Virus record (IMG/VR): IMGVR_UViG_3300043438_001944
Span: 51,692-71,691 of that record
Origin: an uncultured virus (IMG/VR IMGVR_UViG_3300043438_001944)
Lineage: Duplodnaviria; Heunggongvirae; Uroviricota; Caudoviricetes
Length of the DNA: 20,000 nt
Reading direction: 5' to 3' (one strand)
In this document: one piece after another, positions 1-20,000 of the stretch
How positions within the stretch are numbered: position 1 is the first letter of the stretch
Layout: each line of letters opens with the position of its first letter
The notes under the pieces: model-generated
Told to the model about the DNA's origin: nothing
Seen by the model: only the letters and a program-made list of their open reading frames with translations
Databases searched by the model: none
Program-made: the position numbers and the translations under genes

Positions 1-262
1 CTTCGTTAGTTACACTCTCAACCCATATGTGGTCGTCGGCATCATACCATATGTTTTCAGGTGAGTTTTTGAACGTACCGTCAATTCTCCATTCAATCCA
101 ATTGACTATATTTCGTGTTGTTTCGGTTTTACCTGCCATTTCGAGGTAAACCATGAATAATTGAAAACATAACGCAAATAATATCCAAAATCCAGCAAAG
201 AAGATGAATAGGTGAGCAAGTTTATGTCCTAGGGTGATTGATAGAGATTTGATTTTTTCCAT
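1..262 (-). CDS. Hypothetical membrane protein, N-terminal part (runs off the window start)
   Basis: Manual translation from ATG at 262: MEKIKSLSITLGHKLAHLFIFFAGFWILFALCFQLFMVYLEMAGKTETTRNIVNWIEWRIDGTFKNSPENIWYDADDHIWVESVTNE..., open to the edge; hydrophobic N-terminal segment; GATATTTATT motif upstream (347-338). Confidence 0.8.
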   Translation of the reverse strand, partial: MEKIKSLSITLGHKLAHLFIFFAGFWILFALCFQLFMVYLEMAGKTETTRNIVNWIEWRIDGTFKNSPENIWYDADDHIWVESVTNE

Positions 263-386
263 ATAAAAATTTTAAGTTTCACCTACCAATTTTCATACGA
301 AAAAAGTAAGTGGAGAGATAAGTTTATTTTGTCTACCAATAAATATCACTTTATGTTGACTAGTCTAAAAAATATTTTAAACTTTT

Positions 387-418
387 ATTGATTATATACA
401 TATTTATTAGTACCTTTA
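387..418 (+). promoter_or_regulatory. Bacteroidota sigma-A-like promoter for the leader/tRNA cluster
   Basis: ATTG (387-390), 20 nt, TACCTTTA (411-418); one mismatch in each element versus TTTG/TAnnTTTG. Confidence 0.5.
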
Positions 419-437
419 TAAAAATAAACAAATTTCA

Positions 438-536
438 ATGAGACAAATAACATATACAACGTCGTTCATGAATCCGCAAATTACGTGGAATGAGCAACCT
501 ATGTCCATATGTCTCGATGATACTGATGTTGGTTAA
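438..536 (+). CDS. Putative attenuator leader peptide, 32 aa (MRQITYTTSFMNPQITWNEQPMSICLDDTDVG)
   Basis: ATG 438 to TAA 536 with A-rich upstream context, followed by a terminator; its 3' end forms an alternative hairpin with the terminator 5' arm. Confidence 0.65.
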   Translation: MRQITYTTSFMNPQITWNEQPMSICLDDTDVG

Positions 537-559
537 TTTAGTTTAACTTAAAATATTAG

Positions 560-600
560 AAAACCTCGGGACTTAAAAATCTCGAGGTTTTTTGTTTTTT
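560..600 (+). terminator. Intrinsic terminator (attenuator) between the leader ORF and the tRNA cluster
   Basis: AAAACCTCGGGA (560-571) pairs with TCTCGAGGTTTT (580-591), followed by a T-rich tail to 600. Confidence 0.8.
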
Positions 601-618
601 ATATAAAACGAGTAATAT

Positions 619-693
619 AGGGTAATGGACTAATGGCTAAGTCACTTGCTTTGGGAGCAAGGTATCATGGAGGTTCGAGTCCTCTTTACCCTA
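619..693 (+). tRNA. trnP: tRNA-Pro(TGG)
   Basis: Acceptor AGGGTAA/TTACCCT; anticodon arm CTTGC-TTTGGGA-GCAAG; T arm GGAGG-TTCGAGT-CCTCT. Confidence 0.92.
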
Positions 694-698
694 CAATT

Positions 699-770
699 GT
701 TGATGTAGCTTAATGGTGAAGCTTTCGGCTGTTAACCGAACGACTATAGGTTCGAGTCCTATCATCAACG
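699..770 (+). tRNA. trnN: tRNA-Asn(GTT)
   Basis: Acceptor GTTGATG/CATCAAC; anticodon arm TTCGG-CTGTTAA-CCGAA; T arm ATAGG-TTCGAGT-CCTAT; G73. Confidence 0.93.
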
Positions 771-775
771 CAAAC

Positions 776-847
776 ATCCGTGTAGTTCAATTGGTAGAAC
801 GCCGCTCTCCAAAAGCGTAGATGAAGGTTCGAGTCCTTACATGGGTG
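776..847 (+). tRNA. trnW: tRNA-Trp(CCA)
   Basis: Acceptor ATCCGTG/CATGGGT; D arm GTTC/GAAC; anticodon loop CTCCAAA; T loop TTCGAGT; single mismatches in the anticodon and T stems. Confidence 0.85.
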
Positions 848-852
848 CATAT

Positions 853-923
853 TGTCCTTTAGTATAGCGGTAGTACAAGTGGTTTTGGTCCATCTAGCTG
901 TGGTTCGAATCCACGAGGGACAT
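853..923 (+). tRNA. trnQ: tRNA-Gln(TTG)
   Basis: Acceptor TGTCCTT/AGGGACA; anticodon arm AGTGG-TTTTGGT-CCATC; T arm TGTGG-TTCGAAT-CCACG. Confidence 0.9.
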
Positions 924-929
924 CAACAA

Positions 930-1000
930 TGCGGGGAGGAGGGTTCCCAACCAGTCTCATAAGCTGTGTTTTTCAGTTTCGACTACTGGCCCCGCAACCA
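930..1000 (+). tRNA. Atypical tRNA-Met(CAT) with reduced D arm and encoded CCA
   Basis: Acceptor TGCGGGG/CCCCGCA plus ACCA (initiator-like); anticodon loop CTCATAA; T arm TCAGT-TTCGACT-ACTGG; D region only ~14 nt. Confidence 0.75.
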
Positions 1001-1044
1001 TTTTTTTATACAAAAAATTTAATTTATATTAAAAGAAAAACACA

Positions 1045-1284
1045 ATGGAAGACAATGTAATAAACAGGTTGGTGCCAAGATTAAGGAAAATAGGTGTTAA
1101 TGTGGAACTATTTGGAAATTATCCTTGGATATACTTGGATAAGGTAAATGGTAATAAAGTAAAACGAGAAGATTTCTTTGAAGGAAATCACGGATTTACA
1201 ATTGCTTTCTTACCTTTGAAGGATGAAAAGATGGAGTTAACCGACATAAAAGAAGTTTTTAAAATAATAAGAAAATATAAATAA
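1045..1284 (+). CDS. Hypothetical phage protein, 79 aa
   Basis: ORF track; A-rich start context; tandem with the next two ORFs. Confidence 0.8.
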   Translation: MEDNVINRLVPRLRKIGVNVELFGNYPWIYLDKVNGNKVKREDFFEGNHGFTIAFLPLKDEKMELTDIKEVFKIIRKYK

Positions 1285-1285
1285 T

Positions 1286-1531
1286 ATGGCGAAGGGAATA
1301 TTAGAATATGATTTAAACGATTCAGACGACGCAATGGCACATCTAAGAGCCGTCAAGTCTTTAGATATGGCAATGGCTTTATGGGACATTGTACATAACA
1401 CTAAAAAAGGTTTAGAATGGTCAATGGAGGGTAAAGAAATTGACAAATATGATGCTTTGGAATTAGTGTATGAAAAAATACACGAAATATTAAATAACCA
1501 TAACATTATAACAGACGAATTAATAAATTAA
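1286..1531 (+). CDS. Hypothetical phage protein, 81 aa
   Basis: ORF track; starts 1 nt after the previous stop. Confidence 0.8.
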   Translation: MAKGILEYDLNDSDDAMAHLRAVKSLDMAMALWDIVHNTKKGLEWSMEGKEIDKYDALELVYEKIHEILNNHNIITDELIN

Positions 1532-1534
1532 AGA

Positions 1535-1957
1535 ATGGAAAATAATGTTGACGCTTTAAAACTTAAAGCTGAATCAGAATTAAGAAGGGTGAAGGACGAA
1601 AGGGAGAAAAGAATTAAGGAGTATTGGAAAAACATACCAAAATTTAATAGTCCTGATGATGTTCCCGACTTACCAAAAGTTAACCAACAAGAATGGAAAG
1701 ATTATTATGTTCCAAAACTGATTGAATCAGGAGCAATACCAAAAACGGAACTAATTGAAAATCAATCATATATTGGAAACCACAGGAATGCTCAGGTAGC
1801 CAAATGGAACGGTCAAAAGTTTGTTTATCGAAGAACCAAGTTTAATAGTGTTTTTGATGATGAATGTAACCATTTTGAGGATGATGATGGGTTTGCCTTA
1901 TTTGTTCCAATTGGACTTGCGACTGAGGAACAATATGAAAAAAACTCTTTACTATAG
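1535..1957 (+). CDS. Hypothetical phage protein, 140 aa
   Basis: ORF track; starts 3 nt after the previous stop. Confidence 0.8.
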   Translation: MENNVDALKLKAESELRRVKDEREKRIKEYWKNIPKFNSPDDVPDLPKVNQQEWKDYYVPKLIESGAIPKTELIENQSYIGNHRNAQVAKWNGQKFVYRRTKFNSVFDDECNHFEDDDGFALFVPIGLATEEQYEKNSLL

Positions 1958-1988
1958 ACAGTAAAGAGTAAACAATAATTTATGATAA

Positions 1989-2020
1989 TTTGGTATATTC
2001 ATAATTATTTCTTATCTTTG
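1989..2020 (+). promoter_or_regulatory. Bacteroidota sigma-A promoter
   Basis: TTTG (1989-1992), 20 nt, TATCTTTG (2013-2020); exact consensus. Confidence 0.75.
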
Positions 2021-2042
2021 TAGGAGAATAAACCTTTGAAAT

Positions 2043-2171
2043 ATGGCTAAAGCTCCAAGAACATCGAGAAGAGTTGCGAAAAAGGCTAGTAAAGCTTTAA
2101 GAAGTAAGAAATCGAGTAGAACCACAAAAACCCTTGCGGGTTCGGCTTTAAGACAACGAAGAAGAAAATAA
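2043..2171 (+). CDS. Small highly basic protein, 42 aa (MAKAPRTSRRVAKKASKALRSKKSSRTTKTLAGSALRQRRRK)
   Basis: Manual translation ATG 2043 to TAA 2171, 22 nt after a consensus promoter; 17 K/R, no acidic residues. Confidence 0.75.
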   Translation: MAKAPRTSRRVAKKASKALRSKKSSRTTKTLAGSALRQRRRK

Positions 2172-2269
2172 AATATTGGTTGATTGGGATTTAACGGGGC
2201 TAGCGAATAGCGAGAAACGCCAATCATAAAAACAGATGTCCACACCCCCATCTTCTGTTTTCCATAGTG

Positions 2270-2342
2270 GCCCGAATAGCTCAGTTGGTAGAGCAGCTGA
2301 TTTGTAATCAGCAGGTCGTCAGTTCGAGTCTGACTTTGGGCT
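2270..2342 (+). tRNA. trnT: tRNA-Thr(TGT)
   Basis: Acceptor GCCCGAA/TTTGGGC; D arm GCTC/GAGC; anticodon arm GCTGA-TTTGTAA-TCAGC; T arm GTCAG-TTCGAGT-CTGAC. Confidence 0.95.
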
Positions 2343-2343
2343 C

Positions 2344-2522
2344 AACAGGTGACGACGGTGGTGGAACCCCACTGTCTATAAATCTCAACACCCGCCTTGA
2401 TTCGCGGTATTATAGCGGTGAGAGTAGAGTTACTACAAGTCGGGAGTAATTAACCCAATGACGAAAGTGTAACCACCAATGAAAATTGGTTATGATGTAC
2501 GAAAGGGTACGAAAAACCTGTT
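2344..2522 (+). ncRNA. Putative structured ncRNA (~180 nt) directly after tRNA-Thr
   Basis: Ends pair (AACAGGT/ACCTGTT); internal stems GACGGTGG/CCACTGTC, CCGC/GCGG and ACCAAT-GAAA-ATTGGT; GC-richer than flanks. Confidence 0.55.
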
Positions 2523-2611
2523 AATTTTTTTGAGACTAATTCAATCGAGGACTTTGTCAACCAGAGCAGTGACTCGGATGGTGCAATTTAAGTTGGGTTA
2601 GAATCAATTTT

Positions 2612-2685
2612 GGATTGTTGGTGAAGTTGGTTATCATGCCACCCTGTCACGGTGGAGTTCACGGGTTCGAGTCCCGTACAGTCCG
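2612..2685 (+). tRNA. trnD: tRNA-Asp(GTC)
   Basis: Acceptor GGATTGT/ACAGTCC; anticodon arm CCACC-CTGTCAC-GGTGG; T arm ACGGG-TTCGAGT-CCCGT; G73. Confidence 0.95.
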
Positions 2686-2687
2686 CA

Positions 2688-2882
2688 CGGTTCGGTTAGT
2701 CACCGAATAGTATGTCCAATATGAAGAGAAGTGGTTTGACGACCATATGGAACTGATGATAGGACAAGGTTCTATTTAGATTGACCGTCTACTGTAAGGG
2801 GTAATATAGTAACCCAATGGTCTATTCCTAACCCGAAAGGGGACAGCTAAGACACCTGTGAGTTGGATAAATGAAGGTGTCA
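2688..2882 (+). ncRNA. Putative structured ncRNA(s) between tRNA-Asp and tRNA-Ser
   Basis: Stems TTCGGT/ACCGAA, TGTCC/GGACA, CCC-GAAA-GGG and GACACCT/AGGTGTC; no credible ORF. Confidence 0.45.
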
Positions 2883-2884
2883 AC

Positions 2885-2972
2885 GGAGAGATGGCAGAGT
2901 TGGCCGATTGCGTCAGTCTTGAAAACTGAAGAACGGGAAACTGTTCCGTGGGTTCGAATCCTACTCTCTCCG
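2885..2972 (+). tRNA. trnS: tRNA-Ser(TGA)
   Basis: Acceptor GGAGAGA/TCTCTCC; anticodon arm TCAGT-CTTGAAA-ACTGA; long variable arm; T arm GTGGG-TTCGAAT-CCTAC; G73. Confidence 0.95.
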
Positions 2973-2975
2973 CAA

Positions 2976-3063
2976 AGAATTAACTAAGATACCGTAAAAT
3001 CGGTAGGTGGTGATTCCAGATTTATCTGTGAACCATTTAAACCCTGATAGCAATGTTAATTCT
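2976..3063 (+). ncRNA. Putative three-way-junction small RNA between tRNA-Ser and tRNA-Glu
   Basis: Perfect 9-bp closing stem AGAATTAAC/GTTAATTCT enclosing TACCG/CGGTA and GGTGGT/ACCATT hairpins. Confidence 0.5.
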
Positions 3064-3068
3064 CATTT

Positions 3069-3140
3069 GCCCCTGTCGACTAAGGGTTAGGTCACATCCC
3101 TTTCACGGATGTAATACGGGTTCGAATCCCGTCGGGGGTA
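3069..3140 (+). tRNA. trnE: tRNA-Glu(TTC)
   Basis: Acceptor GCCCCTG/CGGGGGT; anticodon arm CATCC-CTTTCAC-GGATG; T arm ACGGG-TTCGAAT-CCCGT. Confidence 0.94.
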
Positions 3141-3218
3141 CAAAATTTTTTTATATTAAGATATTGATTTTCAATATTTTATTCTGTATATTTATCATAT
3201 TATTAATATTTATAATAT

Positions 3219-3521
3219 ATGATAGATAAAATCACATTATCGTTAATGTTATTTTTTAACACATTAACATCATCTATCGACCCAAGCCTTTCCGATGAAA
3301 GAAAGTCAGTCAATCAAATAAAAAAAGAGATTAAGTCTCTTGAAAGAAAGATTGAATGGGTTGAAGTAACAGATGAGAATTACGCTAGCAGGGCCGTCAA
3401 AACCAAAGAAATCACGGACGAGATTACCAAATTAAATGGTAAAATTGTAAAGATTGAGAAGGTTGCAAATTTAAAAGATAAGTGGGCTAAGGAGGATTCC
3501 TTAACCAAATCAAAAAAATGA
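3219..3521 (+). CDS. Hypothetical exported coiled-coil protein, 100 aa
   Basis: Hydrophobic N-terminus then a charged heptad-like region; AATATTTATA motif ends 4 nt upstream. Confidence 0.8.
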   Translation: MIDKITLSLMLFFNTLTSSIDPSLSDERKSVNQIKKEIKSLERKIEWVEVTDENYASRAVKTKEITDEITKLNGKIVKIEKVANLKDKWAKEDSLTKSKK

Positions 3522-3967
3522 AAAAAATTATTTTAATGCTTACGTTACTTTTGGGAGTGGAAGTCGTGGCAAATGGACAAGAGTGGTTTATAACCGCCAC
3601 TCGAAAAGGCGGTCCATCAGATGGTTATATAACAGGTGGGTTTATGAAAAAAGGTTGGGGATTTTATGCGGGACTTCCGTATGGTGAAGTAGGTGGTACC
3701 AATGGTGGAATTACAATTCCCCCTGGCGTCAACACTAATACAGGAAACGTATCTGATAACATGAAGTTCGGTGTTCTTAGACAAGTAAAAGAGGACAAGG
3801 CGATTGTTGGATTTGGATTACAACCAACAGTTGATGGTAACAAACCAAATCTTCTTATAATGTACAATCCACTTAGACCAAGTAGTGTTTTAAATCTATG
3901 GACAATTGGTAATATGGTTGGTGATGATTTTACATTAGGACTTGGATTATCATATAAAGTAAAATAA
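3518..3967 (+). CDS. Putative small outer-membrane beta-barrel protein with signal peptide, 149 aa
   Basis: MKKIILMLTLLLG...ANG-Q signal peptide; Gly/aromatic alternating strands; C-terminal LGLGLSYKVK resembles a beta-signal; ATGA overlap with the previous gene. Confidence 0.65.
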   Translation: MKKIILMLTLLLGVEVVANGQEWFITATRKGGPSDGYITGGFMKKGWGFYAGLPYGEVGGTNGGITIPPGVNTNTGNVSDNMKFGVLRQVKEDKAIVGFGLQPTVDGNKPNLLIMYNPLRPSSVLNLWTIGNMVGDDFTLGLGLSYKVK

Positions 3968-3984
3968 AAATTTTTAGTTGTGTT

Positions 3985-4026
3985 AAACCCCCGAACAAAC
4001 TAAAAATGTTCGGGGTTTTTTATTTC
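3985..4026 (+). terminator. Intrinsic terminator
   Basis: CCCCGAACA / TGTTCGGGG hairpin followed by a T run. Confidence 0.8.
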
Positions 4027-4069
4027 ACTTTTTTTCTTTATATTCTAATTATAATAAAACTATTTGTTT

Positions 4070-5272
4070 ATGACATGGAATTACGAAAACACTTATTTAG
4101 TTCATATTGAACTTTCTAATCGATGTAATGCCGCCTGTCCTCTTTGCCCAAGATATGTAAACCATTCCTTAAAGGTAAATCCTGAATTAGATTTGGATAG
4201 TGTTTCTTTAGTGAATTTCAAAAAATGGTTTCCGTTAGATTTTATTCAGAAAAGTAAAAGTTGGATTTTTTGTGGGACCAATGGTGATCCGATGATGGCA
4301 AAAGACGCATATGAAATTTTAGAATATGTTGTAAAAAATTCAAAAGCCAAAATTCAAATAAACACAAACGGGTCAATGAGGGATGTAAAATTTTGGGCGA
4401 AATTAGGAAAACTTTTTGCGGAACCATGTGAGAATAGTAGATATGTGGTTTTTAGTGTGGATGGTTTAGAAGATACGAATCACATTTACAGAAGAAATGT
4501 TAAGTGGGATAATGTTATGAAGAATATGAAGTCATACATTAAATCAGGAGCATTAGGAATTTGGGACTTTTTAATTTTTAAACACAATGAACATCAATTA
4601 GTTGAAGCTGAGACATTAGCGAAAAAAATCGGTATCACATTTTCACCTAAGAGACCTTTTGGATTTGAAACACATGAACCTGATGTATACCAAGATTTAA
4701 TGGTTTACGATGAGAATGGAAATTTCCTTTATAGAATTGAACCCGCAACTGAACAATTTAGATTAAATCATTCAGTTAAGAAATTTGAAATTAGTGAAGA
4801 TAAAATTTGGTTACCAAACGACAAACCAACTAAAGAATCGATTGATAAAAAGTGGAATGATGTAATTAATAATAATTTAAAAGATTTTGAATTTCCTGAA
4901 AGGTTTAAAGGTAAAGCAGTAAATTGTAAATCGTGTCACCAAGCTGGTATGGAAATATATGTCGATTGTAAAGGAAACGTTATGCCGTGTTGTTTTGTTG
5001 GTACCATGCACAATAGTAATTTTCAAAACAACGAAACTTTACAAATCAGAAAAGAAATTAATAACTACGGTAAAGATAAAATAAACCTAAATAATTATTC
5101 TTTAGTCGAAATTTTAGATAGTGATTATTTGGATTCTGTTTATGCTAATAGATGGGAGAATGCTAAAAGTGATAAAGATAAAATGGTTTATTGTTTTAGT
5201 ACATGTTCTACTGACCATATGAAAGACCTTTTTGTTAAAAAAGATGGATTACCAATTAGTGAGATTAAATAA
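4070..5272 (+). CDS. Radical SAM protein with C-terminal SPASM/twitch-type domain
   Basis: CNAACPLC (CxxxCxxC), GTNGDP, INTNGS and FSVDG motifs; C-terminal C..EIYVDCKGNVMPCC..C..C; ATG 4070 preferred over TTG 4064. Confidence 0.9.
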   Translation: MTWNYENTYLVHIELSNRCNAACPLCPRYVNHSLKVNPELDLDSVSLVNFKKWFPLDFIQKSKSWIFCGTNGDPMMAKDAYEILEYVVKNSKAKIQINTNGSMRDVKFWAKLGKLFAEPCENSRYVVFSVDGLEDTNHIYRRNVKWDNVMKNMKSYIKSGALGIWDFLIFKHNEHQLVEAETLAKKIGITFSPKRPFGFETHEPDVYQDLMVYDENGNFLYRIEPATEQFRLNHSVKKFEISEDKIWLPNDKPTKESIDKKWNDVINNNLKDFEFPERFKGKAVNCKSCHQAGMEIYVDCKGNVMPCCFVGTMHNSNFQNNETLQIRKEINNYGKDKINLNNYSLVEILDSDYLDSVYANRWENAKSDKDKMVYCFSTCSTDHMKDLFVKKDGLPISEIK

Positions 5273-5277
5273 AACAC

Positions 5278-5994
5278 ATGGATAAAAAAATATTATTTAT
5301 TGGTGATAGTTGGGTTACGAATTTATTTAATAACTACGTATGGGGTACTAAATGTCCAATTAAAAGTTTTTGGATTGATGAAGGATTTACTCCTTATTTT
5401 TTAGGTGACCCTAGTAGAGATACTCAAACAATTATAGATTTATGGATAAAGTGTATACCTCACTTAACACCTGATGATTTATTAGTGATATTCTTACCAG
5501 TTTTTAATCGAACAAGACTTCCATTAAATGAAAAGGAATTTTATCCTATTATGGGTGACGTTACAAAAGTTAATAGCCGATTTAGAGGAACCAAATCATA
5601 TAACCCAAAATTTACTTTTTTAGAAATATGGGGTAATGAATATAGTTTTGATTACTTCAGTAAAAAAATGGAAACTCAAGAATTAATTAATGGTAGTAAT
5701 TCATCAATTTTAAATTATATTGAGGTTATCGATTCATTATGTAAAATAACACCATGTAAAAAACTTGTTCATTGTTGGGATTATAAAAAACATGATAGTG
5801 AGGTTATCGTTTATCGAGATGAGATGACTGAGTTGGTTGGAATGTGGGAAACAAGAGCGGAAATACATAGAAGAACTAATGGAGAACAAGAAATGGAGGG
5901 GGATTCTCATTGGAGTGATGAAATGAATTTAAAATTTATGGATTTCTTAAAAAAACATTTTAGTAAAAAGTATAAACAAAAACGTTTGATATGA
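5278..5994 (+). CDS. SGNH/GDSL-like hydrolase/acyltransferase, 238 aa
   Basis: N-terminal ILFIGDSW and C-terminal DSHW (DxxH-like) motifs. Confidence 0.65.
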   Translation: MDKKILFIGDSWVTNLFNNYVWGTKCPIKSFWIDEGFTPYFLGDPSRDTQTIIDLWIKCIPHLTPDDLLVIFLPVFNRTRLPLNEKEFYPIMGDVTKVNSRFRGTKSYNPKFTFLEIWGNEYSFDYFSKKMETQELINGSNSSILNYIEVIDSLCKITPCKKLVHCWDYKKHDSEVIVYRDEMTELVGMWETRAEIHRRTNGEQEMEGDSHWSDEMNLKFMDFLKKHFSKKYKQKRLI

Positions 5995-6782
5995 TTAAAT
6001 CAAATAAAAAATACGATAATTTAATAACATTTGGTTGTTCTTTTACTGGTGGACATCTTTTGGGTGAAGAAGGTTCATGGGGTTTTGCACTTTCCAAACT
6101 ATTAAATTGTAATCATGTTAATAAAAGTGGGGGTGGGTCAAACACAAATATGGTTTCTAATATCATAAATTATTGTGAAAATAACGACATGACCGATTCT
6201 TGTATTGGTATTCAATGGAGTGAAGTTACAAGAAGAGAATATTGGGACGATAATAACAATAGATTCAACACATTAGGTTTAGGAACTTTTGATCCCCAAC
6301 ATAAAATCCTTGAACGAGATAATAGTCATTACGATTCATTAAGTTTTATAAAAAATAATTATTCTTTTTTTGGACCGATGTGGTTTAATCTTTCTGAAAA
6401 TTTACTAAGGACTATAATCGCTATGATTAGTATAAAGTCATATTTAAAAAATAAGAATATTGATTTTATAATGTTTGAAGGAATAAACTCAATTAAAACA
6501 ATAAATAAATCGTTTTACCCTGAGAATTATAAAACAGATATTAATCACTATGGGTCATCACAAGGAAACGATTTTAGTTTATTGAGGGATGAGATAAGAA
6601 TATCACTATTAAATGATGACACATTTTATAGTGAATTGGGTGATTGGATGAATGCAATGTATGAACATCCCAACTTTGATACAAAATTAAATGATGGACA
6701 TCCACATCAAGAAATAGTTGATTGGTGGGTTGGTAACATATATCAACACATTAAAAATGTTGAGGATAAAAATAATTTTTAA
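5991..6782 (+). CDS. SGNH-like protein, 263 aa
   Basis: TFGCSFT block I variant, NKSGGGSN block II, C-terminal DGHP; ATGA overlap. Confidence 0.65.
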   Translation: MIKSNKKYDNLITFGCSFTGGHLLGEEGSWGFALSKLLNCNHVNKSGGGSNTNMVSNIINYCENNDMTDSCIGIQWSEVTRREYWDDNNNRFNTLGLGTFDPQHKILERDNSHYDSLSFIKNNYSFFGPMWFNLSENLLRTIIAMISIKSYLKNKNIDFIMFEGINSIKTINKSFYPENYKTDINHYGSSQGNDFSLLRDEIRISLLNDDTFYSELGDWMNAMYEHPNFDTKLNDGHPHQEIVDWWVGNIYQHIKNVEDKNNF

Positions 6783-6810
6783 CATTTTAGGTTTTTAATT
6801 TTTTTATTCT

Positions 6811-6834
6811 TATATTAGTATAGGTTCTTTGAAA
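6811..6834 (+). promoter_or_regulatory. -7-like element plus boxA-like element upstream of tRNA-Leu
   Basis: TATATTAG (6811-6818) then GGTTCTTTGAAA (6823-6834). Confidence 0.55.
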
Positions 6835-6849
6835 TTTTAAAAAAAATAT

Positions 6850-6934
6850 GCCTGGGTGATGAAATGGTATACATGACAGACTTAAAATCTGTTGAGCAGA
6901 AACGCTCGTGCGGGTTCAAGTCCCGCTCCAGGTA
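6850..6934 (+). tRNA. trnL: tRNA-Leu(TAA)
   Basis: Acceptor GCCTGGG/TCCAGGT; anticodon arm ACAGA-CTTAAAA-TCTGT; long variable arm; T arm GCGGG-TTCAAGT-CCCGC; A73. Confidence 0.95.
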
Positions 6935-6973
6935 CAACACTATCGTTCTTTGGAAATAAAGGAGAAAATTAAT

Positions 6974-7222
6974 ATGGATATATTATCATTTATTTTAGGA
7001 ATGTCTATAGTTGTGGTTATCGCAGTTGCGGTAGTTGCGGTTATAGCCTTTGTTAAAGTTAATAAAACTAACAAAGAAATTAGAGAAGTAGAACAATGTC
7101 TCGGAAGAGAGATTGAAAATCAAAACAGAGAACGTGAAAATGCAATGAACGATGTTTATCGTGTATTGGATTCACGTTTAGATAAACTTGAGAGTAAAAT
7201 AACAATAAGCCGTAAGGCATAA
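6974..7222 (+). CDS. Single-pass membrane coiled-coil protein, 82 aa, embedded between tRNAs
   Basis: Start revised to ATG 6974 (the track start at 6908 lies inside tRNA-Leu); AAAGGAG upstream; N-terminal transmembrane helix then coiled coil. Confidence 0.8.
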   Translation: MDILSFILGMSIVVVIAVAVVAVIAFVKVNKTNKEIREVEQCLGREIENQNRERENAMNDVYRVLDSRLDKLESKITISRKA

Positions 7223-7262
7223 CGATTAAATAAAAACTTTCAAAGACGATAGTGTTAATTTT

Positions 7263-7336
7263 GGTTTCGTAGCTCAGTTGGATAGAGCAACATCCTTCTA
7301 AGATGTGGGTCTTTGGTTCGAATCCAAACGGGATCA
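7263..7336 (+). tRNA. trnR: tRNA-Arg(TCT)
   Basis: Acceptor GGTTTCG/CGGGATC; anticodon arm ACATC-CTTCTAA-GATGT; T arm TTTGG-TTCGAAT-CCAAA. Confidence 0.95.
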
Positions 7337-7388
7337 CGTTATCGTTGAAATACACGATAAATGATTTTATCGTTTCAATAAACGATAT

Positions 7389-7462
7389 GGACTTGTAGCT
7401 CATTAGGTTAGAGCGGCACACTCATAATGTGAAGGTAATAGGTTCGATTCCTATCTGGTCCA
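7389..7462 (+). tRNA. tRNA with CAT anticodon, probably Ile2 (lysidine-modified), alternatively Met
   Basis: Acceptor GGACTTG/CTGGTCC with C4-G69 and A73 (Ile-like); loop CTCATAA; T arm ATAGG-TTCGATT-CCTAT. Confidence 0.85.
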
Positions 7463-7658
7463 CTATTTAAAGTATGGGACTCCGATGGAAGTCCACAAGA
7501 AGAGCAGAAGTTTTTCATCCATCATTTATTATCATGGAGACCGCTAAATCGAGTTAGTGAAAATCTACATTCTCCGTGATAATTTCATTCAAAACATCTA
7601 CCGGTGGTTCCACACTAAGGTTATGTGAGGTTTCGGCTGATAAAAGGATGTTATATAT

Positions 7659-7806
7659 TGTAGTGTGACGAAACTGGCAAACGTGCCCTCCTGTCTCGGG
7701 GGCGGTGAAAAAGAAATAGGTAAGTAATATGGGGTAGACCACCAGCCGGCCGGCAAAGTGTTACTTACTGAATCTCATCTTGGTGGTTCGAGTCCATCCG
7801 CTACAG
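7659..7806 (+). tRNA. tRNA-Asp(GTC)-like RNA with a 79-nt structured variable-arm insertion
   Basis: Acceptor TGTAGTG/CGCTACA plus G73; D arm ACG-AAACTGGCAAA-CGT; anticodon arm CCCTC-CTGTCTC-GGGGG; T arm GGTGG-TTCGAGT-CCATC; insert 7703-7781. Confidence 0.75.
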
Positions 7807-7822
7807 CTAATTGTAAATTAAT

Positions 7823-8209
7823 ATGGAAAAACCTGTAATAGTAAACGTACATGAATGTCCCGAATGTAAAATCCCAAAAGGATGGGGAGAAGAAATAATA
7901 ATTTGTAATCACGAATTATATTGTGGTAAATTATTATGTTTTAAACAAGGTGCAAAATTTTCTATGCACTATCACATGATTAAAGATGAAACGTGGTATG
8001 TTAATGAAGGTGAATTCATTTATAGATGGATTGATACAGAAACCGCAGAAGTAATTGAACAAAAATTAAATGTTGGTGACACGGTGAGACAAATGCCAGG
8101 ACAACCACATCAATTGGAGGCACTTACTGATGGAGTTGTTTTTGAAGTATCAACACAACACTTTGATTCTGATTCATATAGAGTATGGAAGGGGGACTCT
8201 CAAAAATGA
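7823..8209 (+). CDS. Cupin-domain protein (sugar isomerase/mannose-6-phosphate isomerase-like), 128 aa
   Basis: PKGWGEE, FSMHYHMIKDETWYV, PGQPHQL and FEVST cupin motifs. Confidence 0.85.
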   Translation: MEKPVIVNVHECPECKIPKGWGEEIIICNHELYCGKLLCFKQGAKFSMHYHMIKDETWYVNEGEFIYRWIDTETAEVIEQKLNVGDTVRQMPGQPHQLEALTDGVVFEVSTQHFDSDSYRVWKGDSQK

Positions 8210-8592
8210 AAATTTGGGTAAACGGAACATTCGATGTGATGCACATTGGACATATTAAATTACTTGAACATGCAAGTAGTTTAGGTATTGTTAGAGTTGG
8301 TTTAGATACTGACGAAAGAATAAAAGAAAAAAAAGGTTTGAAGAGACCTATTAACACATTACAAGATAGAATTGATTTTATGAAATCAATTAAGTATGTT
8401 GATAGTGTAGTTAGTTTTAGTTCAAATGAAGAACTGGAAAATAGAATAGAAGAATGGGATGCCGATATTATGGTTATTGGTGATGATTATAAATATCACG
8501 AAATAATTGGTAGTCATTTAGTTGATAGAGTTTCATTCTTTGATAAAATAAAAAATAAATCGACAACAAAAATTTTAAGTTCATTTTTATAA
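8206..8592 (+). CDS. Cytidylyltransferase-family nucleotidyltransferase (RfaE domain II/TagD-like), 128 aa
   Basis: NGTFDVMHIGH (HIGH motif), GLDTD, RPIN, GDDY, C-terminal STTKI; start revised to ATG 8206 (ATGA overlap). Confidence 0.9.
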   Translation: MKIWVNGTFDVMHIGHIKLLEHASSLGIVRVGLDTDERIKEKKGLKRPINTLQDRIDFMKSIKYVDSVVSFSSNEELENRIEEWDADIMVIGDDYKYHEIIGSHLVDRVSFFDKIKNKSTTKILSSFL

Positions 8593-8653
8593 TATAATTT
8601 TATTATTTGGATTTTTTTTATTATATTTTATTATAAATAAAAACATAGATAAT

Positions 8654-8881
8654 ATGAAATGTATTAAATTAATTAAAACAAGTAAGGGTCACGAAATTGG
8701 TCAGATTTTAAGGACCGACGATAACGAAGCGGAATTTAGAGTAAAAGGTGGTAATTGGGCGTTTGCCCCTAAATCAGAATGGAGAGCAACTAAAAGGGGA
8801 AAGAAAGAAGAGGTTGAGATAAGTCATGATATGGGTGGATCCATTGAAGTTAGAAAAGAAAAGAAAAAAAATAAAAAATAA
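8654..8881 (+). CDS. Hypothetical protein, 75 aa, Lys-rich C-terminus
   Basis: ORF track; A-rich start context. Confidence 0.75.
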   Translation: MKCIKLIKTSKGHEIGQILRTDDNEAEFRVKGGNWAFAPKSEWRATKRGKKEEVEISHDMGGSIEVRKEKKKNKK

Positions 8882-8892
8882 TTCATTAATGT

Positions 8893-8951
8893 TTTGTTTT
8901 TATAAAAATTTTCCTTACCTTTGTAAAAGAAACAAGAAATAGTTCTTTGAA
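8893..8951 (+). promoter_or_regulatory. Bacteroidota sigma-A promoter plus boxA-like element for the large ncRNA
   Basis: TTTG (8893-8896), 19 nt, TACCTTTG (8916-8923); AGTTCTTTGAA at 8941-8951. Confidence 0.75.
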
Positions 8952-8959
8952 TTAAAAAT

Positions 8960-9762
8960 ATTGGCCGCCTATGGTCAACAAAATAAACCATGAAAGTGGG
9001 ATAAAGTGATTTCATTTGGTTGAATGAGATTGCGGTTTTAGAAATAGAACTCGAGTAGGCAAGCAAGATATCATTGAACCTTAAGTACTGAGGGTAACAC
9101 TGTAGGGAAAGTGGTTTAGTGACCAAGCGATGCAGGTCGTTTGGTTGAGTTCGGAAGAACAATAAGAATAACTTGTAGAATTATTACAAGAAGTAGGACC
9201 TCCAATCTTACAATTGTGTGATTCAATATAATGGGAATTTTAAAACCGAAAGGTATGGTAGTGTACAAGTGGTGTTGTTACTATCCTTAATTAGACCCTA
9301 CCAAGGGTTTAGTTTTGAAGAGGTCCAAAAATATGGAGGCAGGGATGTCTCAGAGAGTAGTTTAGTATCGAGTCGCTCAAAAGGTGGCTTGGCTGGTCGA
9401 CGAACCACTACTTTCCTAATCTGCAAACCAAAAACTTTGTTAATTCAGGTTTAACAACTCATAATTAAAAAGAAAAAGTGTTCGTCAGTCATTGGAGACA
9501 GGTGGCTACTTAGTCGTGAGGGGTTCACGGCCATAAAGGGACTCAATCCCAATATGATTTTTAAGAAAGTTCTCTAAACCCATAAGGTTTAATTGGGATG
9601 GCAATCTCGAAGAGTAATAAGTATTAAAAGAGTATCTGATGACTTAAGGATTGGTTAATCTAATTGACCGCCGCTGAGGATTACTACTCAAAAGGTAGTG
9701 GAAAAGAATGGGAAACAATAATCCGTTCAAAAGATTCTCGTTAAGACATGTATTCTCAGTGT
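8960..9762 (+). ncRNA. Large structured ncRNA (~800 nt), GOLLD-like
   Basis: ORF-poor GC-richer stretch between a promoter and a terminator; many G.U-containing hairpins on + strand; long-range pairings 9103-9116/9403-9418 and 9673-9680/9753-9760; size and tRNA-rich phage context fit GOLLD; family not verified by a covariance model. Confidence 0.7.
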
Positions 9763-9835
9763 TTTTTTTTCTTTGTTTACTAAAACAAAGTGGTGGAATT
9801 GGAACGTTTTAAAACCGTTCGGCCCTAAGAAAACC

Positions 9836-9863
9836 AGTCAGAAGAAATTCTGACTTTTTTTTT
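9836..9863 (+). terminator. Intrinsic terminator
   Basis: AGTCAGAA-GAAA-TTCTGACT followed by a T run. Confidence 0.85.
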
Positions 9864-9895
9864 GCTTTTTAAATAATATTTCGTATATTTCAATT

Positions 9896-10648
9896 ATGAG
9901 AATAATCTGCATATCAGATACACATAGCTTACAACATAACATGTTGCATGAAATACCTAAGGGTGATGTGTTAATTCATGCTGGTGATATCTCAAATAAG
10001 GGTGGTGAAAGAGATGTTACTGAATTCATTCATTGGTTTCAAAATATAGAGGGTTTCGATACTAAAATATTCATTGCAGGTAACCACGATTTTTGTTTTG
10101 AGAGAGTTAACCAACCACACCATAAAGGTGATTACGATTGGTTACATAACCTAATGTCTTCTGAAAACCTATCTCAATCTGATGTGACTTATTTGGAAGA
10201 TAGTTTTTTAACAATTGAAAGTCCTGAGTTTTCTCGACCTATTAAATTTTATGGTAGTCCTTGGCAACCTAATTTTTATGATTGGGCATTTAACTTACCA
10301 AGACTGGGTGATGAAATGAAAGGTAAATGGGAGATGATACCTGACGATACGGACATATTAATTACACACGGACCCCCAAATGAAATTAGAGATTTCGTAA
10401 GTAATTGGAGACAAGGTGATATGAATGTTGGGTGTGAATTGTTAAGATATGAATTAGATAATAGAATTAAACCATTTTTACATGTGTTTGGACATATACA
10501 CGGAGCGTACGGTGCTGTTTACAATAAAGAAACTCTTTATGTTAACGCATCCACATGTACCGAACAGTATATCCCATCAAATAAACCAATCGTTGTTGAT
10601 TTAAATGAAGTTGACGGCAAAATAATTGCAACGTATGTCCAAGAATAA
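9896..10648 (+). CDS. Calcineurin-like metallophosphoesterase (MPPED/239FB-like), 250 aa
   Basis: ISDTH, HAGD, IAGNHD, ITHGPP and HVFGHIH motifs. Confidence 0.92.
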   Translation: MRIICISDTHSLQHNMLHEIPKGDVLIHAGDISNKGGERDVTEFIHWFQNIEGFDTKIFIAGNHDFCFERVNQPHHKGDYDWLHNLMSSENLSQSDVTYLEDSFLTIESPEFSRPIKFYGSPWQPNFYDWAFNLPRLGDEMKGKWEMIPDDTDILITHGPPNEIRDFVSNWRQGDMNVGCELLRYELDNRIKPFLHVFGHIHGAYGAVYNKETLYVNASTCTEQYIPSNKPIVVDLNEVDGKIIATYVQE

Positions 10649-11318
10649 TTTACCTGTAAGTGTTGTGATATCAACACGTAAAATTGATGATGCGTATTTG
10701 AAACATGTCGAAAAAATGTTTTCACATCCCAAAACACAAATACTCATTTATGAGAACGATGGTGTTGAGTCATTAACTCAAATTTATAATATAGGATTAA
10801 AAGATTCTGTAAATGATATTGTTGTTTTTATGCACGATGATCTTATTTTAGAAACTTCTAATATAACACCTAAAATAGTTAAACTATTTGAAAAACATTC
10901 AGAGTATGGAATTATAGGTGTTGCTGGAACTGATAAATTAACAAGTGGGGTTTGGTGGAATAATAGAGAAAATATGTTTGGTGTTGTTGGACATATACAC
11001 GAAGGTAAGAGACACGTTAATCATTATTCTAAGAGTGTTTTTAATGACGTTCTTAAAGATGTGGTAGTTGTAGATGGATTATTCATTATGGTCCATAAGA
11101 AACGAATTAAAAGGGAATTTAATGAGGAGTTTGGTGGATTCCATTTTTATGATATATCATTCTGTGTGGATAATATATTAGAAGGAGTTAAAATAGGTCT
11201 TACAACTAAAATTGGTTTAACACATAAATCAATAGGGATACCCAATAAACAATGGGAGAAAAATAAACTGTTTTTTGAGGCGATATATGAAAAATATCTC
11301 CCAATTACAGTCAACTGA
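10635..11318 (+). CDS. Glycosyltransferase family 2-like protein
   Basis: SLTQIYNIG, VFMHDD (DxD-like), GIIGVAG, VVVVDGLF and FHFYDISFC motifs; ATG 10635 preferred start. Confidence 0.85.
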   Translation: MSKNNLPVSVVISTRKIDDAYLKHVEKMFSHPKTQILIYENDGVESLTQIYNIGLKDSVNDIVVFMHDDLILETSNITPKIVKLFEKHSEYGIIGVAGTDKLTSGVWWNNRENMFGVVGHIHEGKRHVNHYSKSVFNDVLKDVVVVDGLFIMVHKKRIKREFNEEFGGFHFYDISFCVDNILEGVKIGLTTKIGLTHKSIGIPNKQWEKNKLFFEAIYEKYLPITVN

Positions 11319-11359
11319 TTTTAACATAATAACGGATATTTATATATAAAACTAAAAAC

Positions 11360-11554
11360 ATGAAGAAAATTTTTGAATTAATTAAAAAACTATTAGGTGG
11401 TGGCACTTCCCTTGAAAAAGCGGCACAATTACAAGAATTACAAGTTGAGGTTAAAAAAGAGGTTGAGGTTGTGAAAGAAGTGGTTGCTGAAGCTAAGGAG
11501 GTTGTTACTGCTGTTAAAAAGAAAGCTGGTAGAAAACCATCGGCAAAGAAATAA
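11360..11554 (+). CDS. Small hypothetical protein, 64 aa, V/E/K-rich with basic tail
   Basis: ORF track; GATATTTATA motif at 11335-11344 upstream. Confidence 0.75.
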   Translation: MKKIFELIKKLLGGGTSLEKAAQLQELQVEVKKEVEVVKEVVAEAKEVVTAVKKKAGRKPSAKK

Positions 11555-11580
11555 TATTTTCTTTATTTTTGTGATATTCT

Positions 11581-11640
11581 AGGGTTAAAATTTGTTTTTT
11601 AACCCTTTTTTCACTATCTTTGTATCATAGTTCTTTAAAA
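11581..11640 (+). promoter_or_regulatory. Terminator hairpin overlapping a sigma-A promoter and boxA-like element for tmRNA
   Basis: AGGGTTAAAA/TTTTAACCCT plus T run; TTTG (11591-11594), 20 nt, TATCTTTG (11615-11622); AGTTCTTTAAAA (11629-11640). Confidence 0.7.
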
Positions 11641-11643
11641 TAT

Positions 11644-12035
11644 GGGGGTGCCTGGCATTGATTTCAGGTATCGGGAATAAGTGGCACGTAGTCAGACTTC
11701 ATCTATGACTTAAATCTACGGTGGAAAATTTCAAACGGCAACGTTTACAAAAACATGGAAATTGCAGGTTTACTTGCAACTTCCAACGTAGCAGTAGCCT
11801 AAGGCGAAACTACAATCGGGTCGACTGGCATATAACCTAGGAACAGAAGCCTTCAAGGTGTAACACCACTTAGAGTGTTGGAGCAAATCTGACGGCTCTT
11901 GAAAATCCGGTTAGGAACAGTATTGATGGTTTCCTGTAATTAACCTTCTATTTGTCTGTTGAGAACCAATAGAATAAACGTGTAGTCATTTATTGTTGAA
12001 CAGGAAAGACACGGGTTCGAGTCCCGTCACCTCCA
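11644..12035 (+). ncRNA. ssrA: tmRNA (one-piece)
   Basis: 5' GGGGGTG pairs with 3' CACCTCC with G3.U70 and A73; GAC-ACGGG-TTCGAGT-CCCGT T arm; tag frame 11737-11802 (GNVYKNMEIAGLLATSNVAVA*); 392 nt. Confidence 0.93.
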
Positions 12036-12080
12036 CAAAGCTTCTTAGCCGTAGCTTTTTTGATTAGTAAAGTAAATAGG

Positions 12081-12110
12081 AAACCCTTCAGAAATGAGGG
12101 GTTTTTTATT
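12081..12110 (+). terminator. Intrinsic terminator after tmRNA
   Basis: AAACCCTTCA-GAAA-TGAGGGGTTT followed by a T-rich tail. Confidence 0.85.
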
Positions 12111-12124
12111 TGTGGAAAGTCCTA

Positions 12125-12226
12125 TAACGAACAAAAGGTCCGAAGACCCTTTGTCGAGATTAAGAACACCTCCTTTTCGTTTAAATTAATTATTGTTTAA
12201 TGGCGACCAAACCGATTAAACTCTTC
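12125..12226 (-). ncRNA. Putative small RNA carrying an extended Shine-Dalgarno sequence complementary to the 16S rRNA 3' end
   Basis: Minus strand: GATATTTATA motif, GTTTAAT/ATTAAAC hairpin, AAAGGAGGTGTTC, then GACAAAGGGTC-TTCG-GACCTTTTGTT hairpin; no start codon after the SD. Confidence 0.55.
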
Positions 12227-12234
12227 TATAAATA

Positions 12235-13146
12235 TCAGTCATTTTCCATTTCGAGGTTTCTTCTCAAAACTTTTTTGATAATATTTTCTTGTAATGTTTT
12301 TCTATTTAATACCTCCATAGTTGAGTCATCAACTATACCTGTGACTTTTAATGGGTTACCCATTTTATCTTTGTTTGAACTTTGAAAATCTTTAACTGAT
12401 GATAATGTTCTTTGACCAAAAATACCATCAGGAGTACCGTCCTTAGATATGTTCTTATAACCATTTTTAATTAATGAATTTTGTATTTTTGTAACCTCAT
12501 CTCCCTCAGACCCCAATTTAATATTGTTAGATGTTAAAGAAATGTCTTCATTTTCATTTGAGGTAGATTTTTTTACTACATCGTTTTCCCAATAACCAAG
12601 TTTAGAATCTAATCTTGCACCATTCTCTGTGTTAACAATAAATTGATTTGCACCATTACAATCCCAAGTACCGTTAATTTTTCTATTTGGATCATTTCTA
12701 CTTATGTAGATAAATGTTTTATCCATATTAAATTGTAATTGACCTCCACTTGATAGTTTGTAGATAATACCATTTGTACCATCTAATTTTTTTGTTATAC
12801 CTTTTAAAATTTGTGAATTATTTACACAAGAAAATGCCGAGTTAACTTGTGAATCGTCAACAGTATTTGTTGTGGAATCAGTATTTGTCGTTGTTGTGGT
12901 GTTGGTTGTTGTGGTTTGTGTCACTCCTTTACAATATTGATTATTTGGATATAAATCACAAACATATAACTTATAAAATTTATCAATCGAATCGGTATAC
13001 AATTCTAATTTAACCATTTGATTGAATAATTTAGTAATGGTACTTTCATCCTTAAACCACGAATCAACCCAATCGGGGTAAAGTTTATTAGTTATGATTC
13101 TCTCCTCAACTAAAAAAATATATAATTTAACTCTATTTTTTCTCAT
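12235..13146 (-). CDS. Peptidoglycan-binding domain protein (PG_binding_1-like), Thr-rich linker, 303 aa
   Basis: C-terminal IKLGSEGDEVTKIQNSL..PDGIFGQRTLSSVKDFQ..LKVTGIVDDSTMEVL. Confidence 0.82.
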   Translation of the reverse strand: MRKNRVKLYIFLVEERIITNKLYPDWVDSWFKDESTITKLFNQMVKLELYTDSIDKFYKLYVCDLYPNNQYCKGVTQTTTTNTTTTTNTDSTTNTVDDSQVNSAFSCVNNSQILKGITKKLDGTNGIIYKLSSGGQLQFNMDKTFIYISRNDPNRKINGTWDCNGANQFIVNTENGARLDSKLGYWENDVVKKSTSNENEDISLTSNNIKLGSEGDEVTKIQNSLIKNGYKNISKDGTPDGIFGQRTLSSVKDFQSSNKDKMGNPLKVTGIVDDSTMEVLNRKTLQENIIKKVLRRNLEMEND

Positions 13147-13152
13147 TTTTTT

Positions 13153-14184
13153 TTAATTATCAGGTAACGCATTAGGGTCATTTAATGCTCCTCTTTTACT
13201 TGAAGTACCACCACTATTATTGTTACTATTACTATTACTATTTCCACCACCTAAACTAGGTATACCACCACCTAAACTAGGTACACTACTCCCTCCATTA
13301 AAAAATCCACACAGAGTTGAACTTAATCGACAAGCGACTACTCGTAAAGCATCCATCCCTGTTATTCCACCAACAATAACTGCCAAAAGTAAAATACCGA
13401 GAGCCCAACCAACGGCACCCTTTGCGGCACCAAGTACTAAACCTCCTTTATTTAAAGTACCTATAACAGTATTAAACCAATTTGATACTTTTGGGTCCGT
13501 TCCCTTAGGGAATCTAGATAAATATTTTTCCGTATTTGTTAAAAATTGAGCTTGTGTTACACCATTACAGTTTAATTGTAACCATTCCACTATCATTTTT
13601 TTCTTTTTAGGGTCTTTTAATAAAACACTAAAAACAGGATCAACCTCAATTAGTTTCAACATATCGTCAGCCATGACTTTAGATCCCAAATTACTACCAA
13701 ATCCACCTGTTGCATTTGGTTTTGGTTTTGGTGTTCCTGATGTGTTTGGTGTTCCTGTTCCCGTTAGTTTTGGTTTTGGTTTAGCGTTCTTTAATTCATT
13801 TGTAAATATTGTTCTAAATTCTGTACCATCTTTTAATGTTCTTGGTAAAAGTGTGGAAATTTCATCCGCAGTCATTCTACCAGAGGCAACAGCATCAATT
13901 GATTTACTAATTGTTGACATCGGTACCCTAGTACCGGCTCTTGAAAGTATAAAAACTTCTCCCGTTGCATCTGCAATTATATTTGTTGCACCTTTACTAA
14001 ATAAAGATTCTAAATTTTTAACAACATCATCACCAAATGAAGCCTCCATTTTATTAACCAATCTACCACCCAAATATTTTGTTAATAATTTGGCCAATGG
14101 ATTCTCATTTATCAATTCTTTGGTTGACTCACCTAAAAGTCTTTTTATTCTCCTAATTTCCTCTTCAATTAAATGTTTCTTCAT
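13153..14184 (-). CDS. Hypothetical probable virion-associated membrane protein, 343 aa
   Basis: N-terminal LIEEEIRRIKRLLGE amphipathic segment, Pro/Lys linker, hydrophobic Gly-rich segment, low-complexity G/N/S tail. Confidence 0.8.
   Translation of the reverse strand: MKKHLIEEEIRRIKRLLGESTKELINENPLAKLLTKYLGGRLVNKMEASFGDDVVKNLESLFSKGATNIIADATGEVFILSRAGTRVPMSTISKSIDAVASGRMTADEISTLLPRTLKDGTEFRTIFTNELKNAKPKPKLTGTGTPNTSGTPKPKPNATGGFGSNLGSKVMADDMLKLIEVDPVFSVLLKDPKKKKMIVEWLQLNCNGVTQAQFLTNTEKYLSRFPKGTDPKVSNWFNTVIGTLNKGGLVLGAAKGAVGWALGILLLAVIVGGITGMDALRVVACRLSSTLCGFFNGGSSVPSLGGGIPSLGGGNSNSNSNNNSGGTSSKRGALNDPNALPDN
13244..13283. repeat. Tandem 19-nt repeat with 21-nt period (PSLGGG x2) within the CDS
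   Basis: CCACCACCTAAACTAGGTA at 13244-13262 and 13265-13283. Confidence 0.8.
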
Positions 14185-14188
14185 ATTT

Positions 14189-15133
14189 TTATTTCTTATT
14201 TTTAATTCCTAATTTATCATTAAGTTTTCTTATATTTTCTTCTTCTTTATTTCTCTCCACTGCGTCATATGTCTGATCATATGCAACACCCGCCGCCGTG
14301 TACCCTGCGATGACCTTACCTGTATTTTTAACTCCTTTAGTTATGTTAGTTTTAACTATTTTATTTTGAGCTTGATTTCTTGCGGCCTTAATAGATATTT
14401 CTTTTGCCGATTTTTCCATTTGTGCTTGAATCAATTGTCTATTTTTTGCGATACCTTCTAACACTTCAATCTCTGTTGGATTTAAAGCTTTAGACCCTAT
14501 CCTTACTTTAGCCGCCAATGATGACATACCAGAAGTTCCTAATTTTGCAATTCCAGGTATTGCCTTACCAATGGTTGGACCAACAACGGGTAACAATGAG
14601 AACATTAACATCAATCCAGCAGTCTTAGTGTCCCCTTCATCATAATATTGTTTAGCATCGTACGCCATAATTCCTGAGGATATTGCCACATTAAGAAACG
14701 GTACTGGAATTGCCAATGCCGCAATACTTAAAATTGTATTACGAGTATGTGGATTCATGTTTATAATTGAATTCACAAGTTCTCTATTTTCTCTATTTGA
14801 TTTTACCGCAGCGTCATATGTCCCGTAACGTCTATCAAACGCCAAATCATTTTGTTCCTTTAATGGATTACCATGCCCCCTCGTTAATTTACTACCAACC
14901 ACATCAGACCATTTACTAACCGATACTTGATTACCCGGTCCTCTCTCTATCCCACTCTCCCATTTACCCACTTCAGGATAACCCTGTCCTCCACTTTGAT
15001 TGGTGGAAGTTCCAGCTGTTGGTTGTGCCGCAGTTGCGTCACTTGATACATCTTGTTCTTGTACTGTAAGTCGTTCATTTACAGATTGTTTTATTAAAAA
15101 ATTCAGTTGTTTTTCACTAAGCATCATTTCCAT
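14189..15133 (-). CDS. Hypothetical probable virion-associated protein with hydrophobic hairpin, 314 aa
   Basis: N-terminal MLSEKQLNFLIKQ; two hydrophobic segments around YDAKQYYDEGD; GATATTTATA 4 nt upstream. Confidence 0.8.
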   Translation of the reverse strand: MEMMLSEKQLNFLIKQSVNERLTVQEQDVSSDATAAQPTAGTSTNQSGGQGYPEVGKWESGIERGPGNQVSVSKWSDVVGSKLTRGHGNPLKEQNDLAFDRRYGTYDAAVKSNRENRELVNSIINMNPHTRNTILSIAALAIPVPFLNVAISSGIMAYDAKQYYDEGDTKTAGLMLMFSLLPVVGPTIGKAIPGIAKLGTSGMSSLAAKVRIGSKALNPTEIEVLEGIAKNRQLIQAQMEKSAKEISIKAARNQAQNKIVKTNITKGVKNTGKVIAGYTAAGVAYDQTYDAVERNKEEENIRKLNDKLGIKNKK

Positions 15134-15214
15134 GTTCTATAAATATCTAAAAAAAAGTTTGAATTCTATTGCTATATCCCAAAAAATACCTAATTTTGTG
15201 TAAAATATAAAGAG

Positions 15215-15790
15215 ATGAAGAAGATATTAGTGATTTTTATAATACCATTCCTATTTGGGTGTGAAAAGTATGAGTTAATTAGTCCTCCGAGTTTAAGTGG
15301 TGGTAAATGGATTTTAACGGATTACGATGTAACCGTTATTAGTTCTATTAGTGATGTTAAGGTCATTAAAACGGATACCGTTTGTATAACTTCTTTTAAT
15401 TTGCAACAATTTACCAATAATGGTGTCATTATGAAACAAGACTATAATAACACACAAATAGACCGCAGATTTATAAGGGGTAAAACCACGTGGGAATTTG
15501 ATGGTTCAGGTAAATCAAACTTTTATGAATTATTTTGTAATTACAACCAAATGCCAGGAATTGTAAAACCAAACCCGTTCACTGTAGATTTATCAATTTA
15601 TGATAAGAATTTGGCAATATATAACACAACAAACGGCGCGGTAACAAATTACACATATCGAGTAAATGATGTTGGGTATCCAAGAACATTAACACTGTTA
15701 AGTCCACCGATTGTTACCGATTTATACATGTCTAATGGTTCAAGGGATAAAGCGGCAACTGTTAGAATTACCTTGTATTTTATGAGATAG
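15215..15790 (+). CDS. Putative lipoprotein, 191 aa
   Basis: MKKILVIFIIPFLFGC lipobox; GKWILT motif reminiscent of lipocalin-like Bacteroidota lipoproteins; TTG-N19-TAATTTTG (15191-15198) promoter upstream. Confidence 0.8.
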   Translation: MKKILVIFIIPFLFGCEKYELISPPSLSGGKWILTDYDVTVISSISDVKVIKTDTVCITSFNLQQFTNNGVIMKQDYNNTQIDRRFIRGKTTWEFDGSGKSNFYELFCNYNQMPGIVKPNPFTVDLSIYDKNLAIYNTTNGAVTNYTYRVNDVGYPRTLTLLSPPIVTDLYMSNGSRDKAATVRITLYFMR

Positions 15791-15791
15791 T

Positions 15792-16163
15792 CTACTCTTC
15801 GTAGATATTTGGGTCAATCTTTGCATACATTTTGATGTATTGACCTGCTTTGGCGTTTGCTTCATCCTCAATCTCACCCCCAATATCGGGTGGTTGTGGT
15901 CCGTCTAAACGACCTTCTTCAAATTGTTTGTGATGTACCAACTCATGGGCCACACTTCTCATTATATCGACTAATGCTCGATTCTTACCATATACCCTTA
16001 CTATCTTGTTTTCTTTCGTGTAATCGTAATGTGCGGTGGTTTTAAGACCATCTCTGTTAGCTTGAATAGAAATGGTGGGAACTTTTTCAATTTCCAATTC
16101 TTTTTTAACAAATTTTACAAAACTGTTAAGTTTATCTTTTTTATCGTCGTTAAGAAATCCCAT
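15792..16163 (-). CDS. HExxH zinc-metallopeptidase-like protein, 123 aa
   Basis: VAHELVHHKQ with downstream EDEANAKAG (third-ligand motif). Confidence 0.75.
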   Translation of the reverse strand: MGFLNDDKKDKLNSFVKFVKKELEIEKVPTISIQANRDGLKTTAHYDYTKENKIVRVYGKNRALVDIMRSVAHELVHHKQFEEGRLDGPQPPDIGGEIEDEANAKAGQYIKMYAKIDPNIYEE

Positions 16164-16174
16164 AGTTATAAATA

Positions 16175-16414
16175 TTACAAACTTTGTTCTTCGGGTAAAT
16201 CATTTTCTTCCCCGTACTCCCTAATCAAATCAATCACAAAATCTTCATCGATTTCATCTAAATCTTCCTCTTCCATTATTTGAGGTGAGTAATAGACAAT
16301 ATCTTCATAAGTGAGTCGTAAAATTCTGTAGAAGTTATCTCCATCCTCTTCAGTCGAAAATTCAACGTACAATGTCCTATTGTTATCGTTGTAAAGGTAT
16401 TCGTGTATAATCAT
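16175..16414 (-). CDS. Small acidic hypothetical protein, 79 aa
   Basis: ORF track; D/E-rich; tandem with the HExxH gene. Confidence 0.75.
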   Translation of the reverse strand: MIIHEYLYNDNNRTLYVEFSTEEDGDNFYRILRLTYEDIVYYSPQIMEEEDLDEIDEDFVIDLIREYGEENDLPEEQSL

Positions 16415-16506
16415 GTAAACATTGATAATTATATTACTTTTTTACAAAAACATTTTTTTCTTATTAAACAATACAAAAAAGAATAAAAAAGGTTATAATT
16501 AATTAT

Positions 16507-16827
16507 ATGGATTGGTATACCGTTGAATATTTGTACCCCGATGGGTTTAAAAAATTTACTGAAAAAATGTTTCCTTATGTTGGGGTCGTGAGTCTAAGCA
16601 CATTAGAATTTTATGATATTAAGAAACTATATAATTTTTTTGACAAAGAAGGAATCTATCTAACTATTGAAATGTATAACCTCAATCAATGGGTTTTTAG
16701 TATTTCACTACAAAACGGAATTGTTTTAGGACCCAACCAATCAACCAAATCAAATAGAGAAGACATTGAATATGATGGATTTTTAGAGTGTTTTAAATTA
16801 TTGAATAAGAAATTAGAGAATGTCTGA
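16507..16827 (+). CDS. Hypothetical protein, 106 aa
   Basis: ORF track; A-rich start context. Confidence 0.78.
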   Translation: MDWYTVEYLYPDGFKKFTEKMFPYVGVVSLSTLEFYDIKKLYNFFDKEGIYLTIEMYNLNQWVFSISLQNGIVLGPNQSTKSNREDIEYDGFLECFKLLNKKLENV

Positions 16828-17137
16828 AGGTATTTATAATATGAATATGTCCGTAAACTTTTTGTTACAAGCCACCAGAGTATTAAGTTTTAACAACTAC
16901 GATGATGATGAACTTAAAATGGTGTATGATTTTATGATTTCCATTGACAATGAAATTTTAAATGATTATAATATGAGTTGTAGTATCATGATATATAATA
17001 ACGATTTAGAGTTATATGTCGAGATATTAGACGCATTAATTAACATTTTTGAAGATAGGGAGGAATATGAAAAATGTCAGTTATTGATAGATAAAAAAGA
17101 AGAGTCATTAATAATTTTAGAAAAAAACACAATTTAA
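16820..17137 (+). CDS. Hypothetical protein with UVR-like C-terminal motif; true start possibly 16841
   Basis: FEDREEYEKCQLL resembles the EEYExAA UVR motif; GGTATTTATA at 16829-16838 sits just before ATG 16841. Confidence 0.72.
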   Translation: MSEGIYNMNMSVNFLLQATRVLSFNNYDDDELKMVYDFMISIDNEILNDYNMSCSIMIYNNDLELYVEILDALINIFEDREEYEKCQLLIDKKEESLIILEKNTI

Positions 17138-17139
17138 TT

Positions 17140-17289
17140 ATGTCAGTATTTGGAATGTCCGAAGAGGAAAAAAAGAAAATTTTGGAGAAACATAAAGAGG
17201 CAACTAAAACCCATTATGTTAAAGTAAACGAAACTAAGAAGGGTTTACAAAAACCTGAAGAAAAAAAAGTAATTAAAAAAACCCCCTAA
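17140..17289 (+). CDS. Small hypothetical protein, 49 aa (MSVFGMSEEEKKKILEKHKEATKTHYVKVNETKKGLQKPEEKKVIKKTP)
   Basis: Manual translation; starts 2 nt after the previous stop; absent from the ORF track. Confidence 0.7.
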   Translation: MSVFGMSEEEKKKILEKHKEATKTHYVKVNETKKGLQKPEEKKVIKKTP

Positions 17290-17306
17290 TTGGGGGTTTC
17301 TTTTTT
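17275..17306. terminator. Bidirectional terminator overlapping two convergent stop codons
   Basis: A run, ACCCCC-TAATT-GGGGGT, T-rich run. Confidence 0.75.
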
Positions 17307-17531
17307 ATTTAAGAATCTCGTAAGAAATATATAACACAACCAAAAACATCCTGAAATAGAATAAAAAATGAAATCGGCTACCCAATACGAACCACTTATA
17401 TCCATTATTAATTTGAATAGGGCGTCGTAACCAAATGGGAGAAAGAACATTGCCAACATTAGCGATGTATCTTTGTATAAAATTAGTCTCTTTTCTTTTT
17501 GAGAGAATTTGTTTTTTATTTTGTTTATCAC
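17286..17531 (-). CDS. Small membrane protein with two predicted transmembrane helices, 81 aa, GTG start
   Basis: LMLAMFFLPFGYDALF and YWVADFIFYSISGCFWLCYIFL hydrophobic segments; GATATTTATT motif at 17592-17583. Confidence 0.7.
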   Translation of the reverse strand: MINKIKNKFSQKEKRLILYKDTSLMLAMFFLPFGYDALFKLIMDISGSYWVADFIFYSISGCFWLCYIFLTRFLNKKETPN

Positions 17532-17591
17532 CGTCGGAATCCATCTATGTTGAGTTAGTAAGTTATGTCAAAAGACTAAAAGAATAAATAT

Positions 17592-19265
17592 CTAGTTTTC
17601 CCTTCTTTCTTCCATTGAGTAATGTTCAAATCTATCATGTTCGGTTGGGGTTGCTAAAAGTATACCAGGTTTAATATTTTCTTTAATTGTTTCTTGATAT
17701 ATGTATGACATCCACGTCTGTTCAAATGGATGAGCCCATTTAGTATCTAAAAACATTTTCTTATTACCTTCTCTTGAAACAACTTGTGGCCAATTACAAT
17801 AATATACATCACCTGATGCATATGGTAATTGTCTATATGACTTAATATTTTTAAACTTTAGAAATGGTGCGGCATTATTATCAGAACTTATTTTTATTGG
17901 ATTTTCAGGAAACAATTGTGATCTCACACCAGCAGGGACATTGTGCCAAGACCATTGTTTTGTGTTATCACCAAAGAACTCACTAAAATTCCATTTCAAG
18001 TAATCAAAATTCTCTTTCCACATAATCTCCATCATTGTATTATAAAAATCTTTTATCTTACGTCTAAACCCATTTCTACAAAATTCATCAGGACCTAAAT
18101 AAAAGAACATATCATCCTCAAAGAAAAAATGATAATCAAACCCATTCTCTTCCGCATGTTCGGATATAAATTGTCTACCACCACAAATACCTATATTATC
18201 TTTTTTAATTTCCTCAAACCCATATTTTTCACATAGACGAGCATACTCCAAATCAGTTTCTTTTTTTATTGAATTATTAAGTAGATACTTTCTTGGTTTA
18301 TTTAAAAAGTTTTTATCATACTCATCAAATGAAATACAAAGTTTTTCAAATTGACTTGGTGAATTATATGTTAAAACATATAATGCGGTGTTTAACTTAT
18401 TATGTGTATTTTGTTTAATTGTTTCCGCCTTTTCTTGTTTTGGAACCAATGTTTCATTTTTAAGATTTTCAAAGAATGTACCTAATAACCCATTCATTTC
18501 TATTTCAAAATATTGAATTAACTCAGGGTATTTGTATGTCATAATAGTGAACAAACTTTCTTCTGTTCCCATTAAACCTTTTGCTAATGTTTCGTTTAAT
18601 AACCCATAATAGATTTCATTAATTCTACTAATTAATGATTTAGGTCCACCAAAAATTCCACCTCTTGCAACCTTATTCACAATACCTTCAGAATACTTAC
18701 ACATTTCATCATACTTAAATCCATGTATTTCCACTTTACCATCATAAGGAAAACAAACAAACGAAAATTTGTTAAGATACTTTGTGAATTTACTAATCAC
18801 ATTGTCTTTCCAAAAATATCCCTCGTGCACCGTATTGGTTAATGCACCATCAACCCAAACAATATTTTCAGAATTGAACGGGTCTAATATTGCGGCATCA
18901 TTTAATAAAAACATTTTAGACATCACAATTGGATTATACATTTCCAATTTAGCTTGGGTACTGTCGACTAACCATCCGGATTGGTTATACCATTCGGGAT
19001 TAATTCTTATTTTTTGAATATTATCATAAATAACGTTATTGTCTTTGAACCAACCTAGTTCTCTAACAATAATCATTGTATTTTCTTTTTTTCTTCTTTC
19101 CTCTACAAAGTTTCTATATTTTTCTTCAATATAGATTATCATATTATCGTCCACCTTTAATAACTTTTCTAAATTATTAAGGTAATGTTGGAATGTCCTA
19201 CTCCAACCTTCTGACAATTCATCTCTTTTAATGTCCCATATTCCCGTTACTATCGTTGTACTCAT
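17592..19265 (-). CDS. Two-domain glycosyltransferase: HtrL/YibB-like N-terminus plus GT-A-like C-terminus, 557 aa
   Basis: TIVTGIWDIKR..YNPIVMSKMFLL..DPFNSE..WVDG and GGIFGG..GTEESLFT motifs; second domain with NIGICGGRQF and FFEDD. Confidence 0.75.
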   Translation of the reverse strand: MSTTIVTGIWDIKRDELSEGWSRTFQHYLNNLEKLLKVDDNMIIYIEEKYRNFVEERRKKENTMIIVRELGWFKDNNVIYDNIQKIRINPEWYNQSGWLVDSTQAKLEMYNPIVMSKMFLLNDAAILDPFNSENIVWVDGALTNTVHEGYFWKDNVISKFTKYLNKFSFVCFPYDGKVEIHGFKYDEMCKYSEGIVNKVARGGIFGGPKSLISRINEIYYGLLNETLAKGLMGTEESLFTIMTYKYPELIQYFEIEMNGLLGTFFENLKNETLVPKQEKAETIKQNTHNKLNTALYVLTYNSPSQFEKLCISFDEYDKNFLNKPRKYLLNNSIKKETDLEYARLCEKYGFEEIKKDNIGICGGRQFISEHAEENGFDYHFFFEDDMFFYLGPDEFCRNGFRRKIKDFYNTMMEIMWKENFDYLKWNFSEFFGDNTKQWSWHNVPAGVRSQLFPENPIKISSDNNAAPFLKFKNIKSYRQLPYASGDVYYCNWPQVVSREGNKKMFLDTKWAHPFEQTWMSYIYQETIKENIKPGILLATPTEHDRFEHYSMEERREN

Positions 19266-19266
19266 A

Positions 19267-19896
19267 TTAAATTTTTTTCTTACAAACCCAAGCTACATTA
19301 TCAAAAATCTCTTTATTATATGTTTCTAAATTATTTTCTTCACACGCATTTTTAATATCGTCGTCACATATCTCATGCCAATTCCATATTTTTTTATATA
19401 CCTTTTCATTAAAGGTTTCGGTGTTATCCGAGTAGTCGTGAGCCATAATGAAATCACCAGATTTAATATACTTTGATAGTATATTAAATTCACCTATTTT
19501 ATAACCACCATCACATAATACTATTGTGATTCCGTCTTCTTTAATGAAATCAATCATTTCTTCCTTAACTATAGAATACCCTTCAGAAAAAATATTTTCA
19601 ATTCTAATGTCAATACCATTATCTCTCATATGACGATAATACGGCATTTCGTTAACATCGAATGAAATTAATTTACAATCTAATTCAAGTAATTTACAAG
19701 TGTAATCTATGAATGTTGTTAATCCACCTATTGATGTTCCAATTTCAATTATTCTTTTTGGTTTTACTTCTCTTAGAAAATTATGGAACGCCTCAAATGT
19801 ATTGGGGTTTTGTTGTGCACCCCACCCATTATAAGTCGATATACTATCGTTAAATTCCAAATTAGATTCTTTATAAACTTTATTTATATATTCCAT
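19267..19896 (-). CDS. Class I SAM-dependent methyltransferase (CmcI/Methyltransf_24-like), 209 aa
   Basis: KPKRIIEIGTSIGG, ISFD, LCDGG and IMAHDY motifs. Confidence 0.8.
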   Translation of the reverse strand: MEYINKVYKESNLEFNDSISTYNGWGAQQNPNTFEAFHNFLREVKPKRIIEIGTSIGGLTTFIDYTCKLLELDCKLISFDVNEMPYYRHMRDNGIDIRIENIFSEGYSIVKEEMIDFIKEDGITIVLCDGGYKIGEFNILSKYIKSGDFIMAHDYSDNTETFNEKVYKKIWNWHEICDDDIKNACEENNLETYNKEIFDNVAWVCKKKI

Positions 19897-19897
19897 A

Positions 19898-20000
19898 TTA
19901 TTCTTTTATTTTATAATTTTCATTTATTTGATAATATAAATCCACACTATGAGGTGTATTGTAGAATGAAAATGGATTATGATTTTCACTTGTTAACCAA
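19898..20000 (-). CDS. C-terminal fragment of an upstream CDS
   Basis: ...WLTSENHNPFSFYNTPHSVDLYYQINENYKIKE*, stop 1 nt before the methyltransferase start. Confidence 0.7.
   Translation of the reverse strand, partial: WLTSENHNPFSFYNTPHSVDLYYQINENYKIKE

What the first reader, a model, noticed from the sequence alone, without database searches (positions are those of the whole stretch)
438..1000. Leader-peptide attenuator whose codons match the downstream tRNA cluster: a candidate tRNA-depletion sensor
Seen: promoter (387-418), a 32-codon ORF (438-536), an intrinsic terminator (560-600), then 18 nt later tRNAs Pro, Asn, Trp, Gln and Met, with no obvious promoter in between. Codons 11-22 read M-N-P-Q-I-T-W-N-E-Q-P-M, so 9 of 12 specify exactly the five amino acids of those tRNAs; T and E tRNAs are in the next cluster. 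A mutually exclusive hairpin exists: GTCTCGA 511-517 with TCGGGAC 566-572 (the terminator 5' arm), CTGATGTT 523-530 with AATATTAG 552-559, and GGTTAA 531-536 with TTAACT 543-548. The stop codon lies near its tip. Established: this is the geometry of trp/his-type ribosome-mediated attenuation, and host anticodon nucleases (PrrC, PARIS AriB) deplete tRNAs and can be countered by phage tRNAs. Inference: a ribosome reaching the stop melts the antiterminator and transcription terminates, while stalling on hungry codons allows read-through. Phage tRNAs would then be made on demand when host tRNAs are cleaved or uncharged. I know of no described leader-peptide attenuator controlling a phage tRNA array.
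Basis: partly seen in the sequence, partly recalled or inferred. Interest (0 to 1): 0.93.

Follow-up and report, generated by a model that had tools for sequence, protein, structure and literature searches.

The report
Codon-matched attenuator gating phage tRNA genes
A large lake phage places a tiny translated test gene, written in the codons read by the tRNA genes just behind it, on a stop/go RNA switch, so it probably makes those tRNAs only when ribosomes run short of them, a control known for amino-acid genes but not found in print for tRNA genes.

Summary
The exception is the fifth tRNA ("Met", 930-1000), which is only a low-scoring tRNA-like call.

Comparative data support the reading. 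I found 54 homologous leader loci, giving 23 distinct leader sequences with the window's own. All keep an intact 30-32-codon ORF, a 7-bp antiterminator helix and an 8-bp terminator (100% of cells paired in each).

The shared strand covaries three ways: 517/566/585 is A/U/A in 16 sequences and G/C/G in 7. An inner hairpin always carries the stop codon.

Leaders come in two types at one locus:
- ..SNQLNWNEQP.. precedes Pro-Asn-Trp-(Leu)-Gln.
- ..SFIICSKWADER.. precedes Ala-Ile-Phe-Lys-Trp-Arg-Cys-His.

87-100% of adjacent-cluster tRNAs have a cognate codon in their own leader. Only 34-38% do in the other type's leader. CTA/CTG occurs exactly where tRNA-Leu(UAG) is in the cluster (9 with, 11 without).

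The first tRNA starts 7-27 nt after the terminator pattern in type A. Metatranscriptome contigs bridge leader, terminator and tRNAs.

Most likely this is a ribosome-mediated attenuator that meters supply of the tRNAs it controls. No experiment exists. The anticodon-nuclease trigger is untested.

Six literature searches found no description. This scan has noted the same family and analogues before on other DNA.

The parts
388..418 (+). Promoter, Bacteroidota two-box type: TTG (388-390), 20-nt spacer, TACCTTTA (411-418)
   Evidence: Motif scan. The block is conserved in relatives, where the second box reads TATCTTTG. The same motif lies 22 nt before the tmRNA and before other units. RNA-library contigs end at 429 and 445, which is only a weak hint of a start near 425-429.
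438..536 (+). Leader ORF, 32 codons, MRQITYTTSFMNPQITWNEQPMSICLDDTDVG*
   Evidence: An intact ORF of 28-34 codons is present in 54 of 54 homologous loci. The two indels inside the ORF in alignment A2 are 3 nt long. No Pfam or PHROG family matches.
447..500 (+). Sensor segment (codons 4-21): the variable part of the leader, carrying at least one codon for every tRNA of the adjacent cluster
   Evidence: Coverage of own-cluster tRNAs is 87% (strict) to 99% (relaxed) in type A and 100% in type B, against 34-38% for the other type's cluster. In the window, 5 of 5 tRNAs are covered, P about 0.005-0.008.
439..444 (+). Region 1 (tentative): UGAGAC over the start codon, which can pair with 511-516
   Evidence: It pairs this way in the MFE of 425-605. 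98% of cells are paired across 18 leaders, but the pairing is broken at 442 in L097/L100 and shows no covariation.
511..517 (+). Region 2: GUCUCGA, the 5' strand of the antiterminator, inside codons 25-27
   Evidence: It pairs with 566-572. All 161 cells in 23 leaders are paired, and A517-U566 becomes G-C in 7 leaders. The A-to-G change alters the codon (Asp to Gly), so the RNA pairing rather than the peptide is what is kept.
523..559 (+). P2 hairpin nested inside the antiterminator; the stop codon 534-536 lies in its upper 5' strand
   Evidence: In all 23 distinct leaders the MFE of region 2 to region 3 is a 7/7 closing helix plus an inner hairpin that holds the stop codon. The hairpin sequence differs between lineages: GGUUAA/UUAACU, AAGCAA/UUGCUU, CGAUUUAAC/GUUAAAU and others.
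564..572 (+). Region 3: CCUCGGGAC, the strand shared by antiterminator and terminator
   Evidence: There are two forms, CCUCGGGAC (16 leaders) and CCCUGAGAC (7 leaders). Each is always combined with the matching region 2 and a region 4 that pairs.
564..599 (+). Intrinsic terminator: stem 564-571/580-587, loop 572-579, U tract 588-599
   Evidence: Terminator scan. The core is -11.9 kcal/mol, or -15.9 with the A/U extension. All 184 cells in 23 leaders are paired, and 2 pairs change on both sides.
619..924 (+). Regulated genes: tRNA-Pro(UGG) 619-694, Asn(GUU) 699-771, Trp(CCA) 776-848, Gln(UUG) 853-924
   Evidence: ARAGORN and Rfam tRNA at 48.9-71.6 bits. Only 19 nt (600-618) separate the T run from tRNA-Pro.
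930..1000 (+). Low-scoring tRNA-like element, anticodon CAU (Met or Ile2); membership of the unit is uncertain
   Evidence: Called only at ARAGORN -ps85. Not found by default ARAGORN or by Rfam at E<=10. A similar call follows tRNA-Gln in several relatives.

Best explanation
This is a ribosome-mediated (leader-peptide) transcription attenuator that gates a promoterless phage tRNA cluster and reports on the supply of those same tRNAs.

**Proposed sequence of events**
1. Transcription starts at a Bacteroidota-type promoter (388-418). A 32-codon ORF is then translated.
2. Codons 4-21 include at least one codon for each tRNA encoded directly downstream.
3. If any of those codons is read slowly, the ribosome stops upstream of region 2 (511-517).
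4. Region 2, brought close by the P2 hairpin, pairs with region 3 (566-572) as soon as region 3 is made.
5. The terminator (564-587 plus U tract) then cannot form, and RNA polymerase runs on into tRNA-Pro/Asn/Trp/Gln.
6. If decoding is fast, the ribosome runs over region 2 and unwinds P2 up to the stop codon in its upper strand. The antiterminator is lost, the terminator forms and transcription ends at about 600.

Because the sensed codons are those read by the products, the loop closes on itself: enough tRNA shuts off tRNA synthesis.

**Status of the steps**
- Shown by sequence and comparison: all parts, both alternative folds, and the codon/tRNA matching.
- Inferred: translation of the ORF, the direction of the switch, and the physiological trigger.
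For: **Anatomy in the window**
- All parts are present.
- The transcript 425-579, before region 4 exists, folds with the antiterminator. The full leader folds with the terminator.
- Antiterminator plus P2 is -18.1 kcal/mol, against -20.8 to -24.8 for P2 plus terminator. The 2:3 helix without P2 is only -6.3.

**Conservation**
- 54 of 54 homologous loci keep an intact ORF.
- In 23 distinct leaders, the antiterminator is paired in 161 of 161 cells and the terminator in 184 of 184.
- 517/566/585 is A/U/A in 16 leaders and G/C/G in 7, never mixed.
- This covariation includes loci retrieved without constraining both sites: L097/L098/L100 by synteny and L207/L208 by a pattern that left region 3 free.
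- In all 23, the region 2 to region 3 fold is a 7/7 closing helix around a hairpin that holds the stop codon.

**Codon tracking**
- Two leader types precede two different cassettes at one locus.
- Own versus other type: 0.42-0.49 against 0.10 of codons cognate (type A) and 0.35-0.38 against 0.12-0.13 (type B). tRNAs covered: 87-100% against 34-38%.
- Full coverage has P<1e-5 for L037 (9 of 9), 4e-5 for L054 (7 of 7) and 2e-5 for L249 (7 of 7).
- Leu(UAG) tRNA against a CTA/CTG codon: 9 with both, 0 with the tRNA only, 0 with the codon only, 11 with neither. Ala(UGC): 7/0/0/13.
- Among type A leaders, a CGT codon occurs only in L248 and L249. L249 has Arg(ACG) in its first cluster; in L248 that tRNA lies about 570 nt downstream, beyond the first cluster.
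- Lys becomes Ile in the core where tRNA-Lys is absent.

**Tracking is local, not genome-wide**
- In the 97%-complete genome G001, the type-B leader lacks Pro and Asn codons, although Pro, Asn, Leu(UAG) and Gln tRNAs lie 3.4-4.7 kb further on.

**Linkage of leader and cluster**
- Among 74 syntenic loci the leader occurs in 17. In 16 of these a tRNA cluster follows, directly or after about 150 nt; in L086 the locus ends first.
- 18 other loci with plus-strand tRNAs, the first about 1.1 kb or more beyond the gene (locus coordinates), lack the leader.

**No room for a second promoter in most leaders**
- In type A the first tRNA starts 7-27 nt after the terminator pattern.

**RNA libraries**
- Contigs from 3 metatranscriptome runs (2 studies) bridge leader, terminator and tRNAs. 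Two of them end at 429 and 445.
Against: - No experiment exists. Translation of the ORF, termination at 600 and its relief by stalling are all unshown.
- Each tRNA is represented by only one to three codons, not a run as in his or trp. Sensitivity to a single hungry codon is therefore uncertain.
- Tracking is imperfect:
  - Trp codons persist in L039/L107, whose clusters have no called tRNA-Trp.
  - Asn codons persist in L073, L248 and L249, whose first cluster lacks tRNA-Asn.
  - His, Phe, Cys, Arg(CGN) and Met codons often occur without the tRNA in the first cluster.
- For several rows with small clusters the enrichment is weak, with P of 0.04-0.3.
- Rows are related phages. The A/B contrast and the region 2/3/4 covariation may each be only one or two evolutionary events. 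5 of the 7 form-2 leaders came from a pattern that fixed both strands.
- A ribosome at the stop codon would cover roughly 516-548, taking the usual footprint from memory. It would barely touch region 2, so blocking must work through P2 and sterics.
- Pairing of region 1 with region 2 is not conserved, so the state without translation is unclear.
- In 3 of 23 leaders (L037, L245, L252) about 85 nt separate the terminator from the first tRNA-like gene.
- RNA-library contigs can contain DNA and show neither transcript ends nor levels.
Confidence: 0.72

Rival explanations
1. It is an attenuator that senses general translation capacity (ribosome availability, or coupling of ribosome and polymerase) rather than particular tRNAs. 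On this view the codon match carries no regulatory weight.
For: The switch geometry and both folds would serve any translation-sensing attenuator. Each tRNA has only 1-3 codons in the leader. Several sensor codons have no tRNA in the first cluster.
Against: This view does not explain three observations:
- The sensor core was rewritten together with the tRNA cassette, with own-type coverage of 87-100% against 34-38% for the other type.
- CTA/CTG follows Leu(UAG) with counts 9/0/0/11.
- The type-B leader of G001 omits Pro and Asn codons although that phage encodes those tRNAs further downstream.
Confidence: 0.1
2. The ORF is an ordinary small protein gene with its own promoter and terminator. 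The tRNAs are then made by constitutive leak through the terminator or from an unseen start.
For: - The C-terminal ICLDDTDVG and N-terminal MRQ are strongly conserved.
- All four Val codons (GTT/GTC/GTA/GTG) occur at codon 31, which looks like synonymous drift.
- Three leaders have an ~85-nt spacer before the first tRNA-like gene.
Against: - The middle of the peptide is not conserved as protein. It changes in step with the tRNA set.
- The Asp-to-Gly change in the conserved tail goes with compensatory changes at 566 and 585, so the constraint there is on RNA.
- No Pfam or PHROG family matches.
- The leader is never found without a tRNA cluster following it.
- 7-27 nt between the terminator and the first tRNA leaves no room for a two-box promoter.
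Confidence: 0.08
3. The logic is inverted, or the switch is not transcriptional. The alternative folds might govern processing or stability of the tRNA precursor (for example access for RNase P or RNase E), or stalling might favour termination.
For: The hairpin ends only 19-30 nt before the 5' end of the first tRNA, where precursor processing takes place. No data show 3' ends at 600.
Against: - The hairpin is followed by a conserved run of 6 or more U in all 23 leaders, the mark of an intrinsic terminator.
- A stalled ribosome upstream leaves region 2 free, and region 2 pairs with the terminator's 5' arm. This can only weaken the terminator.
Confidence: 0.05

Closest known systems
Multivalent leader-peptide attenuators of enterobacterial amino-acid operons (thr leader for Thr/Ile, ilvGMEDA leader for Ile/Leu/Val; also trpL, hisL, leuL, pheL). 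Named from memory; general principle as in the abstract of PMC1183508.
   Same: Both have a short translated leader with regulatory codons. Both have an intrinsic terminator and an antiterminator that shares one strand with it. In both, a ribosome stalled upstream frees the antiterminator strand, while a ribosome that finishes the ORF favours termination. More than one kind of codon is sensed.
   Different: - The regulated genes here are tRNA genes, not biosynthetic enzymes.
- The sensor holds single codons for up to nine different tRNAs rather than runs of one or two.
- The stop codon lies inside a scaffold hairpin nested in the antiterminator.
- The host promoter type is Bacteroidota and the element is phage-borne.
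- There is no sequence or Rfam relation: His_leader scores 22-25 bits against a gathering score of 49.
pheM leader of the E. coli pheST operon (attenuation control of phenylalanyl-tRNA synthetase; recalled, not checked in a paper here)
   Same: Both are leader-peptide attenuators that control a component of the translation apparatus, and both respond to how well the cognate codons are decoded.
   Different: pheM controls a synthetase and senses one amino acid. The element here controls the tRNAs themselves and senses several.
T-box riboswitches
   Same: Both are transcription attenuators with terminator and antiterminator alternatives that report on tRNA status for translation-related genes.
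   Different: A T-box binds uncharged tRNA directly and needs no ribosome or ORF. Here there is a conserved ORF, and no T-box match was listed in Rfam at gathering score over the window or at E<=10 over 380-1100.
Earlier notes of this scan on phage tRNA leaders (e1-5699919 and e1-5699930 for the same sequence family on another genome; e1-2978539, e1-5830176, e1-5359011, e1-5368003 for analogous modules)
   Same: Those notes describe a 32-codon mini-gene with one codon for each downstream tRNA, and a 7-base stretch pairing with the first terminator arm that is kept through matched mutations. They reach the same reading.
   Different: They are unpublished AI notes on other DNA. The window here is a further member with a Pro-Asn-Trp-Gln cassette. 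I re-derived the evidence independently before reading them.

Membership tests
Ribosome-mediated (leader-peptide) transcription attenuators | Short ORF in the 5' leader, conserved as an open frame | tested here: met
   32 codons at 438-536. Intact in 54 of 54 homologous loci. Indels inside the ORF are 3 nt long.
Ribosome-mediated (leader-peptide) transcription attenuators | Regulatory codons in the leader correspond to the product of the regulated genes | tested here: met
   87-100% of own-cluster tRNAs have a cognate codon in the sensor segment, against 34-38% for the other type's cluster. Simulated P for full coverage reaches below 1e-5.
Ribosome-mediated (leader-peptide) transcription attenuators | Intrinsic terminator between leader ORF and regulated genes | tested here: met
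   Stem plus T run. All 184 cells are paired in 23 leaders, with 2 compensatory pairs.
Ribosome-mediated (leader-peptide) transcription attenuators | Antiterminator mutually exclusive with the terminator, sharing one strand | tested here: met
   511-517 pairs with 566-572. All 161 cells are paired, with one compensatory pair tied to the terminator change. It forms in the MFE of the transcript that ends before region 4.
Ribosome-mediated (leader-peptide) transcription attenuators | ORF placed so that a stalled ribosome frees the antiterminator strand and a finishing ribosome blocks it | tested here: inconclusive
   Sensor codons end 11 nt before region 2, and the stop codon lies in P2 in 23 of 23 leaders. 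This fits the model. However, a ribosome at the stop would hardly cover region 2 itself, taking the footprint size from memory.
Ribosome-mediated (leader-peptide) transcription attenuators | Read-through depends on translation of the leader and on charged-tRNA supply | not testable with these tools
   This needs reporter, Term-seq or in vitro assays. RNA-library contigs only show that bridged molecules exist.
Classical attenuators of amino-acid operons (trp/his/thr/leu/ilv/pheA) | Regulated genes encode amino-acid biosynthesis enzymes | tested here: not met
   The genes downstream are tRNA-Pro, Asn, Trp and Gln.
Rfam leader families (His_leader RF00514 and others) | Score at or above the family's gathering score | tested here: not met
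   The best match is His_leader at 24.8 bits (minus strand, 554-706) and 22.1 bits (plus strand, 499-597), against 49. Only tRNA matches pass in 380-1100.
T-box riboswitch | Match to the T-box model (specifier loop, T-box antiterminator bulge) | tested here: not met
   No T-box match was listed at gathering score in the window or at E<=10 in 380-1100.

The most novel reading that the evidence does not exclude
The leader is a modular, multi-input OR-gate meter of tRNA supply whose sensor core is rewritten whenever the tRNA cassette behind it is exchanged. Its natural trigger would be the loss of host tRNAs during infection: cleavage by host anticodon nucleases or other tRNA-targeting defences, or degradation of host tRNA by the phage itself. 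The phage would then deploy exactly the replacement tRNAs that are being depleted, and stop once decoding recovers. If so, phage tRNA arrays would be inducible, self-limiting counter-defence units, and the sensor codons would name the tRNAs under attack in the host.
Probability: 0.3. Interest if true: 0.92.

Novelty: new variant of a known kind. Interest (0 to 1): 0.82.

Why it matters
Phage tRNA genes are usually treated as constitutively expressed helpers for codon usage or as spares against tRNA-cleaving defences. How their expression is controlled is largely unknown.

A leader-peptide attenuator whose codons are those of the tRNAs it gates would be a closed feedback loop on decoding capacity. 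The ribosome would measure tRNA supply directly and set tRNA transcription.

- It extends a textbook mechanism (trp/his attenuation) to RNA genes, to Bacteroidota phages and to a many-input design.
- It gives a sequence rule that can be tested by simple reporter experiments: the sensor codons should equal the adjacent tRNA set.
- It offers a way to read from sequence which tRNAs a phage expects to run short of.
- The compact switch could also serve as a tRNA-supply sensor for synthetic biology.

Tried and rejected
- **Phage GenBank records.** The search matched only through tRNA similarity and found no annotated relative.
- **Terminator pattern scan.** It returned 32 loci, of which only 9 were true leaders. 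The others carry a look-alike 37-nt terminator repeat and were set aside.
- **Metagenome scan.** The first pattern broke the tool's pattern rule. The metagenome collection was therefore not really surveyed.
- **Peptide-based scan.** It added only one new contig (L287).
- **Search for a second copy.** The 97%-complete relative G001 has one copy, and the complete relative G002 has none at E<0.3. Three other large contigs were not held and were not searched.
- **Region 1 as anti-antiterminator (439-444 with 511-516).** It is predicted in the window but broken in L097/L100 without compensation, so I keep it only as tentative.
- **Leader peptide as a known protein.** It has no Pfam or PHROG match.
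- **Second attenuator in the window.** I looked before tRNA-Leu(UAA) at 6850 and found none.
- **Stretches without cover in the RNA runs.** These say nothing either way.
- **Not run.** I did not run complex prediction, structure prediction or the large protein searches, because a 32-residue sensor peptide gives them nothing to test.
Full report
**Context**

The window is the last 20 kb of a 71.7-kb viral contig that CheckV rates 21% complete, so it comes from a very large phage. It carries 11 tRNA genes, a tmRNA and a GOLLD RNA. Earlier notes of this scan on related DNA call these phages T4-like phages of freshwater Flavobacterium-type Bacteroidota. I did not test that, but the promoter motif found here fits.

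**Checking the observation**

- The 32-codon ORF 438-536 exists.
- The terminator scan calls a stem at 557-594 followed by a T run. Its G+C core is 564-571 paired with 580-587.
- tRNA-Pro begins at 619, followed by Asn, Trp and Gln.
- The 'promoter 387-418' is TTG-N20-TACCTTTA, which is the Bacteroidota two-box type as I recall the consensus. Relatives have TATCTTTG there, and the same motif stands 22 nt before the tmRNA and before other units in the window.
- The fifth tRNA ('Met') is weak. It is called at 930-1000 only at ARAGORN's 85% threshold, not by default ARAGORN and not by Rfam at E<=10.
- Codons 11-22 hold 9 of 12 cognate codons, or 8 under strict wobble. With this phage's codon usage, a best 12-codon window that good arises in 2.5e-4 (9 or more) or 1.3e-3 (8 or more, strict) of random 31-codon ORFs.

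**Finding relatives**

GenBank phages gave only tRNA matches. True homologues came from these searches:

| Search | Result |
|---|---|
| Terminator pattern | 9 true leaders among 32 loci |
| Start plus region 2 pattern | 19 loci |
| Synteny with the divergent upstream 217-aa gene | 74 loci, leader in 17 |
| Pattern for the second switch form | 8 true of 9 |
| Peptide-based scan | 1 new contig |

Altogether nhmmer finds the leader in 54 loci. All 54 have an intact ORF of 28-34 codons. With the window, these give 23 distinct leader sequences.

**The switch**

- In the 23 distinct leaders, the antiterminator helix (511-517 with 566-572) is paired in 161 of 161 cells, and the terminator stem in 184 of 184.
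- The three strands occur in two matched forms:
  - GUCUCGA / CCUCGGGAC / UCUCG(A/G)GG in 16 leaders (one has GUCUUGA, still paired).
  - GUCUCGG / CCCUGAGAC / UCUC(G/A)GGG in 7 leaders.
- Position 566 therefore changes together with both of its alternative partners, 517 and 585.
- The change at 517 turns an Asp codon into Gly, so RNA pairing rather than the peptide is preserved.
- Five of the seven form-2 leaders came from a pattern that fixed regions 2 and 3. However, L097/L098/L100 (found by synteny) and L207/L208 (found with region 3 unconstrained) show the same match.
- Both forms occur in both leader types, so this is one or a few evolutionary events, not seven.
- In all 23 leaders the fold from region 2 to region 3 is a 7/7 closing helix around an inner hairpin. 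That hairpin's sequence differs between lineages, but it always holds the stop codon in its upper 5' strand.

Energies in the window:

| Structure | kcal/mol |
|---|---|
| Antiterminator plus P2 | -18.1 |
| P2 plus terminator | -20.8 to -24.8 |
| 2:3 helix without P2 | -6.3 |

The transcript 425-579, before region 4 exists, folds with the antiterminator. The full leader folds with the terminator. This is the usual kinetic arrangement of an attenuator.

**The codon match**

Leaders fall into two types at the same locus:
- Type A: core ..S N Q (L) N W N E Q P.. This precedes Pro, Asn, Trp, (Leu UAG), Gln and sometimes His, Met-like or Arg(ACG).
- Type B: core ..S F (I/T) I C S K W A D E R.. This precedes Ala(UGC, low-scoring), Ile, Phe, Lys, Trp, Arg(ACG), Cys and His.

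The flanks of the ORF, the switch and the more distal tRNAs (Asp, Ser, Glu, Leu UAA) are shared.

I used 20 of the 23 leaders, dropping three with fewer than 400 nt of downstream sequence. Results:

| Measure | Type A, own cluster | Type A, other type | Type B, own cluster | Type B, other type |
|---|---|---|---|---|
| Sensor codons cognate | 0.42-0.49 | 0.10 | 0.35-0.38 | 0.12-0.13 |
| Cluster tRNAs with a codon in the leader | 87-99% | 34% | 100% | 38% |

Against random codons drawn from phage usage, full coverage has these probabilities:
- P<1e-5 for L037 (9 of 9 tRNAs).
- 4e-5 for L054 (7 of 7).
- 2e-5 for L249 (7 of 7).
- About 0.005-0.008 for the window (5 of 5).
- For small clusters the test is weak, with P up to 0.3.

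Finer tracking:
- CTA/CTG is present in the 9 leaders whose cluster has Leu(UAG) and absent in the 11 without it. The codon sits at different positions in different leaders.
- An Ala codon goes with tRNA-Ala, 7 leaders with both against 13 with neither.
- CGT occurs in type A only in L248 and L249, which have Arg(ACG) downstream. It is in the first cluster only in L249.
- The core Lys is Ile where tRNA-Lys is missing.

Failures of tracking:
- Trp codons persist without a called tRNA-Trp in L039/L107.
- Asn codons persist without tRNA-Asn in the first cluster in L073, L248 and L249.
- His, Phe, Cys, Arg and Met codons often lack a partner in the first cluster.

The firm rule is one-directional: every adjacent tRNA has a codon in the leader.

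**Tracking is local**

In the 97%-complete relative G001 there is one leader copy, and all convincing tRNAs lie at 110,388-115,416. Its type-B leader lacks Pro and Asn codons, although Pro, Asn, Leu(UAG) and Gln tRNAs lie 3.4-4.7 kb further on.

**Linkage and transcription**

- Among the 74 syntenic loci, the leader occurs in 17. In 16 of these a tRNA cluster follows, directly or after about 150 nt; in L086 the locus ends first.
- 18 other loci with plus-strand tRNAs, the first about 1.1 kb or more beyond the gene (locus coordinates), lack the leader.
- In type A the first tRNA starts 7-27 nt after the terminator pattern, which leaves no room for a two-box promoter.
- In type B the first tRNA-like gene starts at 8-9 nt in four leaders and at about 85 nt in three.
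- Contigs from three metatranscriptome runs of two studies join leader, terminator and downstream tRNAs:
  - X15: 429-617 plus 771-935.
  - X16: 445-617 plus 771-860.
  - X19: 486-672.
- The first two contigs end at 429 and 445, near the predicted start. Contigs cannot prove transcript ends or levels, and RNA libraries can hold DNA, so this is a weak hint of co-transcription.

**Mechanism**

The best reading is classical ribosome-mediated attenuation.
- A ribosome held on a hungry sensor codon (codons 4-21, ending 11 nt before region 2) leaves region 2 free. Region 2 then pairs with region 3, with P2 as scaffold, and polymerase reads through.
- A ribosome that finishes the ORF passes over region 2 and unwinds P2 up to the stop codon, so the terminator forms.
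- Because the sensed codons are decoded by the products, the unit would be self-limiting.

Still inferred: that the ORF is translated, the direction of the switch, and the trigger. A ribosome at the stop would barely cover region 2 (footprint size recalled), so blocking must act through P2. The proposed 1:2 pairing is not conserved.

**Comparison with what is known**

- It works like the multivalent thr and ilv attenuators and, for a translation component, like the pheM-pheST leader (both recalled).
- It is not a member of any Rfam leader family: His_leader scores 22-25 bits against 49. It is not a T-box.
- Its targets are tRNA genes, which fails the 'biosynthetic operon' criterion of the classical family.
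- Six full-text searches found no description of a leader-peptide attenuator before tRNA genes. I read listings and abstracts only, plus one passage of PMC3082878 that proved irrelevant. Subscription literature is not covered.
- This scan has noted the same family on another genome (e1-5699919, e1-5699930) and analogous modules in other phages. I reached the same reading before seeing those notes.

**Verdict**

The attenuator reading is supported by conservation, covariation and codon/tRNA tracking. It is a new variant of a known kind of control. It has not been tested experimentally, and the defence-triggered reading remains open.

Noticed in passing
window 9353-9762: GOLLD RNA (Rfam RF02032, 298.8 bits). 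A promoter-like TTG-N19-TACCTTTG stands at 8894-8923.
   Followed up: no
window 11644-12036: Phage tmRNA with tag peptide ATSNVAVA. The same promoter motif (..TATCTTTG) ends 22 nt upstream, at 11592-11622.
   Followed up: partly
window 930-1000: A low-scoring tRNA-like element with anticodon CAU follows tRNA-Gln, and a T run follows it. It is called only at a relaxed ARAGORN threshold. A similar call follows tRNA-Gln in several relatives. It could be a degenerate tRNA-Met or tRNA-Ile2.
   Followed up: partly
L246 2591-2660; also L037, L051, L038, L049, L245, L252: Every type-B cluster begins with an odd, low-scoring tRNA-Ala(UGC): Rfam 30.1 bits, ARAGORN only at the 85% threshold. Type-B leaders alone carry an Ala codon.
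   Followed up: partly
window 1990-2270: A second unit: a promoter-like motif at 1990-2020, a 42-aa very basic ORF at 2043-2171 (phrog_5079, unknown function), then a weak hairpin with a T run just before tRNA-Thr at 2270. The ORF is conserved in L107. Its codons do not obviously match the following tRNAs.
   Followed up: no
L259 about 13865-14060 (G001 112,865-113,060): In the near-complete relative G001 there is a second, non-homologous module: a TATATTTG box, a 36-codon ORF (MKNINNILTLTSRPVNNGNGYGVQPLYYLCSDINKG) and a G+C hairpin with a T run. It lies ahead of Leu(UAA), Arg(UCU), Pro, Asn, Leu(UAG), Tyr, Met, Val, Gly, Thr, Gly, Gln and Ser, and most of those amino acids occur in the ORF. 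A further promoter-like box lies between it and the first tRNA. The window has no counterpart.
   Followed up: partly
window 1045-1284: A 79-aa ORF (phrog_38683, unknown function) is embedded in the tRNA region. In G001 its homologue sits between tRNA-Trp and tRNA-Arg(ACG), inside the type-B cassette.
   Followed up: no
L002-L006, L011, L013, L015-L019, L021, L024-L028, L031-L033: Unrelated viral contigs carry a 37-nt look-alike of the terminator (81-87% identical). It is often repeated at spacings of about 600-750 nt.
   Followed up: no
window 2-262 (minus strand; full gene L001 730-1383): The divergent upstream gene encodes a 217-aa protein with a hydrophobic N-terminus and a sub-threshold Lipoprotein_16 match (23.5 bits against 25). 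It is conserved in 74 viral loci, most of them without the leader.
   Followed up: partly

What the first reader, a model, noticed from the sequence alone, without database searches (positions are those of the whole stretch)
7659..7806. tRNA-Asp-like RNA with a 79-nt variable-arm domain ending in a perfect palindrome
Seen: a complete cloverleaf (7-bp acceptor, class II-like 3-bp D stem, GTC anticodon, C38, G73, normal T arm), but the variable region is 79 nt. It contains GGTGA/TCATC (7704-7708/7775-7779), a 12-bp stem (7719-7730/7758-7769) and an apical region with the self-complementary 10-mer GCCGGCCGGC (7745-7754). Position 37 is T rather than a purine. A normal tRNA-Asp(GTC) is present separately at 2612. 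Established: GUC, C38 and G73 are AspRS identity elements, and natural variable arms are much shorter. Inference: this may be an aminoacylatable tRNA-like scaffold used outside normal decoding (nuclease decoy, Asp donor, dimerising RNA) or a tRNA with an unusual intervening sequence. Standard tRNA scanners may miss it.
Basis: partly seen in the sequence, partly recalled or inferred. Interest (0 to 1): 0.85.

Follow-up and report, generated by a model that had tools for sequence, protein, structure and literature searches.

The report
Non-decoding tRNA for asparagine synthesis
This oversized tRNA-like gene belongs to an uncatalogued RNA family of Bacteroidota bacteria and their large phages, and it most likely works not as a codon reader but as a reusable carrier on which aspartate is turned into asparagine, in place of an asparagine-synthetase gene.

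Summary
The 148-nt cloverleaf is real and missed by ARAGORN and Rfam. It belongs to a family of at least 280 distinct RNAs in lake phages, metagenomes and Bacteroidota chromosomes. The long arm covaries, and a homologue stays unspliced in metatranscriptome contigs.

The family keeps the AspRS determinants (GUC 165, C38 161, G73 168 of 168). It adds two tRNA-Asn features: U1-A72 for GatCAB, and a T stem that repels EF-Tu from Asp-tRNA. U33 and purine 37 are often lost.

On chromosomes it faces an asnC orthologue in 28 of 41 loci, the place asnA holds in E. coli. In a 151-genome Bacteroidia sample all 28 carriers have GatB and none has true AsnB. Of 20 genomes with GatB and GlnRS, 15 carry it and 4 others have unusually long GatB genes, GatB-AspRS fusions in the 3 read.

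Best reading (0.6): a non-decoding carrier for asparagine synthesis. The palindrome is a phage-specific, probably dimerising addition (54 of 64 versus 2 of 38). No biochemistry was done. No earlier scan note described it.

The parts
7659..7806 (+). Gene for the tRNA-Asp/Asn-chimeric RNA (148 nt to the discriminator; CCA not encoded)
   Evidence: covariance model R1 scores it 135 bits against at most 46 for the window's ordinary tRNAs (the window sequence was in the training set)
7659..7665 (+). Acceptor stem 5' strand; U1-A72 (GatCAB determinant) and G2-C71; pairs with 7799-7805
   Evidence: U1-A72 in 160 of 168, A1-U72 in 8, never G-C; G2-C71 in 167 of 168; role from PMC1635274 passages
7666..7685 (+). 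Class II (tRNA-Leu-like) D arm with A15; site of extra hairpin inserts in many phage copies
   Evidence: A15 in 280 of 280; D-loop inserts over 6 nt in 45 of 115 viral and 0 of 68 chromosomal copies
7686..7702 (+). Anticodon arm; loop C32 U33 G34 U35 C36 U37 C38
   Evidence: With the loop left free in the search: U35-C36 168 of 168, GUC 165, C38 161, U33 only 116, purine 37 in 1; G37 in 5 of 24 further chromosomal copies
7704..7779 (+). Long variable arm: P1 7704-7707/7776-7779, 4-nt bulge, P2 7712-7714/7773-7775, internal loop AATA/GAA (elsewhere RATAAA/CTAA), P3 7719-7730/7758-7769
7731..7743 (+). Apical conserved motif GGKNGACCAC (small bulged hairpin)
   Evidence: present in 103 of 115 viral, 59 of 97 metagenomic and 61 of 68 chromosomal copies
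7745..7754 (+). Self-complementary 10-mer; candidate dimerisation (kissing) site, a phage trait
   Evidence: palindrome of 6 nt or more in 54 of 64 distinct viral segments (shuffle mean 13, maximum 25 in 1000 shuffles), 13 different central hexamers; 2 of 38 chromosomal segments
7782..7798 (+). T arm with weak EF-Tu signature: G49-C65, G50.U64, U51-A63
   Evidence: predicted -8.1 kcal/mol against -11.0 for bacterial tRNA-Asp (PMC3239215 Tables 1-2)
7806..7806 (+). Discriminator G73
   Evidence: 132 of 132 and 168 of 168; not required by either parser
2612..2686 (+). Canonical decoding tRNA-Asp(GTC) of the same phage (G1-C72, U33, A37, G51-C63); internal control
699..771 (+). Phage tRNA-Asn with G1-C72: a poor GatCAB substrate, so it needs free asparagine and AsnRS
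   Evidence: 7 of 8 distinct tRNA-Asn genes near phage copies start with G

Best explanation
The RNA is a dedicated, non-decoding carrier for asparagine biosynthesis, probably derived from a tRNA-Leu-type body. Step 1 (inferred): the host's ordinary, discriminating AspRS charges it with aspartate through GUC, C38, G73 and G2-C71. Step 2 (inferred): GatCAB amidates the aspartate through U1-A72, which real tRNA-Asp lacks. Step 3 (inferred): a tRNA-Asn-type weak T stem keeps the Asp form off EF-Tu, and the altered anticodon loop and bulky arm keep the RNA out of decoding, so Asp codons are not misread as Asn. Step 4 (least supported): asparagine leaves the RNA by hydrolysis or an unidentified deacylase and is recharged on tRNA-Asn by AsnRS. 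In bacteria an AsnC orthologue facing the gene probably switches it on when asparagine is low, as AsnC does for asnA in E. coli. Large phages of these hosts carry the RNA without AsnC, most simply to raise asparagine supply during infection, and have added a self-complementary tip that probably dimerises it. Shown here: structure, conservation pattern, distribution, gene neighbourhood, and presence of an unspliced homologue in RNA libraries. Not shown: any charging, amidation, release, regulation or dimerisation.
For: (1) Chimeric identity set. An engineered tRNA-Asp with U1-A72 and a shortened D loop is amidated almost like tRNA-Asn, and the anticodon does not matter to GatCAB (PMC1635274 passages). 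G49-C65 with A51-U63 are the pairs that keep Asp-tRNA-Asn off EF-Tu (PMC1904265 section 13); the family has G49-C65 in 267 of 280, and among the 233 with a regular T stem pair 51-63 is A-U (174), U-A (57) or G.U (2), never G-C. (2) Head-to-head with an asnC-like gene in 13 of 21 and 15 of 20 chromosomal loci, while the gene beyond asnC varies. The one regulator tested has E. coli AsnC as best PDB hit (E 8e-31, next 1e-20); E. coli asnC faces asnA and activates it unless asparagine is present (PMC4482635 passage). (3) Phylum sample of 151 genomes: all 16 carriers have GatB and AsnRS and lack AsnA and true AsnB. Class sample of 151: 28 of 112 GatB genomes and 0 of 39 without GatB carry it; 0 of 19 AsnB genomes. 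(4) Of 20 genomes with GatB and GlnRS, where GatCAB is not needed for Gln, 15 carry the RNA; 4 have 1110-1120-aa GatB genes, and the 3 read are GatB-AspRS fusions with the RDHG motif; 1 is fragmentary. Of 92 with GatB but no GlnRS, 13 carry it. (5) AspRS of 14 of 15 carriers read has the short, Lys-bearing loop also seen in 3 genomes without GatB, and none has the His (signature recalled). (6) Two carriers have a tRNA-Asn with G1-C72 plus U20a, a combination that abolished amidation in vitro. Two carriers of 6-7 Mb (G156, G196), and G001, show no AsnA, AsnB or broad AsnB-like hit.
Against: No biochemical test was run. The RNA has a class II D loop with a position 20a, and many phage copies have D-loop hairpins, while an extra D-loop base is a GatCAB antideterminant. 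G1-C72, which the RNA lacks, helps E. coli AspRS (PMC9976931 section 29). Broad AsnB-like amidotransferases (TIGR01536) occur in 25 of 28 carriers, and PMC4206432 Table S1 scores Spirosoma, Chitinophaga and Haliscomenobacter as asnB-positive with U1-A72 tRNA-Asn. 79 genomes with GatB, no GlnRS and no RNA (77 of them without true AsnB) must get asparagine another way; four examined have the same AspRS type and tRNA-Asn as carriers. 11 of 13 carrier tRNA-Asn genes keep U1-A72. Carrier G128 has an AspRS loop with Gly and a short-D-loop tRNA-Asn. A few members have UUC, CUC or AUC anticodons, and 5 of 24 have U33 with G37. About 40% of scorable members have a predicted EF-Tu affinity equal to tRNA-Asn (-9.4), so the Asn form may bind EF-Tu. 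No release enzyme was found beside the gene. The genome counts are not phylogenetically independent, and six carriers are in both samples.
Confidence: 0.6

Rival explanations
1. Regulatory or sensing RNA: it binds or is charged by AspRS and GatCAB, but serves as a sponge or Asp/Asn status sensor in an AsnC circuit and yields no net asparagine.
For: The same identity elements and the asnC link; a large conserved arm suited to protein binding; no release factor found; anticodon variants tolerated.
Against: It does not explain why GatCAB is kept beside AsnRS and GlnRS almost only where this RNA or a GatB-AspRS fusion is present, nor the lack of AsnA and true AsnB in carriers.
Confidence: 0.15
2. 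Aminoacyl donor: Asp- or Asn-RNA feeds a non-ribosomal transferase (lipid, cell-wall or protein modification), like the non-proteinogenic tRNA-Gly of staphylococci.
For: Weak EF-Tu signature and loss of decoding features; the extended arm could recruit a transferase.
Against: No transferase or other recurring gene beside the RNA except asnC in the 41 loci inspected; an asparagine-sensing regulator points to amino-acid supply.
Confidence: 0.1
3. An unusual but decoding tRNA: an Asp isoacceptor, or a deliberate mistranslator charged with Asn, or with Ser (G73, long arm, G2-C71, U3-A70), like allo-tRNAs with GUC anticodons.
For: Complete cloverleaf; U33 in 116 of 168; U33 with G37 in 5 of 24 copies; allo-tRNAs with GUC exist (PMC5389517 passages).
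Against: C33, A33 or G33 in 52 of 168 and a pyrimidine at 37 in 167 of 168; T stem 1.3-3 kcal/mol weaker than tRNA-Asp; engineered long-arm tRNAs have only marginal activity and a bulge in the V stem blocks SerRS (PMC7590224 passages); one member has no arm at all; a canonical tRNA-Asp is present in this phage.
Confidence: 0.07
4. Decoy or resistant substitute against anticodon nucleases in phage-host conflict.
For: Sits in a phage tRNA cluster on a contig with an RNA ligase and an adjacent AAA_33-family (kinase-like) gene; altered anticodon loop; phage-specific palindromes and D-loop inserts.
Against: The family is a chromosomal gene of Bacteroidota, single-copy in 5 of 5 genomes tested, tied to asnC and GatB; 17 of 46 phage loci of 12 kb or more have no ARAGORN tRNA near it. 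It could still be a secondary role in phages.
Confidence: 0.05
5. A tRNA-Asp gene with an intervening sequence that is spliced out, or a decaying tRNA with a recent insertion.
For: Arm length varies widely; one contig at depth 3.2 skips 70 nt.
Against: Contigs at depth up to 3521 span the whole arm; the one skip is marked 'between: not known' and fits a short-armed homologue; arm helices covary; removing the arm would not restore U33, purine 37, G1-C72 or G51-C63.
Confidence: 0.03

Closest known systems
Indirect asparagine pathway: non-discriminating AspRS + GatCAB on tRNA-Asn (Thermus, Deinococcus, Bdellovibrio, S. aureus; PMC4206432, PMC1635274, PMC1904265)
   Same: Same inferred chemistry and enzymes; same U1-A72 and G49-C65/A51-U63 signals; same genomic situation (AsnRS, often GlnRS, GatCAB, no true asparagine synthetase).
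   Different: The relaxed specificity would lie in the RNA, not in the synthetase. The carrier has an Asp anticodon, is not tRNA-Asn and appears unable to decode, so the product would have to be released.
Non-proteinogenic tRNA-Gly of Staphylococcus (passage in PMC8007984; section title in PMC1904265)
   Same: A tRNA specialised for metabolism, charged by the normal synthetase and kept off EF-Tu by its T stem.
   Different: That tRNA is of normal size and donates unchanged glycine to the cell wall; this one has a class II body, an arm of up to 124 nt and determinants for an amidotransferase.
Allo-tRNAs and selC* tRNAs (PMC5389517 section 13 and passages)
   Same: Long variable arm, G73, GUC among the anticodons, found in bacteria and phages.
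   Different: Allo-tRNAs have 8/4 or 9/3 acceptor branches and a long tRNA-Sec-like D stem, in Clostridia, Proteobacteria and Acidobacteria. This family is 7/5 with a 3-bp D stem, a bulged arm several times longer, in Bacteroidota.
Canonical bacterial tRNA-Asp(GUC)
   Same: G34, U35, C36, C38, G73, G2-C71.
   Different: U1-A72 for G1-C72; no G51-C63; U37; U33 not conserved; class II D arm; long arm.
E. coli asnC-asnA divergon
   Same: An AsnC orthologue transcribed head-to-head with its partner across a short spacer.
   Different: The partner is a non-coding RNA, not the enzyme AsnA.

Membership tests
Canonical tRNA-Asp | AspRS determinants G34, U35, C36, C38, G73, G2-C71 | tested here: met
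   window sequence; 161-168 of 168 per position; determinants from PMC9976931 section 29
Canonical tRNA-Asp | G1-C72 | tested here: not met
   0 of 280
Canonical tRNA-Asp | Decoding loop with U33 and purine 37 (recalled rule) | tested here: not met
   window has U33 but U37; family U33 116 of 168, purine 37 1 of 168; G37 in 5 of 24 others
Canonical tRNA-Asp | Tight EF-Tu T stem (mean -11.0 kcal/mol) and short variable loop | tested here: not met
   -8.0 to -9.7 in 232 scorable of 280; 239 of 280 have arms of 60 nt or more
GatCAB substrate (tRNA-Asn type) | U1-A72 | tested here: met
   272 of 280; the other 8 are A1-U72
GatCAB substrate (tRNA-Asn type) | No extra D-loop base 20a | tested here: inconclusive
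   The class II D loop has a 20a position; how GatB reads a class II elbow could not be tested
GatCAB substrate (tRNA-Asn type) | Host encodes GatCAB | tested here: met
   GatB in 16 of 16 and 28 of 28 carriers; GatA and GatC were not searched
GatCAB substrate (tRNA-Asn type) | Aspartylation and amidation shown biochemically | not testable with these tools
   needs purified enzymes
Allo-tRNA / selC* | 8/4 or 9/3 acceptor branch; long D stem with tetraloop | tested here: not met
   7/5 branch and 3-bp D stem; 47 of 280 have one extra T-stem base
tRNA-Ser / SerRS substrate | G73 and an uninterrupted long variable stem | tested here: not met
   G73 present, but a 4-nt bulge follows 4 bp; a bulge blocked SerRS in PMC7590224; one member lacks the arm
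tRNA-Leu | A73 (recalled) and a Leu anticodon | tested here: not met
   G73 throughout; only the body is Leu-like (A15, U48; the best non-member hits of model R1 read were tRNA-Leu)
Intron-containing tRNA | Spliced product; group I or bulge-helix-bulge intron features | tested here: not met
   unspliced contigs of a homologue; no Rfam intron hit; raw reads were not available
Any Rfam 15 family | Match at gathering score | tested here: not met
   no hit on the window RNA or on long-armed members; only short-armed members score as generic tRNA (about 41 bits)

The most novel reading that the evidence does not exclude
A large branch of Bacteroidota has replaced the enzyme asparagine synthetase by a non-coding RNA: a purpose-built, non-decoding tRNA, under the asparagine sensor AsnC, that shuttles aspartate from a discriminating AspRS to GatCAB and releases free asparagine. 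Its long arm scaffolds the enzymes, and phages carry a self-dimerising version as an RNA-only auxiliary metabolic gene.
Probability: 0.5. Interest if true: 0.93.

Novelty: new variant of a known kind. Interest (0 to 1): 0.86.

Why it matters
It offers a testable answer to why many Bacteroidota keep GatCAB although they have AsnRS and GlnRS, a situation counted but left unexplained for Bacteroidetes in PMC4206432 (section 16). If true, it is a tRNA-like molecule that serves only as a cofactor of amino-acid synthesis, and a natural version of the Asp/Asn chimera once built in vitro (PMC1635274). It would also be a phage auxiliary metabolic gene made of RNA. Whatever the function, a conserved RNA family found in 28 of 151 Bacteroidia genomes and in many lake phages escapes ARAGORN and Rfam, or is mislabelled tRNA-Asp when its arm is short. 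Natural arms of up to 124 nt on a tRNA body bear on tRNA engineering.

Tried and rejected
Single-sequence folding was not significant (z -1.0) and misfolds the T arm. BLAST of the window RNA against GenBank phages gave only T-arm scraps; a phage homologue against phages and a chromosomal homologue against plasmids gave nothing, so no annotated record of a member was seen. One pattern had a register error and found 6 loci that were not used. Pattern hits were filtered by a cloverleaf parser: 62 of 295 matches were dropped (no 5-bp anticodon stem, or no T arm found, including real members with bulged T stems or cut ends) and 24 of 244. Anticodon-loop counts were not used, because the pattern fixed the loop. 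Pairing of GACCACC with the T stem was considered and rejected, since it does not hold in chromosomal copies. Likeness of the arm to Y RNA, SRP, T-box, kink-turn or tetraloop-receptor motifs was considered from memory; there was no Rfam support and none is claimed. The internal loop resembles a loop E/sarcin-ricin motif only by recall. AsnC-like hits in three genomes without the RNA were not next to asnA or asnB, so no direct gene swap at that locus was shown. This AsnC was not found at E 1e-25 in 4 of 4 RNA-less GatB genomes tested nor in 2 of 5 RNA-less genomes without GatB. No GatB, YqeY or AsnRS family hit among 51 proteins of the rest of the contig or 21 window proteins, and no AsnC motif in 105 phage loci. 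The sigma-70 promoter scan was at chance level. The absence of RNA-library cover on the flanks is not used as evidence for transcript ends. G010's AspRS was translated in the wrong frame and ignored. Ten paper searches returned no description of this RNA; subscription journals are mostly outside the library, and supplements of RNA-motif surveys were not searched.

Full report
Observation. The window is the end of a 71.7-kb, 32% GC contig of a large T4-like phage: Gp23 capsid, portal, terminase and RNA ligase families are on it. It carries 11 tRNAs, tmRNA and GOLLD. ARAGORN at default settings and Rfam at E<=1 miss the gene.

A family. This gave 132 distinct sequences and 168 from a pattern that left the anticodon loop free: 280 together, 115 viral, 97 metagenomic and 68 chromosomal. 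The parsed chromosomal members among the 80 named rows are all Bacteroidota: Spirosoma, Larkinella, Aquirufa, Arcicella, Saprospiraceae and others. The variable region is 21-124 nt, median 79; one further member has only 7 nt. A covariance model separates members from ordinary tRNAs. It found 16 carriers among 151 genomes of the phylum and 28 among 151 of the class Bacteroidia, some with two copies. Only 21 candidates per genome were scored, so misses are possible; a deeper search of 5 negatives found none.

Structure. On 65 distinct sequences aligned to the model, 97.8% of cells pair, 23 of 33 pairs change on both sides, and shifted controls fall to 41-55% (the alignment leans towards its own structure). 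An alignment-free count on 225 distinct long arms gives a 4-bp basal helix, a 4-nt bulge, a 3-bp helix, a conserved internal loop and a helix of about 9 bp. The tip carries GGKNGACCAC. In phage copies the next 16 nt hold a palindrome of at least 6 nt in 54 of 64 distinct segments (shuffle mean 13, maximum 25), with 13 different central hexamers; chromosomal copies have it in 2 of 38. Self-complementarity, not sequence, is therefore kept, and only in phages. Dimerisation is an inference.

Expression. Four metatranscriptome runs, found with and laid on an Aquirufa locus, give contigs that pile on the gene and span the whole arm, one at depth 3521. One contig at depth 3.2 skips 70 nt with unknown filling. 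These are contigs of several organisms; they show neither strand nor ends, and DNA carry-over is not excluded. The window's own copy was not tested. They argue against splicing.

Identity elements. With the loop free: U35-C36 in 168 of 168, GUC 165, C38 161, G73 168, G2-C71 167. These are the AspRS determinants (PMC9976931 section 29 read). U33 is kept in only 116 and a purine at 37 in 1; 5 of 24 further chromosomal copies have G37. The first pair is U-A in 272 and A-U in 8 of 280, never G-C. U1-A72 is the GatCAB determinant, and a tRNA-Asp given U1-A72 and a shorter D loop is amidated nearly like tRNA-Asn (PMC1635274 passages). G49-C65 occurs in 267 of 280. Pair 51-63 is A-U, U-A or G.U in all 233 regular T stems; the other 47 have an extra base there. 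G49-C65 with A51-U63 keeps Asp-tRNA-Asn off EF-Tu (PMC1904265 abstract and section 13). The published additive model (PMC3239215 passages and tables) gives -8.0 to -9.7 kcal/mol for 232 scorable members, against -11.0 for tRNA-Asp and -9.4 for tRNA-Asn. The window RNA scores -8.1 and the phage's own tRNA-Asp -10.8 (worked by hand from that table). The molecule thus reads as Asp to the synthetase and as Asn to GatCAB and EF-Tu.

Neighbourhood. On chromosomes the gene faces an Lrp/AsnC regulator in 13 of 21 and 15 of 20 loci (13 of the 15 by motif, 2 by eye), and the gene beyond the regulator varies. One such protein was tested: Pfam AsnC, best PDB hit E. coli AsnC. In E. coli asnC faces asnA and activates it unless asparagine is present (PMC4482635 passages). 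No AsnC motif was found in 105 phage loci (of 113 matches, 105 were in the files).

Gene content. Phylum sample: 16 of 16 carriers have GatB and AsnRS, none has AsnA or true AsnB, and 14 have GlnRS; GatB is common there (126 of 151), so this alone is weak. Class sample: carriers are 28 of 112 GatB-positive, 0 of 39 GatB-negative and 0 of 19 AsnB-positive genomes. Among 20 genomes with GatB and GlnRS, 15 are carriers. Four have GatB frames of 1110-1120 aa; the 3 read are GatB-AspRS fusions with RDHG, recalled as the non-discriminating signature. The last is fragmentary and lacks even a tRNA-Asn match. Among 92 with GatB but no GlnRS, 13 are carriers. Fisher p is 2e-7 for that contrast and 5e-10 for GatB within GlnRS genomes, inflated by kinship. 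G228, flagged unpublished, is one RNA-negative, GatB-positive row of these tallies. AspRS of 14 of 15 carriers read has the short Lys-bearing loop shared with 3 GatB-less genomes; most RNA-less GatB genomes of other classes have a longer loop. All 13 tRNA-Asn genes read from Bacteroidia carriers (phage-like tRNA arrays set aside) have U20a and 2 have G1-C72; U20a is also present in 6 of 6 RNA-less Bacteroidia read, so it is a lineage trait.

Against. Broad AsnB-like proteins occur in 136 of 151 genomes and 25 of 28 carriers; their function is unknown, and PMC4206432 (abstract, section 16, passages and five rows of Table S1 seen) counts them as asnB. Seventy-nine GatB-positive, GlnRS-negative genomes manage without the RNA; AsnA was not searched in the class sample beyond 5 carriers. 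The class II D loop, and hairpin inserts in 45 of 115 viral copies, may hinder GatB (PMC2811023 passages). A few members have UUC, CUC or AUC anticodons. The release step has no candidate enzyme.

Mechanism. Most likely (0.6), AspRS charges the RNA, GatCAB amidates it, it stays out of decoding, and asparagine is released for AsnRS; AsnC probably controls it in bacteria. Phages would carry it for asparagine supply: Asn is 7% of residues in 52 proteins of this contig, and 7 of 8 distinct tRNA-Asn genes near phage copies start with G, so they would need free asparagine. Thirty of 46 phage loci of 12 kb or more have fewer than five tRNAs nearby, so the RNA is not just a passenger of tRNA arrays. 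Rivals: sensor or sponge (0.15), aminoacyl donor (0.1), decoding or mistranslating tRNA (0.07), nuclease decoy (0.05), intron or decay (0.03).

Comparison and novelty. It works like the indirect asparagine pathway and like non-proteinogenic tRNAs, but fails membership tests for tRNA-Asp, tRNA-Ser, tRNA-Leu, allo-tRNA (PMC5389517 section 13 and passages) and intron-bearing tRNA. It is not in Rfam 15. Ten searches of the open-access library found no description; passages of PMC7590224, PMC8007984 and PMC8450103 were also read without a mention. Closed journals, database labels and unseen supplements may hold it. I file it as a new variant of a known kind, because the enzymes and chemistry are known. 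If the carrier role is proven, an RNA standing in for an enzyme gene would be close to a new category.

Noticed in passing
window 7474-7521 (+): Small conserved element between tRNA-Met and the finding: a stem GGGACT/AGTCC with two-sided changes, whose loop GATGGA can pair with TCCATC beyond an inserted hairpin (pseudoknot-like). Present in 8 of 8 related phage loci aligned; no Rfam hit.
   Followed up: partly
window 7535-7655 (+): Second conserved non-coding block directly upstream of the finding, kept in 6 of 8 relatives aligned and absent or partial in 2; contains CTAA and CTGATAAA words like those of the variable-arm internal loop.
   Followed up: no
window 9353-9762 (+): Complete GOLLD RNA, 299 bits.
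   Followed up: no
window 11644-12038 (+): Phage tmRNA with tag ATSNVAVA.
   Followed up: no
L297-L300, 30-130 nt downstream of the RNA: Conserved trailer TTTTAGTTTGTTGATGAAGTGTAA followed by a terminator-like hairpin in Spirosoma, Larkinella, Arcicella and Aquirufa; no credible Rfam hit in L297 or L300. Possibly a separate small RNA.
   Followed up: no
L008, L011, L013, L014, L027, L034, L043, L047, L049, directly downstream of the RNA: Another conserved non-coding element follows the RNA in one group of phages (starts aggttRactggaat, includes ggttagaaatgccag); no Rfam hit in the loci scanned.
   Followed up: no
L001, L006, L059, L063, L065 and others (D loop): 44 distinct hairpin inserts in the D loop of viral and metagenomic copies; many are palindromic, and one group repeats the anticodon-loop word TGTCTC.
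   Followed up: partly
L617:2762-6121, L618:2438-5767, L619:197-3538: GatB-AspRS fusion proteins of 1110-1120 aa next to gatA in genomes that lack the RNA.
   Followed up: partly
L620:1839-1914 (-): [quoted passage not shown]
   Followed up: partly
L314 (two copies), L400, L424, L440: Members with UUC, CUC or AUC in place of GUC, all with short arms.
   Followed up: no
L674 (G257) and L681 (G196): Chromosomal arrays of phage-like tRNA genes with a second tRNA-Asn starting with G.
   Followed up: no
window 7823-8592 (+): Cupin and cytidylyltransferase-like genes directly downstream; with the glycosyltransferase and methyltransferase genes of the window they suggest a sugar-modification kit unrelated to the RNA.
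   Followed up: no

What the first reader, a model, noticed from the sequence alone, without database searches (positions are those of the whole stretch)
8893..9863. Stand-alone ~800-nt ornate ncRNA (GOLLD-like) with its own promoter, boxA and terminator
Seen: no credible CDS over ~1 kb. Hairpins include GATTTCATTT/GAATGAGATT, GACCAAGCGA/TCGTTTGGTT and TTAGACCCT/AGGGTTTAG. A CTCAAAAG-capped hairpin occurs twice (~9370-9390 and ~9681-9701), and AGTA motifs recur. A long-range helix 9103-9116/9403-9418 closes a 5' domain, an A-rich linker (~9425-9477) follows, then a 3' domain closed by GCTGAGGA/TTCTCAGT. Established: GOLLD RNAs are ~800 nt, phage- and tRNA-associated, of unknown function. Inference: a GOLLD member or a new large RNA class expressed like an rRNA operon.
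Basis: partly seen in the sequence, partly recalled or inferred. Interest (0 to 1): 0.7.

Follow-up and report, generated by a model that had tools for sequence, protein, structure and literature searches.

The report
Lake phage GOLLD RNA, rRNA-style leader
This gene-free stretch encodes a GOLLD RNA, a known giant phage RNA that builds hollow RNA-only cages of unknown purpose, and here it is preceded by the promoter and keep-transcribing signal that its likely host bacteria put in front of their ribosomal RNA.

Summary
Window 8961-9762 (+) is a full-length GOLLD RNA: Rfam RF02032 scores 298.8 bits (cut-off 150) over the whole 3' model. By eye, the 5' half is collinear with env-38 GOLLD, solved as a 14-mer cage. 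In 81 non-redundant phage homologues, 93 of the 110 strongest covarying pairs are canonical, and residues of all ten env-38 inter-subunit bridges map here. The leader has a Bacteroidota -33/-7 promoter and a boxA-like motif, present in 81 of 81 homologues versus 24 of 1063 control windows and in 20 of 29 16S leaders of the inferred host phylum. Four of four lake metatranscriptomes laid have contigs over it and none over the next gene (contigs only). The contig is a large T4-like phage. Verdict: new member of a known family. The boxA leader is the one feature my searches did not find in print; this scan noted it before on other DNA.

The parts
8893..8896 (+). -33 element (TTTG) of a Bacteroidota-type promoter, 19 nt before the -7 element
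   Evidence: sequence; consensus TTTG/TANNTTTG from PMC6847099 passages; a TTG about 17-26 nt before the -7 site in 65 of the 74 homologues that have one
8916..8923 (+). -7 element TACCTTTG; inferred start of transcription about 8928
   Evidence: TAnnTTTG in the 110 nt before boxA in 74 of 81 homologues versus 105 of 1173 control windows; the G at -5 places +1 near 8928 (inference)
8942..8950 (+). boxA-like antitermination motif GTTCTTTGA, 19 nt before the RNA
   Evidence: 81 of 81 homologues within 130 nt upstream, 0 of 81 on the opposite strand, 0 of 80 downstream, 24 of 1063 other windows; same pattern in 20 of 29 16S leaders of the phylum of G001
8961..9415 (+). GOLLD 5' domain of env-38 type, with its last hairpin module (9353-9415, the start of the Rfam model); cage cap with bridges B1-B5 and the B6 donor
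   Evidence: collinear with env-38 by eye; covariation; 5' end taken from the env-38 construct start and the covarying pair 8962:8977
9416..9471 (+). variable A/U-rich linker (disordered and inside the cage in env-38); no tRNA in it
   Evidence: conservation 0.64; tRNA inside GOLLD in 0 of 81 homologues; PMC12286853 main text
9472..9762 (+). GOLLD conserved 3' domain; ring and equatorial bridges B6 receptor, B7-B10
   Evidence: Rfam RF02032 match 9353-9762, 298.8 bits; pair 9473:9543 (bridge B7) canonical in 80 of 80 with CG/GC/AU swaps
9582..9583 (+). self-complementary dinucleotide of loop L21a (symmetric kissing bridge B8): AU here, GC in env-38
   Evidence: loop carries GC in 70, CG in 8 (loop UCGAA, read by eye) and AU in 2, and is deleted in 1 of 81
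9763..9835 (+). poorly conserved trailer that begins with a U-run
   Evidence: conservation falls to 0.25-0.37; one RNA contig reaches 9824
9836..9863 (+). intrinsic terminator-like hairpin with U-tract
   Evidence: 2 found, 1.4 expected, so not significant alone; terminator-like hairpin within 170 nt in 56 of 80 homologues, no control run

Best explanation
A stand-alone GOLLD gene of a large T4-like freshwater phage that probably infects Bacteroidota. Step 1 (inferred from conserved signals): host RNA polymerase starts near 8928, boxA loads host NusB/S10 to form the rRNA-type antitermination complex, this shields the untranslated ~0.9-kb transcript from Rho, and transcription ends at 9836-9863. 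Step 2 (shown by covariation): the ~800-nt RNA folds into the two-domain GOLLD protomer. Step 3 (inferred from the env-38 structure and conserved bridge residues): protomers self-assemble into a hollow dihedral cage, most likely 14-mer-like. Step 4 (weakest, about 0.35 alone): the cage is an abundant, nuclease-resistant scaffold in the phage's translation-support kit (tRNAs, tmRNA) that holds or protects translation components while the host is taken over. The confidence below is for steps 1-3.
For: Rfam 298.8 bits, full model. 93 of the top 110 MI-APC pairs are canonical in at least 85% of 81 homologues, including non-nested pairs 8968:9059, 9401:9484, 9473:9543, 9505:9671, 9648:9660 and 9703:9753. 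Bridge residues of PMC12286853 Suppl. Table 2, mapped by eye and counted: B2 G-C 81/81; B3 receptor 162/162 cells; B4 core 81, 81 and 78 of 81; B5 G-C and U-A/G 81/81, with its G-A pair invariant; B6 and B10 donor loops CAAAA 81/81; B7 161/161; B8 palindromic in all 80 that have the loop. boxA 81/81 and promoter 74/81 against controls; same boxA in 20 of 29 16S leaders. Shine-Dalgarno-like words before 2 of 46 ORFs, as in Bacteroidetes (PMC6847099). RNA contigs over 8944-9824 and the tmRNA, none over 9879-11187, in the 4 runs laid. All 111 tRNAs in the homologue loci lie on GOLLD's strand.
Against: No experiment on this RNA. The RNA data are contigs from runs chosen for holding the stretch; they show neither strand, ends nor level, and include relatives at 90% or more identity. 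env-38 cages form from refolded RNA without Nus factors (PMC12286853 methods), so boxA is not needed for assembly. No leader-trailer helix. 9 of 29 16S leaders lack the pattern; 3 of these carry GTTCATTGA. Stoichiometry varies in the family: 10-, 12- and 14-mers (PMC12990946 passages). Bridge B4 has 3 canonical pairs here against 5 W-W pairs listed for env-38. Only 29 of 81 homologue loci have a tRNA within 1.5 kb and none has one inside, which weakens step 4. A Lactobacillus GOLLD was dispensable for phage production (as cited in PMC7567579). The host is inferred from motifs only; the best capsid match is a Microcystis phage at 32%.
Confidence: 0.8

Rival explanations
1. Same RNA and cage, but its job is to act as a multivalent decoy or sponge for host antiviral RNases or RNA-binding defence proteins.
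For: RNA holders in 13 studies; exposed repeated loops on a stable cage; dispensability in a laboratory host fits a conditional counter-defence role (inference).
Against: No partner protein or conserved neighbouring gene was identified, and gene neighbours were not analysed across homologues; the conserved loops are mostly explained as bridges.
Confidence: 0.25
2. The boxA-like motif is not a Nus loading site but a processing or stability signal, or a leftover of tRNA-operon leaders.
For: It also precedes tRNA-Leu (6824) and the tmRNA (11630) here; no binding data; two strict copies (12407, 13786) lie antisense inside ORFs.
Against: Its distance to the RNA's 5' end varies from 17 to 119 nt, unlike a fixed cleavage ruler. 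It is tied to GOLLD (81 of 81) far more than to the first tRNA/tmRNA of a cluster (10 of 47). It matches 16S leaders and resembles the NusB-binding E. coli and B. subtilis consensuses (PMC13753749 passages).
Confidence: 0.25
3. GOLLD is a ribozyme, or a pRNA-like part of virion assembly, and the cage is a resting or incidental state.
For: Large complex bacterial RNAs are often catalytic (PMC5737381 passage); the RNA forms rings.
Against: The gene lies more than 30 kb from the head, portal and terminase-like genes and among tRNAs (gene roles for the capsid, by recall of T4-like order for the others). Dispensable in one phage. The passages read describe no catalytic activity.
Confidence: 0.12
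4. A new RNA class or an intron that only resembles GOLLD.
For: The 5' 390 nt match no Rfam family above chance.
Against: The Rfam model covers only the 3' 416 positions, and the 5' half is collinear with env-38 by eye.
Confidence: 0.02

Closest known systems
GOLLD RNA env-38 (Rfam RF02032; PDB 9MEE; Kretsch et al. 2025, PMC12286853), D7 14-mer cage
   Same: Length class (about 802 vs 833 nt), collinear 5' and 3' domains, variable linker, residues of bridges B1-B10, phage and tRNA context.
   Different: B8 dinucleotide AU instead of GC; shorter L11a arm; B4 with 3 canonical pairs; compensated receptor pairs at B1, B6 and B10 (by-eye mapping). Identity to env-38 was not computed. The paper's main text has no word on boxA, leader, Nus or terminator.
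Streptococcus agalactiae GOLLD (700 nt, 12-mer; PMC12990946 passages) and Lactobacillus/Mycobacterium GOLLDs
   Same: Conserved 3' domain and the kissing-loop/A-minor bridge logic.
   Different: That form lacks P9, P11a-c and P21b, whereas this RNA has the L11a-c and L21b elements; mycobacterial copies hold an internal tRNA or pseudo-tRNA, here 0 of 81.
rrn leader antitermination (boxA, NusB/S10) of E. coli and B. subtilis (PMC13753749 passages; PMC10250234 abstract)
   Same: boxA-like motif shortly after a strong housekeeping promoter and ahead of a long untranslated structured RNA; identical core to 20 of 29 16S leaders sampled.
   Different: No leader-trailer helix; in this copy only about 14 nt between the inferred start and boxA, with no evident boxB-like hairpin; Nus binding untested.
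ROOL RNA (Rfam family; octameric or hexameric cages)
   Same: Phage- and tRNA-associated cage-forming RNA of unknown function.
   Different: Unrelated sequence and fold; no ROOL match in the window.

Membership tests
GOLLD RNA | 3' domain scores above the Rfam RF02032 gathering cut-off | tested here: met
   298.8 bits vs 150, model 1-416 of 416; 5 of 6 further loci scanned also pass, and the sixth (L123) is cut by its contig end
GOLLD RNA | About 800 nt, two domains joined by a variable linker | tested here: met
   137 full-length copies span 773-843 nt as cut; linker least conserved
GOLLD RNA | 5' domain of the env-38 type | tested here: met
   collinear by eye with Suppl. Table 4; covarying helices throughout 8962-9415; no computed alignment to env-38
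GOLLD RNA | Covarying ornate structure with pseudoknots | tested here: met
   93 of 110 top pairs canonical; 8967-71/9056-60 paired in 405 of 405 cells
GOLLD RNA | Residues of inter-subunit bridges B1-B10 | tested here: met
   the B1 donor loop is invariant by construction, since it lies in the search pattern; B4 has a 3-pair core
GOLLD RNA | Phage or prophage gene, often near tRNAs | tested here: met
   virus record, T4-like capsid protein; tRNA-Met ends 1.5 kb upstream and tmRNA starts 1.9 kb downstream; 29 of 81 homologues have a tRNA within 1.5 kb
GOLLD RNA | Abundant discrete transcript | tested here: inconclusive
   19 RNA runs of 20 rows, 13 studies; contigs bounded at about 8944-9824 in 4 runs laid; contigs give no ends, strand or level
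GOLLD RNA | Self-assembly into a dihedral nanocage | not testable with these tools
   needs mass photometry or cryo-EM
rrn-type antitermination leader | boxA motif downstream of the promoter, on the transcribed strand | tested here: met
   81 of 81 vs 0 of 81 opposite strand and 24 of 1063 controls; 20 of 29 16S leaders
rrn-type antitermination leader | Leader-trailer processing helix | tested here: not met
   mean z +0.29; 2 of 80 below -2, testing 60 nt on each side
rrn-type antitermination leader | NusB/S10 binding and Rho resistance | not testable with these tools
   bench test needed
ROOL, OLE, RNase P, group I/II introns | Match to the family covariance model | tested here: not met
   no match at gathering score in the window; none at E up to 5 in 8880-9400

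The most novel reading that the evidence does not exclude
GOLLD of these lake phages is a dedicated client of the host's ribosomal-RNA antitermination complex. The phage keeps a host-type rrn boxA in front of every copy so that the cage RNA is made at rRNA-like processivity, and perhaps to draw NusB/S10 away from host rrn operons. That would tie an orphan RNA cage to ribosome-biogenesis machinery and give a genetic handle (boxA, nusB, rho) on GOLLD levels in vivo.
Probability: 0.6. Interest if true: 0.55.

Novelty: new member of a known kind. Interest (0 to 1): 0.3.

Why it matters
The RNA is a textbook GOLLD, so its discovery value is low. What it adds: (1) natural variation that supports the cryo-EM bridges, including a third palindrome (AU) at the symmetric kissing loop B8 and three-way swaps at B7; (2) a boxA leader kept in 81 of 81 homologues at variable spacing, which I did not find in the papers searched and which makes GOLLD's transcription testable; (3) GOLLD of this type is common in lake phage contigs, including 635-642 kb megaphage records, and is in the RNA of lakes, while the same 5' motif occurs in only 1 contig of 185,579 prokaryote genomes. 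GOLLD's function stays open.

Tried and rejected
I first took the 9107-9120/9353-9366 direct repeat as a possible conformational switch; the rival helix shows no covariation, so I dropped it. Sigma-70 promoter: chance level. Leader-trailer helix: not found. tRNA inside the linker: 0 of 81. Overlapping ORFs: no Pfam match. The search for 16S in G001 found none. A rigid boxA-to-16S pattern was badly spaced and matched 1 of 61 genomes; it was replaced by fetching leaders (30 loci from 90 of 151 genomes with a match, 1 dropped as too short). A regex count of loop L21a caught the wrong region and was discarded; the alignment count is used. My B5 mapping 9271:9303 shows 0 canonical pairs because the paper lists it as a G-A pair. 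Lack of RNA contigs over the flanking genes does not prove that they are silent. Not held, so not read: PMC7549688 and PMC6042979. Weinberg 2009 and the other 2025 structure papers were not read, so any of these may mention boxA. No alignment to env-38 was computed. The paper's alignment files (supplement 4) were not opened.

Full report
Identity. cmscan of the window against Rfam 15 gives GOLLD (RF02032) at 9353-9762 (+): 298.8 bits against a cut-off of 150, E 5e-85, model positions 1-416 of 416. The other 12 matches are 11 tRNAs and a tmRNA. The model covers only the 3' part; 8880-9400 has no other match above chance. I read the env-38 GOLLD sequence in Suppl. Table 4 of PMC12286853 and compared it by eye: it starts with the same motif as window 8962 onward and runs collinear to 9762. 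The RNA is therefore about 8961-9762, 802 nt. Of that paper I read parts 1-3 of 9 of the main text, two sets of passages, supplement 1 (part 2 and a search) and parts 1 and 5 of supplement 3.

Context. The window ends a 71,691-nt virus record. Its 584-aa capsid protein matches T4-like major capsid proteins; the best rows are a Microcystis phage (32%), Rhodothermus phage RM378 (29%) and Flavobacterium phages (38% over two thirds). ARAGORN finds 11 tRNAs and a tmRNA, all in the window on the + strand. The neighbours are cupin, cytidylyltransferase, metallophosphoesterase and glycosyltransferase genes. Among annotated phages, 2 records match by blastn, of 642 and 635 kb; both hold GOLLD. In 185,579 prokaryote genomes the 5' motif occurs once, on a 2-kb contig of a Bacteroidetes MAG.

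Homologues. Two exact-pattern scans of viral contigs each stopped at the limit of 120 loci, with flanks for 80. Of 242 loci with the anchor, 137 were full length, and 81 remained below 93% identity, the window included (alignment A1). The effective number at 85% identity is 39. The set is chosen by a motif around loop L3, so invariance there is by construction, and the sequences are related. In an earlier set of 41, conservation is 0.64-0.93 over 8950-9774 and drops to 0.44-0.45 just upstream and 0.25-0.37 just downstream.

Structure. Of the 110 strongest MI-APC pairs, 93 are canonical in at least 85% of sequences; they span both domains and include non-nested pairs. The four helices that they would displace pair in 95%, score 0.568 against 0.207, and no shuffle of 500 reaches that. 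The named local hairpins hold. The two CAAAA loops correspond to L14 and L24, the A-minor donors of bridges B6 and B10.

Cage contacts. I mapped the ten bridges of Suppl. Table 2 by eye and counted them. B7 (9472:9544, 9473:9543) is canonical in 161 of 161 cells, the second pair swapping among CG, GC and AU. The B8 loop carries GC in 70, CG in 8 and AU in 2 (this window and L015), and is deleted in 1; all 80 are self-complementary. The paper reported GC and CG only. The B1, B3 and B10 receptor pairs are canonical in every cell, and B6 in 152 of 162. B4 keeps a 3-pair core, while its flanking pairs are canonical in only 21 of 76 and 13 of 81. Cage formation is thus strongly predicted but not shown, and the stoichiometry could differ (10-, 12- and 14-mers are known; PMC12990946 passages).

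Expression signals. TTTG (8893-96), 19 nt, TACCTTTG (8916-23) fits the Bacteroidetes -33/-7 consensus (PMC6847099 passages), placing +1 near 8928. The -7 word lies within 110 nt before boxA in 74 of 81 homologues, against 105 of 1173 control windows. Only 2 of 46 long ORFs of the contig have a Shine-Dalgarno-like word, and 22 have A at -3. The boxA-like motif is within 130 nt upstream in 81 of 81 (strict form 80), at 17-119 nt from the RNA; it is on the opposite strand in 0 of 81, downstream in 0 of 80, and in 24 of 1063 other windows. The same pattern is within 450 nt before 16S in 20 of 29 leaders from genomes in the phylum of G001, taken to be Bacteroidota from the record title of L123; 3 of the 9 others carry GTTCATTGA. 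In this window it also precedes tRNA-Leu and the tmRNA, but across homologue loci only 10 of 47 first tRNA/tmRNA genes have it. No leader-trailer helix was found. A terminator-like hairpin follows at 9836-9863 and in 56 of 80 homologues (no control).

Transcription. Twenty runs were listed, 19 on record as RNA, from 13 studies of freshwater, lake and estuary samples. I laid 4 of them, from 4 studies, on 6700-12300. All four have contigs over 8944-9691, several with no differences from the window over 120-347 nt; one reaches 9824. None covers 9879-11187. Three cover the tmRNA. These are contigs from runs chosen for holding the stretch, so they show presence in RNA libraries, not ends, strand or level.

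How it works. Shown: family membership and fold. Inferred: host polymerase plus boxA-loaded Nus complex protects a long untranslated transcript from Rho (mechanism from PMC13753749 passages and the PMC10250234 abstract), and the RNA assembles into an env-38-like cage. For the purpose of the cage I favour a stable scaffold in the phage's translation-support kit (about 0.35) over a decoy for host defence (0.25) or a catalytic or packaging role (0.12). The favoured reading rests on context and on the ribosome pull-down cited in PMC12286853. Against it, no homologue here has an internal tRNA, only 29 of 81 have one within 1.5 kb, and one GOLLD was dispensable for phage production (PMC7567579 passage).

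Novelty. New member of a known family. I did not find the boxA leader in print: searches were (listings), with term searches in PMC5737381 and PMC12286853. Weinberg 2009 was not read, and PMC6042979 and PMC7549688 are not held. Earlier notes of this scan describe GOLLD with boxA in other genomes; I saw them after my own tests and do not count them as support. Helix and loop names follow the two structure papers where the residue numbers fix them; other helices are given by coordinates.

Noticed in passing
window 7659-7807 (+): tRNA-like gene missed by ARAGORN and Rfam: 7-bp acceptor stem, anticodon loop CUGUCUC (GUC with U at 37), and a ~78-nt structured extra arm. An exact 27-nt pattern finds 17 viral loci; the arm is 78-89 nt where measured and varies in sequence. 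RNA contigs, partly from relatives, cover it in 2 of 4 runs. Not searched in the literature.
   Followed up: partly
window 11615-12038 (+): Phage tmRNA with its own TATCTTTG promoter word (11615) and boxA-like motif (11630). The Rfam alignment suggests a longer tag than ARAGORN's 8 residues, resuming near 11737. RNA contigs in 3 of 4 runs.
   Followed up: partly
window 6824-6832 and 6945-6953 (+): boxA-like motifs just before and just after tRNA-Leu.
   Followed up: partly
window 2346-2600, 2690-2880 and 7470-7650: Gene-poor stretches between tRNAs with no Rfam match at cut-off; the first two are richer in G+C than the genome and may be further structured RNAs.
   Followed up: no
L007, L010, L032, L041, L127, L137, L144, L191 (alignment A1, columns 700-730): A GOLLD sub-type with L21a loop UCGAA and a changed L21b loop; both stay self-complementary at the kissing position.
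   Followed up: partly
L133:1478-2250 (+): A GOLLD copy that lacks hairpin P21a altogether, so bridge B8 is dispensable in at least one natural copy.
   Followed up: no
L041 and L046: Near-identical 5' domains joined to different 3' domain types, which suggests recombination at the linker; seen by eye.
   Followed up: no
trailers of L006, L020, L022, L024, L025, L051, L056, L065: A short recurring CCGGTAAAA/CTGGTAAAA motif between the GOLLD 3' end and the terminator, absent in this window.
   Followed up: no
window 9005-9008 with 9672-9675: A possible long-range 5'-3' domain pairing, canonical in 311 of 324 cells but with no two-sided change; not checked against the env-38 model.
   Followed up: partly

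What the first reader, a model, noticed from the sequence alone, without database searches (positions are those of the whole stretch)
12125..12236. Small RNA with a 13-nt complement to the Bacteroidota 16S 3' tail (anti-anti-SD decoy)
Seen: + strand 12164-12176 is GAACACCTCCTTT, so the minus strand reads AAAGGAGGTGTTC. It is flanked by a 5' hairpin (12221-12195), an AU-rich linker and a C(UUCG)G hairpin whose two G.U pairs work only on the minus strand. The recurrent GATATTTATA motif (12236-12227) precedes it, and no ATG/GTG/TTG follows at RBS distance. Established: many Bacteroidota 16S rRNAs end GGAACACCUCCUUU (versus GGAUCACC in E. coli). Their anti-SD is normally sequestered by bS21/bS18/bS6, and some large Bacteroidota phages encode bS21. 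Inference: a ~100-nt late RNA, or the 3' UTR of the upstream operon, that base-pairs with 30S subunits to trap, tether or reprogramme ribosomes, possibly linked to bS21 status.
Basis: partly seen in the sequence, partly recalled or inferred. Interest (0 to 1): 0.82.

Follow-up and report, generated by a model that had tools for sequence, protein, structure and literature searches.

The report
Phage RNA mimicking rpsU ribosome site
A family of large freshwater phages that carry their own ribosomal protein bS21 also keeps a conserved, folded RNA of about 100 bases with no protein behind it, whose middle copies the unusually long ribosome-docking signal of the host's own bS21 gene, so it probably grips the normally hidden tail of host 16S rRNA, though this has not been shown by experiment.

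Summary
Observation confirmed. Window 12226-12125 (minus) is a conserved, structured RNA of bS21-encoding freshwater phages, downstream of and opposite to tmRNA, behind a TATTTAT motif. It was found in 47 of 50 loci fetched through a neighbouring protein alone, in 80 distinct versions overall, once per record. Both outer hairpins covary. All 80 keep a GGRGG core and can pair with a Bacteroidota 16S tail (median -22.6 kcal/mol). The two main variants, GGUGUU and GGUAUU, match the two host tails (C1533, U1533) and host rpsU leaders. No canonical start follows in 0 of 67 homologs, and the AUC frame is not conserved. Best reading (0.55): a non-coding mimic of the rpsU initiation site that binds 30S subunits with a freed 16S tail. 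Transcription, strand and ribosome binding are not shown (inconclusive). No Rfam match; nothing found in my paper searches. The scan noted this RNA earlier on other genomes.

The parts
12227..12236 (-). Promoter-like motif GATATTTATA (core TATTTAT), overlapping the stop codon of the upstream gene; promoter role inferred
   Evidence: TATTTAT lies 15-19 nt before the P1 loop in 82 of 82 aligned homologs, 15 of which were found with a pattern holding it. In the genome record 21 of 54 TATTTAT sites precede an ATG ORF within 40 nt, against 11/65, 11/59, 15/88, 19/63, 14/100 and 12/53 for six control 7-mers.
12125..12226 (-). The RNA as a whole, about 100 nt; ends inferred, not mapped
   Evidence: Covariance models R1/R2; window match 118.5 bits and no second match under E 0.6. 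Median identity to 77 homologs: core 0.81, 100 nt upstream 0.47, 100 nt downstream 0.43.
12195..12221 (-). P1 hairpin with invariant loop UUGGUC (12210-12205); possible tandem G.A pairs at its base (read from the alignment)
   Evidence: 7 of 10 pairs with changes on both sides in both alignments; loop invariant in 54 of 54 rows, though part of those rows were found with a pattern holding it
12177..12194 (-). AU-rich linker of variable sequence and length, ending in conserved AACGA; AACG may pair with the 3' tail (P3, weak support)
   Evidence: Alignment; P3 pairs 83-84% of cells and is not predicted by RNAalifold; AACGA(A/G)AGG also stands in 10 of 55 Bacteroidota rpsU leaders
12164..12176 (-). 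Extended Shine-Dalgarno AAAGGAGGUGUUC, complement of the Bacteroidota 16S 3' tail
   Evidence: duplex -22.6 kcal/mol with the C1533 tail, opening cost 4.8; GGRGG core in 80 of 80 distinct homologs
12155..12160 (-). Nearly invariant AUCUCG: 3' strand of the weak SD hairpin, lying where a start codon would be
   Evidence: AUC 6-9 nt after the core in 67 of 67; no pair of this hairpin changes on both sides in 38 diverse rows; broken in L570, L573, L648 while the core is kept
12126..12154 (-). P5 hairpin, C(UUCG)G loop at 12144-12141, followed by a U-rich tail; terminator role inferred
   Evidence: 5 of 10 pairs with changes on both sides. The simple terminator scan did not list it.
11644..12038 (+). 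Phage tmRNA, convergent neighbour, followed by its own terminator-like hairpin at 12084-12100
   Evidence: a tmRNA match lies upstream on the opposite strand in 47 of 47 neighbour-fetched loci that hold the RNA
12235..13146 (-). Upstream gene, 303 aa, with a peptidoglycan-binding domain; context only, upstream sequence differs among homologs
   Evidence: PF01471, PHROG endolysin-family matches over residues 190-287; upstream identity 0.47

Best explanation
A phage small RNA that mimics the translation-initiation region of the host rpsU (bS21) mRNA but has no usable start codon. Shown here by comparison: a conserved three-hairpin fold, no coding frame, and an extended SD kept under selection that follows host 16S tail variants. 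Inferred: it is made from the TATTTAT motif and ends at P5. The 16S tail nucleates on the unpaired AAA and RUUY flanks and displaces the weak GAGGU/AUCUC hairpin to form a 13-16 bp helix. In these hosts the tail is free mainly in 30S subunits lacking bS21, so the RNA would hold those subunits and compete with host rpsU mRNA. That blunts the host's bS21 feedback loop and favours loading of the phage's own bS21, whose gene has no SD. Odds by step: real conserved RNA 0.95; pairs with the 16S tail 0.75; purpose is capture of bS21-less subunits or blocking rpsU induction, given pairing, about 0.6.
For: 47 of 50 neighbour-fetched loci hold the RNA and all 47 keep AAAGG(A/G)GGURUUN. In a scan whose pattern left the SD out, 62 of 71 distinct hits had the core and the other 9 failed the covariance model. 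P1 and P5 covary, but the SD hairpin shows no compensatory change, and its G.U is never G-C. The hairpin cannot explain the loop: with the hairpin strand fixed and the loop shuffled, 32 of 41 distinct segments pair with a 16S tail better than 95% of shuffles. The main variable column is G or A, matching tails C1533 and U1533, and it changes at least 3-4 times on a tree of 38 neighbour proteins. Four divergent homologs (L575, L590, L648, L663) insert one base yet keep UGUUC, the complement of GAACA. Host rpsU leaders share AACGA(A/G)AGGAGG and the same two variants. No SD core before 0 of 21 parsed phage bS21 genes, of 24 loci tried. Best SD-like energy before 66 long phage ORFs is -8.8 kcal/mol. 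bS21 in the own record and in 4 of 4 near-complete relatives. Host mechanism from PMC9976891 and PMC7797042 (passages).
Against: No binding or expression data; RNA-library contigs cover the element only together with the upstream gene. The predicted fold buries the core. Hosts of single phages are unknown, so variant-to-host covariation is untested; 42 of 67 homologs carry the A variant, which loses about 5 kcal/mol on a C1533 tail, while PMC9723584 points mostly to Flavobacteriia by bS21 likeness. Some homologs break the extension (GGGGUUC, GUAUCC, GUAUUA). No homolog with the Chryseobacterium-type SD2 was found. The invariant P1 loop and AUCUCG are unexplained; no complement of the loop in one Bacteroidota rRNA operon. 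Homologs are related, so counts overstate independent events. A chance site of equal energy exists in a tRNA-like gene. Co-occurrence with bS21 may only reflect shared descent.
Confidence: 0.55

Rival explanations
1. The purine stretch is just one strand of an internal hairpin (GAGGU/AUCUC) in a three-way-junction RNA with another job, such as binding a protein or a tRNA end through the invariant UUGGUC loop; the 16S match is incidental or a relic of a captured rpsU leader.
For: The hairpin is predicted in the window and in the consensus and pairs 97% of cells. The P1 loop and AUCUCG are as invariant as the SD and 16S pairing does not explain them. Most tolerated changes are transitions, which are common anyway.
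Against: No compensatory change in this helix in 38 diverse rows while P1 and P5 covary. It is broken in L570, L573 and L648 with the core kept. The loop's 5' half is ordered to match the tail (32 of 41 segments) while its 3' half varies freely.
Confidence: 0.17
2. A cis-acting element: a STAB-SD-like 30S docking site at the 3' end of the upstream mRNA or at the 5' end of a downstream mRNA, which stabilises or tethers that message.
For: Contigs from two RNA libraries run from the upstream gene into the element and stop at 12170 and 12179 (weak). In 22 of 67 homologs a same-strand ORF starts within 200 nt after AUCUCG.
Against: Flanks are not conserved (0.47 and 0.43 against 0.81). 45 of 67 homologs have no such downstream ORF, and 16 of the 22 ORFs have their own AT-rich motif, loosely defined. 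TATTTAT sits at fixed distance in 82 of 82.
Confidence: 0.12
3. The site starts a micro-ORF at the near-cognate codon AUC, and initiation there by bS21-less ribosomes works as a sensor coupled to the P5 terminator.
For: AUC lies 6-9 nt after the core in 67 of 67, overlapping host rpsU spacings of 5-12 nt; the first codons read I-S-(T/A) in all.
Against: The frame from AUC is 6 to 65 codons long, 6 in 24 of 67, and shifts with hairpin length; no conserved gene downstream to control.
Confidence: 0.1
4. The plus strand is the RNA: an anti-SD copy (GAACACCUCCUUU) read on from the tmRNA side that pairs with and blocks the host rpsU SD.
For: The plus strand is identical to the 16S tail over 13 nt; strand was not measured.
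Against: G.U pairs, the UUCG loop and the fold favour the minus strand; the motif sits on the minus strand; a terminator-like hairpin follows tmRNA at 12084-12100; distance to tmRNA varies from about 30 nt to 2.5 kb.
Confidence: 0.04

Closest known systems
Extended-SD initiation region of rpsU, the bS21 autoregulation site of Bacteroidia (PMC9976891, PMC7797042; passages read, supplement Fig. S7)
   Same: Long complement of the 16S tail, the same C1533/U1533 variants, AACGA(A/G)AGG upstream in several hosts, similar spacing to the downstream triplet
   Different: No AUG and no bS21 frame behind it; flanked by covarying hairpins that rpsU loci lack (no model match at the leaders of 5 host loci); phage-encoded, 20-40 kb from the phage bS21 gene
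SprF1 and other ribosome-associated ncRNAs (review PMC8938821, passage read)
   Same: Small RNA proposed to bind ribosomes through a purine-rich stretch and compete with mRNA loading
   Different: SprF1 is a type I antitoxin of S. aureus, binds at the subunit interface and acts globally; no Rfam match links the two; binding here is untested
STAB-SD of cryIIIA (only the reference title seen; mechanism recalled)
   Same: SD without a start codon that docks 30S
   Different: STAB-SD acts in cis in a 5' UTR of a fixed gene in Bacillus; here no fixed downstream gene, and hosts ignore ordinary SDs
bS21-encoding Bacteroidetes phages of Chen et al. 2022 (PMC9723584; passages read)
   Same: bS21 on the opposite strand between head protease and portal, beside major head protein and terminase; 32% GC; relatives up to 335 kb
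   Different: That paper's main text has 0 occurrences of tmRNA, non-coding or ncRNA; clade placement of this record was not tested by phylogeny

Membership tests
Any Rfam 15 family | Covariance-model match at the gathering score | tested here: not met
   No match over 12125-12236; best E-value hits in 12030-12330 lie far below gathering
rpsU extended-SD initiation region | Extended complement of the 16S tail (stronger than -13 kcal/mol in the paper's scale) | tested here: met
   13 of 13 Watson-Crick pairs with the published tail; RNAduplex -17.9 to -25.8 in 80 of 80 homologs (a different program from the paper's)
rpsU extended-SD initiation region | Start codon and bS21 reading frame after the SD | tested here: not met
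   0 of 67 with ATG/GTG/TTG 4-15 nt after the core; AUC frame unrelated to bS21
rpsU extended-SD initiation region | Preferential use by ribosomes lacking bS21 | not testable with these tools
   Needs toeprinting or reporters
rpsU extended-SD initiation region | Covariation with the ASD of the same cell | tested here: inconclusive
   Variants mirror C1533/U1533 but hosts of single phages are unknown; no SD2 form found
Ribosome-associated ncRNA (SprF1-like) | Non-coding, structured small RNA | tested here: met
Ribosome-associated ncRNA (SprF1-like) | Shown to bind ribosomes and change translation | not testable with these tools
   No experiment; one search holds contigs only
STAB-SD | Lies in the 5' UTR of a fixed downstream gene | tested here: not met
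   Downstream same-strand ORF in 22 of 67, of several unrelated kinds
bS21-encoding Bacteroidetes phages (Chen 2022) | bS21 on the reverse strand within the head-protein, protease, portal, terminase block | tested here: met
   G000:24565-24714 +; neighbours named by PHROGs

The most novel reading that the evidence does not exclude
The RNA is the RNA half of a two-part ribosome-refitting device: it pries the 16S tail out of the bS21/bS18/bS6 pocket or holds bS21-less subunits, with P1 docked on the platform and a non-start triplet in the P site, until phage bS21 is loaded, while shutting the host's rpsU feedback. This would be a phage RNA that changes host ribosome composition, the kind of exchange factor that PMC9976891 speculated such phages encode.
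Probability: 0.25. Interest if true: 0.92.

Novelty: new variant of a known kind. Interest (0 to 1): 0.72.

Why it matters
bS21 is the ribosomal protein most often carried by phages, and how it gets into host ribosomes or helps the phage is open (PMC9723584, PMC9976891). In Bacteroidia the anti-SD is hidden and is used almost only by rpsU. A phage RNA that copies that one signal without a gene gives a direct, testable handle on both questions in F. johnsoniae, where bS21-less ribosomes and rpsU reporters already exist. The RNA class itself has no Rfam family and did not turn up in my paper searches.

Tried and rejected
Expression: four RNA-library runs were laid on 11200-12800. All are contigs, so strand, ends and level cannot be read and depths cannot rank genes. 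The element was covered in X1 (one 3.1-kb contig), in part in X4 and X10, and not in X7. Inconclusive.

Converse co-occurrence: 8 fragments found through bS21 (G105-G112) gave no RNA match. The two checked also lack tmRNA, and the RNA lies 20-40 kb from bS21 elsewhere, so truncation is the likely cause. A distant relative, G011 (48% complete), lacks bS21 in the matching slot and has no RNA or tmRNA match, but the locus may be missing from the fragment. Not counted either way.

Cellular homologs: 0 of 101 Bacteroidota genomes, with only 34 candidates scored per genome; no match at 5 host rpsU loci. No match among 50,697 annotated phage records by DNA or with bS21.

Partner for the P1 loop or AUCUCG: none in one rRNA operon; best non-self sites in the own record fall elsewhere and were not tested for conservation. 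A loop-GRC pseudoknot gives only 3-4 pairs without two-sided change (read); not adopted. The 5' end resembles the 16S 5' end (AGAGUUU) but varies and pairs within P1; treated as chance. The strong SD-like site at window about 930 is in a tRNA-like gene and is not kept in relative L806; chance.

The upstream protein gave no relatives. A promoter-plus-SD scan without P1 gave 113 matches, 12 of them this RNA, and no second family that I could recognise by eye.

Rows dropped: 6 chance pattern hits before alignment A1 (L171, L186, L190, L194, L218, L231; none matched the model). One 28-bit spurious row stayed in A2 for and most likely gives its single two-sided change in the SD helix; it was dropped in my scripts. 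One segment (L573) was cut short by the parser.

Literature: nine searches showed no description. For Fremin 2023 (PMC10690425) six supplements gave no motif match, but files 1, 2 and 4 were not searched and may hold this RNA as an unnamed candidate. Subscription papers and bioRxiv supplements were not seen.

Full report
Setting. The window is the end of a 71.7-kb virus record, G000, 32% GC and estimated 21% complete. It carries 11 tRNA genes, a GOLLD RNA and a tmRNA. Elsewhere in the record, bS21 lies on the opposite strand among genes for major head protein, head protease, portal and terminase. This is the layout that Chen et al. describe for freshwater phages predicted to infect Bacteroidetes (PMC9723584, passages). 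The host of this record is inferred from that, not shown.

The observation. The 13-mer, both hairpins, the upstream motif and the lack of a start codon are all there at the stated places. The exact 13-mer occurs in 0 of 200 shuffles and equals the F. johnsoniae 16S tail in McNutt's Table S1. One thing was missed: the core GAGGU pairs with AUCUC eight bases on, so the site is half buried in the predicted fold.

Conservation. I fetched 50 loci using only a glycosyltransferase-like neighbour. 47 hold the element, each on the strand opposite to tmRNA and about 30 nt to 2.5 kb past it; the three without it have the most distant neighbour protein, 48% identity. These loci include near-duplicates. 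Pattern scans of viral and metagenome contigs added more, giving 80 distinct cores from 184 hits. The core is 0.81 identical to the window at the median against 0.47 and 0.43 for the flanks (77 homologs). Whole records hold one strong copy: 10 of 12 and 15 of 25. It was not found in 101 Bacteroidota genomes, a shallow search, nor in Rfam.

Structure. On the model-fitted alignments, 17 of 30 pairs (68 rows, one spurious) and 14 of 30 pairs (38 more diverse rows) change on both sides, above all 500 shuffles and far above slid controls. The alignments lean towards the structure I gave and the rows are related, but RNAalifold on the plain alignment also finds P1, the SD hairpin and P5, with 8 of 22 pairs compensatory. 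P3 is weak. G.U pairs and the UUCG loop point to the minus strand. TATTTAT stands 15-19 nt before the P1 loop in 82 of 82 rows, and precedes ORFs more often than control 7-mers; calling it a late promoter is inference.

Not coding. No ATG, GTG or TTG starts 4-15 nt after the core in 67 homologs. The frame from the conserved AUC runs 6 to 65 codons and shifts with hairpin length.

Why the SD looks selected for outside pairing. First, all 47 neighbour-fetched copies keep it, and so do all true hits of a scan whose pattern left it out: 62 of 71 distinct hits, the other 9 failing the model. Second, its internal hairpin never shows a compensatory change in 38 diverse rows and breaks in L570, L573 and L648 while the core stays. 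Third, the loop's 5' half is ordered to pair with the tail: 32 of 41 distinct segments beat 95% of loop shuffles. Fourth, the main variable base is G or A, which is the difference between hosts with C1533 and U1533. U1533 tails came up in Chitinophagaceae, Sphingobacteriaceae, Saprospiraceae and some Flavobacteriales, and host rpsU leaders show the same two forms (PMC9976891 Fig. S7). The label changes four times on a tree of the neighbour protein, at least three forced by strong branches. Fifth, four divergent copies insert a base after GGAGG yet keep UGUUC. The duplex is -22.6 kcal/mol for the window against 4.8 to open the site.

Likeness to rpsU. Of 55 Bacteroidota rpsU loci, 29 have an SD core 5-12 nt before the start, and 10 carry AACGA(A/G)AGG just as the phage RNA does. 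The phage's own bS21 genes have no SD core in 0 of 21 parsed, and its long ORFs have none stronger than -8.8. bS21 was found in 17 of 24 and 6 of 15 records, mostly fragments; two of the 24 (G011, G012) have no clear RNA match, and 4 of 4 records at least 90% complete have both.

Mechanism. Established from PMC7797042 and PMC9976891 (passages): the Bacteroidia 16S tail is held in a bS21/bS18/bS6 pocket; ribosomes lacking bS21 use the long SD of rpsU; such complexes form even without fMet-tRNA. Inferred: the phage RNA offers the same signal with no start, so it holds subunits with a freed tail, competes with rpsU mRNA and favours the phage's SD-independent bS21. I put this at 0.55.

What speaks against it. 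Nothing shows transcription or binding; RNA-library contigs cover the element only with the upstream gene. 42 of 67 homologs carry the A form, which pairs about 5 kcal/mol worse with C1533 tails, whereas Chen et al. lean to Flavobacteriia; hosts are unknown. Several homologs break the extension. The invariant P1 loop and AUCUCG have no explanation, and no partner was found. Shared descent alone could link the RNA to bS21, and the converse test was inconclusive.

Comparison and novelty. It works like the rpsU initiation site, if the inference holds, but is not one: the start codon and frame are missing. Ribosome-binding small RNAs (SprF1) and start-less SDs (STAB-SD, title only; mechanism recalled) are precedents for the principle, so I class it as a new variant of a known kind; the RNA family itself is undescribed in what I could search (parts of one key supplement unread; one preprint checked by passages without a match). 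Earlier notes of this scan reached the same reading on other genomes; I had noted the rpsU lead, before seeing them, and they are not independent support.

Noticed in passing
window 929-1001 +: tRNA-Met(CAT)-like gene ending in CCA, with an initiator-like acceptor stem (likeness recalled) and a short D arm, missed by ARAGORN and Rfam. DNA matches in 2 of 5 relatives. Its D arm is the one site in the record that rivals the finding for 16S-tail pairing, but L806 does not keep that.
   Followed up: partly
window 9353-9762 +: GOLLD RNA, 298.8 bits, with a long ORF-poor stretch upstream (about 8950-9350) that may hold more RNA
   Followed up: no
window 11644-12038 +: Phage tmRNA with tag ATSNVAVA by ARAGORN; many RNA-library contigs match it, some from other organisms
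   Followed up: partly
window 7460-7815 +: GC-richer stretch after the tRNA-Met with tRNA-like pieces (T-arm-like ends near 7700-7810) that neither ARAGORN nor Rfam called (sequence seen); could be a split, intron-bearing or degenerate tRNA
   Followed up: no
window 2043-2171 +: Short, very basic ORF (MAKAPRTSRR..., about 42 aa, read by eye), below the ORF list cut-off; possibly a DNA- or RNA-binding peptide
   Followed up: no
G000:C1:24565-24714 + (L168): Phage bS21 gene with an AT-only leader and no SD
   Followed up: yes
L554-L557, L560: A group of Bacteroidota-phylum rpsU leaders reads AAACGAAAGGAAGUG, sharing the AACG motif with Flavobacterium-type leaders and the phage RNA although the SD core differs; AACG may have a role of its own
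   Followed up: no
L899 (G011:C1:119000-131000): Distant relative with the same head-gene block but two other ORFs where bS21 would be; a possible outgroup if a complete genome is found
   Followed up: partly
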